The position numbers and the translations under genes are program-made. A stretch of DNA of 42,502 nucleotides from an uncultured virus (IMG/VR IMGVR_UViG_2522572172_000008) (taxonomy: Duplodnaviria > Heunggongvirae > Uroviricota > Caudoviricetes), in the IMG/VR virus record IMGVR_UViG_2522572172_000008. One strand, written 5' to 3'. How positions within the stretch are numbered: position 1 is the stretch's first letter; each line of letters starts with the position of its first letter. The notes below the pieces were generated by a model, which worked only from the letters and a program-made list of their open reading frames with translations, had not been told where the DNA came from and did no database searches. This document shows positions 1 through 42,502 of the stretch, one piece after another.

Positions 1-129
1 CACACTGTAGAATCAGGACTTACTTTGAAAGATGCTCAAGATAAAGTAAAAGAATTAGCAACAAAACAAAAGTACAGTAAACACACAATGGATTGTTGCA
101 AATTCTATGTTCAACCAGAAATAAAATAA
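1..129 (+). CDS. 3' end of a hypothetical protein (runs off the window edge)
   Basis: Frame +1 open from base 1 (HTVESGLTTLKDAQDKVKELA...QPEIK) to TAA at 127-129, just before the RBS of the next gene. Confidence 0.55.
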   Translation, partial: HTVESGLTLKDAQDKVKELATKQKYSKHTMDCCKFYVQPEIK

Positions 130-155
130 TACAATGAATAAAGGATTGAACTGAA

Positions 156-521
156 ATGACTAAAGAAAAAATTAATGTATATTTAGACGATAAAAGAGAC
201 TGTCCAAAAGGATTTACAATTGCAAGAACTATGGAGAAAGCGATTGAACTCCTTACAAACTATGCTGTTCAAATTCTTTCACTTGACCACGACTTAGGAG
301 AAGATGAGAATGGGAAACTACTCCCTACTGGTTATGATTTCGTGAAATATTTCTGCTTACACAATTTATTTGCTGAGAAAATTTATATTCACACTGACAA
401 TCCACCAGGTCGTCAAGCTATGTATGAGACGCTGAAAGGTGCTCAAAGACGAGGATTTATTGCTGAAGATATTAAAATACACCATTACTCAATCACAGTG
501 AATAGATACTCTGGCGAATAA
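156..521 (+). CDS. Cyclic-phosphate-processing receiver domain protein (cREC_REC-like)
   Basis: Motifs VYLDDxR, SLDHDLG, TGYD and IHTDNPPGR are typical of this stand-alone receiver-like family; RBS AAGGA upstream. Confidence 0.8.
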   Translation: MTKEKINVYLDDKRDCPKGFTIARTMEKAIELLTNYAVQILSLDHDLGEDENGKLLPTGYDFVKYFCLHNLFAEKIYIHTDNPPGRQAMYETLKGAQRRGFIAEDIKIHHYSITVNRYSGE

Positions 522-610
522 AACGTGCTCGCAATAGAATTTAATAATAATGCTCATCCTTTCTTATTATGATATAGCAAATATTTATTTAAGAGAGGAT
601 GAAAATTGCG

Positions 611-895
611 ATGGCAAAACCGAAAACAATAAAAGGAACTGTTGGAGAAAAGACAGTTGAATATAAAGAAATGACTATGAAAGAGTATTTTGTAGTTTTC
701 ATTACTACATTAGTAGGTTTTTCTTTCCCTACAGCTATAATTGCTTTTCTACTTGTTAAAACTACCGAGCTAAACATCTTTACAGCAGTTGTTATCGGAT
801 TACTTATGATAATTTTATTAGTTGTTTCATTCGGATGGCATAAACCTGCTTATAAAAATGAAAAGAAATCAGAGAAAGATGATGACGATGATTAA
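611..895 (+). CDS. Small two-TM membrane protein
   Basis: Two hydrophobic segments and a charged tail; GAGGA RBS at 595-599; terminator follows (start could also be 599). Confidence 0.7.
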   Translation: MAKPKTIKGTVGEKTVEYKEMTMKEYFVVFITTLVGFSFPTAIIAFLLVKTTELNIFTAVVIGLLMIILLVVSFGWHKPAYKNEKKSEKDDDDD

Positions 896-926
896 GAGGT
901 GTATCTATAATGGTACATCTTTTTTT
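894..926 (+). terminator. Intrinsic terminator
   Basis: AAGAGGTGTA(TC)...GGTACATCTT stem followed by a T-run directly after the stop codon. Confidence 0.6.
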
Positions 927-1048
927 ATGTTCATAAATGTTAAAGCATGATGGTCCCTACTATTTTACATTTTGGTTACATTACCTATATAAATTGTATT
1001 TATTTGATATAATAATATCCGAAATTAATGAATATAGGAGGTTTTATT

Positions 1049-1909
1049 TTGGCTAATAAAAATAGAACTAAGCAGAAGCAAAATAATAAATCACAAGATG
1101 CTCAACATGTACAAGAAACACCTGATTCTGCTTCTTCAAAAATCAACAACAATGAAATAAAAAGTAATAATGGATTCTTTAAAATTGTAAGCCAAGCAAC
1201 GCTTATTGCGTTGCTGTTAACAGCACTAAGTTATTCGTTTACAGCCTTATTTAAATCTGGATATCATCATTATTATCGATTAAATGATTATTCATTGTTA
1301 ACAATTGATACAAGCGATTTGGTACATTTCTTTTTAGTATCATTCCAATATCTATTACCATTAACAATATCTTATTTTGCTGTTAGATACATATTCTTAG
1401 CACCTGAATTTTTCCTCAGAAAAGGTGGAGTAAAAAGTATAACAATAGCTTTTGTTATCATTCTTTTCTTTATACCCATGTTTATGTCTTGGATTTTTAA
1501 TATAGACAAATTCGATAAAAGATATATATTTGCATGGGCATTTGTTACAAATTGTATAGTTTTTTATCAGTTCTTCTCACCTACAGTCCAATCTATATTA
1601 CAATTTCTTCTAACGCCAATCAGACCTTACAAAGTATTTTTTATTCTCAGTGCATTTATCTTTTTAGGAATTGGCTCCTATAGATTAGGTGTTGATACAG
1701 CAAAAAAACAAGAAGAATATTCAATTGTTACTCAGGGTGAAGAAGAGCTTATTGTAATTAGTACCAAAGGCAACAGTTTAATTACAGCTCCTTTTAATAA
1801 GGATACAAATACAATAAAATCAACCTTTACAGTTATTCCCATGAAAAATCAATTAAGCTTAAAGACTACAACACTGACAAAAAATTTAATAGTAAAATCA
1901 GACATATAA
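1049..1909 (+). CDS. Multi-pass membrane protein, unknown function
   Basis: About 5 TM segments and a soluble C-terminus; AGGAGG RBS before an in-frame TTG at 1049. Confidence 0.75.
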   Translation: MANKNRTKQKQNNKSQDAQHVQETPDSASSKINNNEIKSNNGFFKIVSQATLIALLLTALSYSFTALFKSGYHHYYRLNDYSLLTIDTSDLVHFFLVSFQYLLPLTISYFAVRYIFLAPEFFLRKGGVKSITIAFVIILFFIPMFMSWIFNIDKFDKRYIFAWAFVTNCIVFYQFFSPTVQSILQFLLTPIRPYKVFFILSAFIFLGIGSYRLGVDTAKKQEEYSIVTQGEEELIVISTKGNSLITAPFNKDTNTIKSTFTVIPMKNQLSLKTTTLTKNLIVKSDI

Positions 1910-1916
1910 ATAATAT

Positions 1917-1965
1917 GAATACATAAAAAAACACCTTATTTGTCTTTAGGTGTTTTTATGTATTC
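1917..1965. terminator. Long inverted repeat / bidirectional terminator
   Basis: GAATACATAAAAA..CACCT ... AGGTGTTTTTATGTATTC. Confidence 0.7.
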
Positions 1966-2085
1966 AGCACTTCCCTATTACTCACTAAAAGAATATAATT
2001 TCTTTTATGAAATCCAACCGAGTTTTGTAATAGAATGATATAGTCATATTAGCAAATCATATTAAACTGTTTAGGAGGAACACTG

Positions 2086-2940
2086 TTGATTGAAACATTA
2101 TTAATAAAATTTTATAAACAAAATCTGAGTAATTATGCATTAGTATACAAACATGTTCTTATTAACATCATCATTGCAGTTATAATAATTTTTCTTTCTG
2201 TACTAATTCCAGCCCCCTATATTATTCATAATAACCAAGAGTTTCTGTTAATATCTATATTTTTCTTTATTTCATTAATAGTAGCTGTTATGGCACTAAG
2301 TTTATTAGTTAATCTTCCTGCAATGAATTTTACCAGGAGATTTTATAAAATAAAACTACGTAGTTTAGAGTGGGAACTTTTTCGTTTATATTTATTAAAA
2401 GAATATTTAGTTGAAACTAAATTTATAGATACTGAAAATAAAAATACAAAAGAAAACAAGGAAAAAATTGAAATGATTATTTCTTTATTCCAACAAAAAC
2501 TTGATAATCGACAAAAGAATAAACCTTTTTCAATTTTGGGTTCTTACTTTAACACTACTATTGTATTTTTAATTCCCATCTGGACCGCATTTAATAATCA
2601 AGTATACTTTAAAGAAGTCACCCTAAATGAAGCAATTCATAACATAGGAACTATTTTTTGGGTGGTACTACTTTTATTTGTTCTGTTTTGTATGATTAAA
2701 ATATATAAAATACAATATAAATTTCTTTACCCCGACTACAAATTGCAAGAAATCATATACATGCTTTCACAATTACAAATCATACATAATAATGACAAGT
2801 TTTCACAAAAACATATACCTCAAGACCAAAAAGACAAAATTAAAACTATGGTGAAAGATTACAATAAAACAAGGAATAATTACAAAGAAAAAAATACCAC
2901 TTCATTTTTAAAAAGATATTCTTATTTCAAATGGAAGTGA
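2086..2940 (+). CDS. Membrane protein (2+2 TM), unknown function
   Basis: AGGAGG RBS and TTG start; 284-aa ORF with two pairs of hydrophobic helices; very AT-rich. Confidence 0.75.
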   Translation: MIETLLIKFYKQNLSNYALVYKHVLINIIIAVIIIFLSVLIPAPYIIHNNQEFLLISIFFFISLIVAVMALSLLVNLPAMNFTRRFYKIKLRSLEWELFRLYLLKEYLVETKFIDTENKNTKENKEKIEMIISLFQQKLDNRQKNKPFSILGSYFNTTIVFLIPIWTAFNNQVYFKEVTLNEAIHNIGTIFWVVLLLFVLFCMIKIYKIQYKFLYPDYKLQEIIYMLSQLQIIHNNDKFSQKHIPQDQKDKIKTMVKDYNKTRNNYKEKNTTSFLKRYSYFKWK

Positions 2941-2948
2941 TAAAAAAT

Positions 2949-2974
2949 AAAAGCACCTATTATTAGGTGCTTTT
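2949..2974. terminator. Bidirectional terminator between convergent genes
   Basis: AAAAGCACCTA-TTAT-TAGGTGCTTTT perfect stem. Confidence 0.75.
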
Positions 2975-3219
2975 TAATACAACTTCTTCCCCTTTCCAAT
3001 TGTTAATGTCCATGCAGTTCCACAAGGATTGGGAATCTCTTGAGCATCAATTAGACATTCTTTGCACTTGTCATTTTTATACCACTCACAATTTTTAGTT
3101 ACAGCATTACGCAACACTCGCTTTGAAACAACTCTGGCAGTTGGTCCCTTCAAATATCTATCTTCCGTATGCACAATTATATTTTTAGGGTCTTTTATCA
3201 TATCTACTGTTTTATTCAT
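2974..3219 (-). CDS. Small Cys-containing hypothetical protein
   Basis: GAGGA RBS before ATG 3219; 81 aa with C-x7-CxxC-x10-C. Confidence 0.6.
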   Translation of the reverse strand: MNKTVDMIKDPKNIIVHTEDRYLKGPTARVVSKRVLRNAVTKNCEWYKNDKCKECLIDAQEIPNPCGTAWTLTIGKGKKLY

Positions 3220-3235
3220 ATCCTCTCTTCCCCTT

Positions 3236-3979
3236 TTAGACTGAAATCGTCTTATATGTATTCCCGTCAATAACTAATCCATTCAGTTGACCATCAAAGA
3301 CCGCTCCCCCATCAATTCCAATCTTTGTCTTACATGGAGAAATCCAAACATCATTGGACTTATCCTCATTTAATACTCTTGTAATAGTATGACCAAATAC
3401 AATTGTTTTTCCTGTTTCATTTATACCATAATGAAATGGTTTTCGAATCCAACTAAAATCCTTTTCGGATGAGTTTTTCCAATCAGAATACACAAGATTC
3501 ACTCCTGCATGGACAAAAATAAAATATTCTGTTTCATAAAAATAAGGCATGTCTTTTATAAACTGAATGACTTCTGAATATTTCTCTTTCATCAATTTAG
3601 CAAGATGTTCTGGCGTATACCTAATAGATGCTTTTTCTCCTAAAAATGAATCTATTGTAGCGTTTCCACCTTGATTCAAGTAAAATTCCCCCTCATTTAC
3701 AGGGTCATCTATAAAATTCAAAAACAATTCTTCATGGTTACCTCTTAAAAAAATAGCATCATATTGTTTCTTCAAGTACATAGCTAAAATCAATGTTGAT
3801 TTTGATTTCTTTCCTCTATCGAGCAAATCACCTAATTGTATCAGTCTATGTATATCTCTATCCCACTTTTTTAACAAGGTTGTAAATTCTAATAAACATC
3901 CATGAATATCCCCGACCACAAAAAATCTATCTAATACTTGCTTAACTTCGGTTATCTTCATAACTTCCGAATGGTTCAT
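3236..3979 (-). CDS. Calcineurin-like metallophosphoesterase (PphA/Ser-Thr phosphatase type), copy 1
   Basis: GDIHG, GDLLDRG, RGNHE, FVHAG, FGHT and IDGG motifs. Confidence 0.9.
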   Translation of the reverse strand: MNHSEVMKITEVKQVLDRFFVVGDIHGCLLEFTTLLKKWDRDIHRLIQLGDLLDRGKKSKSTLILAMYLKKQYDAIFLRGNHEELFLNFIDDPVNEGEFYLNQGGNATIDSFLGEKASIRYTPEHLAKLMKEKYSEVIQFIKDMPYFYETEYFIFVHAGVNLVYSDWKNSSEKDFSWIRKPFHYGINETGKTIVFGHTITRVLNEDKSNDVWISPCKTKIGIDGGAVFDGQLNGLVIDGNTYKTISV

Positions 3980-4044
3980 TTGTGTATCTCCTATCATCTA
4001 TATAAGTTTCTTTGGCAAAATTTGTTTTTAGTTTACAATAAAGC

Positions 4045-4851
4045 TTAGTTTGTTATTTCATTTATAGCTTGTACAAGTAAAATTTCATCACAATCATATA
4101 AACCTGAAGTATTCATATTGTTGTATTCAACAACTTTAAATCCATTATTCGTCTCTGCAACATCAATTACAAATGCTTGAGCTAATGGAAATTGGTTAAT
4201 CATTTTCATTGTGTAGGAAAGTAATTCATCAGAAGGTTTACGGACAGTGCTCATAACTTTATTTTCTTTATAACAAGAACTGGTCACGATGTTCTGATTG
4301 ATGACAAAGAAACGATATTCAGCTTGTATTTCTTGTATAGGAGAAATCATTAATTTTTGACCAAGATAAGGACTATCCTCCTTACATTCTCGTTTCTGCC
4401 ATGCCAAAAATTCTTCTCTTGTCACCGTTTGACCTGTAAATAACTTTGTATTCCCTGTAGGTCGAATAAAGAACTCCTCATCTATCGGATTTAGCTCCCA
4501 TAAATCACCTACCATAAAATCTTTGTTTAGCAGTTCATCTCCCAATACTTGCTGAAATACTTCAAATTCAAATTGGTCATTCACAAAAGAACCAGGCTCC
4601 AAATTCATTTCTTTCGCTATATTTGCAAGTGTTTTAGAGCCATATACCATTACTTGCTCATTACAAATAAAATCATTTAAGACTCTATCAGAATTATCTC
4701 TTGGTATTTTACTTTCCTTATCAATCACTGTTAGTGAATTATCTTTGTCTACTCTTACAATCAAATACTCTATAGAACACTTTTCTAATGCTTTTACCAT
4801 CCGTATTGTATTGGGGTTATAATTTAAAAACTCTTGTACTAACCATTTCAT
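4045..4851 (-). CDS. ATP-grasp domain protein (R2K/DUF4343-like)
   Basis: FIRP...KLFTG, EYRFFV and FVIDVA...VVEYNxxxxSGLY motifs; AAGGAG RBS before ATG 4851. Confidence 0.8.
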   Translation of the reverse strand: MKWLVQEFLNYNPNTIRMVKALEKCSIEYLIVRVDKDNSLTVIDKESKIPRDNSDRVLNDFICNEQVMVYGSKTLANIAKEMNLEPGSFVNDQFEFEVFQQVLGDELLNKDFMVGDLWELNPIDEEFFIRPTGNTKLFTGQTVTREEFLAWQKRECKEDSPYLGQKLMISPIQEIQAEYRFFVINQNIVTSSCYKENKVMSTVRKPSDELLSYTMKMINQFPLAQAFVIDVAETNNGFKVVEYNNMNTSGLYDCDEILLVQAINEITN

Positions 4852-4926
4852 TTCCGATTCTCCTTTCTTAGTATCATGTGTAAAATGCAGAAGAGATGTT
4901 GTTATCCCTTCCACACCTTCCTATTA

Positions 4927-5625
4927 TTACGCTGAAAACCTCAAAGTTTCAGTTTCACTAATTTTAAGGGCATGTAAATAGCCTCCAAAAACCGCTCCTC
5001 CATCGATTCCAATTTTTGTTTTGCATGGAGATATCCAAACATCACAATTATTATCATCATGATGTAGATACGGAGTAGGTGTATGACCAAAAACAATGAT
5101 TTTTCCTGTTTTGTTTTTTCGTTTATGAAATGGTTCTCGAATCCACAACAAATCATCTTCCCCTGACATTCGCCAATCTTGTAAGATTAAATTAACACCT
5201 GCATGTACAAAAATATGACTATCTGTTTCATGATAAAGAGGAAGATTTCTAAGGAACTCTACTTCTCTTGAAAACTCTCTTTTTATGTAGTCTGCAACTT
5301 CTGTCAGATACTTAAATTCATAGCCTGGTAAAAATGTTGAAAGGGTTTCTCTTCCTCCATTTCTGAAATAGGATTCTGCATATGAATGTGGCATGTCTAA
5401 CCACTGTAAAAACATAGCTTCATGATTTCCTTTTAAAATAATAGCTCCATACTCTTCTTGTAATTTCATGGCAGTTAGAATACACCCTAAACTATCTGGT
5501 CCCCTATCAATTAAATCACCTAATAAAATAAGTTGCTCTGTTTCTCGATTCCAAGACTTAAGTACTTCATCTAAATTCTCTTTACACCCATGTAAATCAC
5601 CCACTACAAAAATACTTTTCTTCAT
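4927..5625 (-). CDS. Calcineurin-like metallophosphoesterase, copy 2 (paralog of 3236-3979)
   Basis: GDLHG, GDLIDRG, KGNHE, FVHAG and FGHT; shares DVWISPCKTKIGIDGGAVF with copy 1. Confidence 0.9.
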   Translation of the reverse strand: MKKSIFVVGDLHGCKENLDEVLKSWNRETEQLILLGDLIDRGPDSLGCILTAMKLQEEYGAIILKGNHEAMFLQWLDMPHSYAESYFRNGGRETLSTFLPGYEFKYLTEVADYIKREFSREVEFLRNLPLYHETDSHIFVHAGVNLILQDWRMSGEDDLLWIREPFHKRKNKTGKIIVFGHTPTPYLHHDDNNCDVWISPCKTKIGIDGGAVFGGYLHALKISETETLRFSA

Positions 5626-5676
5626 TTCTATCACTCCTCTAAATTTTATATTTTTATTCCCTTATAGGTAAATAAT

Positions 5677-5916
5677 TTAATTTTTATTACTGAATTTCTC
5701 TTGATAATCTTTAAATACATTCTCGAAATACGATAAACTTTCGTTTCCTCTTTTAATGAATTTTGATTGCCATCTTAATTCCTCTAATAATTCTTTCCAA
5801 AAACGCTCATCTGACTTTGTAGCTCGATTTTCTACAAATTCCTTTTCTAAATAAATTAATTTACTGATAGTCATTCTATGTAATGCTTTAGCTTTTAACT
5901 TTTGCATAATTTTCAT
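5677..5916 (-). CDS. Hypothetical protein
   Basis: AAGGAG RBS, 79-aa ORF co-oriented with its neighbours. Confidence 0.65.
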   Translation of the reverse strand: MKIMQKLKAKALHRMTISKLIYLEKEFVENRATKSDERFWKELLEELRWQSKFIKRGNESLSYFENVFKDYQEKFSNKN

Positions 5917-5966
5917 TTGTCATGTCTCCTTTTGATAAAAAGAAAGAGAGAATTATCTCCCTCTCT

Positions 5967-8900
5967 TTAATAGTTCACTCGACAATTTTGTTTCCCTACA
6001 ATTTCTTGCATCTGTGTAATCATCGTCAAATTAAAATGAGTGAAGTTTACTTTGTAAGTATTGCCCCCAAAGATAAAATAAACAGGCACTGTACTATCTT
6101 CTGACTCATATTCCTTCAAATAATCTCTTACTTTTACAAATTGTTTTCGTGCATTATTCACGTTGCGAGACCCTAAAAGAACAATCTCTTTTGGATTCCC
6201 ATCATTACCAACATCATGGATATCAATCACTCGTTTTACCATGATTTGTGTGCCTCGGTCATCCTCTTCAAATTTACCTTCAACCGCAATGATACTACCT
6301 TCATGTAACAGACCTGCACTTTGCTCTAATACGTTAGAGAATGCAACACACTTAATCTCCCCTGTTGTATCTTCTAATTTAAATACATTAAGAGGTTTAT
6401 TGTCTTTTTTCGTGTAGTACGTTTCAATTTCCGTAATAATACCTGCAACACGAATAGATTTTTTATAAGAACGAACTCTATCTGCTTCATCTTTTTCATC
6501 TGTATCTTGTAAGAACCCAATCTCACAAAATTCTTCTTCAGCTAACAATGTTTCATACGAATCAAGAGGATGTGCTGAAATATAAAACCCTGCAAACTCT
6601 TTTTCCTTTTCCAATTTAAAATCAATGTTAAACTCTGTTAATGTAGGAGTTAATACCTCTCTGATTTTATCTTGGCTTAATAACGGAATATCAAAGATAG
6701 ACAATTGTCCTGATTGATAGTCTTTTCGTTCTTGTGAAGCTACCAATAGTAAAGCATCTAACATCATTAATTTCGAATTACGTGTACCTTCAAAGCTATC
6801 GACTGCACCTGAGAAGATTAATGCCTCTAATACTCTTCTATCCACTTTTTGATATTTTGCCATTCGAACCGCACAATCTTGGAAATTACGGAAGTCTCCT
6901 CTTGTATCTCTTTCCTCAATTAAACGAATTGATATTTTACCCATATTTCGAATACCTTGTAAGCCAAATCGAATAGAATTCCCTTCAACCGTAAATACTT
7001 CTCTTGATTTATTTACATCTGGTGGTAAGACATCAATCTTTTGTCGTTTACTCACAGCCATGTATGCTTTGATTTTATCTGACATTGTGATAAATGAATT
7101 TAAAGTAGCACACATATATTCTGTTGGATAGTAATACGCTAAGAAACCTGTTTTAATCGCAATATTCGCATAACCTGTTGCGTGAGATTTATTGAATGCG
7201 TAACGTCCAAATTTCTTCATTCGTTCCCATAAAGCAATTGCAATATGTTCATCAATTCCATTTGCAACACAACCTGTAATTCCTTTTTCCTCTGAACCGT
7301 GTACAAAGTATTCACCATACTCATTTAAAAGGGCTTCTACTTTCTTTGCCATCCCTTTTCGAATGGTATCTGATTGTCCTCGTGTAAAGTTTGCTAATTC
7401 ACGAACGATAAACATACATTGCTCTTGATATACGATGATGTTGTAAGTCGTTTCTAAAATAGGTTGCAACTGAGGAACATCATATTCAATTCCTTCAGGC
7501 TTTAACATGTTTTTAATGTAATTCGGAATTTCATCTAAAGGACCTGGGCGGTACAACGAAATCCCTGCAATTAAACGTTCAAACAATTGTTTCCCCATTT
7601 CAGCATCTAATGTATGTGCATCTTGGAATAACTCCATCATGAAGTTTGTCATTCCTGCACTCTCTAATTGGAATACCCCTGCCGTATTACCTTTTGCAAT
7701 GTATTCATAGACTCGTATATCATCGAGTGGAATACTTTCAAGTGTAATGGGTTCTAACCCTAACTCTTTTCGTTTCTTATTAATATCAATAAAGGCTCGT
7801 CCCATAACACCCATTGTACGAAGACCTAAGAAGTCCATTTTTAGCAAGCCCATCTCTTCACATTCATCTTTGTTATACTGAGTTGTATGCTCATAGGCTC
7901 CTGTATCTGTGTTCTCTAATAGAACCTGAGGAATATGGTCTGTTACGGCACTTGGGGCGATTATGACACCGCAAGCATGTTGTGATACGTTACGAGGTAA
8001 ACCTTCAATACGAAGAGCAATATCAACAATTTCTTTTACCTCTGCATCAGAATGATACATATTATAGAATTCTGGACTCTCATTCAATGCTTTGTTTAAT
8101 GTCATACCTGGTTTTTCAGGGATGGCATTTGCAATCATATTTCCTAATGGTTTATCTAATACACGAGCTACATCTCTAACAGATACTTTTGCGGCCAATG
8201 TACCAAATGTAATAATTCGAGAAACTGCTTCTTCTCCATATAATTCTTTCACATAATCAATTACTTCTTCACGTCTTGTATCCTCGAAATCAATATCAAT
8301 ATCTGGCATTGAAATTCGGTCAGGGTTTAAGAATCGTTCAAAAATAAGTCCATATGGAATTGGGTCAATATCCGTAATATCTAAAGCATATGCAACTAAA
8401 GAACCACAAGCAGAACCACGACCAGGTCCTACTAAAATACCTCTCTCTTTTGCAAATCGAATAAAGTCCCATACAATAACGAAATAACCTGGGAACCCCA
8501 TGGTTTTAATTGTTTCAATCTCAAAGGTTAATCGCTCTCGATATTCTTTACTTTTAAATTCTTTCTGCCCTTTAAATCGTTTCGCAAATCCTTCCCATGC
8601 TAAATGTTCAAAGTAATCCGCTTGCGATTCGAATCCTTCTGGTAGAGGGAATTCAGGTAGATAGATTTCTCCAAGTTGAATGTCAATGTTGATTCTTTCT
8701 GCAAGGTCAAGTGTATTATCAAGTAGCTCTGGCATATCCCAAAACAAATCTTCCATTTCTTCAGAAGTGTGAATGTGATAACCACTCCCTGGAAAGACCA
8801 TACGGTTTGGGTCATCCATTGTTGTTTTCGTTCCAATACATAACAGGATTTCATGTACAGAAGCGTCCTCAATTTCTGTATAATGGCTATCTGAAGTCGC

Positions 8901-9680
8901 AATTGCTTTTAAACCAAATTCTTCAGCCAATTGAAGCAACGCAGGATTTACAACTTCTTCCTCTTCACAACCATGTCTTTGGATTTCAATGTAGTAATTT
9001 TCCTTACCAAAAATATCAATCATTTTTTGTACTGTTTTACGAGCTAAATCCATGTCTCCCTTAATAATCGCTTGAGGGACAAGCCCCCCTAAACATGAGC
9101 TTGTTGAGACAACACCTTCACTATATTTTTCTAACCATTCCAGTTTTACATGAGGTTTATAATACTTATTCTCAAATCCCATACTTGTTAACTTAACAAG
9201 GTTACGATAACCCGTTGCATTAATCGCAAGTAACAACTGATGTTTACCTTCTTTTTTGCCATCTAAAGTTTCAATATATGCTTCAAAACCTAATATCGGT
9301 TTTTTATTTGCTTTTTTCATTTTTTTATAGAAATCTAACGTCCCGTACATAACACCGTGGTCAGTAATCGCACTTGCCCACTCCGTTTTTGCAACCATTT
9401 CATGAATTTTTGTTGCACCATCCAATAAAGAATATCCTGTATGTCCATGAAGGCTGACATAACGTACAACATCTAACACATTTCCATTTACAACTGCTCT
9501 AAACATTTGTCTGCGTTCGAATAAGTTTCGATTGTTCTTTTCAAATTTATTTAGAGGCAATGTACAGATAAGTTCAAAATTATCATCTTTATTCTTTTTT
9601 ACCGCAACTTTATCTCCTTCGAGATGCAGTTCAACGATAGTTCCTTTTTCAATGCTTAAATTAGGAAATACAACTTGCAC
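5967..9680 (-). CDS. dnaE: DNA polymerase III alpha subunit (DnaE type) with N-terminal extension
   Basis: PHP motifs (HGHTGYSLLDG, TDHG, TSDSH), GPGRGSA, FERFLNPDRxSMPDIDID, KMDFLGL, YAFNKSHA and a C-terminal OB fold; GTG start with GGAGAGG RBS. Confidence 0.95.
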   Translation of the reverse strand: MQVVFPNLSIEKGTIVELHLEGDKVAVKKNKDDNFELICTLPLNKFEKNNRNLFERRQMFRAVVNGNVLDVVRYVSLHGHTGYSLLDGATKIHEMVAKTEWASAITDHGVMYGTLDFYKKMKKANKKPILGFEAYIETLDGKKEGKHQLLLAINATGYRNLVKLTSMGFENKYYKPHVKLEWLEKYSEGVVSTSSCLGGLVPQAIIKGDMDLARKTVQKMIDIFGKENYYIEIQRHGCEEEEVVNPALLQLAEEFGLKAIATSDSHYTEIEDASVHEILLCIGTKTTMDDPNRMVFPGSGYHIHTSEEMEDLFWDMPELLDNTLDLAERINIDIQLGEIYLPEFPLPEGFESQADYFEHLAWEGFAKRFKGQKEFKSKEYRERLTFEIETIKTMGFPGYFVIVWDFIRFAKERGILVGPGRGSACGSLVAYALDITDIDPIPYGLIFERFLNPDRISMPDIDIDFEDTRREEVIDYVKELYGEEAVSRIITFGTLAAKVSVRDVARVLDKPLGNMIANAIPEKPGMTLNKALNESPEFYNMYHSDAEVKEIVDIALRIEGLPRNVSQHACGVIIAPSAVTDHIPQVLLENTDTGAYEHTTQYNKDECEEMGLLKMDFLGLRTMGVMGRAFIDINKKRKELGLEPITLESIPLDDIRVYEYIAKGNTAGVFQLESAGMTNFMMELFQDAHTLDAEMGKQLFERLIAGISLYRPGPLDEIPNYIKNMLKPEGIEYDVPQLQPILETTYNIIVYQEQCMFIVRELANFTRGQSDTIRKGMAKKVEALLNEYGEYFVHGSEEKGITGCVANGIDEHIAIALWERMKKFGRYAFNKSHATGYANIAIKTGFLAYYYPTEYMCATLNSFITMSDKIKAYMAVSKRQKIDVLPPDVNKSREVFTVEGNSIRFGLQGIRNMGKISIRLIEERDTRGDFRNFQDCAVRMAKYQKVDRRVLEALIFSGAVDSFEGTRNSKLMMLDALLLVASQERKDYQSGQLSIFDIPLLSQDKIREVLTPTLTEFNIDFKLEKEKEFAGFYISAHPLDSYETLLAEEEFCEIGFLQDTDEKDEADRVRSYKKSIRVAGIITEIETYYTKKDNKPLNVFKLEDTTGEIKCVAFSNVLEQSAGLLHEGSIIAVEGKFEEDDRGTQIMVKRVIDIHDVGNDGNPKEIVLLGSRNVNNARKQFVKVRDYLKEYESEDSTVPVYFIFGGNTYKVNFTHFNLTMITQMQEIVGKQNCRVNY

Positions 9681-9707
9681 ATTACCCTCTCCTCTCCTAA
9701 ATTTACG

Positions 9708-9752
9708 TTGACTATAGTTAATATAGATTCATTTTACATTAACTATAGTCAA
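9708..9752. promoter_or_regulatory. Paired 14-bp palindromic operator-like sites upstream of dnaE
   Basis: TTGACTATAGTTAA (9708-9721) and TTAACTATAGTCAA (9739-9752), together forming a larger inverted repeat. Confidence 0.7.
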
Positions 9753-9828
9753 AAAGTAAAGAGGAAAGAAAACTTCAGATAAAAGAAAAAAGAGCCGATG
9801 GATAACTTCCATACGACTCTTCTACTTA

Positions 9829-11976
9829 TTACCTTGTAATTTCTCTTTTTAAAACTCTTGTTAATTCTTTGTTAATATCTGATGGGTCACAAGAAATTAC
9901 CGATTTTTGATACATATCATTATATACATCTATCGTTTCTTCTCTATGTCTTTTGCTTCCGAAACAAATAGATACAACCTTTATGCCATTTTTCCTCGCT
10001 TCTTTCACAGCATCTTTTACATCTGCTTGTCCTAACTTTTGCGATGGGTAAGCAGATGGTAGACCATCTGAAAGAATCACTAATAAACGATTTCTTTCTG
10101 GACGTTGTAGTAACTCCTTAATAGCGATACGAATAGAAAATCCATCCATATTTCCACCATTCGCTTCGAAATACGCATTCCATGATTCATTGAATTTACT
10201 ATCATTAGAAAACTCACTTACAGTTGTATGCATTACATTTCTTCCACTTGCTCGAAAGATAGTTGATTTAAAGGGAATAAAACCTTTTATTCCTTCTTCA
10301 ATTACTGCACAAGCCTTTTGAGAACAAGATACTTTATTATTGTTCTCATCCACCCTATCCATCATAGAACCTGAACCATCAACTAACATGTATGCTACAT
10401 AGTCCGTTGTTTGTGGTTGTCCTTTTTTCAAGAATACATTGTAATCTTTTGTCCCCACTTTCCAAATCGAAGACGTATCAAGTATTCCTTTTCTTCTATG
10501 TCTGGAATCATATGTTTTTTTATTTTTAAATATTTCCTCTATTTCTTTTCTAAATCGTTTTCCATCTCTTTTTATATCTTCCGTTAACTCTCTCTTTCTC
10601 TTTGTGATGGGAGATATAGTAAGTGTTGGCTTTTGTTTTCCGTATTTATTATCACTATATGCCTCCTGTACATCATTTACTTCTTTTTTTGTCACATCTT
10701 TATCTATCTTAGCCTTTTTCTTAGATTCTTCCTTTTGCTTATCCTCTTCCTTTTTTGCATTTTTTAAAGCAAACTCAGCATCTTTCATTGCATCTTTTCG
10801 TACATTTTCAATAATATTTTCTACAATACTATCATCTGAAATTGAATTTGATTTAGATTCATCTTCATTTGAATCTTCTGTAGAATCATCTTGTTTGCTT
10901 GTATTGTTTACATCGGATTCCTCTTCTGTTCCTTCTTGTGTTTCTTGTGTTTCTTCATTTTTAGCAGAATCTTCACCTTCCGTTGAATCCTCATTACTTT
11001 CACTTGTTGAGTTAGCTTCACCTGAACGCTCTTCTTGTTTTGGTTCGCCTTCCTCTCCCTTCATGTCACCTAAAATACCATTACCATCCCCCTCATTTTG
11101 TTCCTGTTCTTGAGAAGAATCATCCTTATTTTCTTCCTCGGATTTAAAATGAACTGAAATTGCGTTTCCTGGATTTTCAGATGATGTTGTATCAGGATTT
11201 TCACAAGTATATTGTGTGTAATCTGACATGTCATCTACAGACATTTGATTTGCTTCATCCTTTAACAATTCTGCAAGATAAGGAGCTGTGATTTCAATAA
11301 TTCTCATGCACCTATTTGCACAACCTTGTGCCGTAGATTCATTGATGCCTTTAATCGTCATTGTTTTTATCTTATTTAATTCTTTTTCCATTCTTGTATT
11401 TTTATAATGTACCTCAAAATCTTTTGGGAATAGACCTGTTACAGAATAGCTTGTAATGGAATATAAAAAATCTTGTAATTCATTTTCTTTTCTTATAGGC
11501 TGTTCTTTCCAAAGAGTAGCATTTAAGAATTGAATATGTTTTTTATATCCTTTTTTTCTATTACACAGGCGTTTTTCGATACGACCATCCTCTACCGAGT
11601 TTAGTACATGTTTCGCAATTTTCATCCCATGATTTTGATGGATTTGAAATTTTTCATTTAAATACTCAGAACCATCTTTTAAGAACATTTTTAGAACCCT
11701 GTAGTCAGAGGATTTTATATGCTCTGCTTCATGTCCTGTTAGAGCCTTTAATGCTGAAAAAATCTCTTCATATGAAAATGATTTCTCTACAAAAATTTCA
11801 GGAAGTCCCACCACGATTTTCTTAAAATCGGTATAACTACTTCCTCCAACATTTAAACTAAATGGAATGTCCGTTCTTCCTAATAAATTGAAAATAACCA
11901 TGTTGAGTTGATTATAAATGGATTTTCTGTTAAAATAATCTATGATGTTTTTTGTTTTGCTACTATGTTGTATCAT
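9829..11976 (-). CDS. vWA-domain protein (CobT/NorD-like layout) with N-terminal HExxH region and acidic linker
   Basis: GHEAEH and VEDGRIE in the N-terminus, a long E/D/S-rich linker, then MIDAS LVDGSGSM, GGNMDG and VILSDGLP. Confidence 0.85.
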   Translation of the reverse strand: MIQHSSKTKNIIDYFNRKSIYNQLNMVIFNLLGRTDIPFSLNVGGSSYTDFKKIVVGLPEIFVEKSFSYEEIFSALKALTGHEAEHIKSSDYRVLKMFLKDGSEYLNEKFQIHQNHGMKIAKHVLNSVEDGRIEKRLCNRKKGYKKHIQFLNATLWKEQPIRKENELQDFLYSITSYSVTGLFPKDFEVHYKNTRMEKELNKIKTMTIKGINESTAQGCANRCMRIIEITAPYLAELLKDEANQMSVDDMSDYTQYTCENPDTTSSENPGNAISVHFKSEEENKDDSSQEQEQNEGDGNGILGDMKGEEGEPKQEERSGEANSTSESNEDSTEGEDSAKNEETQETQEGTEEESDVNNTSKQDDSTEDSNEDESKSNSISDDSIVENIIENVRKDAMKDAEFALKNAKKEEDKQKEESKKKAKIDKDVTKKEVNDVQEAYSDNKYGKQKPTLTISPITKRKRELTEDIKRDGKRFRKEIEEIFKNKKTYDSRHRRKGILDTSSIWKVGTKDYNVFLKKGQPQTTDYVAYMLVDGSGSMMDRVDENNNKVSCSQKACAVIEEGIKGFIPFKSTIFRASGRNVMHTTVSEFSNDSKFNESWNAYFEANGGNMDGFSIRIAIKELLQRPERNRLLVILSDGLPSAYPSQKLGQADVKDAVKEARKNGIKVVSICFGSKRHREETIDVYNDMYQKSVISCDPSDINKELTRVLKREITR

Positions 11977-12055
11977 AACGAAAAATATCTCCTTTTTAAT
12001 TGATTTTTTGAATACCTGTTGAAGACGGAGTGACGGAAATCACTCCGTTTTCTTT

Positions 12056-13717
12056 TTATGCAAGTTCATTGTCAATTACATTCATCACGTAATTTCTATA
12101 GTCCTCATCTTCAATTCGGTTTGCTACATTATCAATAATCGCTTCTTTTAACCCTAAATCCTCTGCCACTTCTAATGCAGAGATAAATCCTCGAATCGTT
12201 AAACAATTTTTTGATATCTGACCGTTTTCTACCATTGCGAAAATGTTTTGATAAATCTTATCCGCATCTTGAATATCAATTAACTTTGCAGATGGAACAC
12301 GTACTCGTAAAGTTTCAATGATACTTTTATTAGATGGGAATAAAATCGGTGTAAATCTATCCATAGTCGCCTCGTTCAAAGGATTGGTTCCAATGTAATC
12401 TTTATTCATTGTTAGCATGACGCCAAAATTTTGCCCTGCTTCTACCCAACCATATCCAGGCACTTGCATAGCTCCACGGTCATCAACTGCTGAGTGAATT
12501 TGTACTAACACCGATGGGTCAACAGTATTCACCTCATCTAAGTTTATAAAAGCTCCAATTTCCATTGCTTCTACAAATGCTTCTTTCTCAAAAATTACAT
12601 TTGAAAATGGTTTTCCGTCTTCAGTTGTTCCTTGTTCAAAAGACTTAGAACCAAGCAAATCCATCTTATCGAATTGGCTATTTAAAGACACTTCAAATAA
12701 TGGTCTTTGATAAATCCAAGCTAAAGTTCGAACAAACACGTTCTTTCCTGTACCTTTTTCTCCCTCTAAACGTAAATGTTTTCCTTTATTCGTATACACA
12801 ACAGATTTTTTCACTGCTCCAAATGTATCTTTAAATAAAGTCTCAGGTTTTTTAGGAATACGGTTTGCCACATCTTCTTCATACTTTCTATATGTTTCAA
12901 AAGTAAGAATGATATGTTTTTCAGAAACATCATTACTTCGAAGATATGATTCAATTGCTTCTAACTCCTCTTTTTCAATTCCTACTTTATTAATCACTTC
13001 TTCTTTTACATCTTGTAATGTATTTACATCATCTATTTCAGCTACTTGATTAAAAATAGACTCATCAATTTTAAAAGAAACTGTATACGTAGTTGGTTTG
13101 ATATCTATTACTTTACCCACTACTTCATTTAACACTTGTAACCCTTTCTTTAAAGATTGAACTGATTCATCATTACTACTCAGGTTTACTTCACCTGCGG
13201 GCTCACCTTGAAATAACGTAGTGATTTTATCTGTCTCTTTTTTAAATGAAACTAACGTTGTATCACCTTGTTGAAAAGCTTTTATCACTTTTGTTTTCCC
13301 TGTATATTGTCTAAGGCTTCCTTTCACAATTACCTCACGTTCCAATATTTTAACAGAATGACTCATATCTTTATCTACAACTCCTTCTTCATTCTCCTCA
13401 TCTATCATCACACCTATTGTTAAACCAATCTTTTTTATCCCATTACTTAAGTCAAAAGATGGGTGAAATTCTATCGTTCCTTCTATACTGTCATTAGTCA
13501 TTTTAGCATGTAACTCTTTACTTGATATGCCTGTATGTAATGAAAGAATATTTCCTGATACGTGACCTAATTTATTACCTCTTGAATCTACACATTTTAC
13601 CGCTAATTTATCTATTGGATGATTCGGGTCTTTTATCAATTCTACCTTTGTACCTACTCTAACATAATCCAAATTCTTTGCTCCTACCACTGCTACATGT
13701 ACCTTTTTCATTTTCAT
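12056..13717 (-). CDS. MoxR-clade (CbbQ/NorQ-like) AAA+ ATPase with N-terminal HIRAN-like domain
   Basis: Walker A GEKGTGKN, Walker B INLDEVN, TMNKDY and ATMDRF; the N-terminal ELIKDPNHPIDKLAVK...LGHV resembles HIRAN; adjacent to the vWA gene. Confidence 0.85.
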   Translation of the reverse strand: MKMKKVHVAVVGAKNLDYVRVGTKVELIKDPNHPIDKLAVKCVDSRGNKLGHVSGNILSLHTGISSKELHAKMTNDSIEGTIEFHPSFDLSNGIKKIGLTIGVMIDEENEEGVVDKDMSHSVKILEREVIVKGSLRQYTGKTKVIKAFQQGDTTLVSFKKETDKITTLFQGEPAGEVNLSSNDESVQSLKKGLQVLNEVVGKVIDIKPTTYTVSFKIDESIFNQVAEIDDVNTLQDVKEEVINKVGIEKEELEAIESYLRSNDVSEKHIILTFETYRKYEEDVANRIPKKPETLFKDTFGAVKKSVVYTNKGKHLRLEGEKGTGKNVFVRTLAWIYQRPLFEVSLNSQFDKMDLLGSKSFEQGTTEDGKPFSNVIFEKEAFVEAMEIGAFINLDEVNTVDPSVLVQIHSAVDDRGAMQVPGYGWVEAGQNFGVMLTMNKDYIGTNPLNEATMDRFTPILFPSNKSIIETLRVRVPSAKLIDIQDADKIYQNIFAMVENGQISKNCLTIRGFISALEVAEDLGLKEAIIDNVANRIEDEDYRNYVMNVIDNELA

Positions 13718-13847
13718 TCTCTCCTTTTTATACAATTTATAAAAATACCTGTTTCTTATAATCTCTTTATTATAGTAATATGAAACACTTTTTACTAAAG
13801 TTATGAAGGTAACTTTAATTTGAATTACAAAAGAGAAAGGCAGGATT

Positions 13848-15713
13848 TTACCCTACCTTTTTCTCCATATATTCACTTCCAAATGATGTTTTTTTCTCTA
13901 CTACAATACCTAAACGAGTCATCTTAGTTAATTCGTTAGCAATATCAACCATTGATACAATTCTTCCTGCTTTTTCGTTAATATCTTCATGAATTTTCGG
14001 AAGTTTCCCCATTTTAATAGGTAAAAACTCTTTTAATACTTTACTTAAATCATTCTTTTCCATATCCTCGATAAACATATGAAACTCGTCAAATGGGTCG
14101 AGCATATGTGGGGATTTTGTAAAGGTTGTACGGAATCGAACCGCAAATGTTTTAGGTAATGTTGCAGAGGAGATAAAACAATGACCTGATGGTAACTCTG
14201 GTAAACGTTTCATTTCATCTTCTGTCAAATTCGTTTCTTTTCGAACCATTTCCATATCGTCTGCTGTATTTAAACGATAGATAAATTTTGTATTCAACTG
14301 TGCCACAATTGTCGGGTCTAAAGCATCTGGTTTTTGTGTACAGAAAATCTCAAACACACCATATTTCCGAGCTTCTTGTGCAATCTTTTTCAATACCTTT
14401 TTCGTAGGTGAAGAATGACGTGGTGCAAAGTTATGTGCTTCATCGACAATAACAAAGAACATTGGGAAGAACTCAGGTCTTTCTCCACCATGTTCTTGAT
14501 AATCTTGATAGTTTCTACGTTTTTTATAGAGTTTTTTAAGAACATAGGAAGCTATCATTTGTTGACGTAACATATCTCCACGAATGACTGCAATTTTCCC
14601 TTGTTTCATAGCAGATTCTACACCATCAATATCGCCTACAAAAATATTTGTAGATTCTAAGGCATCCAATTTCCAAGATAATGCTTGTAAGGTTTTACTT
14701 CCTGAAACCCTATTTTTATTTCTTGTATAAAGTAACACTTGCTCATCTGTTAATTCATCTTCAGGTGATGTTTGTCTCCCATTTTTTACTTTCGGCTTTG
14801 GATTCTCATGCACCTCAAAAGCTATTTTTAAATTAATAACTTTGTTTTTTAAATGTGCTAACGTATCTCCTTTTTCATATAGAACTTCTAATGCACCTCG
14901 TTGTGGTTCTGTTAATTCTCCCACGAAATCAAATAAGCTCATAAGCTCATCCAATTTTAATTCATGAAAATTAATCCCCACATCTCTTCCAATATAAAAG
15001 ATTTGGTTTCTATCTTGAAAATCATGAACAAGATTACTATCTAAACCATCTAATCCATCCATTGGCTCCACAAAGTTCATTTCATTATGAGGGTCAAATG
15101 CTACACCTGGAATACGAATCTTTTGAATCTCCTCTTCAATTACTCGTAATCCATATGTTTTACCTGAACCAGATGTTCCAAACATACCTATATGAGGATA
15201 TTCTCGGAACTTACGATAATTCAATACAAAAGGTACCCCTTCTTGACGAACTGCTCCACCGTTTTTCCATAGAGGAGCAATATTTGTTAATTCTTGAGGT
15301 AGATTAGATTGCATTTCCTCTGTACCTGAGATAACACCTAAAGTTAGTGCATCTGATGGTTTTGCATGAATTAATATTTTCTTCATTTCTTCAAATGTAG
15401 TATCTCTCACAACTGCATTTGGGGTTACTGGTTTTGTTAATGTCTTCAAAACTTTCACTCTTGCAATATGAGTTTTTCTATCATTTACAATTTCTTTTGA
15501 TAATCCCTTTACAATATCCAATGCAAATCCTTCAGGCATAATAGACTCTGATAAAAATGGAACTGTAGTTGTATTTAAAACTTCAATAGGTAAATCCCCA
15601 TGTAATTCATCATTAATCATTAAATATTCATTTTGAATAAACGGCTTATCTTGTGAAACAACGTAAACTTCTCGTACTGTGGTTTTCCCCATTACAAATC
15701 CTCTATTTGCCAC
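13848..15713 (-). CDS. HerA-family (FtsK/HerA) ATPase
   Basis: N-terminal HAS-barrel-like region, HIGMFGTSGSGKT, FDPHNE, IVDEAHNFAP, EARKYG and TQKP. Confidence 0.88.
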   Translation of the reverse strand: MANRGFVMGKTTVREVYVVSQDKPFIQNEYLMINDELHGDLPIEVLNTTTVPFLSESIMPEGFALDIVKGLSKEIVNDRKTHIARVKVLKTLTKPVTPNAVVRDTTFEEMKKILIHAKPSDALTLGVISGTEEMQSNLPQELTNIAPLWKNGGAVRQEGVPFVLNYRKFREYPHIGMFGTSGSGKTYGLRVIEEEIQKIRIPGVAFDPHNEMNFVEPMDGLDGLDSNLVHDFQDRNQIFYIGRDVGINFHELKLDELMSLFDFVGELTEPQRGALEVLYEKGDTLAHLKNKVINLKIAFEVHENPKPKVKNGRQTSPEDELTDEQVLLYTRNKNRVSGSKTLQALSWKLDALESTNIFVGDIDGVESAMKQGKIAVIRGDMLRQQMIASYVLKKLYKKRRNYQDYQEHGGERPEFFPMFFVIVDEAHNFAPRHSSPTKKVLKKIAQEARKYGVFEIFCTQKPDALDPTIVAQLNTKFIYRLNTADDMEMVRKETNLTEDEMKRLPELPSGHCFISSATLPKTFAVRFRTTFTKSPHMLDPFDEFHMFIEDMEKNDLSKVLKEFLPIKMGKLPKIHEDINEKAGRIVSMVDIANELTKMTRLGIVVEKKTSFGSEYMEKKVG

Positions 15714-15789
15714 GTAAAAACCTCTCCTTTTCTATTTGTCGTGTCTTACTCTACTTTTAATTCTATTTTTCTTAAAGGAAGCAGGAAGA

Positions 15790-16440
15790 TTAATCTATCT
15801 TCTCTGCTATTGTTGTTCCGTTTTCATCTAACTCCATACGAAATACACTGTCAGACACAAGAGGCATATACGTATCCTCATGTGACACGAGGAATGTTTG
15901 CCTTCCTGTATAGTCAACTAACTCCCTAATAAGATGAGCTGTATTTTCTGATGGCTCTTTGGAAACATATTTTGTAGGCTCATCTAAGAAGAATCCTGCT
16001 TTATTATTGTCTCCTACAAGTAAATTGACTGATGCAAAAGTAGCTAATGAAACAATATCTGCTCTTCCCCCACCATCTTCTTGAGCAGGGTCTGTTTCCA
16101 CTACTTCATTTGGATACTGTGCTTTTACTAATACATCTGCAACTGGAACACCACGGGCACTATCTAACTGAATATCTACTGAAAGATTGTCACCCATAAC
16201 CATTTGCAAGGATGATGTGGCTGTTTGCGAAAGAATCTCTTTTCCGTTCTCTCTTGCTTCTTTTGATGCCCTTTCTAACAACTCTTTCATCATCGCATGA
16301 TGTTCTTGTTTCCCTTTTAAACTCTCTAAAAGACTTTCATTTTCTGCGAACTGTTTTTTATGTAAATTTAATGTACCTAAATCGGTATGATATTTGTCTT
16401 TCATATTACCCAATTCCTTGATAATGTCAGAATAATTCAT
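15790..16440 (-). CDS. C-terminal half of a split SbcC/Rad50-like ABC ATPase
   Basis: Short coiled coil, then signature-like DGGG, Walker B FFLDEP and H-loop LVSH; no Walker A. Confidence 0.75.
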   Translation of the reverse strand: MNYSDIIKELGNMKDKYHTDLGTLNLHKKQFAENESLLESLKGKQEHHAMMKELLERASKEARENGKEILSQTATSSLQMVMGDNLSVDIQLDSARGVPVADVLVKAQYPNEVVETDPAQEDGGGRADIVSLATFASVNLLVGDNNKAGFFLDEPTKYVSKEPSENTAHLIRELVDYTGRQTFLVSHEDTYMPLVSDSVFRMELDENGTTIAEKID

Positions 16441-16444
16441 GTCA

Positions 16445-16636
16445 TCAACTCCCTTTTGTTAAAAATACAAAATCTTTAAAATATGCTTCATCTATTGTTA
16501 TTGGTGGGATTTTTGTCTCTTTATCACATGCAGTACATATTGTTTTATTAGCGATTATCTGATAAGCCATCGAAGAAGAGTTGTCCTTGAAAAACGACAG
16601 TCCAAGCTTCCCCCCACATTCACATTTCGTAATCAT
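16445..16636 (-). CDS. Small zinc-ribbon protein
   Basis: CEC-G ... CTAC; start overlaps the stop of the upstream ORF. Confidence 0.6.
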   Translation of the reverse strand: MITKCECGGKLGLSFFKDNSSSMAYQIIANKTICTACDKETKIPPITIDEAYFKDFVFLTKGS

Positions 16637-17229
16637 ACTGATACTGGATATTTTTCTTTTATATATTTAATCACCTTACTTGCATCTACTTCTTCAAAAT
16701 CGGAATCTATATCAGGTAAATATGCTTCTTTACCACCATGTGAGTTTTCATCTGAAGGAATTACACTCGGTACATTATCTAAACTTTCCACATATACAAC
16801 ATTTTTCATTAAATTTAACCATGTCTCTATGCCATTCGAATTCACGAGTATTGCATGATTTCGAATCATATTTCGGTTATCTTTCGTTTCTGACCATACT
16901 TCCCCATCTCTTGAAATAAAACCACTTTTTACAAGTTGACCTGTGTAGTTACAATTTAATTTTGCTATAAATTTGCCAGACACATCTTTAAACCAAATAC
17001 GAATTCTTTCATCCTTCTTAAAACCTTTTACCATGTTATACAACTGTTTATAGTTGTGGATGATAATCCAATTCTCTATCAATTCTTTTACTGACATACC
17101 TAATGTTTTGCAACGTGTATACTCACCGTTTTTAAATGTTTTATAATGAACACTGTATCCGAAACTTGAAGGAGTTAAATGCCCTACAACATCACTGTTT
17201 CTATTTTTTGCATATACCATATTCACCAC
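16633..17229 (-). CDS. Hypothetical protein
   Basis: 198-aa ORF with GGAG RBS; palindromic site at 17242-17255 just upstream. Confidence 0.7.
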   Translation of the reverse strand: MVNMVYAKNRNSDVVGHLTPSSFGYSVHYKTFKNGEYTRCKTLGMSVKELIENWIIIHNYKQLYNMVKGFKKDERIRIWFKDVSGKFIAKLNCNYTGQLVKSGFISRDGEVWSETKDNRNMIRNHAILVNSNGIETWLNLMKNVVYVESLDNVPSVIPSDENSHGGKEAYLPDIDSDFEEVDASKVIKYIKEKYPVSV

Positions 17230-17291
17230 TCCATTTTATTATTGACTATAGTATATAACATATATACTTTTAAGTAAAATATTTTTTATAT

Positions 17292-17320
17292 AAAAAGGAG
17301 CTCTTTTTTGAGCTCCCTTT
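17292..17320 (-). terminator. Intrinsic terminator after secA
   Basis: GGAGCTC-loop-GAGCTCC stem with a U-run on the minus strand. Confidence 0.7.
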
Positions 17321-17326
17321 CCTTAT

Positions 17327-19723
17327 TTATGCTACTTCTCTTACATCTACAGTCGTTTCTTCCTCTACAAAGCGAATTCTCATAAGAGCTTGTACCATTT
17401 CAACTTGGATTCCCCCTCCTAATTCATTGAATAATTTACTACTTGCAAACAAGAATTCTTCTATTGGTTTCTTCTGATTGTACACTGCTAATTTAACATC
17501 TTGTTTTAAATCAGTTAAAGAATCAATATGATGAATCCAATTTTTATCCACGATTTCTAATAGAATTTGCTTCATTTGTTCTTGAATTTCATTTTGAACA
17601 ACAAGCTCTTTTTTCACTTCAAAGGCATCCATACAATTCTGTAATATAGATTCTTTAATTTCTTCAATATCCTTCTGTAATGCACCATCCACATTGACTA
17701 CACCAACCATTGAATACTTCATTTCTAAAGTACGTTTCATTTCTTCCAATGCAGGTTGTAAATCTTCATCTTGTCCAAATTCTTCATACTTGTGGAGTTT
17801 TTCAGCAATTACTGATTCAAAGGCATCTCTGGCCATACTTTCTAACTGTCCTACGATATCAAAGCTTGGTTCTAATACATCGTCCCTTTGTTGATAAATG
17901 ACTTTTCGTTGTTCGTTAATAATAGAATCGTATTTCATCGTTTCCTTACGAGCATCATAATGCATTGCTTCTAAATTTCGTTGGCACTTACCAATCGCTT
18001 TTGTAAGGAATTTATTTTCCACTGCATCATTATCATCTTTAGGCATAAGTGAAATCATTTCCTTAATTTTATCTGATGCAAATACTCGCATTAAATCATC
18101 TTCAAAAGAAACATAGAAACGACTAATCCCTTTATCACCCTGACGACCAGAACGACCTCTTAACTGGTTATCAATTCGTCTATTATCATGACGTTCAGAA
18201 CCAATAACTTTTAAGCCACCAACCTCTGTAACGCCTTCACCTAACTTAATATCTGTACCACGACCTGCCATGTTAGTAGCAATTGTAACTGCTCCTTTTT
18301 GTCCTGCATTCATAATGATTTCAGCTTCAATATCATGAAACTTTGCATTTAAAACTTGATGAGGGATTCCCTCTTTTGTTAATAAGTCTGATAACTCCTC
18401 TGATTTTTCAATTGTCGAAGTACCAACTAATACAGGCTGTCCCTTTGCGTGTGATTTTTTAATATCTTCCACAATAGCAATAAATTTTGCTTTCTCTGTA
18501 AAATACAACTTATCTTGCTTATCTTTTCGTTGCACAGGCTGATTTGTAGGAATGACAACAACCTCTAAACCATATGTTTCACGAAATTCAACTTCTTCCG
18601 TTTCTGCTGTACCTGTCATACCTGATAATCGCTTATATAGTAAAAAGAAGTTTTGATAGGTAATAGAAGCTAATGTCTTATTTTCTTCTTGAATTCGAAC
18701 ACCTTCTTTTGCTTCCATCGCTTGGTGTAATCCATTCGAATATCGTCTTCCTTCTGACACACGTCCTGTATGCTCATCAATAATAAAGACCTCTCCATCT
18801 TTCACTAAGTAATCTTTATCTCTTTTAAAGAAGTAGTGAGCTTGTAGCGATTGGTCTACATGATGACGAATTGTAGTATTCTCTAAATCCGCATAGTTTT
18901 TCATACGGAACATCTTTTCTGCTTTTTCCATACCGCTATCAGTCAACATAACAACTCGAATCTTTTCATCTACTGTATAGTCATCCTCATGTAAAGAACG
19001 GACAAACATATCTACAATTGCATACCATTGAGAAGGTTCTTCGCCTGGTCCTGAAATAATAAGCGGTGTACGTGCTTCATCTAATAGAATGCTATCCACT
19101 TCATCGACAATACAGAAATGTAGAGGTCTTTGCATCTTATCTACTTTTCTCTTCACCATATTGTCTCGTAAATAATCAAATCCAAGTTCTGAATTGGTAA
19201 TATAGGTAATGTCTGAATGGTAAGCTTCTCGCTTTTCTTCCATTGTTAACTCACCTGTAATTACAGAACTACTTAGTTGTAAGAAATCATATAGTGGCTT
19301 CATAATACCTAAATCTCGTGTTGCTAAGTAATCATTTACTGTTACAACATGTACTCCTTCACCACTAAGAGCATTCAAATAAACAGGTAGTGTGGCAACC
19401 AATGTTTTTCCTTCACCTGTCTTCATTTCTGCTACATTTCCTTCATGTAAGATAATGCCACCGATTAATTGAACCTCGTAATGCCTCATTCCTAATACTC
19501 GACTGGAAGCCTCACGACATACAGCGAATGCTTCTGCCAATAGGTCATCAACCGTTTCTCCCTTTTGTAAACGTTTTTTAAATTCTGCTGTTTTTCCTTG
19601 CAATTCTTCATCTGACAAGGATTTCATTTCATCTTCTAATGCCACAATACTTTTGACTTGCTTTGTTACTCTCTTCACTTTACGTTCAGAATTCGTTCCG
19701 ATTATTTTATATAAAAGATTCAT
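17327..19723 (-). CDS. secA: Preprotein translocase SecA paralog lacking the C-terminal Zn-binding tail
   Basis: AEMKTGEGKTL, VVTVNDYLA, VDEVDSILLDEARTPLIISG, TNMAGRGTDI and QLRGRSGRQGD; ends at 798 aa with no CPCGSG. Confidence 0.95.
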   Translation of the reverse strand: MNLLYKIIGTNSERKVKRVTKQVKSIVALEDEMKSLSDEELQGKTAEFKKRLQKGETVDDLLAEAFAVCREASSRVLGMRHYEVQLIGGIILHEGNVAEMKTGEGKTLVATLPVYLNALSGEGVHVVTVNDYLATRDLGIMKPLYDFLQLSSSVITGELTMEEKREAYHSDITYITNSELGFDYLRDNMVKRKVDKMQRPLHFCIVDEVDSILLDEARTPLIISGPGEEPSQWYAIVDMFVRSLHEDDYTVDEKIRVVMLTDSGMEKAEKMFRMKNYADLENTTIRHHVDQSLQAHYFFKRDKDYLVKDGEVFIIDEHTGRVSEGRRYSNGLHQAMEAKEGVRIQEENKTLASITYQNFFLLYKRLSGMTGTAETEEVEFRETYGLEVVVIPTNQPVQRKDKQDKLYFTEKAKFIAIVEDIKKSHAKGQPVLVGTSTIEKSEELSDLLTKEGIPHQVLNAKFHDIEAEIIMNAGQKGAVTIATNMAGRGTDIKLGEGVTEVGGLKVIGSERHDNRRIDNQLRGRSGRQGDKGISRFYVSFEDDLMRVFASDKIKEMISLMPKDDNDAVENKFLTKAIGKCQRNLEAMHYDARKETMKYDSIINEQRKVIYQQRDDVLEPSFDIVGQLESMARDAFESVIAEKLHKYEEFGQDEDLQPALEEMKRTLEMKYSMVGVVNVDGALQKDIEEIKESILQNCMDAFEVKKELVVQNEIQEQMKQILLEIVDKNWIHHIDSLTDLKQDVKLAVYNQKKPIEEFLFASSKLFNELGGGIQVEMVQALMRIRFVEEETTVDVREVA

Positions 19724-19773
19724 TTTATCCGCTCCTAACTATGTTCTTTATTCCTTTATAGTACCACCTTCAA

Positions 19774-19842
19774 TAAACTATAGTCAATTGATGTATTATT
19801 TTAAGTAAAAAATATTTTACATTATTCGTTGACTATAGTAAA
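19774..19842. promoter_or_regulatory. Two palindromic operator-like sites in the divergent secA promoter region
   Basis: TAAACTATAGTCAA (19774-19787; its minus-strand TTGACT fits a -35 with TG-N-TACTAT 18 nt downstream) and TTGACTATAGTAAA (19829-19842). Confidence 0.65.
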
Positions 19843-19881
19843 ATCTAATTATAAATAATAATGAAGGAAGTGCAATACATA

Positions 19882-20091
19882 ATGAGACCTCGAAAGTTCG
19901 AATACTTATTCAGTATTAAGGTTTTTTATAGAGACAAGACTGAAGATTTGAATGTAACAGTACACAATAGGAAAAAGATGAGTGATGAAAAAGATTTTTA
20001 CAAAATCGCAGAAATGATAACTAAAGACCTTAATGCAGATAAAGTAGTAATAATTGGATGGAAATTCCTAAGAGCAAAACGTGCTTTATAA
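19882..20091 (+). CDS. Hypothetical protein
   Basis: AAGGAAG RBS; first gene of a tight plus-strand cluster of small genes. Confidence 0.6.
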   Translation: MRPRKFEYLFSIKVFYRDKTEDLNVTVHNRKKMSDEKDFYKIAEMITKDLNADKVVIIGWKFLRAKRAL

Positions 20092-20103
20092 AGGTGAACA
20101 GCC

Positions 20104-20355
20104 ATGAAATCAAAAAGAATACGAGCTATTTTGAAAGCAACAGGATACAACAAAAAAGGGAATGTATATAAAAAACCTGGCATTTGCTTCAACTGTAACG
20201 GTTCAGGTGTTTGGCATGAATGGATATCAAAAGGCATCTATCCTCATGTCGAGACTTGGTATGAATCACCAGAGACTTGTTCTTGGTGTAAAGGAACAGG
20301 TACAGCTACTGAAGTGACATGCGTTGAAGCTGAAAGAGACATACCATTCCAATAG
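20104..20355 (+). CDS. Small DnaJ-type zinc-finger protein
   Basis: Two CxxCxGxG motifs (CFNCNGSG, CSWCKGTG). Confidence 0.75.
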   Translation: MKSKRIRAILKATGYNKKGNVYKKPGICFNCNGSGVWHEWISKGIYPHVETWYESPETCSWCKGTGTATEVTCVEAERDIPFQ

Positions 20356-20370
20356 AAACGAGGAACAATC

Positions 20371-20700
20371 ATGGACAAATCAAAATTAGCATTAGAAGGA
20401 ATTATTCAAGTGTATCAAAATGGATTTTTAGCAGAATACAAAGAAGATGATAAAAAAGAAATGAGAATCGTTCTTTTAGAATTAATCTTAGAGATTACTC
20501 GTGTTCAAAATGACTTTCGTTATTGTAGCAAAAAAAATTGCCCTTGTTGTCCTGAAGTACATATTGCAAAAATGGTAAAGCAGTACAATGACCAATTAAA
20601 GAAAATTTTTAATCCATATATCCTATCAGATGTAAGTCCTATCTTAATTTTGGAGTACTTAGATAGCTTTAATTTAGAAAATATTAAGGAGATTTCATAA
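20371..20700 (+). CDS. Hypothetical protein
   Basis: GAGG RBS; contains CxxxxCPCCPExH. Confidence 0.7.
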   Translation: MDKSKLALEGIIQVYQNGFLAEYKEDDKKEMRIVLLELILEITRVQNDFRYCSKKNCPCCPEVHIAKMVKQYNDQLKKIFNPYILSDVSPILILEYLDSFNLENIKEIS

Positions 20701-21143
20701 TGAAAGAACCAAAATTCAAAGGATTTAGCACAGAAACAAATCAATGGCATTTCGGATTTGGATATTACATTAACTATTACACTGATAAATTCAAAGCAGA
20801 GAAAGGGATAAATGATAACATCACTCTCTTCACAGAATGTAGCCCTGTCATTGTTGAAATGGAATCTGTAGGTCAATATGCCACTACGGTAACAGATATT
20901 AACCATATCCCTCAAGAATTGTTTGCAGGAGATATTATTCGTTTTCGATACAAAGGGGAATGGAACCCTTGGTCTGAACCTATGGTGATTGAATGGGGTG
21001 GTGATAAGTATCCTGCATTTGATGTAAAAGGTCATTCATATGATTGCAATTTACTATCACTATTCGTCAAAAGTGGTGAATATGAAATTGAATACTTGGG
21101 AACCGCTTATGAAAATCCCAAACTACTAACATCTTACAAATAA
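20700..21143 (+). CDS. YopX-family protein (phage/plasmid)
   Basis: KFKG...WHFG, SVGQY, ELFAGDII and the C-terminal EYLGTAYENPKLL are typical of YopX. Confidence 0.8.
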   Translation: MKEPKFKGFSTETNQWHFGFGYYINYYTDKFKAEKGINDNITLFTECSPVIVEMESVGQYATTVTDINHIPQELFAGDIIRFRYKGEWNPWSEPMVIEWGGDKYPAFDVKGHSYDCNLLSLFVKSGEYEIEYLGTAYENPKLLTSYK

Positions 21144-21164
21144 AAAGGTAAAGGATGAAGAAAA

Positions 21165-21590
21165 ATGTTAAACAATAAATCAATTCAAGATATGGCAGAT
21201 AGATATACAGCATACCAACAATGTTTTCAACATGGAGAATCAGAGAACCCTTGGGATAAAGCTTACGAAAAAGCAGTAGAGTGTATGGATGATATTCCTA
21301 AATTAATTGATGACGTAACCTACTTGCGAAGTCTAATTAAAGGATTGCAACGGGTGAAAGTTCATACATGCACAGTTCCATCATCTGACTGTTGGTATAA
21401 AAATAGAATAAACGAAGAATTCTTTTTATGTCCTTTAACAGAAGGACATTCCGATAGATATCATGTACTTGTAAACATTGAAGGTCAAATAAAAATTTGT
21501 CCAATTAAAAAAGAAGATGTTTCGTTAGTTGGACAAATACTATTACTTGATGAAGCTCATTTTCCACTTATTAATCACAACCGTAAATAA
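21165..21590 (+). CDS. Hypothetical protein
   Basis: AAGGA RBS; 141 aa. Confidence 0.7.
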   Translation: MLNNKSIQDMADRYTAYQQCFQHGESENPWDKAYEKAVECMDDIPKLIDDVTYLRSLIKGLQRVKVHTCTVPSSDCWYKNRINEEFFLCPLTEGHSDRYHVLVNIEGQIKICPIKKEDVSLVGQILLLDEAHFPLINHNRK

Positions 21591-21602
21591 TATATAAATC
21601 AG

Positions 21603-21639
21603 AAGAAAGACCTATTGTAATAAACAATAGGTCTTTCTT
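21603..21639. terminator. Bidirectional terminator between convergent genes
   Basis: AAGAAAGACCTATTG-7nt-CAATAGGTCTTTCTT perfect 15-bp stem. Confidence 0.75.
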
Positions 21640-21703
21640 ACTTATATGTAAAATATACAAACTGTAAGAGGTGTATACACTATAAGTTATCATTTATGAA
21701 TTT

Positions 21704-21982
21704 TTAAGCCCCAATAAACATTGTGCCTCCTATCATCCATATAAATGGTGTGCAAAACAAAACAGAATTTAATACCATCCCGAATTTCGTCCATCTACTT
21801 CTTTCGCTTTTATAGGAAATATAGGCTAAAATAAATCCAATGGGACAAATAATCAATGGAAAGAAAATAGGCAATCCTTCTAAGATATTTGGGATAACCT
21901 CGCATAAAAAATTAACAATGAGCATTGTTAATACAAGGGGTATCAATATGGATATAATCGTTCTTATCTTATTTACATTCAC
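21704..21982 (-). CDS. Small three-TM membrane protein
   Basis: AAGGAGG RBS before GTG 21982; three hydrophobic segments. Confidence 0.7.
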   Translation of the reverse strand: MNVNKIRTIISILIPLVLTMLIVNFLCEVIPNILEGLPIFFPLIICPIGFILAYISYKSERSRWTKFGMVLNSVLFCTPFIWMIGGTMFIGA

Positions 21983-22166
21983 CGTAGCATCCCCCTCCTT
22001 TACCATAAAATATATAATTATTGTTAATGTACATATTTTAGAGTCTACCTATAACAATCTTATATAATAGTAATCATTAATTACAATTCATTTTATATTC
22101 GTTATCCTTATATCCATCAAAAAATCCCCCACTCCTAAAAGTAAGGGATTCCATTAATCTACAATA

Positions 22167-23534
22167 TTAGAATCGTTTAAATCCTAATAAGTGTTTCTTC
22201 CAATATGGACTATTAATATCTGAAATTGCGATTGTTGGTTCTTTTGCATTAATAAATTCATGGTCATTTAACATAATTCCAATATGAGAAGGACCTGCTT
22301 TGTATGTGCCTTGGAAGAATACAATATCACCCGCTTGAGGTGTTGCAACTTGTGTGAATCTATTAGAATTCCAATATCCAGTTACATTCGTTCTACCAAT
22401 ACTAAATCCTGATTGATTCAATACATAATAAATGAATCCACTACAATCCATTCCACCTACACTTGGATTTGAACCACCCCATACATACTTCATCCCTAAA
22501 AACTTCTTAGAGAATTCTAACATTTGTTGTTTGTTTCGGCTTACTGGCTGTGATACTTGTCCAGTATTTCCAGATGTTACATTCCCTTGTTTTGGTGACT
22601 CATTTGTTTGAATGGCAAAATCTTTACTAATAAACCCTTTTCGTCCATTAAATGAAATTTCTAACCATCCATTTACTTCTGCCGTAGACGTTACAACTGC
22701 CCCCATATGTAATTTGCCAAGAATCGTTGAAGCAGTTGTTCCACTCTCACGTACATTCAGCGTTGTTGTATTTATCTTGTAATTGCTTGTTTTAGAAACT
22801 TGATTAGGAGTTTCTTTATTACCTGCATCTACACCAATCTTCACAAAATCCTTACTTACAAATCCTGATGCATTATCAAATGAAATTCGATACCAATTCC
22901 CTGATTCTCCAGTAATTGTTACATTTTTCCCTCTTGTTAATCGACCAACCTTTCCAAACTGTGTACCTGCTCCTTCTCGAACATTTAACACGTCTGCCGT
23001 TACAATACCTTTTTTACCACCTGTTGTAGCCGTAGGATTTGTTGTAGCAGGTTTATTAGGTTGATTATTACCTTTGTTTTGTGATTGGCTATTAGAGACA
23101 AATTGAGAGCTTACAAATCCCGCTTTTCCATAGTAGTTAATTTTGTACCATTCTCCTTCTTTGCCTGTAACACTAAGAGAATTCCCTTCAAATAAGCGAC
23201 CAATCTGTTCAAATTGTGTACCTGCTCCACTTCGCACTTTTAACACATCTGCTGTTACTACATAACTACCATTTGAAGATACTTGAGTTTGCGTATTCCC
23301 TCCTGTATGAGGGTCTGAAACAACTAACTTATCTCCAATATGTAGTATGTTCGATTGCAAACCACTCCACTCTCGAACTTTGTTGTAATCTACACCATAT
23401 TTATGACCAACATCCCAAAGTGTATCCCCTTTTTGTACAGTGTGCGTCATCGCTTCTGCATTAATTGTTTGACCAAACATCCCTAAAGTACCTACAACCA
23501 CGCACGTACCTAATCCTACAATTGACTTTTTCAT
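22167..23534 (-). CDS. Secreted LysM-SH3b(x3)-NlpC/P60 peptidoglycan endopeptidase (EntFM/CwpFM-like architecture)
   Basis: Signal peptide ending AEA, LysM (HTVQKGDTLW), three LNVR SH3b repeats, YVWGG...DCSGF...HIGI. Confidence 0.92.
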   Translation of the reverse strand: MKKSIVGLGTCVVVGTLGMFGQTINAEAMTHTVQKGDTLWDVGHKYGVDYNKVREWSGLQSNILHIGDKLVVSDPHTGGNTQTQVSSNGSYVVTADVLKVRSGAGTQFEQIGRLFEGNSLSVTGKEGEWYKINYYGKAGFVSSQFVSNSQSQNKGNNQPNKPATTNPTATTGGKKGIVTADVLNVREGAGTQFGKVGRLTRGKNVTITGESGNWYRISFDNASGFVSKDFVKIGVDAGNKETPNQVSKTSNYKINTTTLNVRESGTTASTILGKLHMGAVVTSTAEVNGWLEISFNGRKGFISKDFAIQTNESPKQGNVTSGNTGQVSQPVSRNKQQMLEFSKKFLGMKYVWGGSNPSVGGMDCSGFIYYVLNQSGFSIGRTNVTGYWNSNRFTQVATPQAGDIVFFQGTYKAGPSHIGIMLNDHEFINAKEPTIAISDINSPYWKKHLLGFKRF

Positions 23535-23564
23535 TTATTACAACTCCTTAATCCATTTCGTTCA

Positions 23565-23608
23565 TTGACTATAGTCAATATGTTAACATGTACAAAAACT
23601 ATAGGCAA
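23565..23608 (-). promoter_or_regulatory. Putative sigmaA promoter bracketed by two palindromic operator-like sites
   Basis: Perfect TTGACTATAGTCAA at 23565-23578 and AAAACTATAGGCAA at 23595-23608; the minus strand reads TTGCCT-17nt-TAACAT with an extended TG. Confidence 0.7.
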
Positions 23609-23765
23609 TGTCTTTTTTTAAAAAACTAATAGATAAATAGTTCATAAATCAAAAAACAAAACCCCTCCGAAACATAAACCTATATAAACAAAAAAAGAAA
23701 AGACCTTCTTTTATAAAAAAGCAATAAAAAAGGATAGTAGAACATATTGTCTACTACCCTAAAAT

Positions 23766-24197
23766 TTATGATGCTAACCAACGAGAGAAGAAGTTTAGCA
23801 GTTCTGGAGCGAATAACACACCAGTATATACGAAAACGGAAATGCCCATTCCAAGAAGACCTTTTCCTACGAATCCAATTAAAGCCACGATAGCAAAAAC
23901 AATAAATGCAATTACAGCTAATGGCTGAATAAAAGTTTGTAAGAACTTAACTACGTCATATCCTTTTCTTTCAGCCCAATTACTTGCTTGGTCAATAGAA
24001 ACTGATGGCACTTCTTTATCTGGGGCATAATCAAATTTCCTACTATTTGTTTTAATAGCATCTCTATTGATTGCCTCTACCTTATTAGTTGTCACGCTCT
24101 CTTCTGCGTGAGCCTGTATTTGGACAAGTGGTAAAATGAGTAATACCGCAATCCAAAATGCAAAGAAGAGATTTTTTGGTTTTTCAATAACATGCAT
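23766..24197 (-). CDS. Membrane protein with signal peptide and VirB2/TrbC pilin-like C-terminal hairpin
   Basis: Signal peptide ending QAHA|EE and two C-terminal TM helices; same layout as the spliced pilin at 38713-40010. Confidence 0.6.
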   Translation of the reverse strand: MHVIEKPKNLFFAFWIAVLLILPLVQIQAHAEESVTTNKVEAINRDAIKTNSRKFDYAPDKEVPSVSIDQASNWAERKGYDVVKFLQTFIQPLAVIAFIVFAIVALIGFVGKGLLGMGISVFVYTGVLFAPELLNFFSRWLAS

Positions 24198-24330
24198 AGT
24201 TGCCACCACCTTTTCACTAAAATCTATATATTATAGATATAAAGATAGGCTTTCATAACCATGCATTGTCGAATAATCTCAAAAAAGAGTATGAAACTTT
24301 ACATTTCATACTCTTTGTGTTTCATCATTC

Positions 24331-24648
24331 TTAATCCATATTGTCTGGTATTAATTCTTCCACTGTTTCATCAACTAACTTCCACAAATAATCATTTGAG
24401 AATCCCCATTGTTTATAGATAATCTCCTGACATCTATTACTTAATATAGCTCTATTACTCTCTTTCTTTGAGAAACTCATTTTTTTGAATTCCTCTTTTA
24501 CTAAAGCTATTACTCTCATATCTAATTCTGTATTATTTACTTCTCTTAGCTGTTCTTTTTCCAGAATCGCAACTAATCGTTCTTTTTCAGTAGTTGTTAA
24601 AGACAATAATTGACCACCTTTGATTTTATTAATCATTTTAGTTATCAT
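24331..24648 (-). CDS. Hypothetical protein
   Basis: GAGGAG RBS; terminator-like hairpin at about 24280-24317 downstream. Confidence 0.7.
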   Translation of the reverse strand: MITKMINKIKGGQLLSLTTTEKERLVAILEKEQLREVNNTELDMRVIALVKEEFKKMSFSKKESNRAILSNRCQEIIYKQWGFSNDYLWKLVDETVEELIPDNMD

Positions 24649-24873
24649 AATGTTCTCTCCTCTTTAGATATAATTTATAAATTATAAATACCTAATTTTT
24701 ATTCTGCTCATGTATTTTAGATTAATAAATCGTAATTTATAATTCATATCCATTAACAAATAAAAAGAAGTACAAGACCCTGTTTCTTCGGATTCTTAGC
24801 ACTTCTTAGTTGCTCTCATTTTCATAATACAGTAAGCGTTTTATTTATATTACCATTCCAGAAATAGAAAGTA

Positions 24874-25128
24874 TTATCTCTTATAAGGAGGTAATTCTTC
24901 TTCCAGTTCCTCTACATCATTCATTAAGTCATCCACCCTATTTCTTAATCTTTTTGTTCTTTCTTTTTCCAATTCAAGTGCTGTTTCAAGTTCTTTTGTA
25001 ATAAAAATAAATCTCTTAGCCAATTCTCGCAAGGCATCTTCTGTATATTTCTCATTTCTTAGTAACTCATCTAATTCTTCCATAGATAAATTTATCAACT
25101 TTTTTGTATCAACAATGACTTCCTTCAT
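24874..25128 (-). CDS. Small coiled-coil protein
   Basis: Heptad-rich E/L/K sequence; GGAAGG RBS. Confidence 0.65.
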   Translation of the reverse strand: MKEVIVDTKKLINLSMEELDELLRNEKYTEDALRELAKRFIFITKELETALELEKERTKRLRNRVDDLMNDVEELEEELPPYKR

Positions 25129-25268
25129 TCTTTTGCACCTTCCTGCTTTAAATCGATTTTTTCTTTACTCTCTTCTTTAGGACTTTCAGATTTTTCTCCA
25201 TAAACATTTTTGATAGTGGTATTCCAACTCTCAAACCAAGTATCAGGTTTCTTTTTTTTATCTTTCAT
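25125..25268 (-). CDS. 47-aa small protein, not in the ORF track (MKDKKKKPDTWFESW...GAKE)
   Basis: GGAG RBS; its TGA overlaps the ATG of the next gene (ATGA coupling at 25125-25128). Confidence 0.6.
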   Translation of the reverse strand: MKDKKKKPDTWFESWNTTIKNVYGEKSESPKEESKEKIDLKQEGAKE

Positions 25269-25354
25269 GTTATAAACACTCCAATTAGCAAATCTTTACT
25301 TAATTTCTTCATTTTCTTTTATATATTATCATCTCTCCTTACAATATGAGATTC

Positions 25355-25555
25355 CTATATAATTTCTACTTTTTTCGTAAGCTTTGACCAGTACGTTTTA
25401 TCTTCTTCATTTCCAGGATGTCTATACTGTGTTGTTGGATTTGTTGCACTAAACCCCTGTTTTCGATATTTATTGATTTCTTTATTAACGACATCATATT
25501 CTTTGTCTTCAACATACATTTCTATAAGTTCAAATTTTTTAATTTCTACTTTCAT
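25355..25555 (-). CDS. Hypothetical protein
   Basis: AAGGAG RBS before ATG 25555. Confidence 0.6.
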   Translation of the reverse strand: MKVEIKKFELIEMYVEDKEYDVVNKEINKYRKQGFSATNPTTQYRHPGNEEDKTYWSKLTKKVEII

Positions 25556-25630
25556 AATACTTTCTCCTTTCATACTCCTTTATCACAAATATCCTATGTG
25601 GAGAGATTTATAACGCTTCTCTTAAGTACA

Positions 25631-25667
25631 GAAGAACTCCCACAGCTAAAGGAGTGGGAGTGGTTAG
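25631..25667 (+). mobile_element. Possible orphan IS200/IS605-type right-end hairpin remnant
   Basis: GAAGAACTCCCAC-loop-GTGGGAGTGGTT resembles Firmicutes IS605 subterminal hairpins; no tnpA/tnpB nearby. Confidence 0.4.
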
Positions 25668-25719
25668 GTTACTATTTACAATCTTAAATCTTTTCATTTA
25701 TTCTTACAATCTCTTACTA

Positions 25720-25902
25720 CTAATTCCACTCTTTACACAAGTTATCATCATCTACTTCTTTATGTATTTTATTTTCTACACAAATCAATTGTGTACCTGT
25801 AGTCATGGAATGCGAACACGACAAACAAGAATAGTCTGGCTTTCCAATCCAACGAGAATCATTTTCTTTTTTCAACTCTTTGATTAGTTCATCCTTAGTC
25901 AT
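25720..25902 (-). CDS. Small Cys-rich protein
   Basis: CLSCSH...C...C; overlaps the upstream ORF. Confidence 0.6.
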   Translation of the reverse strand: MTKDELIKELKKENDSRWIGKPDYSCLSCSHSMTTGTQLICVENKIHKEVDDDNLCKEWN

Positions 25903-26095
25903 TTTTGTATTCCCTTCCTGTTATTTCCCATTTTACATCACTATACTTTCCTTCGCCTCGAATGATTGATGGGACTTCAGGCTGTTTCGCATCAAACTCT
26001 GCCATTTGTTCAATCGTCATGCCTTCATCATAGTGTTCTTTATCGGGCTCATATTCCCATGTTACAGTCATGGATAACTTAATCTTTTCTGCCAT
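25895..26095 (-). CDS. Hypothetical protein
   Basis: Co-oriented ORF overlapping the next gene. Confidence 0.6.
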   Translation of the reverse strand: MAEKIKLSMTVTWEYEPDKEHYDEGMTIEQMAEFDAKQPEVPSIIRGEGKYSDVKWEITGREYKND

Positions 26096-26138
26096 TATTT
26101 TCCCTGCCTTCATTATTTATTCTTGTTTTATTTGTACT

Positions 26139-26594
26139 TTAATTATTTCTCTTCTGATTTTTGTTATATAACATGACATATAATCCACTATCCTCTGGAT
26201 TTTCTATCCCATGTAAAATAATTGATGTCCAATAACCATCTAAAATCATGCGTTTAATAAATAGTCTATCAAGACCACCATTTTGAGGAAATCCACTATA
26301 CTCAAACTCTTGCTCATCCAATGCATGTGAGCAATTCTCCTCGAATCCATAGCCTCCAAATATTCCTTGAAAGACATCTTCTGTATCACTATTTTCTTCG
26401 AATCCATTTTCAAAGATAACTGTTACTTTGTCCGTAGAACAAATCTTTTGGAACATTTCTCTATATTCACCTTGAAAATCAATCAAACATGTCATTTTTC
26501 TGTTAGGATTACTATTTCTTGTAAGGGACGAAACAATCTCCCACGCTTCCTTTGGTAATACATAATTCAAATCATTATTTGTATAAGAAATCAT
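26139..26594 (-). CDS. Hypothetical protein
   Basis: GGAGG RBS before ATG 26594; palindromic site at 26635-26648 upstream. Confidence 0.7.
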   Translation of the reverse strand: MISYTNNDLNYVLPKEAWEIVSSLTRNSNPNRKMTCLIDFQGEYREMFQKICSTDKVTVIFENGFEENSDTEDVFQGIFGGYGFEENCSHALDEQEFEYSGFPQNGGLDRLFIKRMILDGYWTSIILHGIENPEDSGLYVMLYNKNQKRNN

Positions 26595-26867
26595 AATATA
26601 TTCTCCTCCATTTAAATAAATATTAATATTTTTATTGACAATAGTCAATTAAATATATACATGCATTATTACTCAATCTCTCCTCTTTTAATTATTTCAA
26701 TGTAAAATACCAGTTTTTTAGATTTGTATTATTATATGTGATTAAAATGTAGACATTCTATAGAGAAGCAAAGGTTATCTTCATAACTTTAAGTTATTTC
26801 TTATTTTGAAACAAAACATACTTTTATTACAATAAAAAAAGAGGGAGAATGTCTCCCTCTTACTTTA

Positions 26868-29800
26868 TTATTTCAATGCACGTCCCACGCTTGTAACACT
26901 GCCCCAATTGTTAATTTTAGAAACTTTAATTGTATCGTTTGATTGAGGAGCATGAATGTACTCATTGTTACCAATATACATACCTACGTGGTGAGCAGGT
27001 TGTCCCCAGAATACTAAATCTCCTGGTTGAGCTTGGTCTTTTGCAATATTTGTAGCCCATGCTTGCTGTTCTCTTGCAGTACGAGGAATATTCACTCCTG
27101 CTTTCTTATATCCATATTGCATATACCCTGAACAGTCAAACCCTGGATATTCTACTGGATATCCTCCAATCCAAGCACCTGTTTTCTTAGCAGGTTCCCA
27201 TTCTCCATTTGACAATTTCTTAGGTGGTGTCGTTCCACCCCATGCATACCAAGAACCAATAAATTCTTTTAAGTATCCATAAATTTCTTGAGCTTTTTGA
27301 CTACCTTCAATACTCATAGGACCTGAGCCACCAGGAGTAGAAGTACCATCTCCATTTCCTTGCGTACCTGTCGTATCAAATAAAGATGAAGGGTCAATTG
27401 GAGCTTTTGTTTTTTCTGTGTACAATTCAAAGTGAACAACTTCGCCCTCTTCTGTTGTACCACCTGCTGTACCTATTTTTTCTCCTTTTTTAATTTCTTT
27501 TCCTTTTTTCACATCTACAGAACCTAAGTTACCGTAAATGACTGTAGTATTTTTGTATCGAATTTCTACAAACTTACCATGAACACCACCCTCATGTTCA
27601 CTTAAACCAACTACAATACCATCTGAAACAGATTTTACTTCCGTTCCCTGTGGAGCTAAGATATCAATCCCTTTATGGAATTCTTGTGTCTCTTCTTTTT
27701 TCACTAACCCAAATTGTTTTACAATGGTTGCAGGTTCGATATCAATAGGTTTGTCAAATCCATCAGGGAATAACTTACCTACATCTAACTTTTTATCATC
27801 TTTTTTACCAGCCCATGCAGAACCAAGTGGGTTTTTAAATAATTGAGCATATTTCTCTTTCCATATTTCATCTGTCATTTCATCAAATTCAGATAAATAC
27901 TTTTTCTCTTCCATTACAAACATCATATTGATAACATCTTGAGAACGATTTTCTGGAATTAAGTTTTTGTAATGTACAGCATCACTTTCAACCTGTTTAA
28001 GTGGGTCGTGTTTTGGTTTGTCAGGGAATAACTCGTTCCAGTGTTCTTTTAATTTATCAAAGATACCTTTGATTAAAGAACTAAATCCAAAGTCTCCACC
28101 GCCACCTTTTACTTCTAATCCACTTGCAGAACCAACTTCGAGATTTCCATCAGCCATTACTTTCGTTCCATCTTCTTTCATTACCCATGGTGCTTTACTT
28201 TCAGGTGATGCATAGTAACGTAATACATGTTCAATATATTTTGCGTCACCGTAAGTGCTACCACTCCATTTAAAGTATTTAGAAGGGTTATTATGAACCT
28301 CGTCACGGAACTTCATCCATCCAGTGTCTCCCGTATTTTGTCTGATTTCATCAGATGTTTTACCTGTTTCTTGTGCATACAAGTCAACAATTGCATTTGT
28401 ACCACCAGGTCCATAGTTGTAGGCTTGAATAGACAGTAATACATTGTAGAAATTACCTTTTAATCGAGAAGCAAATTCCATCGTACCTGCTTTGATATTC
28501 GCATCCACATCCGTTACATCCCCAGGACCACTTATGTTCATCGTTTCTTCTTGCTTTGTTTGGAAGTTAAATGCAGTTACGCCTTTGATAACCTCTCCTG
28601 GCTTTTCAACTTGCATTAATCCAACCGCCGCACCATTGTATCCTCTACCACCTGGTAAACTTCCTTCATGGTCACCACCAGATTCTTGGGATGCTTTAGC
28701 AACTAATAAATACGGGTCTACACCAAACATCTCTCCATATTTTTTGAATATCTCAATATATTGAAGTGATTTCTTGTAGTTCTCAGAGTCAGCACCTTCA
28801 CCTAACTTGAACTCACCCATATCTACCTGTCCACCACCTTGTTGGGCTTGCTTTTCTTTATCTTCATGCTGTTTCAATAGAGATTCTAATTCTTTAATAT
28901 CCTTGTTCGTTCTACTTCTGACATCAAAAGCAAATCTTGCATCTTTAGGAACTTGAGATTCAAAGTTTTCAACATAGTCTCTGAAATACCTATTCCCTGT
29001 AACACCTGATGTATCAGGGTCTCCATCATATGTAGGTGCTTGTTCCCACATTGTCCCCTCTGCATATTTAAACATAGTTACTTCTTCTTCATACCATTCT
29101 TTTTCCTCATATGATTCTGTAACTGGAGTTAAGCTTGGAATATTCGTTTCTTTTCCATCAGTCCCTTTGAATAAAGGAAGACCTTTGTCATCCGTTTTAA
29201 TACGAGTTTTCTTTACCATCTTCCATTTCTTCACTTTTTGTTTAAATGGTATTTTTTCTTCGTATTTTTCACCAGTGTCTTTCCATTCGTTCGTAATTTT
29301 ATTTGTAATATTACCCGCAGGTGAAGCTACTTTATCAATCATCCAAGTTTTCTTTGGATATCCTTCTACTTCTTTTTTATGCTCTGCTTGTTGACCTTCA
29401 GGAAGATTCTGCTTTTGAACAACTTGTTGTTTTTCTTCATCCCAAGTATCTTGATAAAGAACTTTTCCTCTTCCTTCTTTTTGTTCTTCATACTCTTGGT
29501 AGTGAAGAATTGGAGCAAATCCATAATCCCATACAGCACGTTCCTTTTTGTCTTTTATTAAATTACCATCTTTATCATAACTATTGCTTTCAGCAACTAA
29601 ACGACCTTTATCATCTGTTAATGGTTTTGATTCCATTGTCTCAGGGTCATGATAAACTGGTTTTAAAAATTGCTCTGGATATCTGAACTTATCATCAAAT
29701 AGAAACTCATCCAGTGTCCACAACGTATTAGGACTTAAGTAGAACATCTTTTCTCGCTCAAACTTATCCTTAATATTCTTTTGTTTAATAATAGGGTCAT

Positions 29801-30245
29801 CTGCTGTATATAGCTTTTTCTCATCACCAACAGTAATGTAATAAGAACGGTCTGAAAAATACGTGTAAAAGGCTTTAATGACCTTATTACCAGGCGATAG
29901 ATTCATAGCCTCCCAGATACCACTTAGTGTTTTTACAAGTGGATTATCATGTTCTTTATCATCCATTTGATAACCCTGTTCTTTCCCCCTACTTTCGAAA
30001 ACTGTATCAAAAGTAATCGTAAATATAGAGAAGATTAAAATCGCAATTAATATATATGGAAGGGCCGCAATTACAAGCGATTTAATCGCAGAAAAAACTG
30101 CCTTCATAATCATTTTTGCACCTTTTTTTAATGCCTTCATTGCCATTTTACCTGTCTTCTTTGCACCTTTTTGAACAGCGTTATTCATTTGCTCTTCAGC
30201 TATTTTCGAGGTGGCATCTGTCCCATTTTTATTCTCTTCATTCAT
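26868..30245 (-). CDS. Conjugation-associated multidomain cell-wall hydrolase (VirB1-like): TM anchor, lysozyme-like, M23 and NlpC/P60 domains
   Basis: Lysozyme-like QESGG...GLMQV...QAYNYG, M23-like HKGIDI...HFE, and YAWGG...FDCSG...HVGMY. Confidence 0.9.
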   Translation of the reverse strand: MNEENKNGTDATSKIAEEQMNNAVQKGAKKTGKMAMKALKKGAKMIMKAVFSAIKSLVIAALPYILIAILIFSIFTITFDTVFESRGKEQGYQMDDKEHDNPLVKTLSGIWEAMNLSPGNKVIKAFYTYFSDRSYYITVGDEKKLYTADDPIIKQKNIKDKFEREKMFYLSPNTLWTLDEFLFDDKFRYPEQFLKPVYHDPETMESKPLTDDKGRLVAESNSYDKDGNLIKDKKERAVWDYGFAPILHYQEYEEQKEGRGKVLYQDTWDEEKQQVVQKQNLPEGQQAEHKKEVEGYPKKTWMIDKVASPAGNITNKITNEWKDTGEKYEEKIPFKQKVKKWKMVKKTRIKTDDKGLPLFKGTDGKETNIPSLTPVTESYEEKEWYEEEVTMFKYAEGTMWEQAPTYDGDPDTSGVTGNRYFRDYVENFESQVPKDARFAFDVRSRTNKDIKELESLLKQHEDKEKQAQQGGGQVDMGEFKLGEGADSENYKKSLQYIEIFKKYGEMFGVDPYLLVAKASQESGGDHEGSLPGGRGYNGAAVGLMQVEKPGEVIKGVTAFNFQTKQEETMNISGPGDVTDVDANIKAGTMEFASRLKGNFYNVLLSIQAYNYGPGGTNAIVDLYAQETGKTSDEIRQNTGDTGWMKFRDEVHNNPSKYFKWSGSTYGDAKYIEHVLRYYASPESKAPWVMKEDGTKVMADGNLEVGSASGLEVKGGGGDFGFSSLIKGIFDKLKEHWNELFPDKPKHDPLKQVESDAVHYKNLIPENRSQDVINMMFVMEEKKYLSEFDEMTDEIWKEKYAQLFKNPLGSAWAGKKDDKKLDVGKLFPDGFDKPIDIEPATIVKQFGLVKKEETQEFHKGIDILAPQGTEVKSVSDGIVVGLSEHEGGVHGKFVEIRYKNTTVIYGNLGSVDVKKGKEIKKGEKIGTAGGTTEEGEVVHFELYTEKTKAPIDPSSLFDTTGTQGNGDGTSTPGGSGPMSIEGSQKAQEIYGYLKEFIGSWYAWGGTTPPKKLSNGEWEPAKKTGAWIGGYPVEYPGFDCSGYMQYGYKKAGVNIPRTAREQQAWATNIAKDQAQPGDLVFWGQPAHHVGMYIGNNEYIHAPQSNDTIKVSKINNWGSVTSVGRALK

Positions 30246-30511
30246 CGAATTCTCCCCCTTTCAAAGCTTTATCTTTATTCTATTCTTTTACTATTATTGT
30301 TATCTATATATAACGAGTTCTACTAAGTTTTAACTATAGTTAAAAATAAAACAAATAAAAAAAGGATAGACATTAGCAAAGAAAAATCGCTATTGTCTAT
30401 CCCTCTCTTATTCCTTTTAAAACACAAAAAGGGCTCCATTACCAAGTAGGTAACAGAACCCTTCTATGTAAAAAATCCATCTTTATTTAAACTGCATGAA
30501 AAAGAGAAATC

Positions 30512-30667
30512 TTAATCTTTTAATCTTCCCATTTCTCGCAAGTATTGTTCTCTATTTCGTTTTAATTTCGGTCTCTCTTTCAATTGGTATATACCTGCAT
30601 CAACAATTTTGTACAGAGAGTACGCAACTAAAAATATTAAATAACCATCAAGTAATTCTTGTAACAT
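30512..30667 (-). CDS. 51-aa single-TM small protein, not in the ORF track (MLQELLDGYLIFLVAYSLYKIV...MGRLKD)
   Basis: AGGAG RBS, its own near-consensus promoter and downstream hairpins; hydrophobic N-half and basic C-half. Confidence 0.7.
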   Translation of the reverse strand: MLQELLDGYLIFLVAYSLYKIVDAGIYQLKERPKLKRNREQYLREMGRLKD

Positions 30668-30738
30668 ACTATCATCTCCTTTTTTTGTAGAGTTATCACA
30701 AACCCTTCCTGTTTTTTAATATTCATTTATATAATTAT

Positions 30739-30767
30739 ATTATATAACTTTAATACTTATTCGTCAA
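30739..30767 (-). promoter_or_regulatory. sigmaA promoter for the 51-aa ORF
   Basis: TTGACG (30767-30762), 17-nt spacer, TATAAT (30744-30739), AT-rich UP region. Confidence 0.75.
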
Positions 30768-30867
30768 TTATTTTTTTCTAAAATAAGCTAATTATTTAAT
30801 GAAATGAACATAAAAAGAGACTCATCGTTTTTCATACGACAAATCTCTCTTCCTAAATTCGTTGTTT

Positions 30868-33627
30868 CTATTTCTTAACCCTTCTGTAATTTGGTAATTG
30901 AAGCATTTCATTATTGGAGAAGTTCGTATTAATATCTTTTTGAATAATATAATTCTTCCCAGATTTTGATACGTTTTTATATCCAAATGCTTCTTTATCT
31001 ACCCACATACCAACAGTTCCTTTTTCTTTATTTACTGTAGCATGAAGAATACCTTTTGATTTGTAATAATCCATTGCTTGCTTATCATTGTTTTTGAATG
31101 ATTCCATCACAGTTGCAAGATTTTGTTCTTCTTGCGTTCCTTTCAGATTTGAATTATTAAATTGTTGAGTCGCTTCATCAAAGTCGTATTCTACATACAT
31201 TTTGTTGTCACCCACATCAACCATTTGTTTAATACCAGTATCTTCTTCTAACCCTTTTGCATCATGGTAGCGAGTAATATTCCCATCATTTGAAAGGTCT
31301 TCTTTCATGTACCCTTCTGCCTGTTTTTTATAAGAGTCTAAACTGTCAGGTGAACTACCTGTAGCCATATCTTTCATTGCGCCAAATGCAGATTTAACAC
31401 TTCCATCTCCATTGTTCTTACGGGAAGTAAAGCTATCATTTGCTTTATTAAATGTTTGCATCCCTTTTTGTTTTGCAAGGTCAGTAGCTAATCCCATACC
31501 TGCTCTATCACCAACAGCACTTGAACCTGCCATGACACCACCAATTGTTCCTACCTTTGCGGTTGCCATTGCAACTCTACCCATACCTTTCGCACCTTCT
31601 TTAAGGATTGATTTTTTCTTTAAGCTTGGTGCAGGGCTATTGCTACCTGCTTTTCCATTCATTTCTCTCATCTGACTGTTCATTGCATGAGTTTGTTTAC
31701 TATCTACATCTGCCATAGAACTCGCCCCCATATTTGCACCGCCAGAACCACCTGCTCCAATTCCATTGAAGTTTTGAGCTCCTTTTTTGTTCATTTGTGA
31801 ACCACCACTTACAGATTCCATAGTTTTCTTACGGTTACGTTGCTCCATAAATCCTGCGGTAGCTCCTCCTACCATACCCATACCCATACTTAATGCTTGA
31901 CCACCAATTTGACCTGAAATACCACCGCCAGAAAGTCCCATTAGGTTTTGACGGAACCATTGTGTCATTGGTACAAACGCAATAAGCAAGATGATACTTT
32001 CTATTAATCTTGTTTGTCCTAATGTTGTTACATTCGCAAAGAACGCTATCATTAAGGCATGGAATGTTTGCATATATATGTTTGATGTTAATTCTTTCAT
32101 ATAGTTACCAAACAATTGTTTGTATTTACCACCAAATGCAATGGATACAACAAATAATGGTGCTGTTGCATATAATAACGCAACTGTAATTGCTCTCATG
32201 ATATACACAAAGTTAAAGTAAATCATGATGATAAAGAATGCAATGTTGATTAAAATCGCACCTACTAAACCTGAACTCATTGTATTTGCTGTTCCAAATG
32301 ATTGAGAATAATTCGACGCACTCCCAAATATAGCAACTAACTTAAAGTTAATAACTGCTAATATGTGGAATAAAGGTCCAATCAACGCTAACATAAATCC
32401 TGTCATTAACAGGTTTTGAATACCATCAATTAAATTTACTCGCATCATTGGATTTACTGCGGATAAGTTTCGAGAAACTAATAACTTAACAATTGCTCCA
32501 ATGATAAGTGCCCAAGCAAGACATTGACACACCCAGAATAGTGATTGAGCTGAATCAAACCAGTTTAAAGGCATAAGACCTTGGTAAGTAGTTGTTGCTC
32601 TTGCTCCATCATTTAGCATTAATTCTTGGAAACTATATAGTCCAAGTAATTGACGAACAACACCTAATACACTACTGATAAACTCACTGAAATATTGTTC
32701 GATTTTACCTGGTTTTACTAACTCATCAATTTGAGAAAATGAAATTCCATCTTTTAGATAGTTTGTATTCCCTTGTAATACGATTCTTTTCCAGTCTAAG
32801 TTTTTAACTTCTTTATCTTCTACTTTATCCCTGTAATCTTCAGGAATTGTGTTTGCTAATTCCTGTCCAGGATAGTATCCTTTTGGAACCATAGCAACGA
32901 AATAAGATGGTTCTCCACCAGAAACTTTAATTTTTATGTAGTGACCTTTATCAATCCCCTTTAAAGGATGTTCAATGTCATTACCCGAAGAAAACGTAAA
33001 TGATTTCCCATTAAAGCTAACTTCTGTAGAACTACCATCCATTGCACTATCAGATGCATTCGCTACATCTACTGCCAGTTCCATAAATTCTGTTCTTGTA
33101 CTTGTTTTTTCCTTGTCAGAACTTTTATAGTCTGACGCAGATAAAATATATGCAATCGCATCATTAAAACTATTAACCAAGTTATCAGCAACCCAATATG
33201 CACGTTCCCTATCTAATCCCGTTGCATCATGGTTACTTTGTGTTTTTCCTTGGTGATACCCTGGGAATGTATAAAGAAGTGCCCAATCTTTACCAGTTAG
33301 ATGTGATTTAGGAACAAATTCTTCATATTCTTTCTTTAGTTTATCCGCTTCACCAGAAACAGGTGGTAATGTGAAATTACTTGTTTTTGCGTGTTCTGCA
33401 AAAATACCAATTTCTGATTCTTTGTGATTTGATAACTTCCAATCATTATCCTCTTGTGTCACAACCGCATTGTAACGATATGAACCAAAATCAATAGCAA
33501 TCCCCATAAAATACGCATCGTGAGCGTATGCTTTAATAGGTGACATTAACAAGGTGGTTGCCGTTACAGCAGTTAAAGCAAATTTAGAGAGGGTTTTAAA
33601 AAACCCTCCTTTTTTTCGGTCACTCAT
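30868..33627 (-). CDS. VirB6/TrbL-like conjugation membrane protein
   Basis: Signal peptide (AYA|H), extracellular domain, about 7 TM core with MRAITVALLYATAPLFVV, Gly/Met-rich tail; follows virB4. Confidence 0.8.
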   Translation of the reverse strand: MSDRKKGGFFKTLSKFALTAVTATTLLMSPIKAYAHDAYFMGIAIDFGSYRYNAVVTQEDNDWKLSNHKESEIGIFAEHAKTSNFTLPPVSGEADKLKKEYEEFVPKSHLTGKDWALLYTFPGYHQGKTQSNHDATGLDRERAYWVADNLVNSFNDAIAYILSASDYKSSDKEKTSTRTEFMELAVDVANASDSAMDGSSTEVSFNGKSFTFSSGNDIEHPLKGIDKGHYIKIKVSGGEPSYFVAMVPKGYYPGQELANTIPEDYRDKVEDKEVKNLDWKRIVLQGNTNYLKDGISFSQIDELVKPGKIEQYFSEFISSVLGVVRQLLGLYSFQELMLNDGARATTTYQGLMPLNWFDSAQSLFWVCQCLAWALIIGAIVKLLVSRNLSAVNPMMRVNLIDGIQNLLMTGFMLALIGPLFHILAVINFKLVAIFGSASNYSQSFGTANTMSSGLVGAILINIAFFIIMIYFNFVYIMRAITVALLYATAPLFVVSIAFGGKYKQLFGNYMKELTSNIYMQTFHALMIAFFANVTTLGQTRLIESIILLIAFVPMTQWFRQNLMGLSGGGISGQIGGQALSMGMGMVGGATAGFMEQRNRKKTMESVSGGSQMNKKGAQNFNGIGAGGSGGANMGASSMADVDSKQTHAMNSQMREMNGKAGSNSPAPSLKKKSILKEGAKGMGRVAMATAKVGTIGGVMAGSSAVGDRAGMGLATDLAKQKGMQTFNKANDSFTSRKNNGDGSVKSAFGAMKDMATGSSPDSLDSYKKQAEGYMKEDLSNDGNITRYHDAKGLEEDTGIKQMVDVGDNKMYVEYDFDEATQQFNNSNLKGTQEEQNLATVMESFKNNDKQAMDYYKSKGILHATVNKEKGTVGMWVDKEAFGYKNVSKSGKNYIIQKDINTNFSNNEMLQLPNYRRVKK

Positions 33628-33644
33628 AAGTATCCCTCCTTACA

Positions 33645-35630
33645 TTAAGCGATTTTTTTCTTTATTTGAATGTGGTTATGATTCTCTTCTACTTCATCCA
33701 AAGGTTTCGCTTGATGTGCTTTTTTAATTAAATCCACTTCAAATTCAAATGGCATTACATAAGCAACAGAGCTTTCTCCATTCATACGAATCAGTAACTC
33801 GCCTCGTTGTGCTTGTAGTAAGAAGTTTCTTTCTCCATCAGATAATTTGAATGTGTCTTGTAATAAATCAATATCCGTACTATCTTGACGTAGGAAGATA
33901 TTGACTACAGCATTCGTTAATACCGCTTTACCTTGCTCATTATTCGCAAATTCGATAAAGTTTTGAGATGCTACTAACAATCCACCGTTACGTTTACGGA
34001 TACGTCTTGAACAGTTTTCTAAGAATTGAGATGTATATTCAAATCCTGCCATATTTTTATTTACTAACATCCATGCTTCATCACAGACAATACGTTTTTT
34101 GATATGTGGATTTTTCTTGGCAAATTTCTCCCAAGTCCAACTCATTGAAACGAACATGCCAATTGGTCGAAGTACGCTTTCTTCTAATCTACTAATATCG
34201 AAAGTAACAATTGGTGCATCTTTAAAGTTTGCTAATTCTTCAGATGTATAACAGTCGAACATGTCATACACGCCACCCTCTTTAAAGATTTTTAGTGCAT
34301 TTGCTAAACTTTCTAATTCTTTATTCTGTTCTTTTCTTGCATAAGACTCAAATTCATCATGGAAGTCTGTAAATCTTGGCATTTGACGTTTACGACCTGT
34401 TTCTGAGAACTCACCAGTTAACTCATCAAAGTATGGTTCATTGTCATATAACGAATCAGGGGCTGATGTAAAGCCTTTATCCTTATATACTTTTGCAAGA
34501 TTGTGACCTACAATAGAACGTTGTTCAGGTGTTAATCCCCCTGCCATAACCGCTACAAGGTTTAACAAGTCGGCAACTTTCGATTTTAAATCAATCTCCT
34601 CTTTACCAGTGTCCACATTATATTCTGTCTCTACATCAAACGGATTAAGGAAGTGTTTAGAGTCAGGTGCTACATAAATATGTGCTCCTCCTAATGCTCT
34701 TGTAAGTGGTTTGTACTCTCCCTCAGGGTCAATAATTACTGTACGTACACCACGTAATGCACTTCTCATTGTTAATAAGGACACGAAGAATGTTTTACCA
34801 GAACCCGCTTGACCGAATACCGTAATATTCGAGTTATTTAATTTATTTCTATCATAAAAATCAATTAATACAGGGGTAGACGTTGATAAATTCACTCCAC
34901 AGAAAATACCTGTTTCATGAGAGATTTCAGAATTATAGAATGGGAAACATGCTGTTAGAGCTCCAGAGTTGAAGTTTCTGAATGAATCTAATATATAAGT
35001 TTTCCCAAATGGAAGAGCTGATTTATAGCCATCATCTTGTCTTAAATAGGTAGGCATCATATAAACCTTTCTACCCTTTAATTTGTTGTCTAACTTTTGG
35101 GATTCCTTATTCAACTCCTCTTTAGAATCCGCATATAAATTCGATGTGATTTGGATGTAAAAAAGGTTTTCATAGTTTTGCTCTAATTTTTCACGTTGGT
35201 TATATAATTGAACAATCGTATTTCTTAATCGTGTAATATCACGAATATTCCCCTTTTCTGTTTCGATTTGTAATTGCGATTCGAATTGCGTAAGTTTATG
35301 CGTTAATTCATCAAGAGCTGTTCTATCATCAGCAGGTTCGATATATAACGCTGTATCTAAATCACCTTCATAGCTATATAACAAATCAAGCCAACCCACA
35401 GATACGTTTGTAGGAAATCCCTGCATAACCATATTACGCACGTATTTATTTCCTACTTTTAAACAATCATCAAAACTTCTATCAAAAGAAGGAGGAGCAA
35501 CAAAATCCTTCATACTCCTTGTCCCTCTTTCTAATGTATCTGTTTGTTCTTCTTTATGATTGGCATTTAAATCAATAATTGCATCTCCGTTTATTTTATT
35601 TTTTGATTTTTTCTTCTTAAAGAATGACAT
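33645..35630 (-). CDS. virB4: VirB4-family conjugative transfer ATPase
   Basis: GQAGSGKT, IIDPEGEY, LNPFD, CDEAW, RRIRKRNG and ASQN. Confidence 0.92.
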   Translation of the reverse strand: MSFFKKKKSKNKINGDAIIDLNANHKEEQTDTLERGTRSMKDFVAPPSFDRSFDDCLKVGNKYVRNMVMQGFPTNVSVGWLDLLYSYEGDLDTALYIEPADDRTALDELTHKLTQFESQLQIETEKGNIRDITRLRNTIVQLYNQREKLEQNYENLFYIQITSNLYADSKEELNKESQKLDNKLKGRKVYMMPTYLRQDDGYKSALPFGKTYILDSFRNFNSGALTACFPFYNSEISHETGIFCGVNLSTSTPVLIDFYDRNKLNNSNITVFGQAGSGKTFFVSLLTMRSALRGVRTVIIDPEGEYKPLTRALGGAHIYVAPDSKHFLNPFDVETEYNVDTGKEEIDLKSKVADLLNLVAVMAGGLTPEQRSIVGHNLAKVYKDKGFTSAPDSLYDNEPYFDELTGEFSETGRKRQMPRFTDFHDEFESYARKEQNKELESLANALKIFKEGGVYDMFDCYTSEELANFKDAPIVTFDISRLEESVLRPIGMFVSMSWTWEKFAKKNPHIKKRIVCDEAWMLVNKNMAGFEYTSQFLENCSRRIRKRNGGLLVASQNFIEFANNEQGKAVLTNAVVNIFLRQDSTDIDLLQDTFKLSDGERNFLLQAQRGELLIRMNGESSVAYVMPFEFEVDLIKKAHQAKPLDEVEENHNHIQIKKKIA

Positions 35631-36603
35631 CTTTATCAGCCTCCATCTCAGGAATATTTGGAATTTCTACAGATGGTGTTTTGTAGTAACCTGCAACAGC
35701 TTCTCGAATTTTATTGATTTCTTGAATCGCTTTATTTGCTGAACCTTTCACATCTGCATCTACTCCATTACTCTCTAATAATTCTTTTTCTAAGCGAATT
35801 TGAGATTCATATAAAATCCAATCCAATTTCCCTTCTGGTAATACCTCTTGTAATGGATTCTTCTTACCTTCCACCATAAGATTTAAGTATTCACCACTTA
35901 CAACACCTTCAGCATGTGAATGGTTTTGTCTGTGATAGACACCAAATATTACTTCTGCAACTTCATTCGTTTCTAAAATGTTTCCCTTTACACCAATACC
36001 TGCTAATCCATCAATTAACATTTGGCAACGTGTATAAAGTTCTTTTGCAGAATAATCGTATTTTTCCTCATCCGTAGCTGTCGTTAACTCATTCGCTTCC
36101 ATATAAGGTACGATGATATATTTTTTCTTTTGTTTGTTATTACCAATAATTGTTGGTAAATTTGCCATTTCTGAATAATAAGCGTCCCCATAACTTTCTA
36201 AATTCGGATAGTCTTTTATTGTAGTCAGAATATCATCTTCTAATAACTTCAATGTTTTCGCATTATCAACTGTTCTTGTATGAACAAAGAATGTGATTGG
36301 ATGCGATAATGAATTTAAGAAACGTTGGAAAGATAAATCAATAATTTCTTTTTCTTTTTCTGTTTTCAAATCATAGTTAATAGAGTTGCATTCAATAATC
36401 GCTCTATAGTGATGTTGACCTAAATCAATCATTGAATCGGTAATATCTTTATACGGCAGGAAATCTTGTGCATTTTTAATGTCCTCCCTTGTAGATGTAT
36501 CCGCTTGTTTTGGGTCGGTTTTCTTCAATTGATACATAACAGCCCATCCCATACCACCAAATAGAGCAAGTAATAAAACGGTTCCTATAATTACTCCTGT
36601 CAT
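35617..36603 (-). CDS. Conjugation protein with N-terminal TM anchor (TrsD/VirB4-accessory-like)
   Basis: AQDFLPYKDI, SINYDLK and FQRFLNSL; lies between the PrgI-like gene and virB4, overlapping virB4. Confidence 0.7.
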   Translation of the reverse strand: MTGVIIGTVLLLALFGGMGWAVMYQLKKTDPKQADTSTREDIKNAQDFLPYKDITDSMIDLGQHHYRAIIECNSINYDLKTEKEKEIIDLSFQRFLNSLSHPITFFVHTRTVDNAKTLKLLEDDILTTIKDYPNLESYGDAYYSEMANLPTIIGNNKQKKKYIIVPYMEANELTTATDEEKYDYSAKELYTRCQMLIDGLAGIGVKGNILETNEVAEVIFGVYHRQNHSHAEGVVSGEYLNLMVEGKKNPLQEVLPEGKLDWILYESQIRLEKELLESNGVDADVKGSANKAIQEINKIREAVAGYYKTPSVEIPNIPEMEADKDVIL

Positions 36604-36605
36604 TC

Positions 36606-36911
36606 TTACACTTCCCTTCTACGGTTTATTAGTTTTTTTGTTTTTCTCTTTAAAGCACGTTTTCGACTGATATACTCCCATAATGTCATGTCCAATTTTT
36701 TCTTAAAGGCAAATGGTGTTCCTGACAGTAACCCAATAAGCCCTAAGAAACAGGATATAATTCCGTTTCCAATTGTGACAAAGCTCAAAATGAAGAATAG
36801 TGCTCCCAGACCGAAGCCACCTAATAACCAGAAAAATTGATTTAAATTTAATACGCCCCCGATAACTTTTTCCTTCTCTTTCATATCAGGAGGAACTGGA
36901 TAAATCTTCAT
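36606..36911 (-). CDS. PrgI-family (VirB3-like) protein
   Basis: YPVPPDMKEKEKVIGGVLNLNQF followed by two TM helices and a basic tail. Confidence 0.8.
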   Translation of the reverse strand: MKIYPVPPDMKEKEKVIGGVLNLNQFFWLLGGFGLGALFFILSFVTIGNGIISCFLGLIGLLSGTPFAFKKKLDMTLWEYISRKRALKRKTKKLINRRREV

Positions 36912-37071
36912 GAGAACCCACCCCTTTCATTGACTATAGTTAATGTTATATGATATATAATAGATAGTCTACGGATTACTATTCCTATATGGTTCGACTA
37001 TATGGGGGAAGCTGTTCTACTTAATACATAATCGAAACACAAGATAAACGAACGAGAAATGAGAGGGTTTT

Positions 37072-37410
37072 ATGAATAAAAAAATAGTAATTATGGAGTA
37101 TAGTGATGGGCAAATCTCTGTATTGTTTGAGGATAAAACGAGAAGGATTATTAGTAGAGGCGAGTTAGGTCTAATTCAATTAACACAACAACATCGTAAG
37201 AATCCTAAAGTAGAATATATGGAGTTAACTGAGCTTGAGGTTGTTATTAGATTAAGCTTTATTAGAAGATTTATAGAAAATAATGTATTAGATGGTTCTG
37301 TGGATAAAGTTCAACTAAAACATCACATTGATAAATTGAATTTTTACCATCAGTATGGAATCATTTCTGATGAAGATTTTGAGGATTATATGAGTCGAAT
37401 AAAGGCATAA
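37072..37410 (+). CDS. Hypothetical protein on the opposite strand within the tra region
   Basis: GAGG RBS; 112 aa; terminator follows. Confidence 0.7.
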   Translation: MNKKIVIMEYSDGQISVLFEDKTRRIISRGELGLIQLTQQHRKNPKVEYMELTELEVVIRLSFIRRFIENNVLDGSVDKVQLKHHIDKLNFYHQYGIISDEDFEDYMSRIKA

Positions 37411-37413
37411 AAA

Positions 37414-37440
37414 ATAAAGTACCTATTTTAGGTACTTTAT
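37414..37440. terminator. Bidirectional terminator
   Basis: ATAAAGTACCTA-TTT-TAGGTACTTTAT perfect stem between convergent genes. Confidence 0.75.
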
Positions 37441-38585
37441 TGCATGAGAGGTAATAGTTTTTCATTCAGGATACGTTCGATGTTTTTAGGATTTTTATTG
37501 AACTCTTTATAACTTATCCTGATTAGTAAAAGCTCATTTGATATACAATATTCATCCTTTATTCTATCTTTTATTTGTCTTTTTCTAAACGATTCCTCTC
37601 CCCCAAAATGTTCAACAGGCTTTATATGTTGTATTCCATCAAATTCAATGAGGGTTACAATTTTATTTTCTTTAAAAACTGCAAAATCAAATCTAAGTTT
37701 CCCTTTATAAATACAATCATCAAAAGTGTATTCCTTTTCATATTCAATGTTCTTACTTTCAAGATAGTTCATTATAAGCTGTTCACCTTTACTGGAGTTG
37801 CATTTTATACAAACCGAACCTACCAATAAACTATCAGGATTCAAATCAAATATATGATTACACTTCTTATGCCTAACTGTTATTTTCACTCTACTGCCCT
37901 GATACTCACTTAATAAGGTGTATTCATCATCATAGATATCAGCTATTTCTCTTTTGAATTCTTGATGTGTTTTTAATTTATTTAACCTTCTTCTTTGTTT
38001 TGTACATTCAGGGCATGTTGCTTTTCTTTGAAGAAATCCATCTGCTCTTGGACTCCATTCGTACTCACACTTATTGTGTCTGATTTTAATCTTATTTGAA
38101 TTACTTTTATACTGTCCTATCACACTGTATTCAGAGCCATAAATACTATCTATTTCTCTTACATAGTCTTCATGACTTTTCCTAATATTACCTGCACAAA
38201 AAGAACATCTCGCTCCTAATGAAATGAAATCATTTGGTCGAATATCATATTCCCTTCCACACATATTATGCTTTACCGTTAGAGGGGTTTTACTATTCTT
38301 ATACTCTCCTAAAACCTCATACTCATCACCTACTAATTTTTTTATCTCTTCTTTAAATGATTTTGTTGTCTTTTTTATTTTTCCATAACAATTTGGACAT
38401 CGTTTACTTTTAAAAAATACCCGTGGCTGTACATCCCATTCATAGTCACAAGCATCATGTCTCATACGAATTAATTCACTTGACGTCTTATAAACACCTA
38501 ATACAGTGTATTCGTTCCCTCTTTTTTCTTTCACTTCTTTCAGGAAATATTCATGCGTTTTTTGATAACCTCTTGGCATTTTCAT
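37437..38585 (-). CDS. Free-standing putative homing endonuclease: four Zn-ribbon repeats plus a Vsr/DUF559-like (EDxHD-type) nuclease domain
   Basis: Four ~62-aa repeats (EY.VLG.Y...H..C...P..F...C..C), then SKGE...LRFDF...IEFDGIQH...DRIKD...LIRISY. Confidence 0.8.
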   Translation of the reverse strand: MKMPRGYQKTHEYFLKEVKEKRGNEYTVLGVYKTSSELIRMRHDACDYEWDVQPRVFFKSKRCPNCYGKIKKTTKSFKEEIKKLVGDEYEVLGEYKNSKTPLTVKHNMCGREYDIRPNDFISLGARCSFCAGNIRKSHEDYVREIDSIYGSEYSVIGQYKSNSNKIKIRHNKCEYEWSPRADGFLQRKATCPECTKQRRRLNKLKTHQEFKREIADIYDDEYTLLSEYQGSRVKITVRHKKCNHIFDLNPDSLLVGSVCIKCNSSKGEQLIMNYLESKNIEYEKEYTFDDCIYKGKLRFDFAVFKENKIVTLIEFDGIQHIKPVEHFGGEESFRKRQIKDRIKDEYCISNELLLIRISYKEFNKNPKNIERILNEKLLPLMQ

Positions 38586-38659
38586 CCCCCTTTCTTATCA
38601 TGTATCAATAGATACAACTATTTTATATATGCTATGTATTCTATGTTTTTTACCCAAAA

Positions 38660-38698
38660 GAAAAAACGCACCTGGAAATTATCCAAGTACGTTTTTTT
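38660..38698 (-). terminator. Intrinsic terminator directly after pilin exon 3
   Basis: Minus strand AAAAACGTACTTGGA-loop-TCCAGGTGCGTTTTTT, about 15 nt after the TAA at 38713. Confidence 0.75.
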
Positions 38699-38712
38699 GG
38701 CTTGTTCTTTGC

Positions 38713-40010
38713 TTATTTGAATGCACTGTAGAAAACACTGTACCCTGTCTTTCGACATATTTCATAAGGGGTTAGACTATATCATACTCCACAGCTTCAT
38801 CTGTTTGGAGTGTTGGCACTTCGGAGGAAGGATTTTCACCTTCTATCTCCTACTCTACTCACTCTGTTTTTTTAACAGGTTTTCGATAGTCGTTACACTT
38901 GCTACTATGTTATATAGTAGATTAGCACGGTATTATCAAGCTATCTACATCTCTGTAGACCTTAGAGTCTCTTACGAAGCGTATTCGCCTATGGTCATTT
39001 CTCCTTTTGAGAGAAAGGCTTGTAATTGTCATACAAGCAGTCTTAGTTAACTTCTACCGTTAGCATGATTGCATCATCACACACCCTGCACTTACAGGTT
39101 CACCAACTGTTTCCTTACGCCATTTCTGGCATAGGGGACTTTTCCTTTCGGATAATCCTACGATGATAGTTACGGCACCTACTTTCCTTTTTTGTCTTTC
39201 GACACATCTTAAGGAAAAGACTATATCATACTCCACAGCTTCATCTGTTTGGAGTGTTGGCACTTCGAAGGGGGAGTTTCACCACAACCTCCTACTCTAC
39301 TAACTCTATACTGTATATAGGTTTTCGATAGTCGTTACACTTTTAATTATAAATATATATAAATAATACATTTACAATCACTTAGCACGGTATTAACAGC
39401 TATCTACATCTCTGTAGACCTTAGTCTCTCTTACGAAGCTCATTCGCCTATGGTCATTTCTCTTTTTGAGAGAAAGGCTTGTAATTGTCATACAAGCAGT
39501 CTTAGTTAACTTCTACCGTTAGCATAATAATAAACATTTATTATTACACACCCTGCATTTACAGGTTCACCAACTGTTTCCTTTCGTCATCTCTGACGCA
39601 GGGGACCATTTAGTTAATCCAGCGGCCGCAATACCACTCCAAATTAAGCCTGTTAACGCTTGAGAACGAGCTTGTGGGTTACCCGCAGATGCACCAAGTT
39701 TCATGAATTGGAAAATGAAGAACATAATCATTGAAACCGCACCGATACCAGAGATACCAACGATGAAGTTACGGTATTTGTTGATGAAATTAGTCCAAGC
39801 AGAACCACTATTAGAAGTATTGCTCATACCTCCACCACTAAGTTCTAATTTACCGTCACTACCAACTTTAACTTCAACATCGCCGATTTGTCCCTCTGCA
39901 TGTGCTTGCATCACAGGTAGTCCAAAGCCCATCATCATCACAAGAGTTAAGAAGAAAGCCATAATTCCGTTTTTCACGGAAAGGTGTTTTCTTTCGATAG
40001 CTTCTGTCAT
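38713..40010 (-). CDS. VirB2/TrbC-like pilin, spliced: join(39617-40010, 39155-39181, 38713-38735), 147 aa
   Basis: AGGAGG RBS; signal peptide QAHA|E; TM1-GNPQARSQA-TM2; the joined exons read GGA T|TA GGT GCC GTA ACT ATC ATC GTA GGA T|TT TTC TAC AGT GCA TTC AAA TAA and complete TM2; upstream of virB3/virB4-like genes. Confidence 0.85.
38736..39154 (-). ncRNA. Group I intron 2 (419 nt, no ORF, probably subgroup IA)
   Basis: 5' exon GGAU pairs with GUCC (U.G wobble); GAAAA pairs with 3' exon UUUUC (P10); core AAUACCGUGCUAA, GUGUAACGACUAUCGAAA and UGAUAUAGUC; P3 GUUGGU/GCCAAC; GUC-GAAA-GAC P9 hairpin; terminal G. Confidence 0.9.
39182..39616 (-). ncRNA. Group I intron 1 (435 nt, no ORF, probably subgroup IA)
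   Basis: Same P1 (GGAU/GUCC), P3, P7 (GACUA/UAGUC), P8 (ACUCCA/UGGAGU), P9 GAAA tetraloop and terminal G; extra helices between P7 and P3'. Confidence 0.9.
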
Positions 40011-40166
40011 GGCGATGCACCTCCTACTATTCTGTTTTCAGTCAAAATGTTTTTGACTTTTTTTATTTTTTATAGTCAACAGCTTTACTGTTGATTATGT
40101 TATATAGTAGTATTTATCTCTCGATTTAATAACTAAAAATGAAGAAAATATGTCGTACCCCCTGTT

Positions 40167-41354
40167 CTACCCCCTAATAAAGGTTTTAGTAGCTACAAAC
40201 TCCATCATATCCTCATTTATAAGCATGTCATACAATAAGTCACTCATCTTTTTCGCCACAATCCCCTTCATTCCTCGTGCTCCTAACCCTTTATGTAAAG
40301 CTTCTGTAGCAATATATTCAATTGCTTCATCTGTAAAACGCAAATCTTTTTGTTCTTCTTTGAATAGCTTTATATATTCAGGAATAATAGCCCCATTAGG
40401 CTTCATTAAGATATCCATTAAGTCTTCTTTCGTTAATGGGTTTAGTGTAAGTATTAGAGGAATACGACCAATGAATTCAGGAATCAGTCCAAACTGTATT
40501 AAGTCCTCAATACTTATAGGACTCATTTTAGAATTATCCTTACTTGCCTCTACTGTATCTGCATTCGTAAATCCAATCGTTTTTTTATGCTTATTCATTC
40601 GTTTATCAACAATCTCTTGCAATCCATCAAAAGCTCCTCCAAATATAAATAGAATATTTGAAGTGTTAATGGTCACAGTTGTTCGTTTAATAGATTGTCT
40701 ATTTTGTTCGATTGTAAAATTTGTACCCTCAATCATTTTTAATAAAGCTTGTTGAACACCCTCACCTTGCGGGTCTTTTGTACTTGTATGTGATGTACGT
40801 TTTGCTAATTTATCAACTTCATCAATAAAAACAATTCCTTTTTCAGCAGAGGAAATATCTCCATTTGCTTCTTGTATTAAAGAAGATAAAATACTATCTA
40901 CATCTTTTCCGCTATATCCTGTTTCTGTAATTGTAGTAGCATCTACGATTGTCATGGGAATATTAATGATTTTTGAAATCGTCTCTACTAAATGCGTTTT
41001 TCCACAACCACTCTCACCAATTAGTAATATGTTGTTTTTAGGAATGTTTGTTTTTACTTTGCTATAAATTCGTTTGTAATGATTATAAATTTCGACTGTC
41101 AAAACCTTCTTTGCATCGTCTTGTCCAATTACATCTCTATCCAATTTATTTTTTATTTCATGTGGTCGTAAAGGACGTGAATACATCAGAGATGCTTCTT
41201 TTTTATTTACATTCCCCTTATTAGTTTCACCTGTTTTCCCATGAAAATGTTCGTAAGCAATTCGTGAACAATTCTTACAAAGTCCAACACCTTCAAGTAT
41301 AGCAGGTAAGAAATCCTTTTTTTCAAAACCACAAAATGAACATTTTTTCTCCAT
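40167..41354 (-). CDS. clpX: ClpX-family AAA+ unfoldase paralog
   Basis: CSFC...CKNC Zn domain, VIGQDDAKK, GESGCGKT, FIDEVDK, GEGVQQALLK, IGF loop, GLIPEFIGR and GARG; GAGG RBS before ATG 41354. Confidence 0.9.
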   Translation of the reverse strand: MEKKCSFCGFEKKDFLPAILEGVGLCKNCSRIAYEHFHGKTGETNKGNVNKKEASLMYSRPLRPHEIKNKLDRDVIGQDDAKKVLTVEIYNHYKRIYSKVKTNIPKNNILLIGESGCGKTHLVETISKIINIPMTIVDATTITETGYSGKDVDSILSSLIQEANGDISSAEKGIVFIDEVDKLAKRTSHTSTKDPQGEGVQQALLKMIEGTNFTIEQNRQSIKRTTVTINTSNILFIFGGAFDGLQEIVDKRMNKHKKTIGFTNADTVEASKDNSKMSPISIEDLIQFGLIPEFIGRIPLILTLNPLTKEDLMDILMKPNGAIIPEYIKLFKEEQKDLRFTDEAIEYIATEALHKGLGARGMKGIVAKKMSDLLYDMLINEDMMEFVATKTFIRG

Positions 41355-41501
41355 ATACGCATCCCTCCTTGTAAAATGAATTACTTCATTATACGAATAT
41401 ATTTTTACTATAGTAAACAAAATAAATGTTCTATCTCTTTCAATACAACAATTCATGAAAAATAAAAACAGCACATCAAAATGTACTGTTTCGAAATTTC
41501 A

Positions 41502-42080
41502 TCATATAATATTTGCGAACCTACTTAATGCATTGATTCTTAAGTGCAGTTCTTGTTCTTTTGGTGTAATAGAATTTAAATTGCTTCTCAATTCCTTTGC
41601 GAAAGATAATACTTCCATTTTATTCCTCCTATATATTTGACCTATATCATCCAATAAATAGGTGAAATCCTCTTCTAATACGTTCAGTTCTTTGATTTCA
41701 ACTAAGACTCGAACAAACATTGTATGTACAACCAGTTCTCTTTCTTGAATCACAACATCTGTAGAACGAAAATGCTCTTGTAGTACCTGATGTTCAGGAT
41801 AATGAATCAGCAAATACTCAAGGAAGAATGTCTCAGCTTCTCTACATAAGGAATATGTATATTCATCCGAAATAGCCTTATCTAATGTCTTTACTTCTGC
41901 TTCCCACATATGAATATCTTTTGAAGAACTCATTCCCAATAATAATTTCCAAATTAATTCTTTCATTCGCTTGTTTTCTTCTTTGAAAAATAAAGAGTTT
42001 TCTTTATGTAATGTATTCATGATAGAATCACTCCCCCTTCTGTATACCTCATTATAGTAAGGGTTAATAGATTTTATCAT
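41502..42080 (-). CDS. Hypothetical helical protein
   Basis: Long ORF co-oriented with its neighbours; the true start may be ATG 42020 (AGGGGGAG RBS). Confidence 0.65.
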   Translation of the reverse strand: MIKSINPYYNEVYRRGSDSIMNTLHKENSLFFKEENKRMKELIWKLLLGMSSSKDIHMWEAEVKTLDKAISDEYTYSLCREAETFFLEYLLIHYPEHQVLQEHFRSTDVVIQERELVVHTMFVRVLVEIKELNVLEEDFTYLLDDIGQIYRRNKMEVLSFAKELRSNLNSITPKEQELHLRINALSRFANII

Positions 42081-42145
42081 TTGGTTCTGTCATACTATCA
42101 GCCTATGTCTATTCATAATAAAAAGCCATACCACGTTGATATGAC

Positions 42146-42502
42146 CTATACTAATGCATATAAGAAATCTGTTTCTTCTGCACTGCACTCTTCTATTCTT
42201 ACTGATTGAAACATCAACATGTTTTCTCTTACCAAAAATATTAGAAATACATTTCCATACTTTGAAAAGGACGAAAATATAATCGTGTTTAATTCTTCAG
42301 CTATATCATGTTGAATGTCCACTCTTCCAAATTCGTGTTTCACTCGTTGTAAATCCATATGGACATTACGAGATTTTATAAATAAAGTTTCTTTAAATGA
42401 ATCCCATCGTTTTGTCTTGTGAACCAACTCATTTATATGGATAGATTCCCCTTGTAGAGTAACTTGCATACTTTTTACCTGATTCTCAATTAGAATTGTC
42501 AT
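42146..42502 (-). CDS. Hypothetical protein (start at the window edge, may extend further)
   Basis: 118-aa ORF. Confidence 0.55.
   Translation of the reverse strand: MTILIENQVKSMQVTLQGESIHINELVHKTKRWDSFKETLFIKSRNVHMDLQRVKHEFGRVDIQHDIAEELNTIIFSSFSKYGNVFLIFLVRENMLMFQSVRIEECSAEETDFLYALV

What the first reader, a model, noticed from the sequence alone, without database searches (positions are those of the whole stretch)
38713..40010. Conjugative pilin-like gene split by two tandem group I introns
Seen: 38736-39154 and 39182-39616 are diverged direct repeats. Each has the full group I core on the minus strand (P1 with U.G, P3, P4, P7 GACUA/UAGUC, J8/7 GAUAUAGUC, P9 GAAA loop, terminal G). Removing both joins exons of 394+27+23 nt into one frame that completes the second hydrophobic helix (LIWSGIAAAGLGAVTIIVGFFYSAFK*), and a terminator follows. 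Unspliced, the frame runs into intron 1 and ends TKWSPASEMTKGNSW*. Known: bacterial and phage group I introns are mostly in tRNA, rRNA and nucleotide/DNA-metabolism genes (nrd, td, pol, recA), with flagellin genes of thermophilic bacilli as a rare exception. I know of no described case in a T4SS pilin, but cannot check the literature. Inference: making the pilin, and so transferring the element, depends on two self-splicing reactions.
Basis: partly seen in the sequence, partly recalled or inferred. Interest (0 to 1): 0.93.

Follow-up and report, generated by a model that had tools for sequence, protein, structure and literature searches.

The report
Two spliced introns in plasmid pilin gene
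A small pilin-like gene of the DNA-transfer machinery on a large Bacillus thuringiensis plasmid is interrupted by two related phage-type group I introns that are cut out of its RNA exactly as predicted, which puts these introns in a kind of host gene where they do not seem to have been reported.

Summary
Confirmed. The window is B. thuringiensis Bt407 plasmid BTB_502p. Positions 38736-39154 and 39182-39616 (minus strand) are two copies, 81-86% alike, of one element.

- **Intron class.** Rfam RF00028 does not reach its threshold (12.5 bits). Two covariance models built only from phage introns of the same architecture hit both copies and nothing else in 42.5 kb (97.3 and 67.1 bits; 39.9 and 36.6 bits). 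That architecture shows strong covariation. Two of its members pass RF00028.
- **Splicing.** RNA-seq contigs carry the intron 1 junction in 3 of 4 runs laid. One contig carries both junctions.
- **Reading frame.** The joined frame ends exactly like uninterrupted homologs. Among 20 close relatives, 12 read into intron 1, 5 have intron 2 only and 3 have none.
- **Host gene.** It is a PF18895 pilin-like gene beside PrgI and VirB4 genes.
- **Neighbour.** A free-standing homing-endonuclease-like gene lies just downstream.

Not shown: self-splicing in vitro, and that plasmid transfer depends on splicing. This is a new member of a known kind.

The parts
39617..40010 (-). Exon 1 of the pilin-like gene (394 nt). 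It encodes the signal peptide, the first hydrophobic helix and the start of the second. An AGGAGG ribosome-binding site lies at 40025-40020.
   Evidence: Pfam PF18895 31.7 bits. 227 homologs at E<=0.001.
39182..39616 (-). Intron 1 (435 nt), group I, with no sizeable ORF. GUCC guide at 39606-39603; P3 39574-39568 with 39262-39256; P4 39519-39515 with 39391-39387; P7 39333-39329 with 39223-39219; terminal G at 39182.
   Evidence: R2 67.1 bits, E 1.2e-13. R1 36.6 bits. Helices. RNA joint skipping 435 nt in X15, X17 and X19.
39155..39181 (-). Exon 2, a 27-nt mini-exon encoding the middle of the second hydrophobic helix.
   Evidence: Contig record 18 of X19 joins 39615+ / 39179-39154 / 38734-. Its residues fall in invariant or nearly invariant columns of the family.
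38736..39154 (-). Intron 2 (419 nt), group I, with no sizeable ORF. GUCC guide at 39139-39136; P2 39133-39127 with 39122-39116; P3 39107-39101 with 38818-38812; P4 39060-39056 with 38931-38927; P6 38920-38914 with 38908-38902; P7 38891-38887 with 38779-38775; J8/7 38786-38780; P9 38772-38769 with 38745-38742; terminal G at 38736.
   Evidence: R2 97.3 bits, E 1.8e-20. R1 39.9 bits. RF00028 only 12.5 bits. Helices. RNA joint skipping 419 nt in X19, and the same joint with one changed letter in X15.
38713..38735 (-). Exon 3 (23 nt, including the TAA stop).
   Evidence: The C-terminus is identical to that of the uninterrupted homolog P0004.
38661..38697 (-). Terminator-like hairpin with a T run, after the pilin-like gene.
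   Evidence: 16 pairs; 6 such sites found in the region against 0.8 expected from shuffles.
37437..38585 (-). Free-standing endonuclease-like gene (382 aa): repeated treble-clef zinc fingers followed by a C-terminal nuclease domain. It sits between the pilin-like gene and prgI.
   Evidence: phrog_559 E 7.5e-97, phrog_9084 'homing endonuclease' 1.6e-27, phrog_7140 'intron encoded nuclease' 2.2e-19. Pfam DUF4379. Relatives are named PDDEXK family nuclease or DUF2726. Absent from this position in the Geobacillus plasmid.
36606..36911 (-). PrgI-family gene, the next T4SS gene downstream.
   Evidence: Pfam PF12666 29.8 bits. Annotated PrgI family in the record.
33645..36603 (-). VirB4-like ATPase in two ORFs: 35617-36603 (N-terminal part) and 33645-35630.
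   Evidence: NF045971 E 1.7e-83. The same two-ORF layout is seen in the Geobacillus plasmid.

Best explanation
The gene at 40010-38713 (minus strand) encodes a 147-residue VirB2-type, pilin-like protein of a Gram-positive type IV secretion cluster on the 502-kb plasmid BTB_502p. Two ORF-less group I introns interrupt its last 50 nt. They are diverged copies of each other and sit 27 nt apart, inside the codons of the second hydrophobic helix.

**How each intron is built.** Each intron pairs its GUCC guide with the GGAU at the end of the exon before it (a U.G pair at the cut) and ends in G. The order of elements is P1, P2, P3, two small hairpins, P4-P6, P7, P7.1/P7.2, P3', P8, P7', P9. [quoted passage not shown]

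**Shown.** In cells both introns are removed exactly at the predicted sites and the three exons are joined.

**Inferred from the family.**
- The chemistry is the usual guanosine-initiated two-step self-splicing.
- Only the doubly spliced mRNA gives the complete helix. Translating the precursor gives a protein whose second helix is cut short and followed by 15 unrelated polar residues.

**Inferred from presence/absence among near-identical alleles.** The introns are, or recently were, mobile.

**More weakly inferred.** The neighbouring free-standing endonuclease-like gene may supply the DNA cut for homing ('collaborative' or trans homing).
For: **Intron identity**
- Model R2 was built from 11 phage sequences and model R1 from 10. 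Both hit both copies, and R2 hits nothing else in the window or in the whole plasmid.
- Among 58 R2 matches in 98 sources, the two copies rank 10th and 29th.
- The architecture is supported by covariation. On 11 phage introns, 90.6% of cells pair, against 33.5-42.1% with slid partners; 36 of 54 pairs change on both sides; 0 of 500 shuffles reach the score. On 58 sequences, 87.6% pair against 36.1-46.6% (that alignment was fitted to the model).
- In both window copies P3 pairs 7/7, P7 5/5 and P4 5/5.
- The two copies differ by compensating changes or re-made stems in P2, the second small hairpin, P6, the P7.1 hairpin and P9.
- Class members L011 and L149 pass RF00028. L003 is the gap in a split DNA polymerase I gene of a Bacillus phage.

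**Splicing**
- The joint equal to intron 1 is seen in X15 (2 contigs), X17 and X19, which are three separate studies.
- One 171-nt contig of X19 carries both joints.
- X15 also holds contigs across intron-exon borders, so precursor and product occur in one library.

**Frame**
- 57 of the first 60 homologs carry the uninterrupted hydrophobic C-terminus. P0004 matches the predicted product over its last 50 residues.
- Residues encoded by exons 2 and 3 are invariant or nearly so in the family.
- The uninterrupted homolog P0004, whose C-terminus equals the predicted spliced one, covers PF18895 positions 6-71 of 71. The unspliced form covers 5-58.

**Mobility**
- 12 of 20 relatives read into intron 1, 5 have intron 2 only and 3 have no intron. 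One (P0130) has a hybrid intron 5' end.

**Endonuclease**
- Searches give the family matches. One search shows the gene is an insertion compared with the Geobacillus plasmid.
Against: - RF00028 does not reach its gathering score: 12.5 of 50 bits on intron 2, and no hit on intron 1.
- All RNA evidence is from assembled contigs, which cannot show amounts. The tool did not report whether the joined forms also occur in DNA runs (table 5b).
- In X17 intron 1 has no cover at all, so that joint could come from an allele lacking intron 1. Such alleles exist.
- The exact intron 2 joint rests on one contig of depth 3 in X19. The X15 joint differs by one letter next to the junction. X20 shows no joint.
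- Self-splicing was not tested.
- The plasmid is typed non-mobilizable by PLSDB and no transfer data were seen.
- The nuclease has no PDB sequence relative at E<=1, and its target is unknown.
- Foldseek gave only generic helical hairpins for the pilin model.
Confidence: 0.9

Rival explanations
1. The joints in the RNA libraries are not splicing products. They would come from intron-less or one-intron DNA alleles present in those samples, or from reverse-transcriptase template switching.
For: Intron-less and intron-2-only alleles exist in related strains. X17 has no cover of intron 1. The tool did not report joined forms in DNA runs. The lay tool warns that RNA libraries can hold DNA.
Against: X15 and X19 hold both the intron-bearing and the joined forms in one library. 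Only 1-2 letters are shared across each joint, which is too few for the usual template switching. Three studies give the identical intron 1 joint. The joints fall exactly at U|...G| sites of elements that score as group I introns.
Confidence: 0.04
2. The introns splice, but the pilin-like gene and its T4SS cluster do not drive conjugation of this plasmid. The cluster might be a remnant or serve another secretion or uptake role, so splicing has no bearing on transfer.
For: PLSDB types the plasmid non-mobilizable, with no relaxase recognised. I saw no relaxase in the window. No paper on transfer of this plasmid was found.
Against: The cluster holds the usual Gram-positive set: pilin-like, PrgI, VirB4, a 919-aa protein, and a cell-wall hydrolase with SLT, M23 and NlpC/P60 domains. 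The same gene order is kept in a Geobacillus plasmid. The frames are intact. The relaxase may lie outside the window or be of an unrecognised type.
Confidence: 0.3
3. The two elements are IStron-like or other repeat insertions that disrupt the gene. They would be inactive relics, leaving a pseudogene.
For: The record annotates only the 147-aa read-through ORF as a hypothetical protein and annotates no intron. RF00028 is below threshold.
Against: There is no transposase-like ORF; the longest sense-strand ORFs are 30-67 aa and none has a Pfam match. The insertion sites follow GGAT, not the TTGAT of IStrons (passage of PMC1924603). The exact joints in RNA and the intact core also argue against it.
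Confidence: 0.02

Closest known systems
Group I introns at sites IVS1 and IVS2 of the tape-measure gene of B. cereus-group prophages (Tourasse and Kolsto 2008, PMC2504315; abstract and passages read)
   Same: Both cases come from the same bacterial group. In both, two related introns about 80% identical sit at neighbouring sites of one gene, the core is more conserved than P1, P2, P8 and P9, the introns are of phage IA type, and near-identical copies are shared among strains.
   Different: Their host gene is a prophage structural gene. That survey found group I introns only in essential chromosomal genes and in prophages. Here the host is a T4SS pilin-like gene of a plasmid backbone, and the sites are only 27 nt apart.
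Introns in the DNA polymerase genes of Bacillus phages (SPO1, Bastille; both cited in the review PMC3984707 and the survey PMC2504315, reference lists seen)
   Same: L003 is the gap in the split DNA polymerase I gene of Bacillus phage SDFMU_Pbc. It has the same element order, aligns with the window introns over the core and scores 112.4 bits with R2.
   Different: That locus is a phage replication gene. That the Bastille intron carries its own endonuclease is taken from a paper title. The window introns carry no ORF and have an extra stretch of about 120 nt in the P5 arm.
Staphylococcus phage Twort-like introns, with several introns in one gene (Twort orf142 with three introns and exon skipping is recalled, not read; the review PMC3984707 cites Twort introns)
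   Same: Several small ORF-less group I introns sit close together in one short gene. Staphylococcus phage qdsa001 shows three R2 matches around its split terminase gene and an 89% match of 46 nt to intron 2.
   Different: The host is a phage gene. No exon-skipped joint (exon 1 to exon 3) was seen here, although skipping the 27-nt exon would keep the frame.
Ll.LtrB group II intron in the relaxase gene of the lactococcal plasmid pRS01 (PMC7293003, abstract seen in listing)
   Same: An intron sits in a conjugation gene, so that making the transfer protein needs RNA splicing.
   Different: That is a group II retroelement with its own protein, placed in the relaxase. Here there are two group I ribozymes in the pilin-like gene. 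Dependence of transfer on splicing was shown there and is not shown here.
[quoted passage not shown]
   Same: ORF-less introns have an endonuclease-like gene immediately next to the interrupted gene.
   Different: The known cases are in phages, with the cleavage site mapped to the intron insertion site. Here the nuclease's target is unknown and the setting is a plasmid.

Membership tests
Group I intron | The 5' splice site follows a U that forms a U.G pair with an internal guide sequence (P1) | tested here: met
   Both upstream exons end in GGAU, and each intron has GUCC at 39606-39603 or 39139-39136. The RNA joints fall there.
Group I intron | The intron ends in G (omega G) | tested here: met
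   G at 39182 and at 38736. Within the 1-2 letter ambiguity of the joints, only this placement gives a terminal G.
Group I intron | P7 helix with the conserved J8/7 strand | tested here: met
   GACUA/UAGUC pairs 5/5 in both copies (the P7 5' strand of intron 1 is placed from the alignment). P7 is invariant in 11 of 11 relatives.
Group I intron | Long-range P3 pairing that crosses P7 (a pseudoknot), followed by P8 | tested here: met
   7/7 pairs in both copies. In relatives, helix 1 is 100% paired, with 4 of 7 pairs changed on both sides. A script found P3 fully paired in 31 of 33 loci, in 25 different versions, but it chose the best of several registers, so that count is generous.
Group I intron | P4-P6 domain | tested here: met
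   P4 pairs 5/5. P6 pairs 7/7 in intron 2 and 10/10 in intron 1, with different sequences. Helices 4 and 5 are supported. R1 hits both copies; its alignment is partly wrong across the P5 insertion.
Group I intron | Score at or above the gathering threshold of Rfam RF00028 | tested here: not met
   12.5 bits against 50 on intron 2, and nothing on intron 1. The same model passes only 4 of 20 sources (5 matches) and 1 of 20 sources (1 match) among related phage loci, so it is insensitive to this class.
Group I intron | Exact excision and exon ligation in RNA | tested here: met
   the intron 1 joint in 3 of 4 runs laid, and both joints in one contig of X19.
Group I intron | Protein-free, guanosine-dependent self-splicing | not testable with these tools
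   Needs in vitro transcription and splicing.
Group I intron, subgroup IA | Extra helices P7.1/P7.2 between P7 and the 3' strand of P3 (definition recalled from Michel and Westhof 1990, not read) | tested here: met
   Helices 1-3 of the R2 structure lie there and covary. Both copies align to them.
T4SS pilin-like protein (Pfam PF18895) | Pfam score above the curated cut-off | tested here: met
   31.7 bits for the unspliced form and 34.9 bits for the uninterrupted P0004, against a cut-off of 26.6. NCBIfam NF045849 gives only 31.9 of 40 bits.
T4SS pilin-like protein (Pfam PF18895) | Signal peptide followed by a hairpin of two hydrophobic helices | tested here: met
   AlphaFold model of P0004: helices 6-29, 80-107 and 112-146, mean pLDDT 76.8. 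This is a prediction only.
T4SS pilin-like protein (Pfam PF18895) | Fold match to solved VirB2/TraA-type pilins | tested here: inconclusive
   Foldseek against the PDB gave no match at E<=0.001, only generic helical hairpins.
T4SS pilin-like protein (Pfam PF18895) | Gene sits in a T4SS cluster | tested here: met
   PrgI, a two-part VirB4, a 919-aa protein and a hydrolase lie downstream. A Geobacillus plasmid has the same order.
T4SS pilin-like protein (Pfam PF18895) | Needed for transfer, or forms a filament | not testable with these tools
   No experiment found.
Free-standing homing endonuclease (ORF 37437-38585) | Similarity to nuclease families found in introns or as homing endonucleases | tested here: met
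   phrog_559, phrog_9084 and phrog_7140. Relatives are named PDDEXK family nuclease. The family labels are annotations, not assays.
Free-standing homing endonuclease (ORF 37437-38585) | Cuts the intron-less allele at or near the insertion site | not testable with these tools
   Needs purified protein and an intron-less target.

The most novel reading that the evidence does not exclude
The two introns and the neighbouring free-standing nuclease form one selfish unit that rides on conjugation. Each plasmid transfer would bring the unit into cells with intron-less alleles, where the nuclease cuts and the introns home. In addition, the need for two ribozyme reactions in a 50-nt stretch would tie the supply of pilin-like protein, and so mating, to conditions that favour splicing, such as translation state or temperature. 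This would make it a group I counterpart of the Ll.LtrB relaxase case.
Probability: 0.15. Interest if true: 0.8.

Novelty: new member of a known kind. Interest (0 to 1): 0.55.

Why it matters
Bacterial group I introns in protein-coding genes are known mainly from phages and prophages, and from a few cellular genes: recA, nrdE/F and flagellin (review PMC3984707, passages). The B. cereus-group survey found them only in essential chromosomal genes and prophages (PMC2504315 abstract).

This case adds a plasmid-backbone gene of the DNA-transfer machinery, and public RNA data already show the spliced product. Four practical points follow.

- **Annotation.** The pilin-like gene is mis-annotated in many B. 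cereus-group plasmids as a 147-aa or 171-aa read-through protein.
- **Detection.** RF00028 misses this common phage intron class.
- **Mobility.** Natural alleles with two, one or no introns give a ready system for studying intron gain and loss between plasmids.
- **Conjugation.** The case makes testable whether splicing limits conjugation.

It does not reveal a new mechanism.

Tried and rejected
- **RF00028.** No hit at gathering. At a permissive E-value there was only a 12.5-bit hit on intron 2.
- **Whole-genome search.** No genome is held for this window.
- **The search for related loci, genome contigs.** With exon 1 as query, 184 pattern hits were found and none was confirmed.
- **Core pattern, genome contigs.** One locus only, L006, and it was not used.
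- **blastn of intron 2 against plasmids (distant mode).** Only the plasmid itself and one weak 69% match in a Clostridium plasmid, which I did not follow.
- **Full-length covariance model.** I split it into a 5' and a 3' model, so P3 and P7 are not in any model.
- **MAFFT alignments A3-A6.** Too poorly aligned in the P7.1-P8 region to use. I dropped L029, L031, L044, L061, L079 and L187 (and L224 from the 5' model) before building the models for that reason.
- **PDB sequence search with the nuclease.** Nothing at E<=1.
- **Foldseek on the pilin model.** Only generic hairpins.
- **Earlier-findings look-ups.** Nothing on this genome or this sequence. The word search returned only unrelated PF18895 notes.
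- **Parts without read cover.** Intron 1 in X17 and exon 3 in X17 have no cover. No joint was seen in X20, and no exon 1-to-exon 3 joint in any run. I draw no conclusion from these absences.
- **Contig depths.** Not used to judge expression.
- **Helix-coordinate script.** The coordinates for P7.2, P8, the P7 5' strand of intron 1 and the inner P9 of intron 1 were therefore worked out by hand. They may be off by a base.
Full report
**Where the window comes from.** A 1.5-kb stretch around the finding matches B. thuringiensis Bt407 plasmid BTB_502p (NC_018878.1, 501,911 bp) at 100%. The record annotates the 147-aa read-through ORF there as a hypothetical protein and annotates no intron.

**The observation.**
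- On the minus strand, the ORF starts at 40010.
- The two stretches 39616-39182 and 39154-38736 are diverged copies of one element. Column identity with flanks is 86%, and BLAST identity is 81%.
- The whole plasmid holds only these two copies.
- Joining 394 + 27 + 23 nt by coordinates gives one frame of 147 codons.
- A strong terminator-like hairpin follows at 38697-38661.

**Are they group I introns?** Rfam's RF00028 does not say so. There is no hit at its threshold, and only 12.5 bits on intron 2 with permissive settings. I therefore looked for relatives.
- blastn against phage records matched parts of intron 2 to unannotated gaps inside a split terminase gene of Staphylococcus phages and a split DNA polymerase I gene of a Bacillus phage.
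- Two motif scans of viral contigs returned 106 loci and at least 112 loci.
- From these I read a shared layout: P3, two small hairpins, J3/4, P4-P5-P6, P7, P7.1/P7.2, P3', P8, J8/7, P7', P9.
- On 11 phage members this structure pairs in 90.6% of cells, against 33.5-42.1% when partners are slid. 36 of 54 pairs change on both sides, and none of 500 shuffles reaches the score.
- A full model was too long to calibrate. I built a 5' model (R1, 10 phage sequences) and a 3' model (R2, 11 phage sequences), with no window sequence in either.
- R2 hits the window at 38738-38900 (97.3 bits, E 1.8e-20) and at 39185-39342 (67.1 bits, E 1.2e-13), and nowhere else.
- R1 hits 38992-39109 (39.9 bits) and 39451-39576 (36.6 bits), plus two weaker partial matches downstream in the same two introns. 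Its alignment is disturbed by an extra stretch of about 120 nt in the P5 arm.
- Among 58 R2 matches in 98 sources, the window copies rank 10th and 29th. The same model also hits loci that pass RF00028.
- RF00028 itself passes 4 of 20 sources (5 matches) and then 1 of 20 sources (1 match) among these phage loci. The passing loci include L011 and L149, which have the window's layout. The Rfam miss is therefore a sensitivity problem.
- In both window copies, P3 pairs 7/7, P4 5/5 and P7 5/5.
- The two copies keep P2, the second hairpin, P6, the P7.1 hairpin and P9 with different sequences.
- Neither intron holds an ORF large enough for an endonuclease. The antisense 109-aa ORF and the 67-aa sense ORF have no Pfam match.

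**Do they splice?** Of 24 runs listed, 6 RNA runs hold the stretch or part of it. I laid four of them, from four studies.
- A joint that skips 435 nt, equal to intron 1 within a 2-letter ambiguity, is present in X15 (2 contigs), X17 and X19.
- A joint that skips 419 nt, equal to intron 2 within 1 letter, is in X19. There, one 171-nt contig reads exon 3, exon 2 and exon 1 without either intron.
- X15 has the same intron 2 joint with one changed letter next to it. X20 shows no joint.
- X15 and X19 also hold contigs that cross exon-intron borders, so both forms occur in one library.
- Caveats: these are contigs, not reads. The tool did not report whether joined forms exist in DNA runs. In X17, intron 1 has no cover, so that joint may reflect an allele without intron 1.

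**Does the joined frame make sense?**
- Exon 1 alone finds 227 homologs at E<=0.001.
- Of the first 60, 57 end in the uninterrupted hydrophobic C-terminus. The other three are read-through forms.
- P0004 (86% identical over exon 1) is identical to the predicted product over its last 50 residues.
- Residues encoded by the mini-exon and exon 3 include invariant columns L132, G133, G140 and Y143.
- Among 20 close B. cereus-group relatives, 12 read into intron 1, 5 have exons 1 and 2 fused and read into intron 2, and 3 are uninterrupted. One (P0130) has a hybrid intron start.
- This presence/absence pattern is typical of mobile introns.

**The host gene.**
- The unspliced form scores 31.7 bits on Pfam PF18895 (T4SS_pilin), covering profile positions 5-58 of 71.
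- The uninterrupted P0004 scores 34.9 bits and covers positions 6-71 of 71. The cut-off is 26.6 bits.
- A model of P0004 shows a signal helix and a two-helix hairpin. Foldseek could not tell it from other helical hairpins.
- Downstream lie genes for PrgI, a two-part VirB4, a 919-aa protein and a large cell-wall hydrolase.
- A Geobacillus plasmid has the same order, with the pilin-like gene directly followed by prgI.

**The neighbour.** In Bt407, a 382-aa gene (37437-38585) sits between the pilin-like gene and prgI. It has repeated zinc fingers and a C-terminal nuclease domain, and it matches PHROG families labelled HNH endonuclease, homing endonuclease and intron-encoded nuclease. Its relatives are named PDDEXK family nuclease. 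ORF-less introns beside a free-standing endonuclease recall collaborative homing (review passages). That this nuclease cuts intron-less alleles is only a guess.

**Comparison and novelty.**
- The closest parallel is the pair of 80%-identical IA2 introns in the tape-measure gene of B. cereus-group prophages (PMC2504315 passages).
- Tandem introns are also common in my phage loci. L016 has two RF00028 hits 17 nt apart. L182 and L183 hold three copies in one contig.
- What seems new is the host gene. Searches for 'group I intron' together with type IV secretion, pilin, conjugative plasmid, or B. thuringiensis plasmid conjugation found no such case. That library lacks most subscription journals.
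- The known intron-in-a-conjugation-gene case is a group II intron in a relaxase gene (PMC7293003 abstract).
- I rate this a new member of a known kind. It is solidly verified and of moderate interest.

Noticed in passing
window 37437-38585 (-): A free-standing endonuclease-like gene (zinc-finger repeats plus a PD-(D/E)XK-type C-terminal domain) lies directly after the intron-bearing gene. Its 94% homolog P0137 has a longest contig of the same length (301,342) as the intron-2-only pilin allele P0127, which hints that both lie on one plasmid.
   Followed up: partly
window 35617-36603 and 33645-35630 (-): The VirB4-like ATPase is encoded as two overlapping ORFs, an N-terminal part and the ATPase part. 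The same split is seen in the Geobacillus subterraneus plasmid (L225), so it looks like the normal form.
   Followed up: partly
window 39098-39065 and 39565-39525 (-); loci: This intron class has two hairpins, flanked by conserved UGAAC and GGUGU, between the 5' strand of P3 and J3/4. As far as I recall, the textbook group I layout has nothing there. I did not check whether this is described for a named subgroup.
   Followed up: partly
L016:315-594 and 612-878; L182/L183; L002: Tandem group I introns in phage contigs: two RF00028 hits 17 nt apart in L016, three copies of the 5' motif within about 1.4 kb of one contig (L182, L183), and three R2 matches around the split terminase gene of Staphylococcus phage qdsa001.
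   Followed up: no
window 38735-38736 (run X15, table 7): Two contigs share the last bases of intron 2 and then continue for about 255 nt into sequence unlike this locus. This suggests further related intron copies elsewhere in that strain, on the chromosome or on other plasmids.
   Followed up: no
protein P0130: An allele whose read-through tail starts like intron 1 and continues like the P2 region of intron 2. It may be a recombinant between the two introns.
   Followed up: no
window 40167-41474, 17327-19723, 5967-9680 (-): The plasmid region carries paralogs of housekeeping genes: a ClpX-like ATPase directly upstream of the pilin-like gene, a full SecA, and a DNA polymerase III alpha subunit.
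   Followed up: no
window 37072-37410 (+): A 112-aa ORF on the opposite strand, between the nuclease gene and prgI, has no family match. It is annotated as a hypothetical protein in the record, and like the nuclease gene it is absent from this position in the Geobacillus plasmid.
   Followed up: no

What the first reader, a model, noticed from the sequence alone, without database searches (positions are those of the whole stretch)
39155..39181. 27-nt in-frame micro-exon between same-phase introns allows exon skipping or recombinational loss
Seen: exon 2 is exactly 27 nt. Both 5' splice sites are GGAU in codon phase 1, both internal guides use GUCC, and the introns share long identical blocks (e.g. 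GACTATATCATACTCCACAGCTTCATCTGTTTGGAGTGTTGGCACTTCG). Inference: joining exon 1 straight to exon 3 stays in frame (...AAAGFFYSAFK, 138 aa, TM2 shortened by 9 residues). The same product would result from DNA recombination between the repeats leaving one hybrid intron. This could give pilin isoforms or a switch for transfer, though it may be only a mis-splicing by-product.
Basis: partly seen in the sequence, partly recalled or inferred. Interest (0 to 1): 0.7.

Follow-up and report, generated by a model that had tools for sequence, protein, structure and literature searches.

The report
Twin group I introns split pilin gene
A conjugation-pilin gene on a large Bacillus thuringiensis plasmid is interrupted by two related self-splicing group I introns only 27 bases apart, with a homing-endonuclease gene next door, and RNA data show normal three-exon splicing rather than skipping of the tiny middle exon.

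Summary
On the minus strand, a T4SS pilin gene (Pfam PF18895) of plasmid BTB_502p reads exon 1 (40010-39617), intron 1 (39616-39182, 435 nt), the 27-nt exon 2 (39181-39155), intron 2 (39154-38736, 419 nt) and exon 3 (38735-38713). Both introns follow GGAU, end in G and carry a GUCC guide. They are 88% identical and hold no ORF.

They are td-like group I introns. They share collinear core blocks with T4 td, and 14 of 39 core pairs show compensatory change across four relatives. Rfam's model misses them.

RNA-seq contigs show both introns removed at exactly the predicted junctions, including one contig joining all three exons. No exon 1-exon 3 joint was seen in three runs. All 119 uninterrupted homologues keep the nine residues that exon 2 encodes.

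Protein records from B. cereus-group plasmids show 3 intronless alleles, 5 with intron 2 only and 11 with intron 1. One odd allele, P0132, has a hybrid-like 5' end.

The parts
39617..40010 (-). Pilin exon 1 (394 nt): ATG at 40010, AGGAGG ribosome-binding site at 40025-40020. Ends ...GCT GGA T. Encodes the signal peptide, TM1 and the first half of TM2.
   Evidence: Pfam PF18895 T4SS_pilin, 31.7 bits against a cut-off of 26.6. RefSeq annotates it as a 147-aa hypothetical protein that reads on into intron 1.
39182..39616 (-). Intron 1, 435 nt, ORF-less td-like group I intron. GUCC guide at 39606-39603. P7 strands at 39333-39328 and 39224-39219. Terminal G at 39182.
   Evidence: RNA joint skipping 435 nt (39179->39615, ambiguous by 2) in X15, X17 and X19. 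Helices and compensatory changes. Blocks shared with T4 td. Longest stop-free stretch 39 aa.
39155..39181 (-). Exon 2, the 27-nt micro-exon. With the split codons it encodes LGAVTIIVG in TM2.
   Evidence: The nine residues are contiguous in all 119 uninterrupted homologues. It lies inside the three-exon RNA contig, X19 record 18.
38736..39154 (-). Intron 2, 419 nt, ORF-less, 88% identical to intron 1. GUCC guide at 39139-39136. P7 strands at 38891-38886 and 38780-38775. Terminal G at 38736. A 6-bp P10 is possible between GGAAAA (intron positions 10-15) and the exon 3 start UUUUCU.
   Evidence: RNA joint skipping 419 nt (38734->39154, ambiguous by 1) in X19 only. Weak RF00028 match of 12.5 bits that aligns the R and S elements. 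Structure counts.
38713..38735 (-). Exon 3 coding part (23 nt including TAA); encodes FFYSAFK with the split codon.
   Evidence: The C-terminus is identical to intronless alleles P0004, P0128 and P0130.
38661..38697 (-). Intrinsic-terminator-like hairpin after the pilin gene.
   Evidence: 16-pair stem followed by a T run. RNA depth falls to 0 below 38698 in X15.
37437..38585 (-). Free-standing homing-endonuclease-like gene (P0137, 382 aa): four treble-clef zinc-finger repeats plus a C-terminal Vsr-like nuclease. Its own terminator-like hairpin lies at 37441-37413.

Best explanation
The 27-nt exon is the piece of a T4SS pilin gene left between two related, ORF-less, td-like (subgroup IA type) group I introns. 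Each intron sits after a GGAU in the region that encodes TM2.

Each intron pairs its GUCC guide with the GGAU at the end of the exon before it (P1, with U.G at the splice site). It folds into the P3-P9 core, with the P3/P7 pseudoknot and P7.1/P7.2, and is excised at its terminal G. The normal product is the three-exon mRNA, which encodes the conserved 147-aa pilin. The shared codon phase follows from both sites being GGA|T (a Gly codon plus T). It is not an adaptation for skipping.

The arrangement most likely arose through intron mobility. Site 2 was occupied first, since alleles exist with intron 2 alone. A copy was then inserted 27 nt upstream at a second GGAU. This could have happened by reverse splicing or by endonuclease-triggered repair.

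The free-standing EDxHD/Vsr-like homing-endonuclease gene just downstream probably drives spread of the intron-bearing segment among B. cereus-group megaplasmids ('collaborative homing').

What is shown: intron boundaries, in vivo excision, core structure, allele polymorphism and the endonuclease fold. What is inferred: self-splicing without protein, the order of insertion, the route of transposition and the endonuclease's target.
For: Boundaries: the three-exon product matches intronless homologues.

Splicing: RNA contigs carry a 435-nt skip in 3 of 3 runs that gave coverage (X15 depth 1183, X17 1808, X19 3). X19 also carries a 419-nt skip and a 171-nt contig joining exon 3, exon 2 and exon 1. 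Unspliced contigs occur in the same runs.

Group I identity:
- U at -1 and a terminal G in both introns.
- Collinear blocks CCGTGCTAA, TAACGACTATC and GATATAGTCT shared with T4 td.
- Between the two introns, 156 of 156 cells pair in 78 proposed pairs, with 4 compensatory changes.
- With two compact relatives (L013, L026), 39 core pairs are 95.5% paired and 14 show compensatory change. None of 500 shuffles reached this; slid controls gave 26-48% paired.

Mobility:
- Of 20 distinct B. cereus-group pilin sequences, 11 read into intron 1, 5 carry intron 2 only, 3 have no intron and 1 is odd. Different intron states occur on identical or near-identical exon 1 types.
- Only these two intron copies lie on the 502-kb plasmid.

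Endonuclease:
- Domain, fold and family evidence.
- It sits between two terminator-like hairpins in a 1.8-kb insert between the pilin gene and prgI. In 5 of 5 megaplasmids of other genera, the pilin gene and prgI are adjacent.
- Only one other full paralogue lies on the plasmid.
- The same endonuclease family follows six tandem group I introns in a Cytobacillus genome.
Against: - Rfam RF00028 does not reach its threshold: 12.5 bits against 50 for intron 2, and no match at all for intron 1.
- The intron 2 splice joint was seen in only 1 of 3 runs, at depth 3. In X17 intron 2 has exon-like depth and is contiguous with exon 2, so much of the RNA there is unspliced at intron 2.
- The RNA libraries may contain DNA, so the unspliced contigs are not proof of a precursor RNA.
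- Self-splicing was not tested.
- Two hairpins between P3 and P4, and a roughly 110-nt expansion of P5, are not part of the td model. The structure was partly derived from these same sequences.
- The link between endonuclease and introns rests on adjacency only. Whether intronless plasmids lack the endonuclease is unknown. Only 15 of its 24 cluster members were listed, and one entry hides its accessions.
- No DNA of any other allele could be fetched, so alleles that 'read into intron 1' may or may not carry exon 2 and intron 2.
Confidence: 0.8

Rival explanations
1. One reading: the shared phase, the shared GGAU/GUCC pairing and the repeats are used to skip exon 2 in RNA, or to delete it by recombination between the introns. 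Either would give a 138-aa pilin isoform or an on/off switch for transfer.
For: Both P1 pairings are the same 4 bp, so either guide could hold exon 1. The skipped product is in frame. Identical blocks of 62 and 50 nt could support recombination. Exon skipping between similar group I introns has been reported for phage Twort; I saw this only as a passage in PMC3073962. P0132 reads exon 1, then an intron-1-type guide, then an intron-2-type P2.
Against: No exon 1-exon 3 joint was listed in 3 RNA runs, though contigs drop rare forms. None of the 119 uninterrupted homologues lacks the nine residues. All 5 readable one-intron alleles keep exon 2. All 14 DNA runs listed hold 0.99 of the words of the two-intron form. 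In P0132 the switch lies within a 7-nt shared run, not in a long identical block, and its 2,222-nt contig looks like an assembly broken by repeats.
Confidence: 0.07
2. Splicing of intron 2 is slow or conditional and acts as a gate on pilin production, and so on conjugation. Intron 1 is removed quickly, and an exon 1-exon 2-intron 2 RNA accumulates until conditions allow the second splice.
For: In X17, intron 1 has zero depth, yet intron 2 has depth of about 480-3200, similar to exon 1. A 258-nt contig runs from intron 2 into exon 2. The exon 2-exon 3 joint was not listed in X15 or X17 despite high depth.
Against: Depths of Logan contigs are a poor measure of RNA level, and contigs at branch points are filtered. 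The excised intron could simply be stable. Exon 3 has no coverage at all in X17, so the 3' end may just be missing. There is no raw-read evidence: X22 laid 0 reads.
Confidence: 0.12
3. The two ~430-nt repeats are not ribozymes. They would be copies of some other insertion, or an assembly duplication, and the gene would be broken.
For: No Rfam family reaches threshold. RefSeq annotates only a truncated hypothetical protein.
Against: Both repeats are removed exactly from RNA. The core pairs covary. The same arrangement is held by 14 DNA runs from 4 studies, and the 147-aa read-through protein is seen on 52 contigs.
Confidence: 0.01

Closest known systems
Phage T4 td intron (subgroup IA2 group I intron)
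   Same: Same order of conserved blocks (P4'/P6 CCGUGCUAA, P7 UAACGACUAUC, P7' GAUAUAGUCU) and extra helices between P7 and P3'. Interrupts a protein-coding gene after U and ends in G.
   Different: td carries its endonuclease (I-TevI) inside the intron. The introns here have no ORF, have two extra hairpins between P3 and P4, and have a much larger P5 region. Overall identity is too low for blastn.
Staphylococcus phage Twort orf142: three similar group I introns in one gene, with exon skipping
   Same: Several closely related group I introns in one protein-coding gene, with short exons between them and guides that can cross-react.
   Different: Skipped products were reported for Twort (passage in PMC3073962; the original paper was not held). 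None was seen here. The host here is a plasmid conjugation gene, not a phage gene.
[quoted passage not shown]
   Same: ORF-less introns with a free-standing homing-endonuclease gene directly beside the interrupted gene. Intron presence is polymorphic among near-identical alleles. The concept is as described in PMC3984707 (passages).
   Different: The endonuclease's target and activity are untested. It belongs to a different nuclease family (Vsr-like). Two introns are involved. The replicon is a megaplasmid.
I-Bth0305I (EDxHD family), encoded in the recA intron of B. thuringiensis phage 0305phi8-36
   Different: I-Bth0305I is intron-encoded and binds DNA through NUMOD/HTH motifs. P0137 is free-standing and has four treble-clef zinc-finger repeats (DUF4379). 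Sequence identity is 16%.
Group II introns in conjugation genes (Ll.LtrB in the pRS01 relaxase gene; B.th.I1 and B.th.I2 in the pAW63 tra genes)
   Same: A self-splicing intron inside a gene that plasmid transfer requires, so splicing is a precondition for conjugation (PMC9673590 passages; PMC7293003 abstract).
   Different: Those are group II introns, with a different ribozyme and a mobility route based on reverse transcriptase.

Membership tests
Group I intron | The 5' exon ends in U, which pairs with G of an internal guide sequence (P1) | tested here: met
   GGAU pairs with GUCC in both introns, with U.G at the splice site.
Group I intron | The intron ends in G (omega G) | tested here: met
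   G at 39182 and at 38736. These boundaries are fixed by the homologues and by the RNA joints.
Group I intron | Conserved core P3-P8 with the P3/P7 pseudoknot, supported by covariation | tested here: met
   39 core pairs, 95.5% of 155 cells paired, 14 pairs with compensatory change, none of 500 shuffles as high. Between the two introns, 78 pairs are 100% paired. All unpaired cells come from L026, where the alignment is out of register.
Group I intron | Match to the Rfam covariance model RF00028 at its gathering score | tested here: not met
   12.5 bits against 50 for intron 2; no match for intron 1. The model also misses 15 of 20 loci fetched with the same R...S motif pair, so it is insensitive to this subclass.
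Group I intron | Precise excision and exon ligation in RNA | tested here: met
   Joints of 435 nt (3 runs) and 419 nt (1 run), and a three-exon contig.
Group I intron | Protein-independent self-splicing started by guanosine | not testable with these tools
   Needs an in vitro splicing assay.
Subgroup IA2 (td-like) | P7.1/P7.2 helices between P7 and P3', and td-type R, S and Q sequences | tested here: inconclusive
   P7.1 has 2 compensatory pairs and the td blocks are shared. P7.2 was not counted. The two hairpins between P3 and P4 are not part of td. The subgroup's definition is recalled, not taken from a call.
T4SS pilin (Pfam PF18895) | Profile match above the curated cut-off, and a place in a T4SS gene cluster | tested here: met
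   31.7 bits against 26.6. PrgI, a VirB4-like ATPase and a cell-wall hydrolase lie downstream. NCBIfam NF045849 scores 31.9 bits, below its cut-off of 40.
EDxHD / Vsr-like homing endonuclease | Vsr-like nuclease fold with conserved acidic and His residues | tested here: met
EDxHD / Vsr-like homing endonuclease | Cleaves the intron-less allele at or near the insertion site | not testable with these tools
   Needs a cleavage assay.
Collaborative homing system | The endonuclease gene is absent from, and the target intact in, intron-less alleles | tested here: inconclusive
   Consecutive accession numbers link the endonuclease gene to 5 intron-bearing pilin genes. None of the 15 listed endonuclease entries shares a contig length with the 3 intronless alleles, but 9 entries were not listed and one hides its accessions.
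Exon skipping by tandem group I introns (Twort type) | An RNA that joins the exon before the first intron to the exon after the second | tested here: inconclusive
   Not listed in 3 runs laid as contigs. Contigs drop rare variants, and the raw-read run X22 laid nothing.

The most novel reading that the evidence does not exclude
These may be the first group I introns found in a genuine plasmid conjugation gene. They may also form a living example of two steps for which the review read here (PMC3984707) reports no direct experimental evidence. In the first step, an ORF-less intron copies itself to a second GGAU site 27 nt away in the same gene. In the second, a neighbouring free-standing Vsr-like endonuclease spreads the intron-bearing segment between megaplasmids. 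Alleles with 0, 1 and 2 introns coexist in B. cereus-group strains, so both steps could be tested in crosses. Pilin production, and hence plasmid transfer, would depend on two ribozymes, one of which (intron 2) may be rate-limiting.
Probability: 0.35. Interest if true: 0.72.

Novelty: new member of a known kind. Interest (0 to 1): 0.6.

Why it matters
- A 2008 survey of the B. cereus group stated that no group I intron in any bacterium had been found in a standalone plasmid gene outside a prophage (PMC2504315, passages). My searches found no later report of one in a T4SS or pilin gene. One 2006 paper mentions a group I intron in pXO1. That conflicts with the 2008 survey and may refer to a group II intron.
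- Across the B. cereus group the pilin gene is annotated as a truncated 'hypothetical protein' or as a 171-aa 'pilin' that reads into an intron. The real 147-aa product is therefore missed.
- Near-identical alleles with 0, 1 and 2 introns, beside a free-standing endonuclease gene, give a natural system for testing ectopic intron transposition and collaborative homing.
- Transfer of a 0.5-Mb plasmid may depend on ribozyme activity.
- Rfam's group I model misses this subclass of introns.

Tried and rejected
- Rfam at gathering score over the whole window: nothing. E-value scans gave only a 12.5-bit RF00028 match.
- blastn of intron 1 against phages and plasmids: only short chance-level pieces (Acinetobacter phage, 57 nt; C. 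botulinum plasmid, 73 nt).
- No whole genome is held for the window.
- The search for related loci with P0004 in genome contigs: 170 pattern matches, no relative. The exact 48-nt core block in metagenome contigs: 0 matches.
- The R...S pattern fetched 55 loci. None is a close relative by blastn; matches were 21-77 nt in 18 loci. Only L013 and L026 proved alignable over the core.
- Raw-read run X22: 0 reads laid, so no test.
- My PrgI cluster look-up failed through a coordinate slip of mine. The test of whether the pilin gene and prgI are adjacent in intronless genomes was therefore lost.
- The Twort paper PMC22036 is not held.
- The scan's earlier findings returned nothing in 3 look-ups.
- The first structure count mis-nested the P3/P7 pseudoknot and was redone.
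- The 109-aa antisense ORF at 38721-39050 was considered and left as probably spurious. It has no counterpart in intron 1 and was not searched.

Full report
**Where the window lies.** The region is 100% identical to Bacillus thuringiensis Bt407 plasmid BTB_502p (NC_018878.1, 501,911 bp). This was the only one of 72,556 PLSDB records found by megablast. RefSeq annotates only a 147-aa 'hypothetical protein' at the site of the finding.

**The observation.** The gene lies on the minus strand.
- The ORF starts at 40010 behind an AGGAGG and runs to ...GCT GGA T at 39617.
- A 435-nt insert follows (39616-39182), then 27 nt (39181-39155), a 419-nt insert (39154-38736), and then TTTTCTAC...TAA (38735-38713).
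- Both inserts follow GGAT, with the T in codon position 1. Both contain GUCC a few bases in, and both end in G.
- They are 88% identical, with identical blocks of 62, 50, 27, 25, 24 and 21 nt, and no stop-free stretch longer than 43 codons.
- The three pieces together encode 147 aa ending AAAGLGAVTIIVGFFYSAFK. Without the 27 nt the frame is kept and the product has 138 aa.

**The inserts are real intervening sequences.**
- blastn and tblastn found the same gene on megaplasmids of other genera; 11 records matched exon 1.
- I fetched five of them (Aneurinibacillus, Jeotgalibacillus, Paenibacillus, Clostridium perfringens and Geobacillus). In all five the gene is uninterrupted, ends ...AAAGLG[AGS]V..I[VT]G[FL]F..., and is followed directly by prgI.
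- Exon 1 matches Pfam PF18895 (T4SS pilin; 31.7 bits, cut-off 26.6).
- Downstream lie PrgI, a VirB4-like ATPase and a 1,125-aa SLT/M23/NlpC-P60 hydrolase.

Both inserts split the segment that encodes the second transmembrane helix.

**They are group I introns.**
- Rfam does not call them. Nothing reached gathering score, intron 2 scored 12.5 bits on RF00028, and intron 1 had no match. That weak alignment does place the R and S core elements with high posterior probability.
- The T4 td intron, fetched for comparison, shares three blocks in the same order: CCGTGCTAA, TAACGACTATC and GATATAGTCT.
- I derived a structure with these helices, in order: P2, P3, two hairpins, P4, an expanded P5 region, P6, P7, P7.1, P3', P8, P7' and P9.
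- Counted on the two introns, with P7 written as a pseudoknot, 78 pairs gave 156 of 156 cells paired. There were 4 compensatory changes and 1 one-sided change; slid controls gave 28-46% paired. The structure was derived from these sequences, so this count leans toward it.
- A pattern of the R and S motifs fetched 55 loci from public contigs. Two of them, L013 (a Clostridia MAG) and L026 (a viral contig), are compact relatives with the same P3-hairpin-hairpin-P4 order.
- On a four-sequence alignment I counted 39 pairs of eight core helices; P7.1, the P5 region and the inner part of P8 were left out as not alignable. They were 95.5% paired and 14 pairs showed compensatory change. None of 500 shuffles reached this, and slid controls gave 26-48%. 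All unpaired cells are from L026, whose P3' and P8 are out of register. By eye its own P3 is CCUAUCU/AGGUAGG.
- Rfam's model also misses 15 of 20 loci carrying the same motif pair, so its failure here is not informative.

**Splicing in vivo.** Of the 24 runs listed, 20 hold the stretch or part of it; 14 of these are DNA runs with 0.99 of the words and 6 are RNA runs. The other 4 are unindexed raw-read RNA runs. I laid three RNA runs kept as contigs and one raw-read run.
- A joint skipping 435 nt (39179->39615, ambiguous by 2, which equals 39182-39616) is present in X15 (depth 1183), X17 (1808) and X19 (3).
- A joint skipping 419 nt (38734->39154, ambiguous by 1, which equals 38736-39154) is present only in X19.
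- X19 record 18 (171 nt) joins exon 3, exon 2 and exon 1 with no mismatch. The same run also holds a contig running from intron 2 into exon 3.
- X15 holds unspliced contigs across the exon 1/intron 1 junction as well as the spliced joint.
- No joint from exon 1 to exon 3 was listed in any run.
- X17 has no depth over intron 1 but exon-like depth over intron 2, and no coverage of exon 3.
- X17's intron 2 is letter-identical to the window over 230 nt. The site-2-only alleles differ there, so X17 is the two-intron type and not a strain lacking intron 1.
- Caveats: contigs drop rare variants, their depths are rough, DNA may be present in the libraries, and the raw-read run X22 laid nothing.

**Allele survey.** DNA of other alleles could not be fetched, but the protein collection gives their C-termini. 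Of 136 family sequences, 119 are uninterrupted and all keep the nine residues. Twenty distinct sequences come from the B. cereus group (three of them among the 119 uninterrupted ones):
- 11 read from exon 1 into intron 1 (...GLTKWSPASEMTKG[NK]SW).
- 5 have exon 2 contiguous and read into intron 2 (...GLGAVTIIVGLSEKKSPLRPKW...), so they lack intron 1.
- 3 are intronless and end exactly as the predicted spliced product.
- P0132 reads ...GLTKWSP and then MPEMA*. That is an intron-1-type guide followed by the window's intron-2-type P2.

The same exon 1 variant occurs with different intron states: P0136, P0004 and P0135; P0001 and P0129/P0134; P0126 and P0131. Gain or loss of introns is therefore recent. 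Whether the intron-1 alleles and P0132 carry exon 2 and intron 2 cannot be told from proteins. The switch in P0132 lies in a shared run of only 7 nt, and its contig is 2,222 nt long. Gene conversion in a two-intron allele seems to me likelier than a deletion, but this remains open.

**The neighbouring gene.**
- The pilin stop codon is followed by a strong terminator-like hairpin (38697-38661). A 382-aa ORF follows (38585-37437) with its own terminator-like hairpin.
- Together with a 112-aa ORF it forms a 1.8-kb insert between the pilin gene and prgI. That insert is absent from the five other megaplasmids.
- The ORF matches PHROG families annotated as endonuclease, homing endonuclease and intron-encoded nuclease (E 7.5e-97 to 2.2e-19), and Pfam DUF4379 (treble-clef zinc finger).
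- Sources name its relatives very-short-patch-repair endonuclease or DUF2726.
[quoted passage not shown] Foldseek alone gave no match at E <= 0.001.
- D, E, H and D positions are invariant in 45 aligned sequences.
- Consecutive accession numbers place this gene beside the pilin gene in five other genomes, 2 site-2-only and 3 intron-1.
- The plasmid has only one other full paralogue.
- In a Cytobacillus genome the same family follows six tandem group I introns.
- Whether intronless plasmids lack the gene could not be settled.

**Reading.** The micro-exon is what remains between two insertions of one intron lineage at two GGAU sites 27 nt apart. The normal outcome is the three-exon mRNA. The shared phase and guide follow from the shared target and do not indicate a skipping device. 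Skipping and recombination remain chemically and genetically possible. No product of either was seen, and the segment that would be lost is conserved throughout the family. The more interesting reading is mobility: ectopic insertion of an ORF-less intron, and spread helped by a free-standing endonuclease. This matches what reviews call collaborative homing (PMC3984707, passages).

**Literature.**
- A 2008 survey stated that no group I intron was known in a standalone plasmid gene outside prophages (PMC2504315, passages).
- My searches found none in a T4SS or pilin gene: 'group I intron' with conjugative plasmid and B. thuringiensis; with pXO16; with type IV secretion and pilin; and with megaplasmid.
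- The library lacks most subscription journals, so this is not proof of absence.
- I did not see the pXO16 papers in Plasmid (2015) and Environmental Microbiology (2018).

Noticed in passing
L075 10318-12415 (Cytobacillus sp. FJAT-54145 scaffold, G001:C4): Six tandem RF00028 group I introns (69.5-99.5 bits) separated by only about 35-133 nt. They lie at the 3' end of a 1,200-aa ORF with no Pfam family and are followed by a 381-aa DUF4379+DUF2726 endonuclease of the same family as P0137. Two more paralogues lie nearby.
   Followed up: partly
window 37437-38585 (-): A free-standing homing-endonuclease-like gene (four zinc-finger repeats plus a Vsr-like nuclease) sits 127 nt downstream of the pilin stop codon.
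   Followed up: yes
window 38736-39154 in run X17: Intron 2 has exon-like depth and is contiguous with exon 2, while intron 1 has no depth. This may mean slow or conditional splicing of intron 2, or a stable excised intron.
   Followed up: no
loci L010-L064: RF00028 reaches its gathering score in only 5 of 20 loci that carry the td-type R...S motif pair, so the Rfam model misses much of this intron subclass.
   Followed up: partly
window 40167-41474 (-): A ClpX-like AAA+ gene lies directly upstream of the pilin gene. A clpX gene also lies just upstream of the pilin gene on the Paenibacillus megaplasmid, and one gene further upstream on C. perfringens pJFP838A.
   Followed up: no
NC_018878.1 23035-24312 (+), outside the window: A second full paralogue of the endonuclease (457-aa frame) lies on the same plasmid. 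Its neighbourhood was not examined.
   Followed up: no
window 37072-37410 (+): A 112-aa ORF with no family lies between the endonuclease gene and prgI. A cluster member sits on a 29,040-nt contig, the same length as the contig of the intronless pilin P0004.
   Followed up: partly
L001 5419-6073 (plasmid, upstream of the window region): A nucleotidyltransferase/HepT-like ribonuclease pair (a toxin-antitoxin-like module) is annotated about 3 kb upstream of the pilin gene.
   Followed up: no
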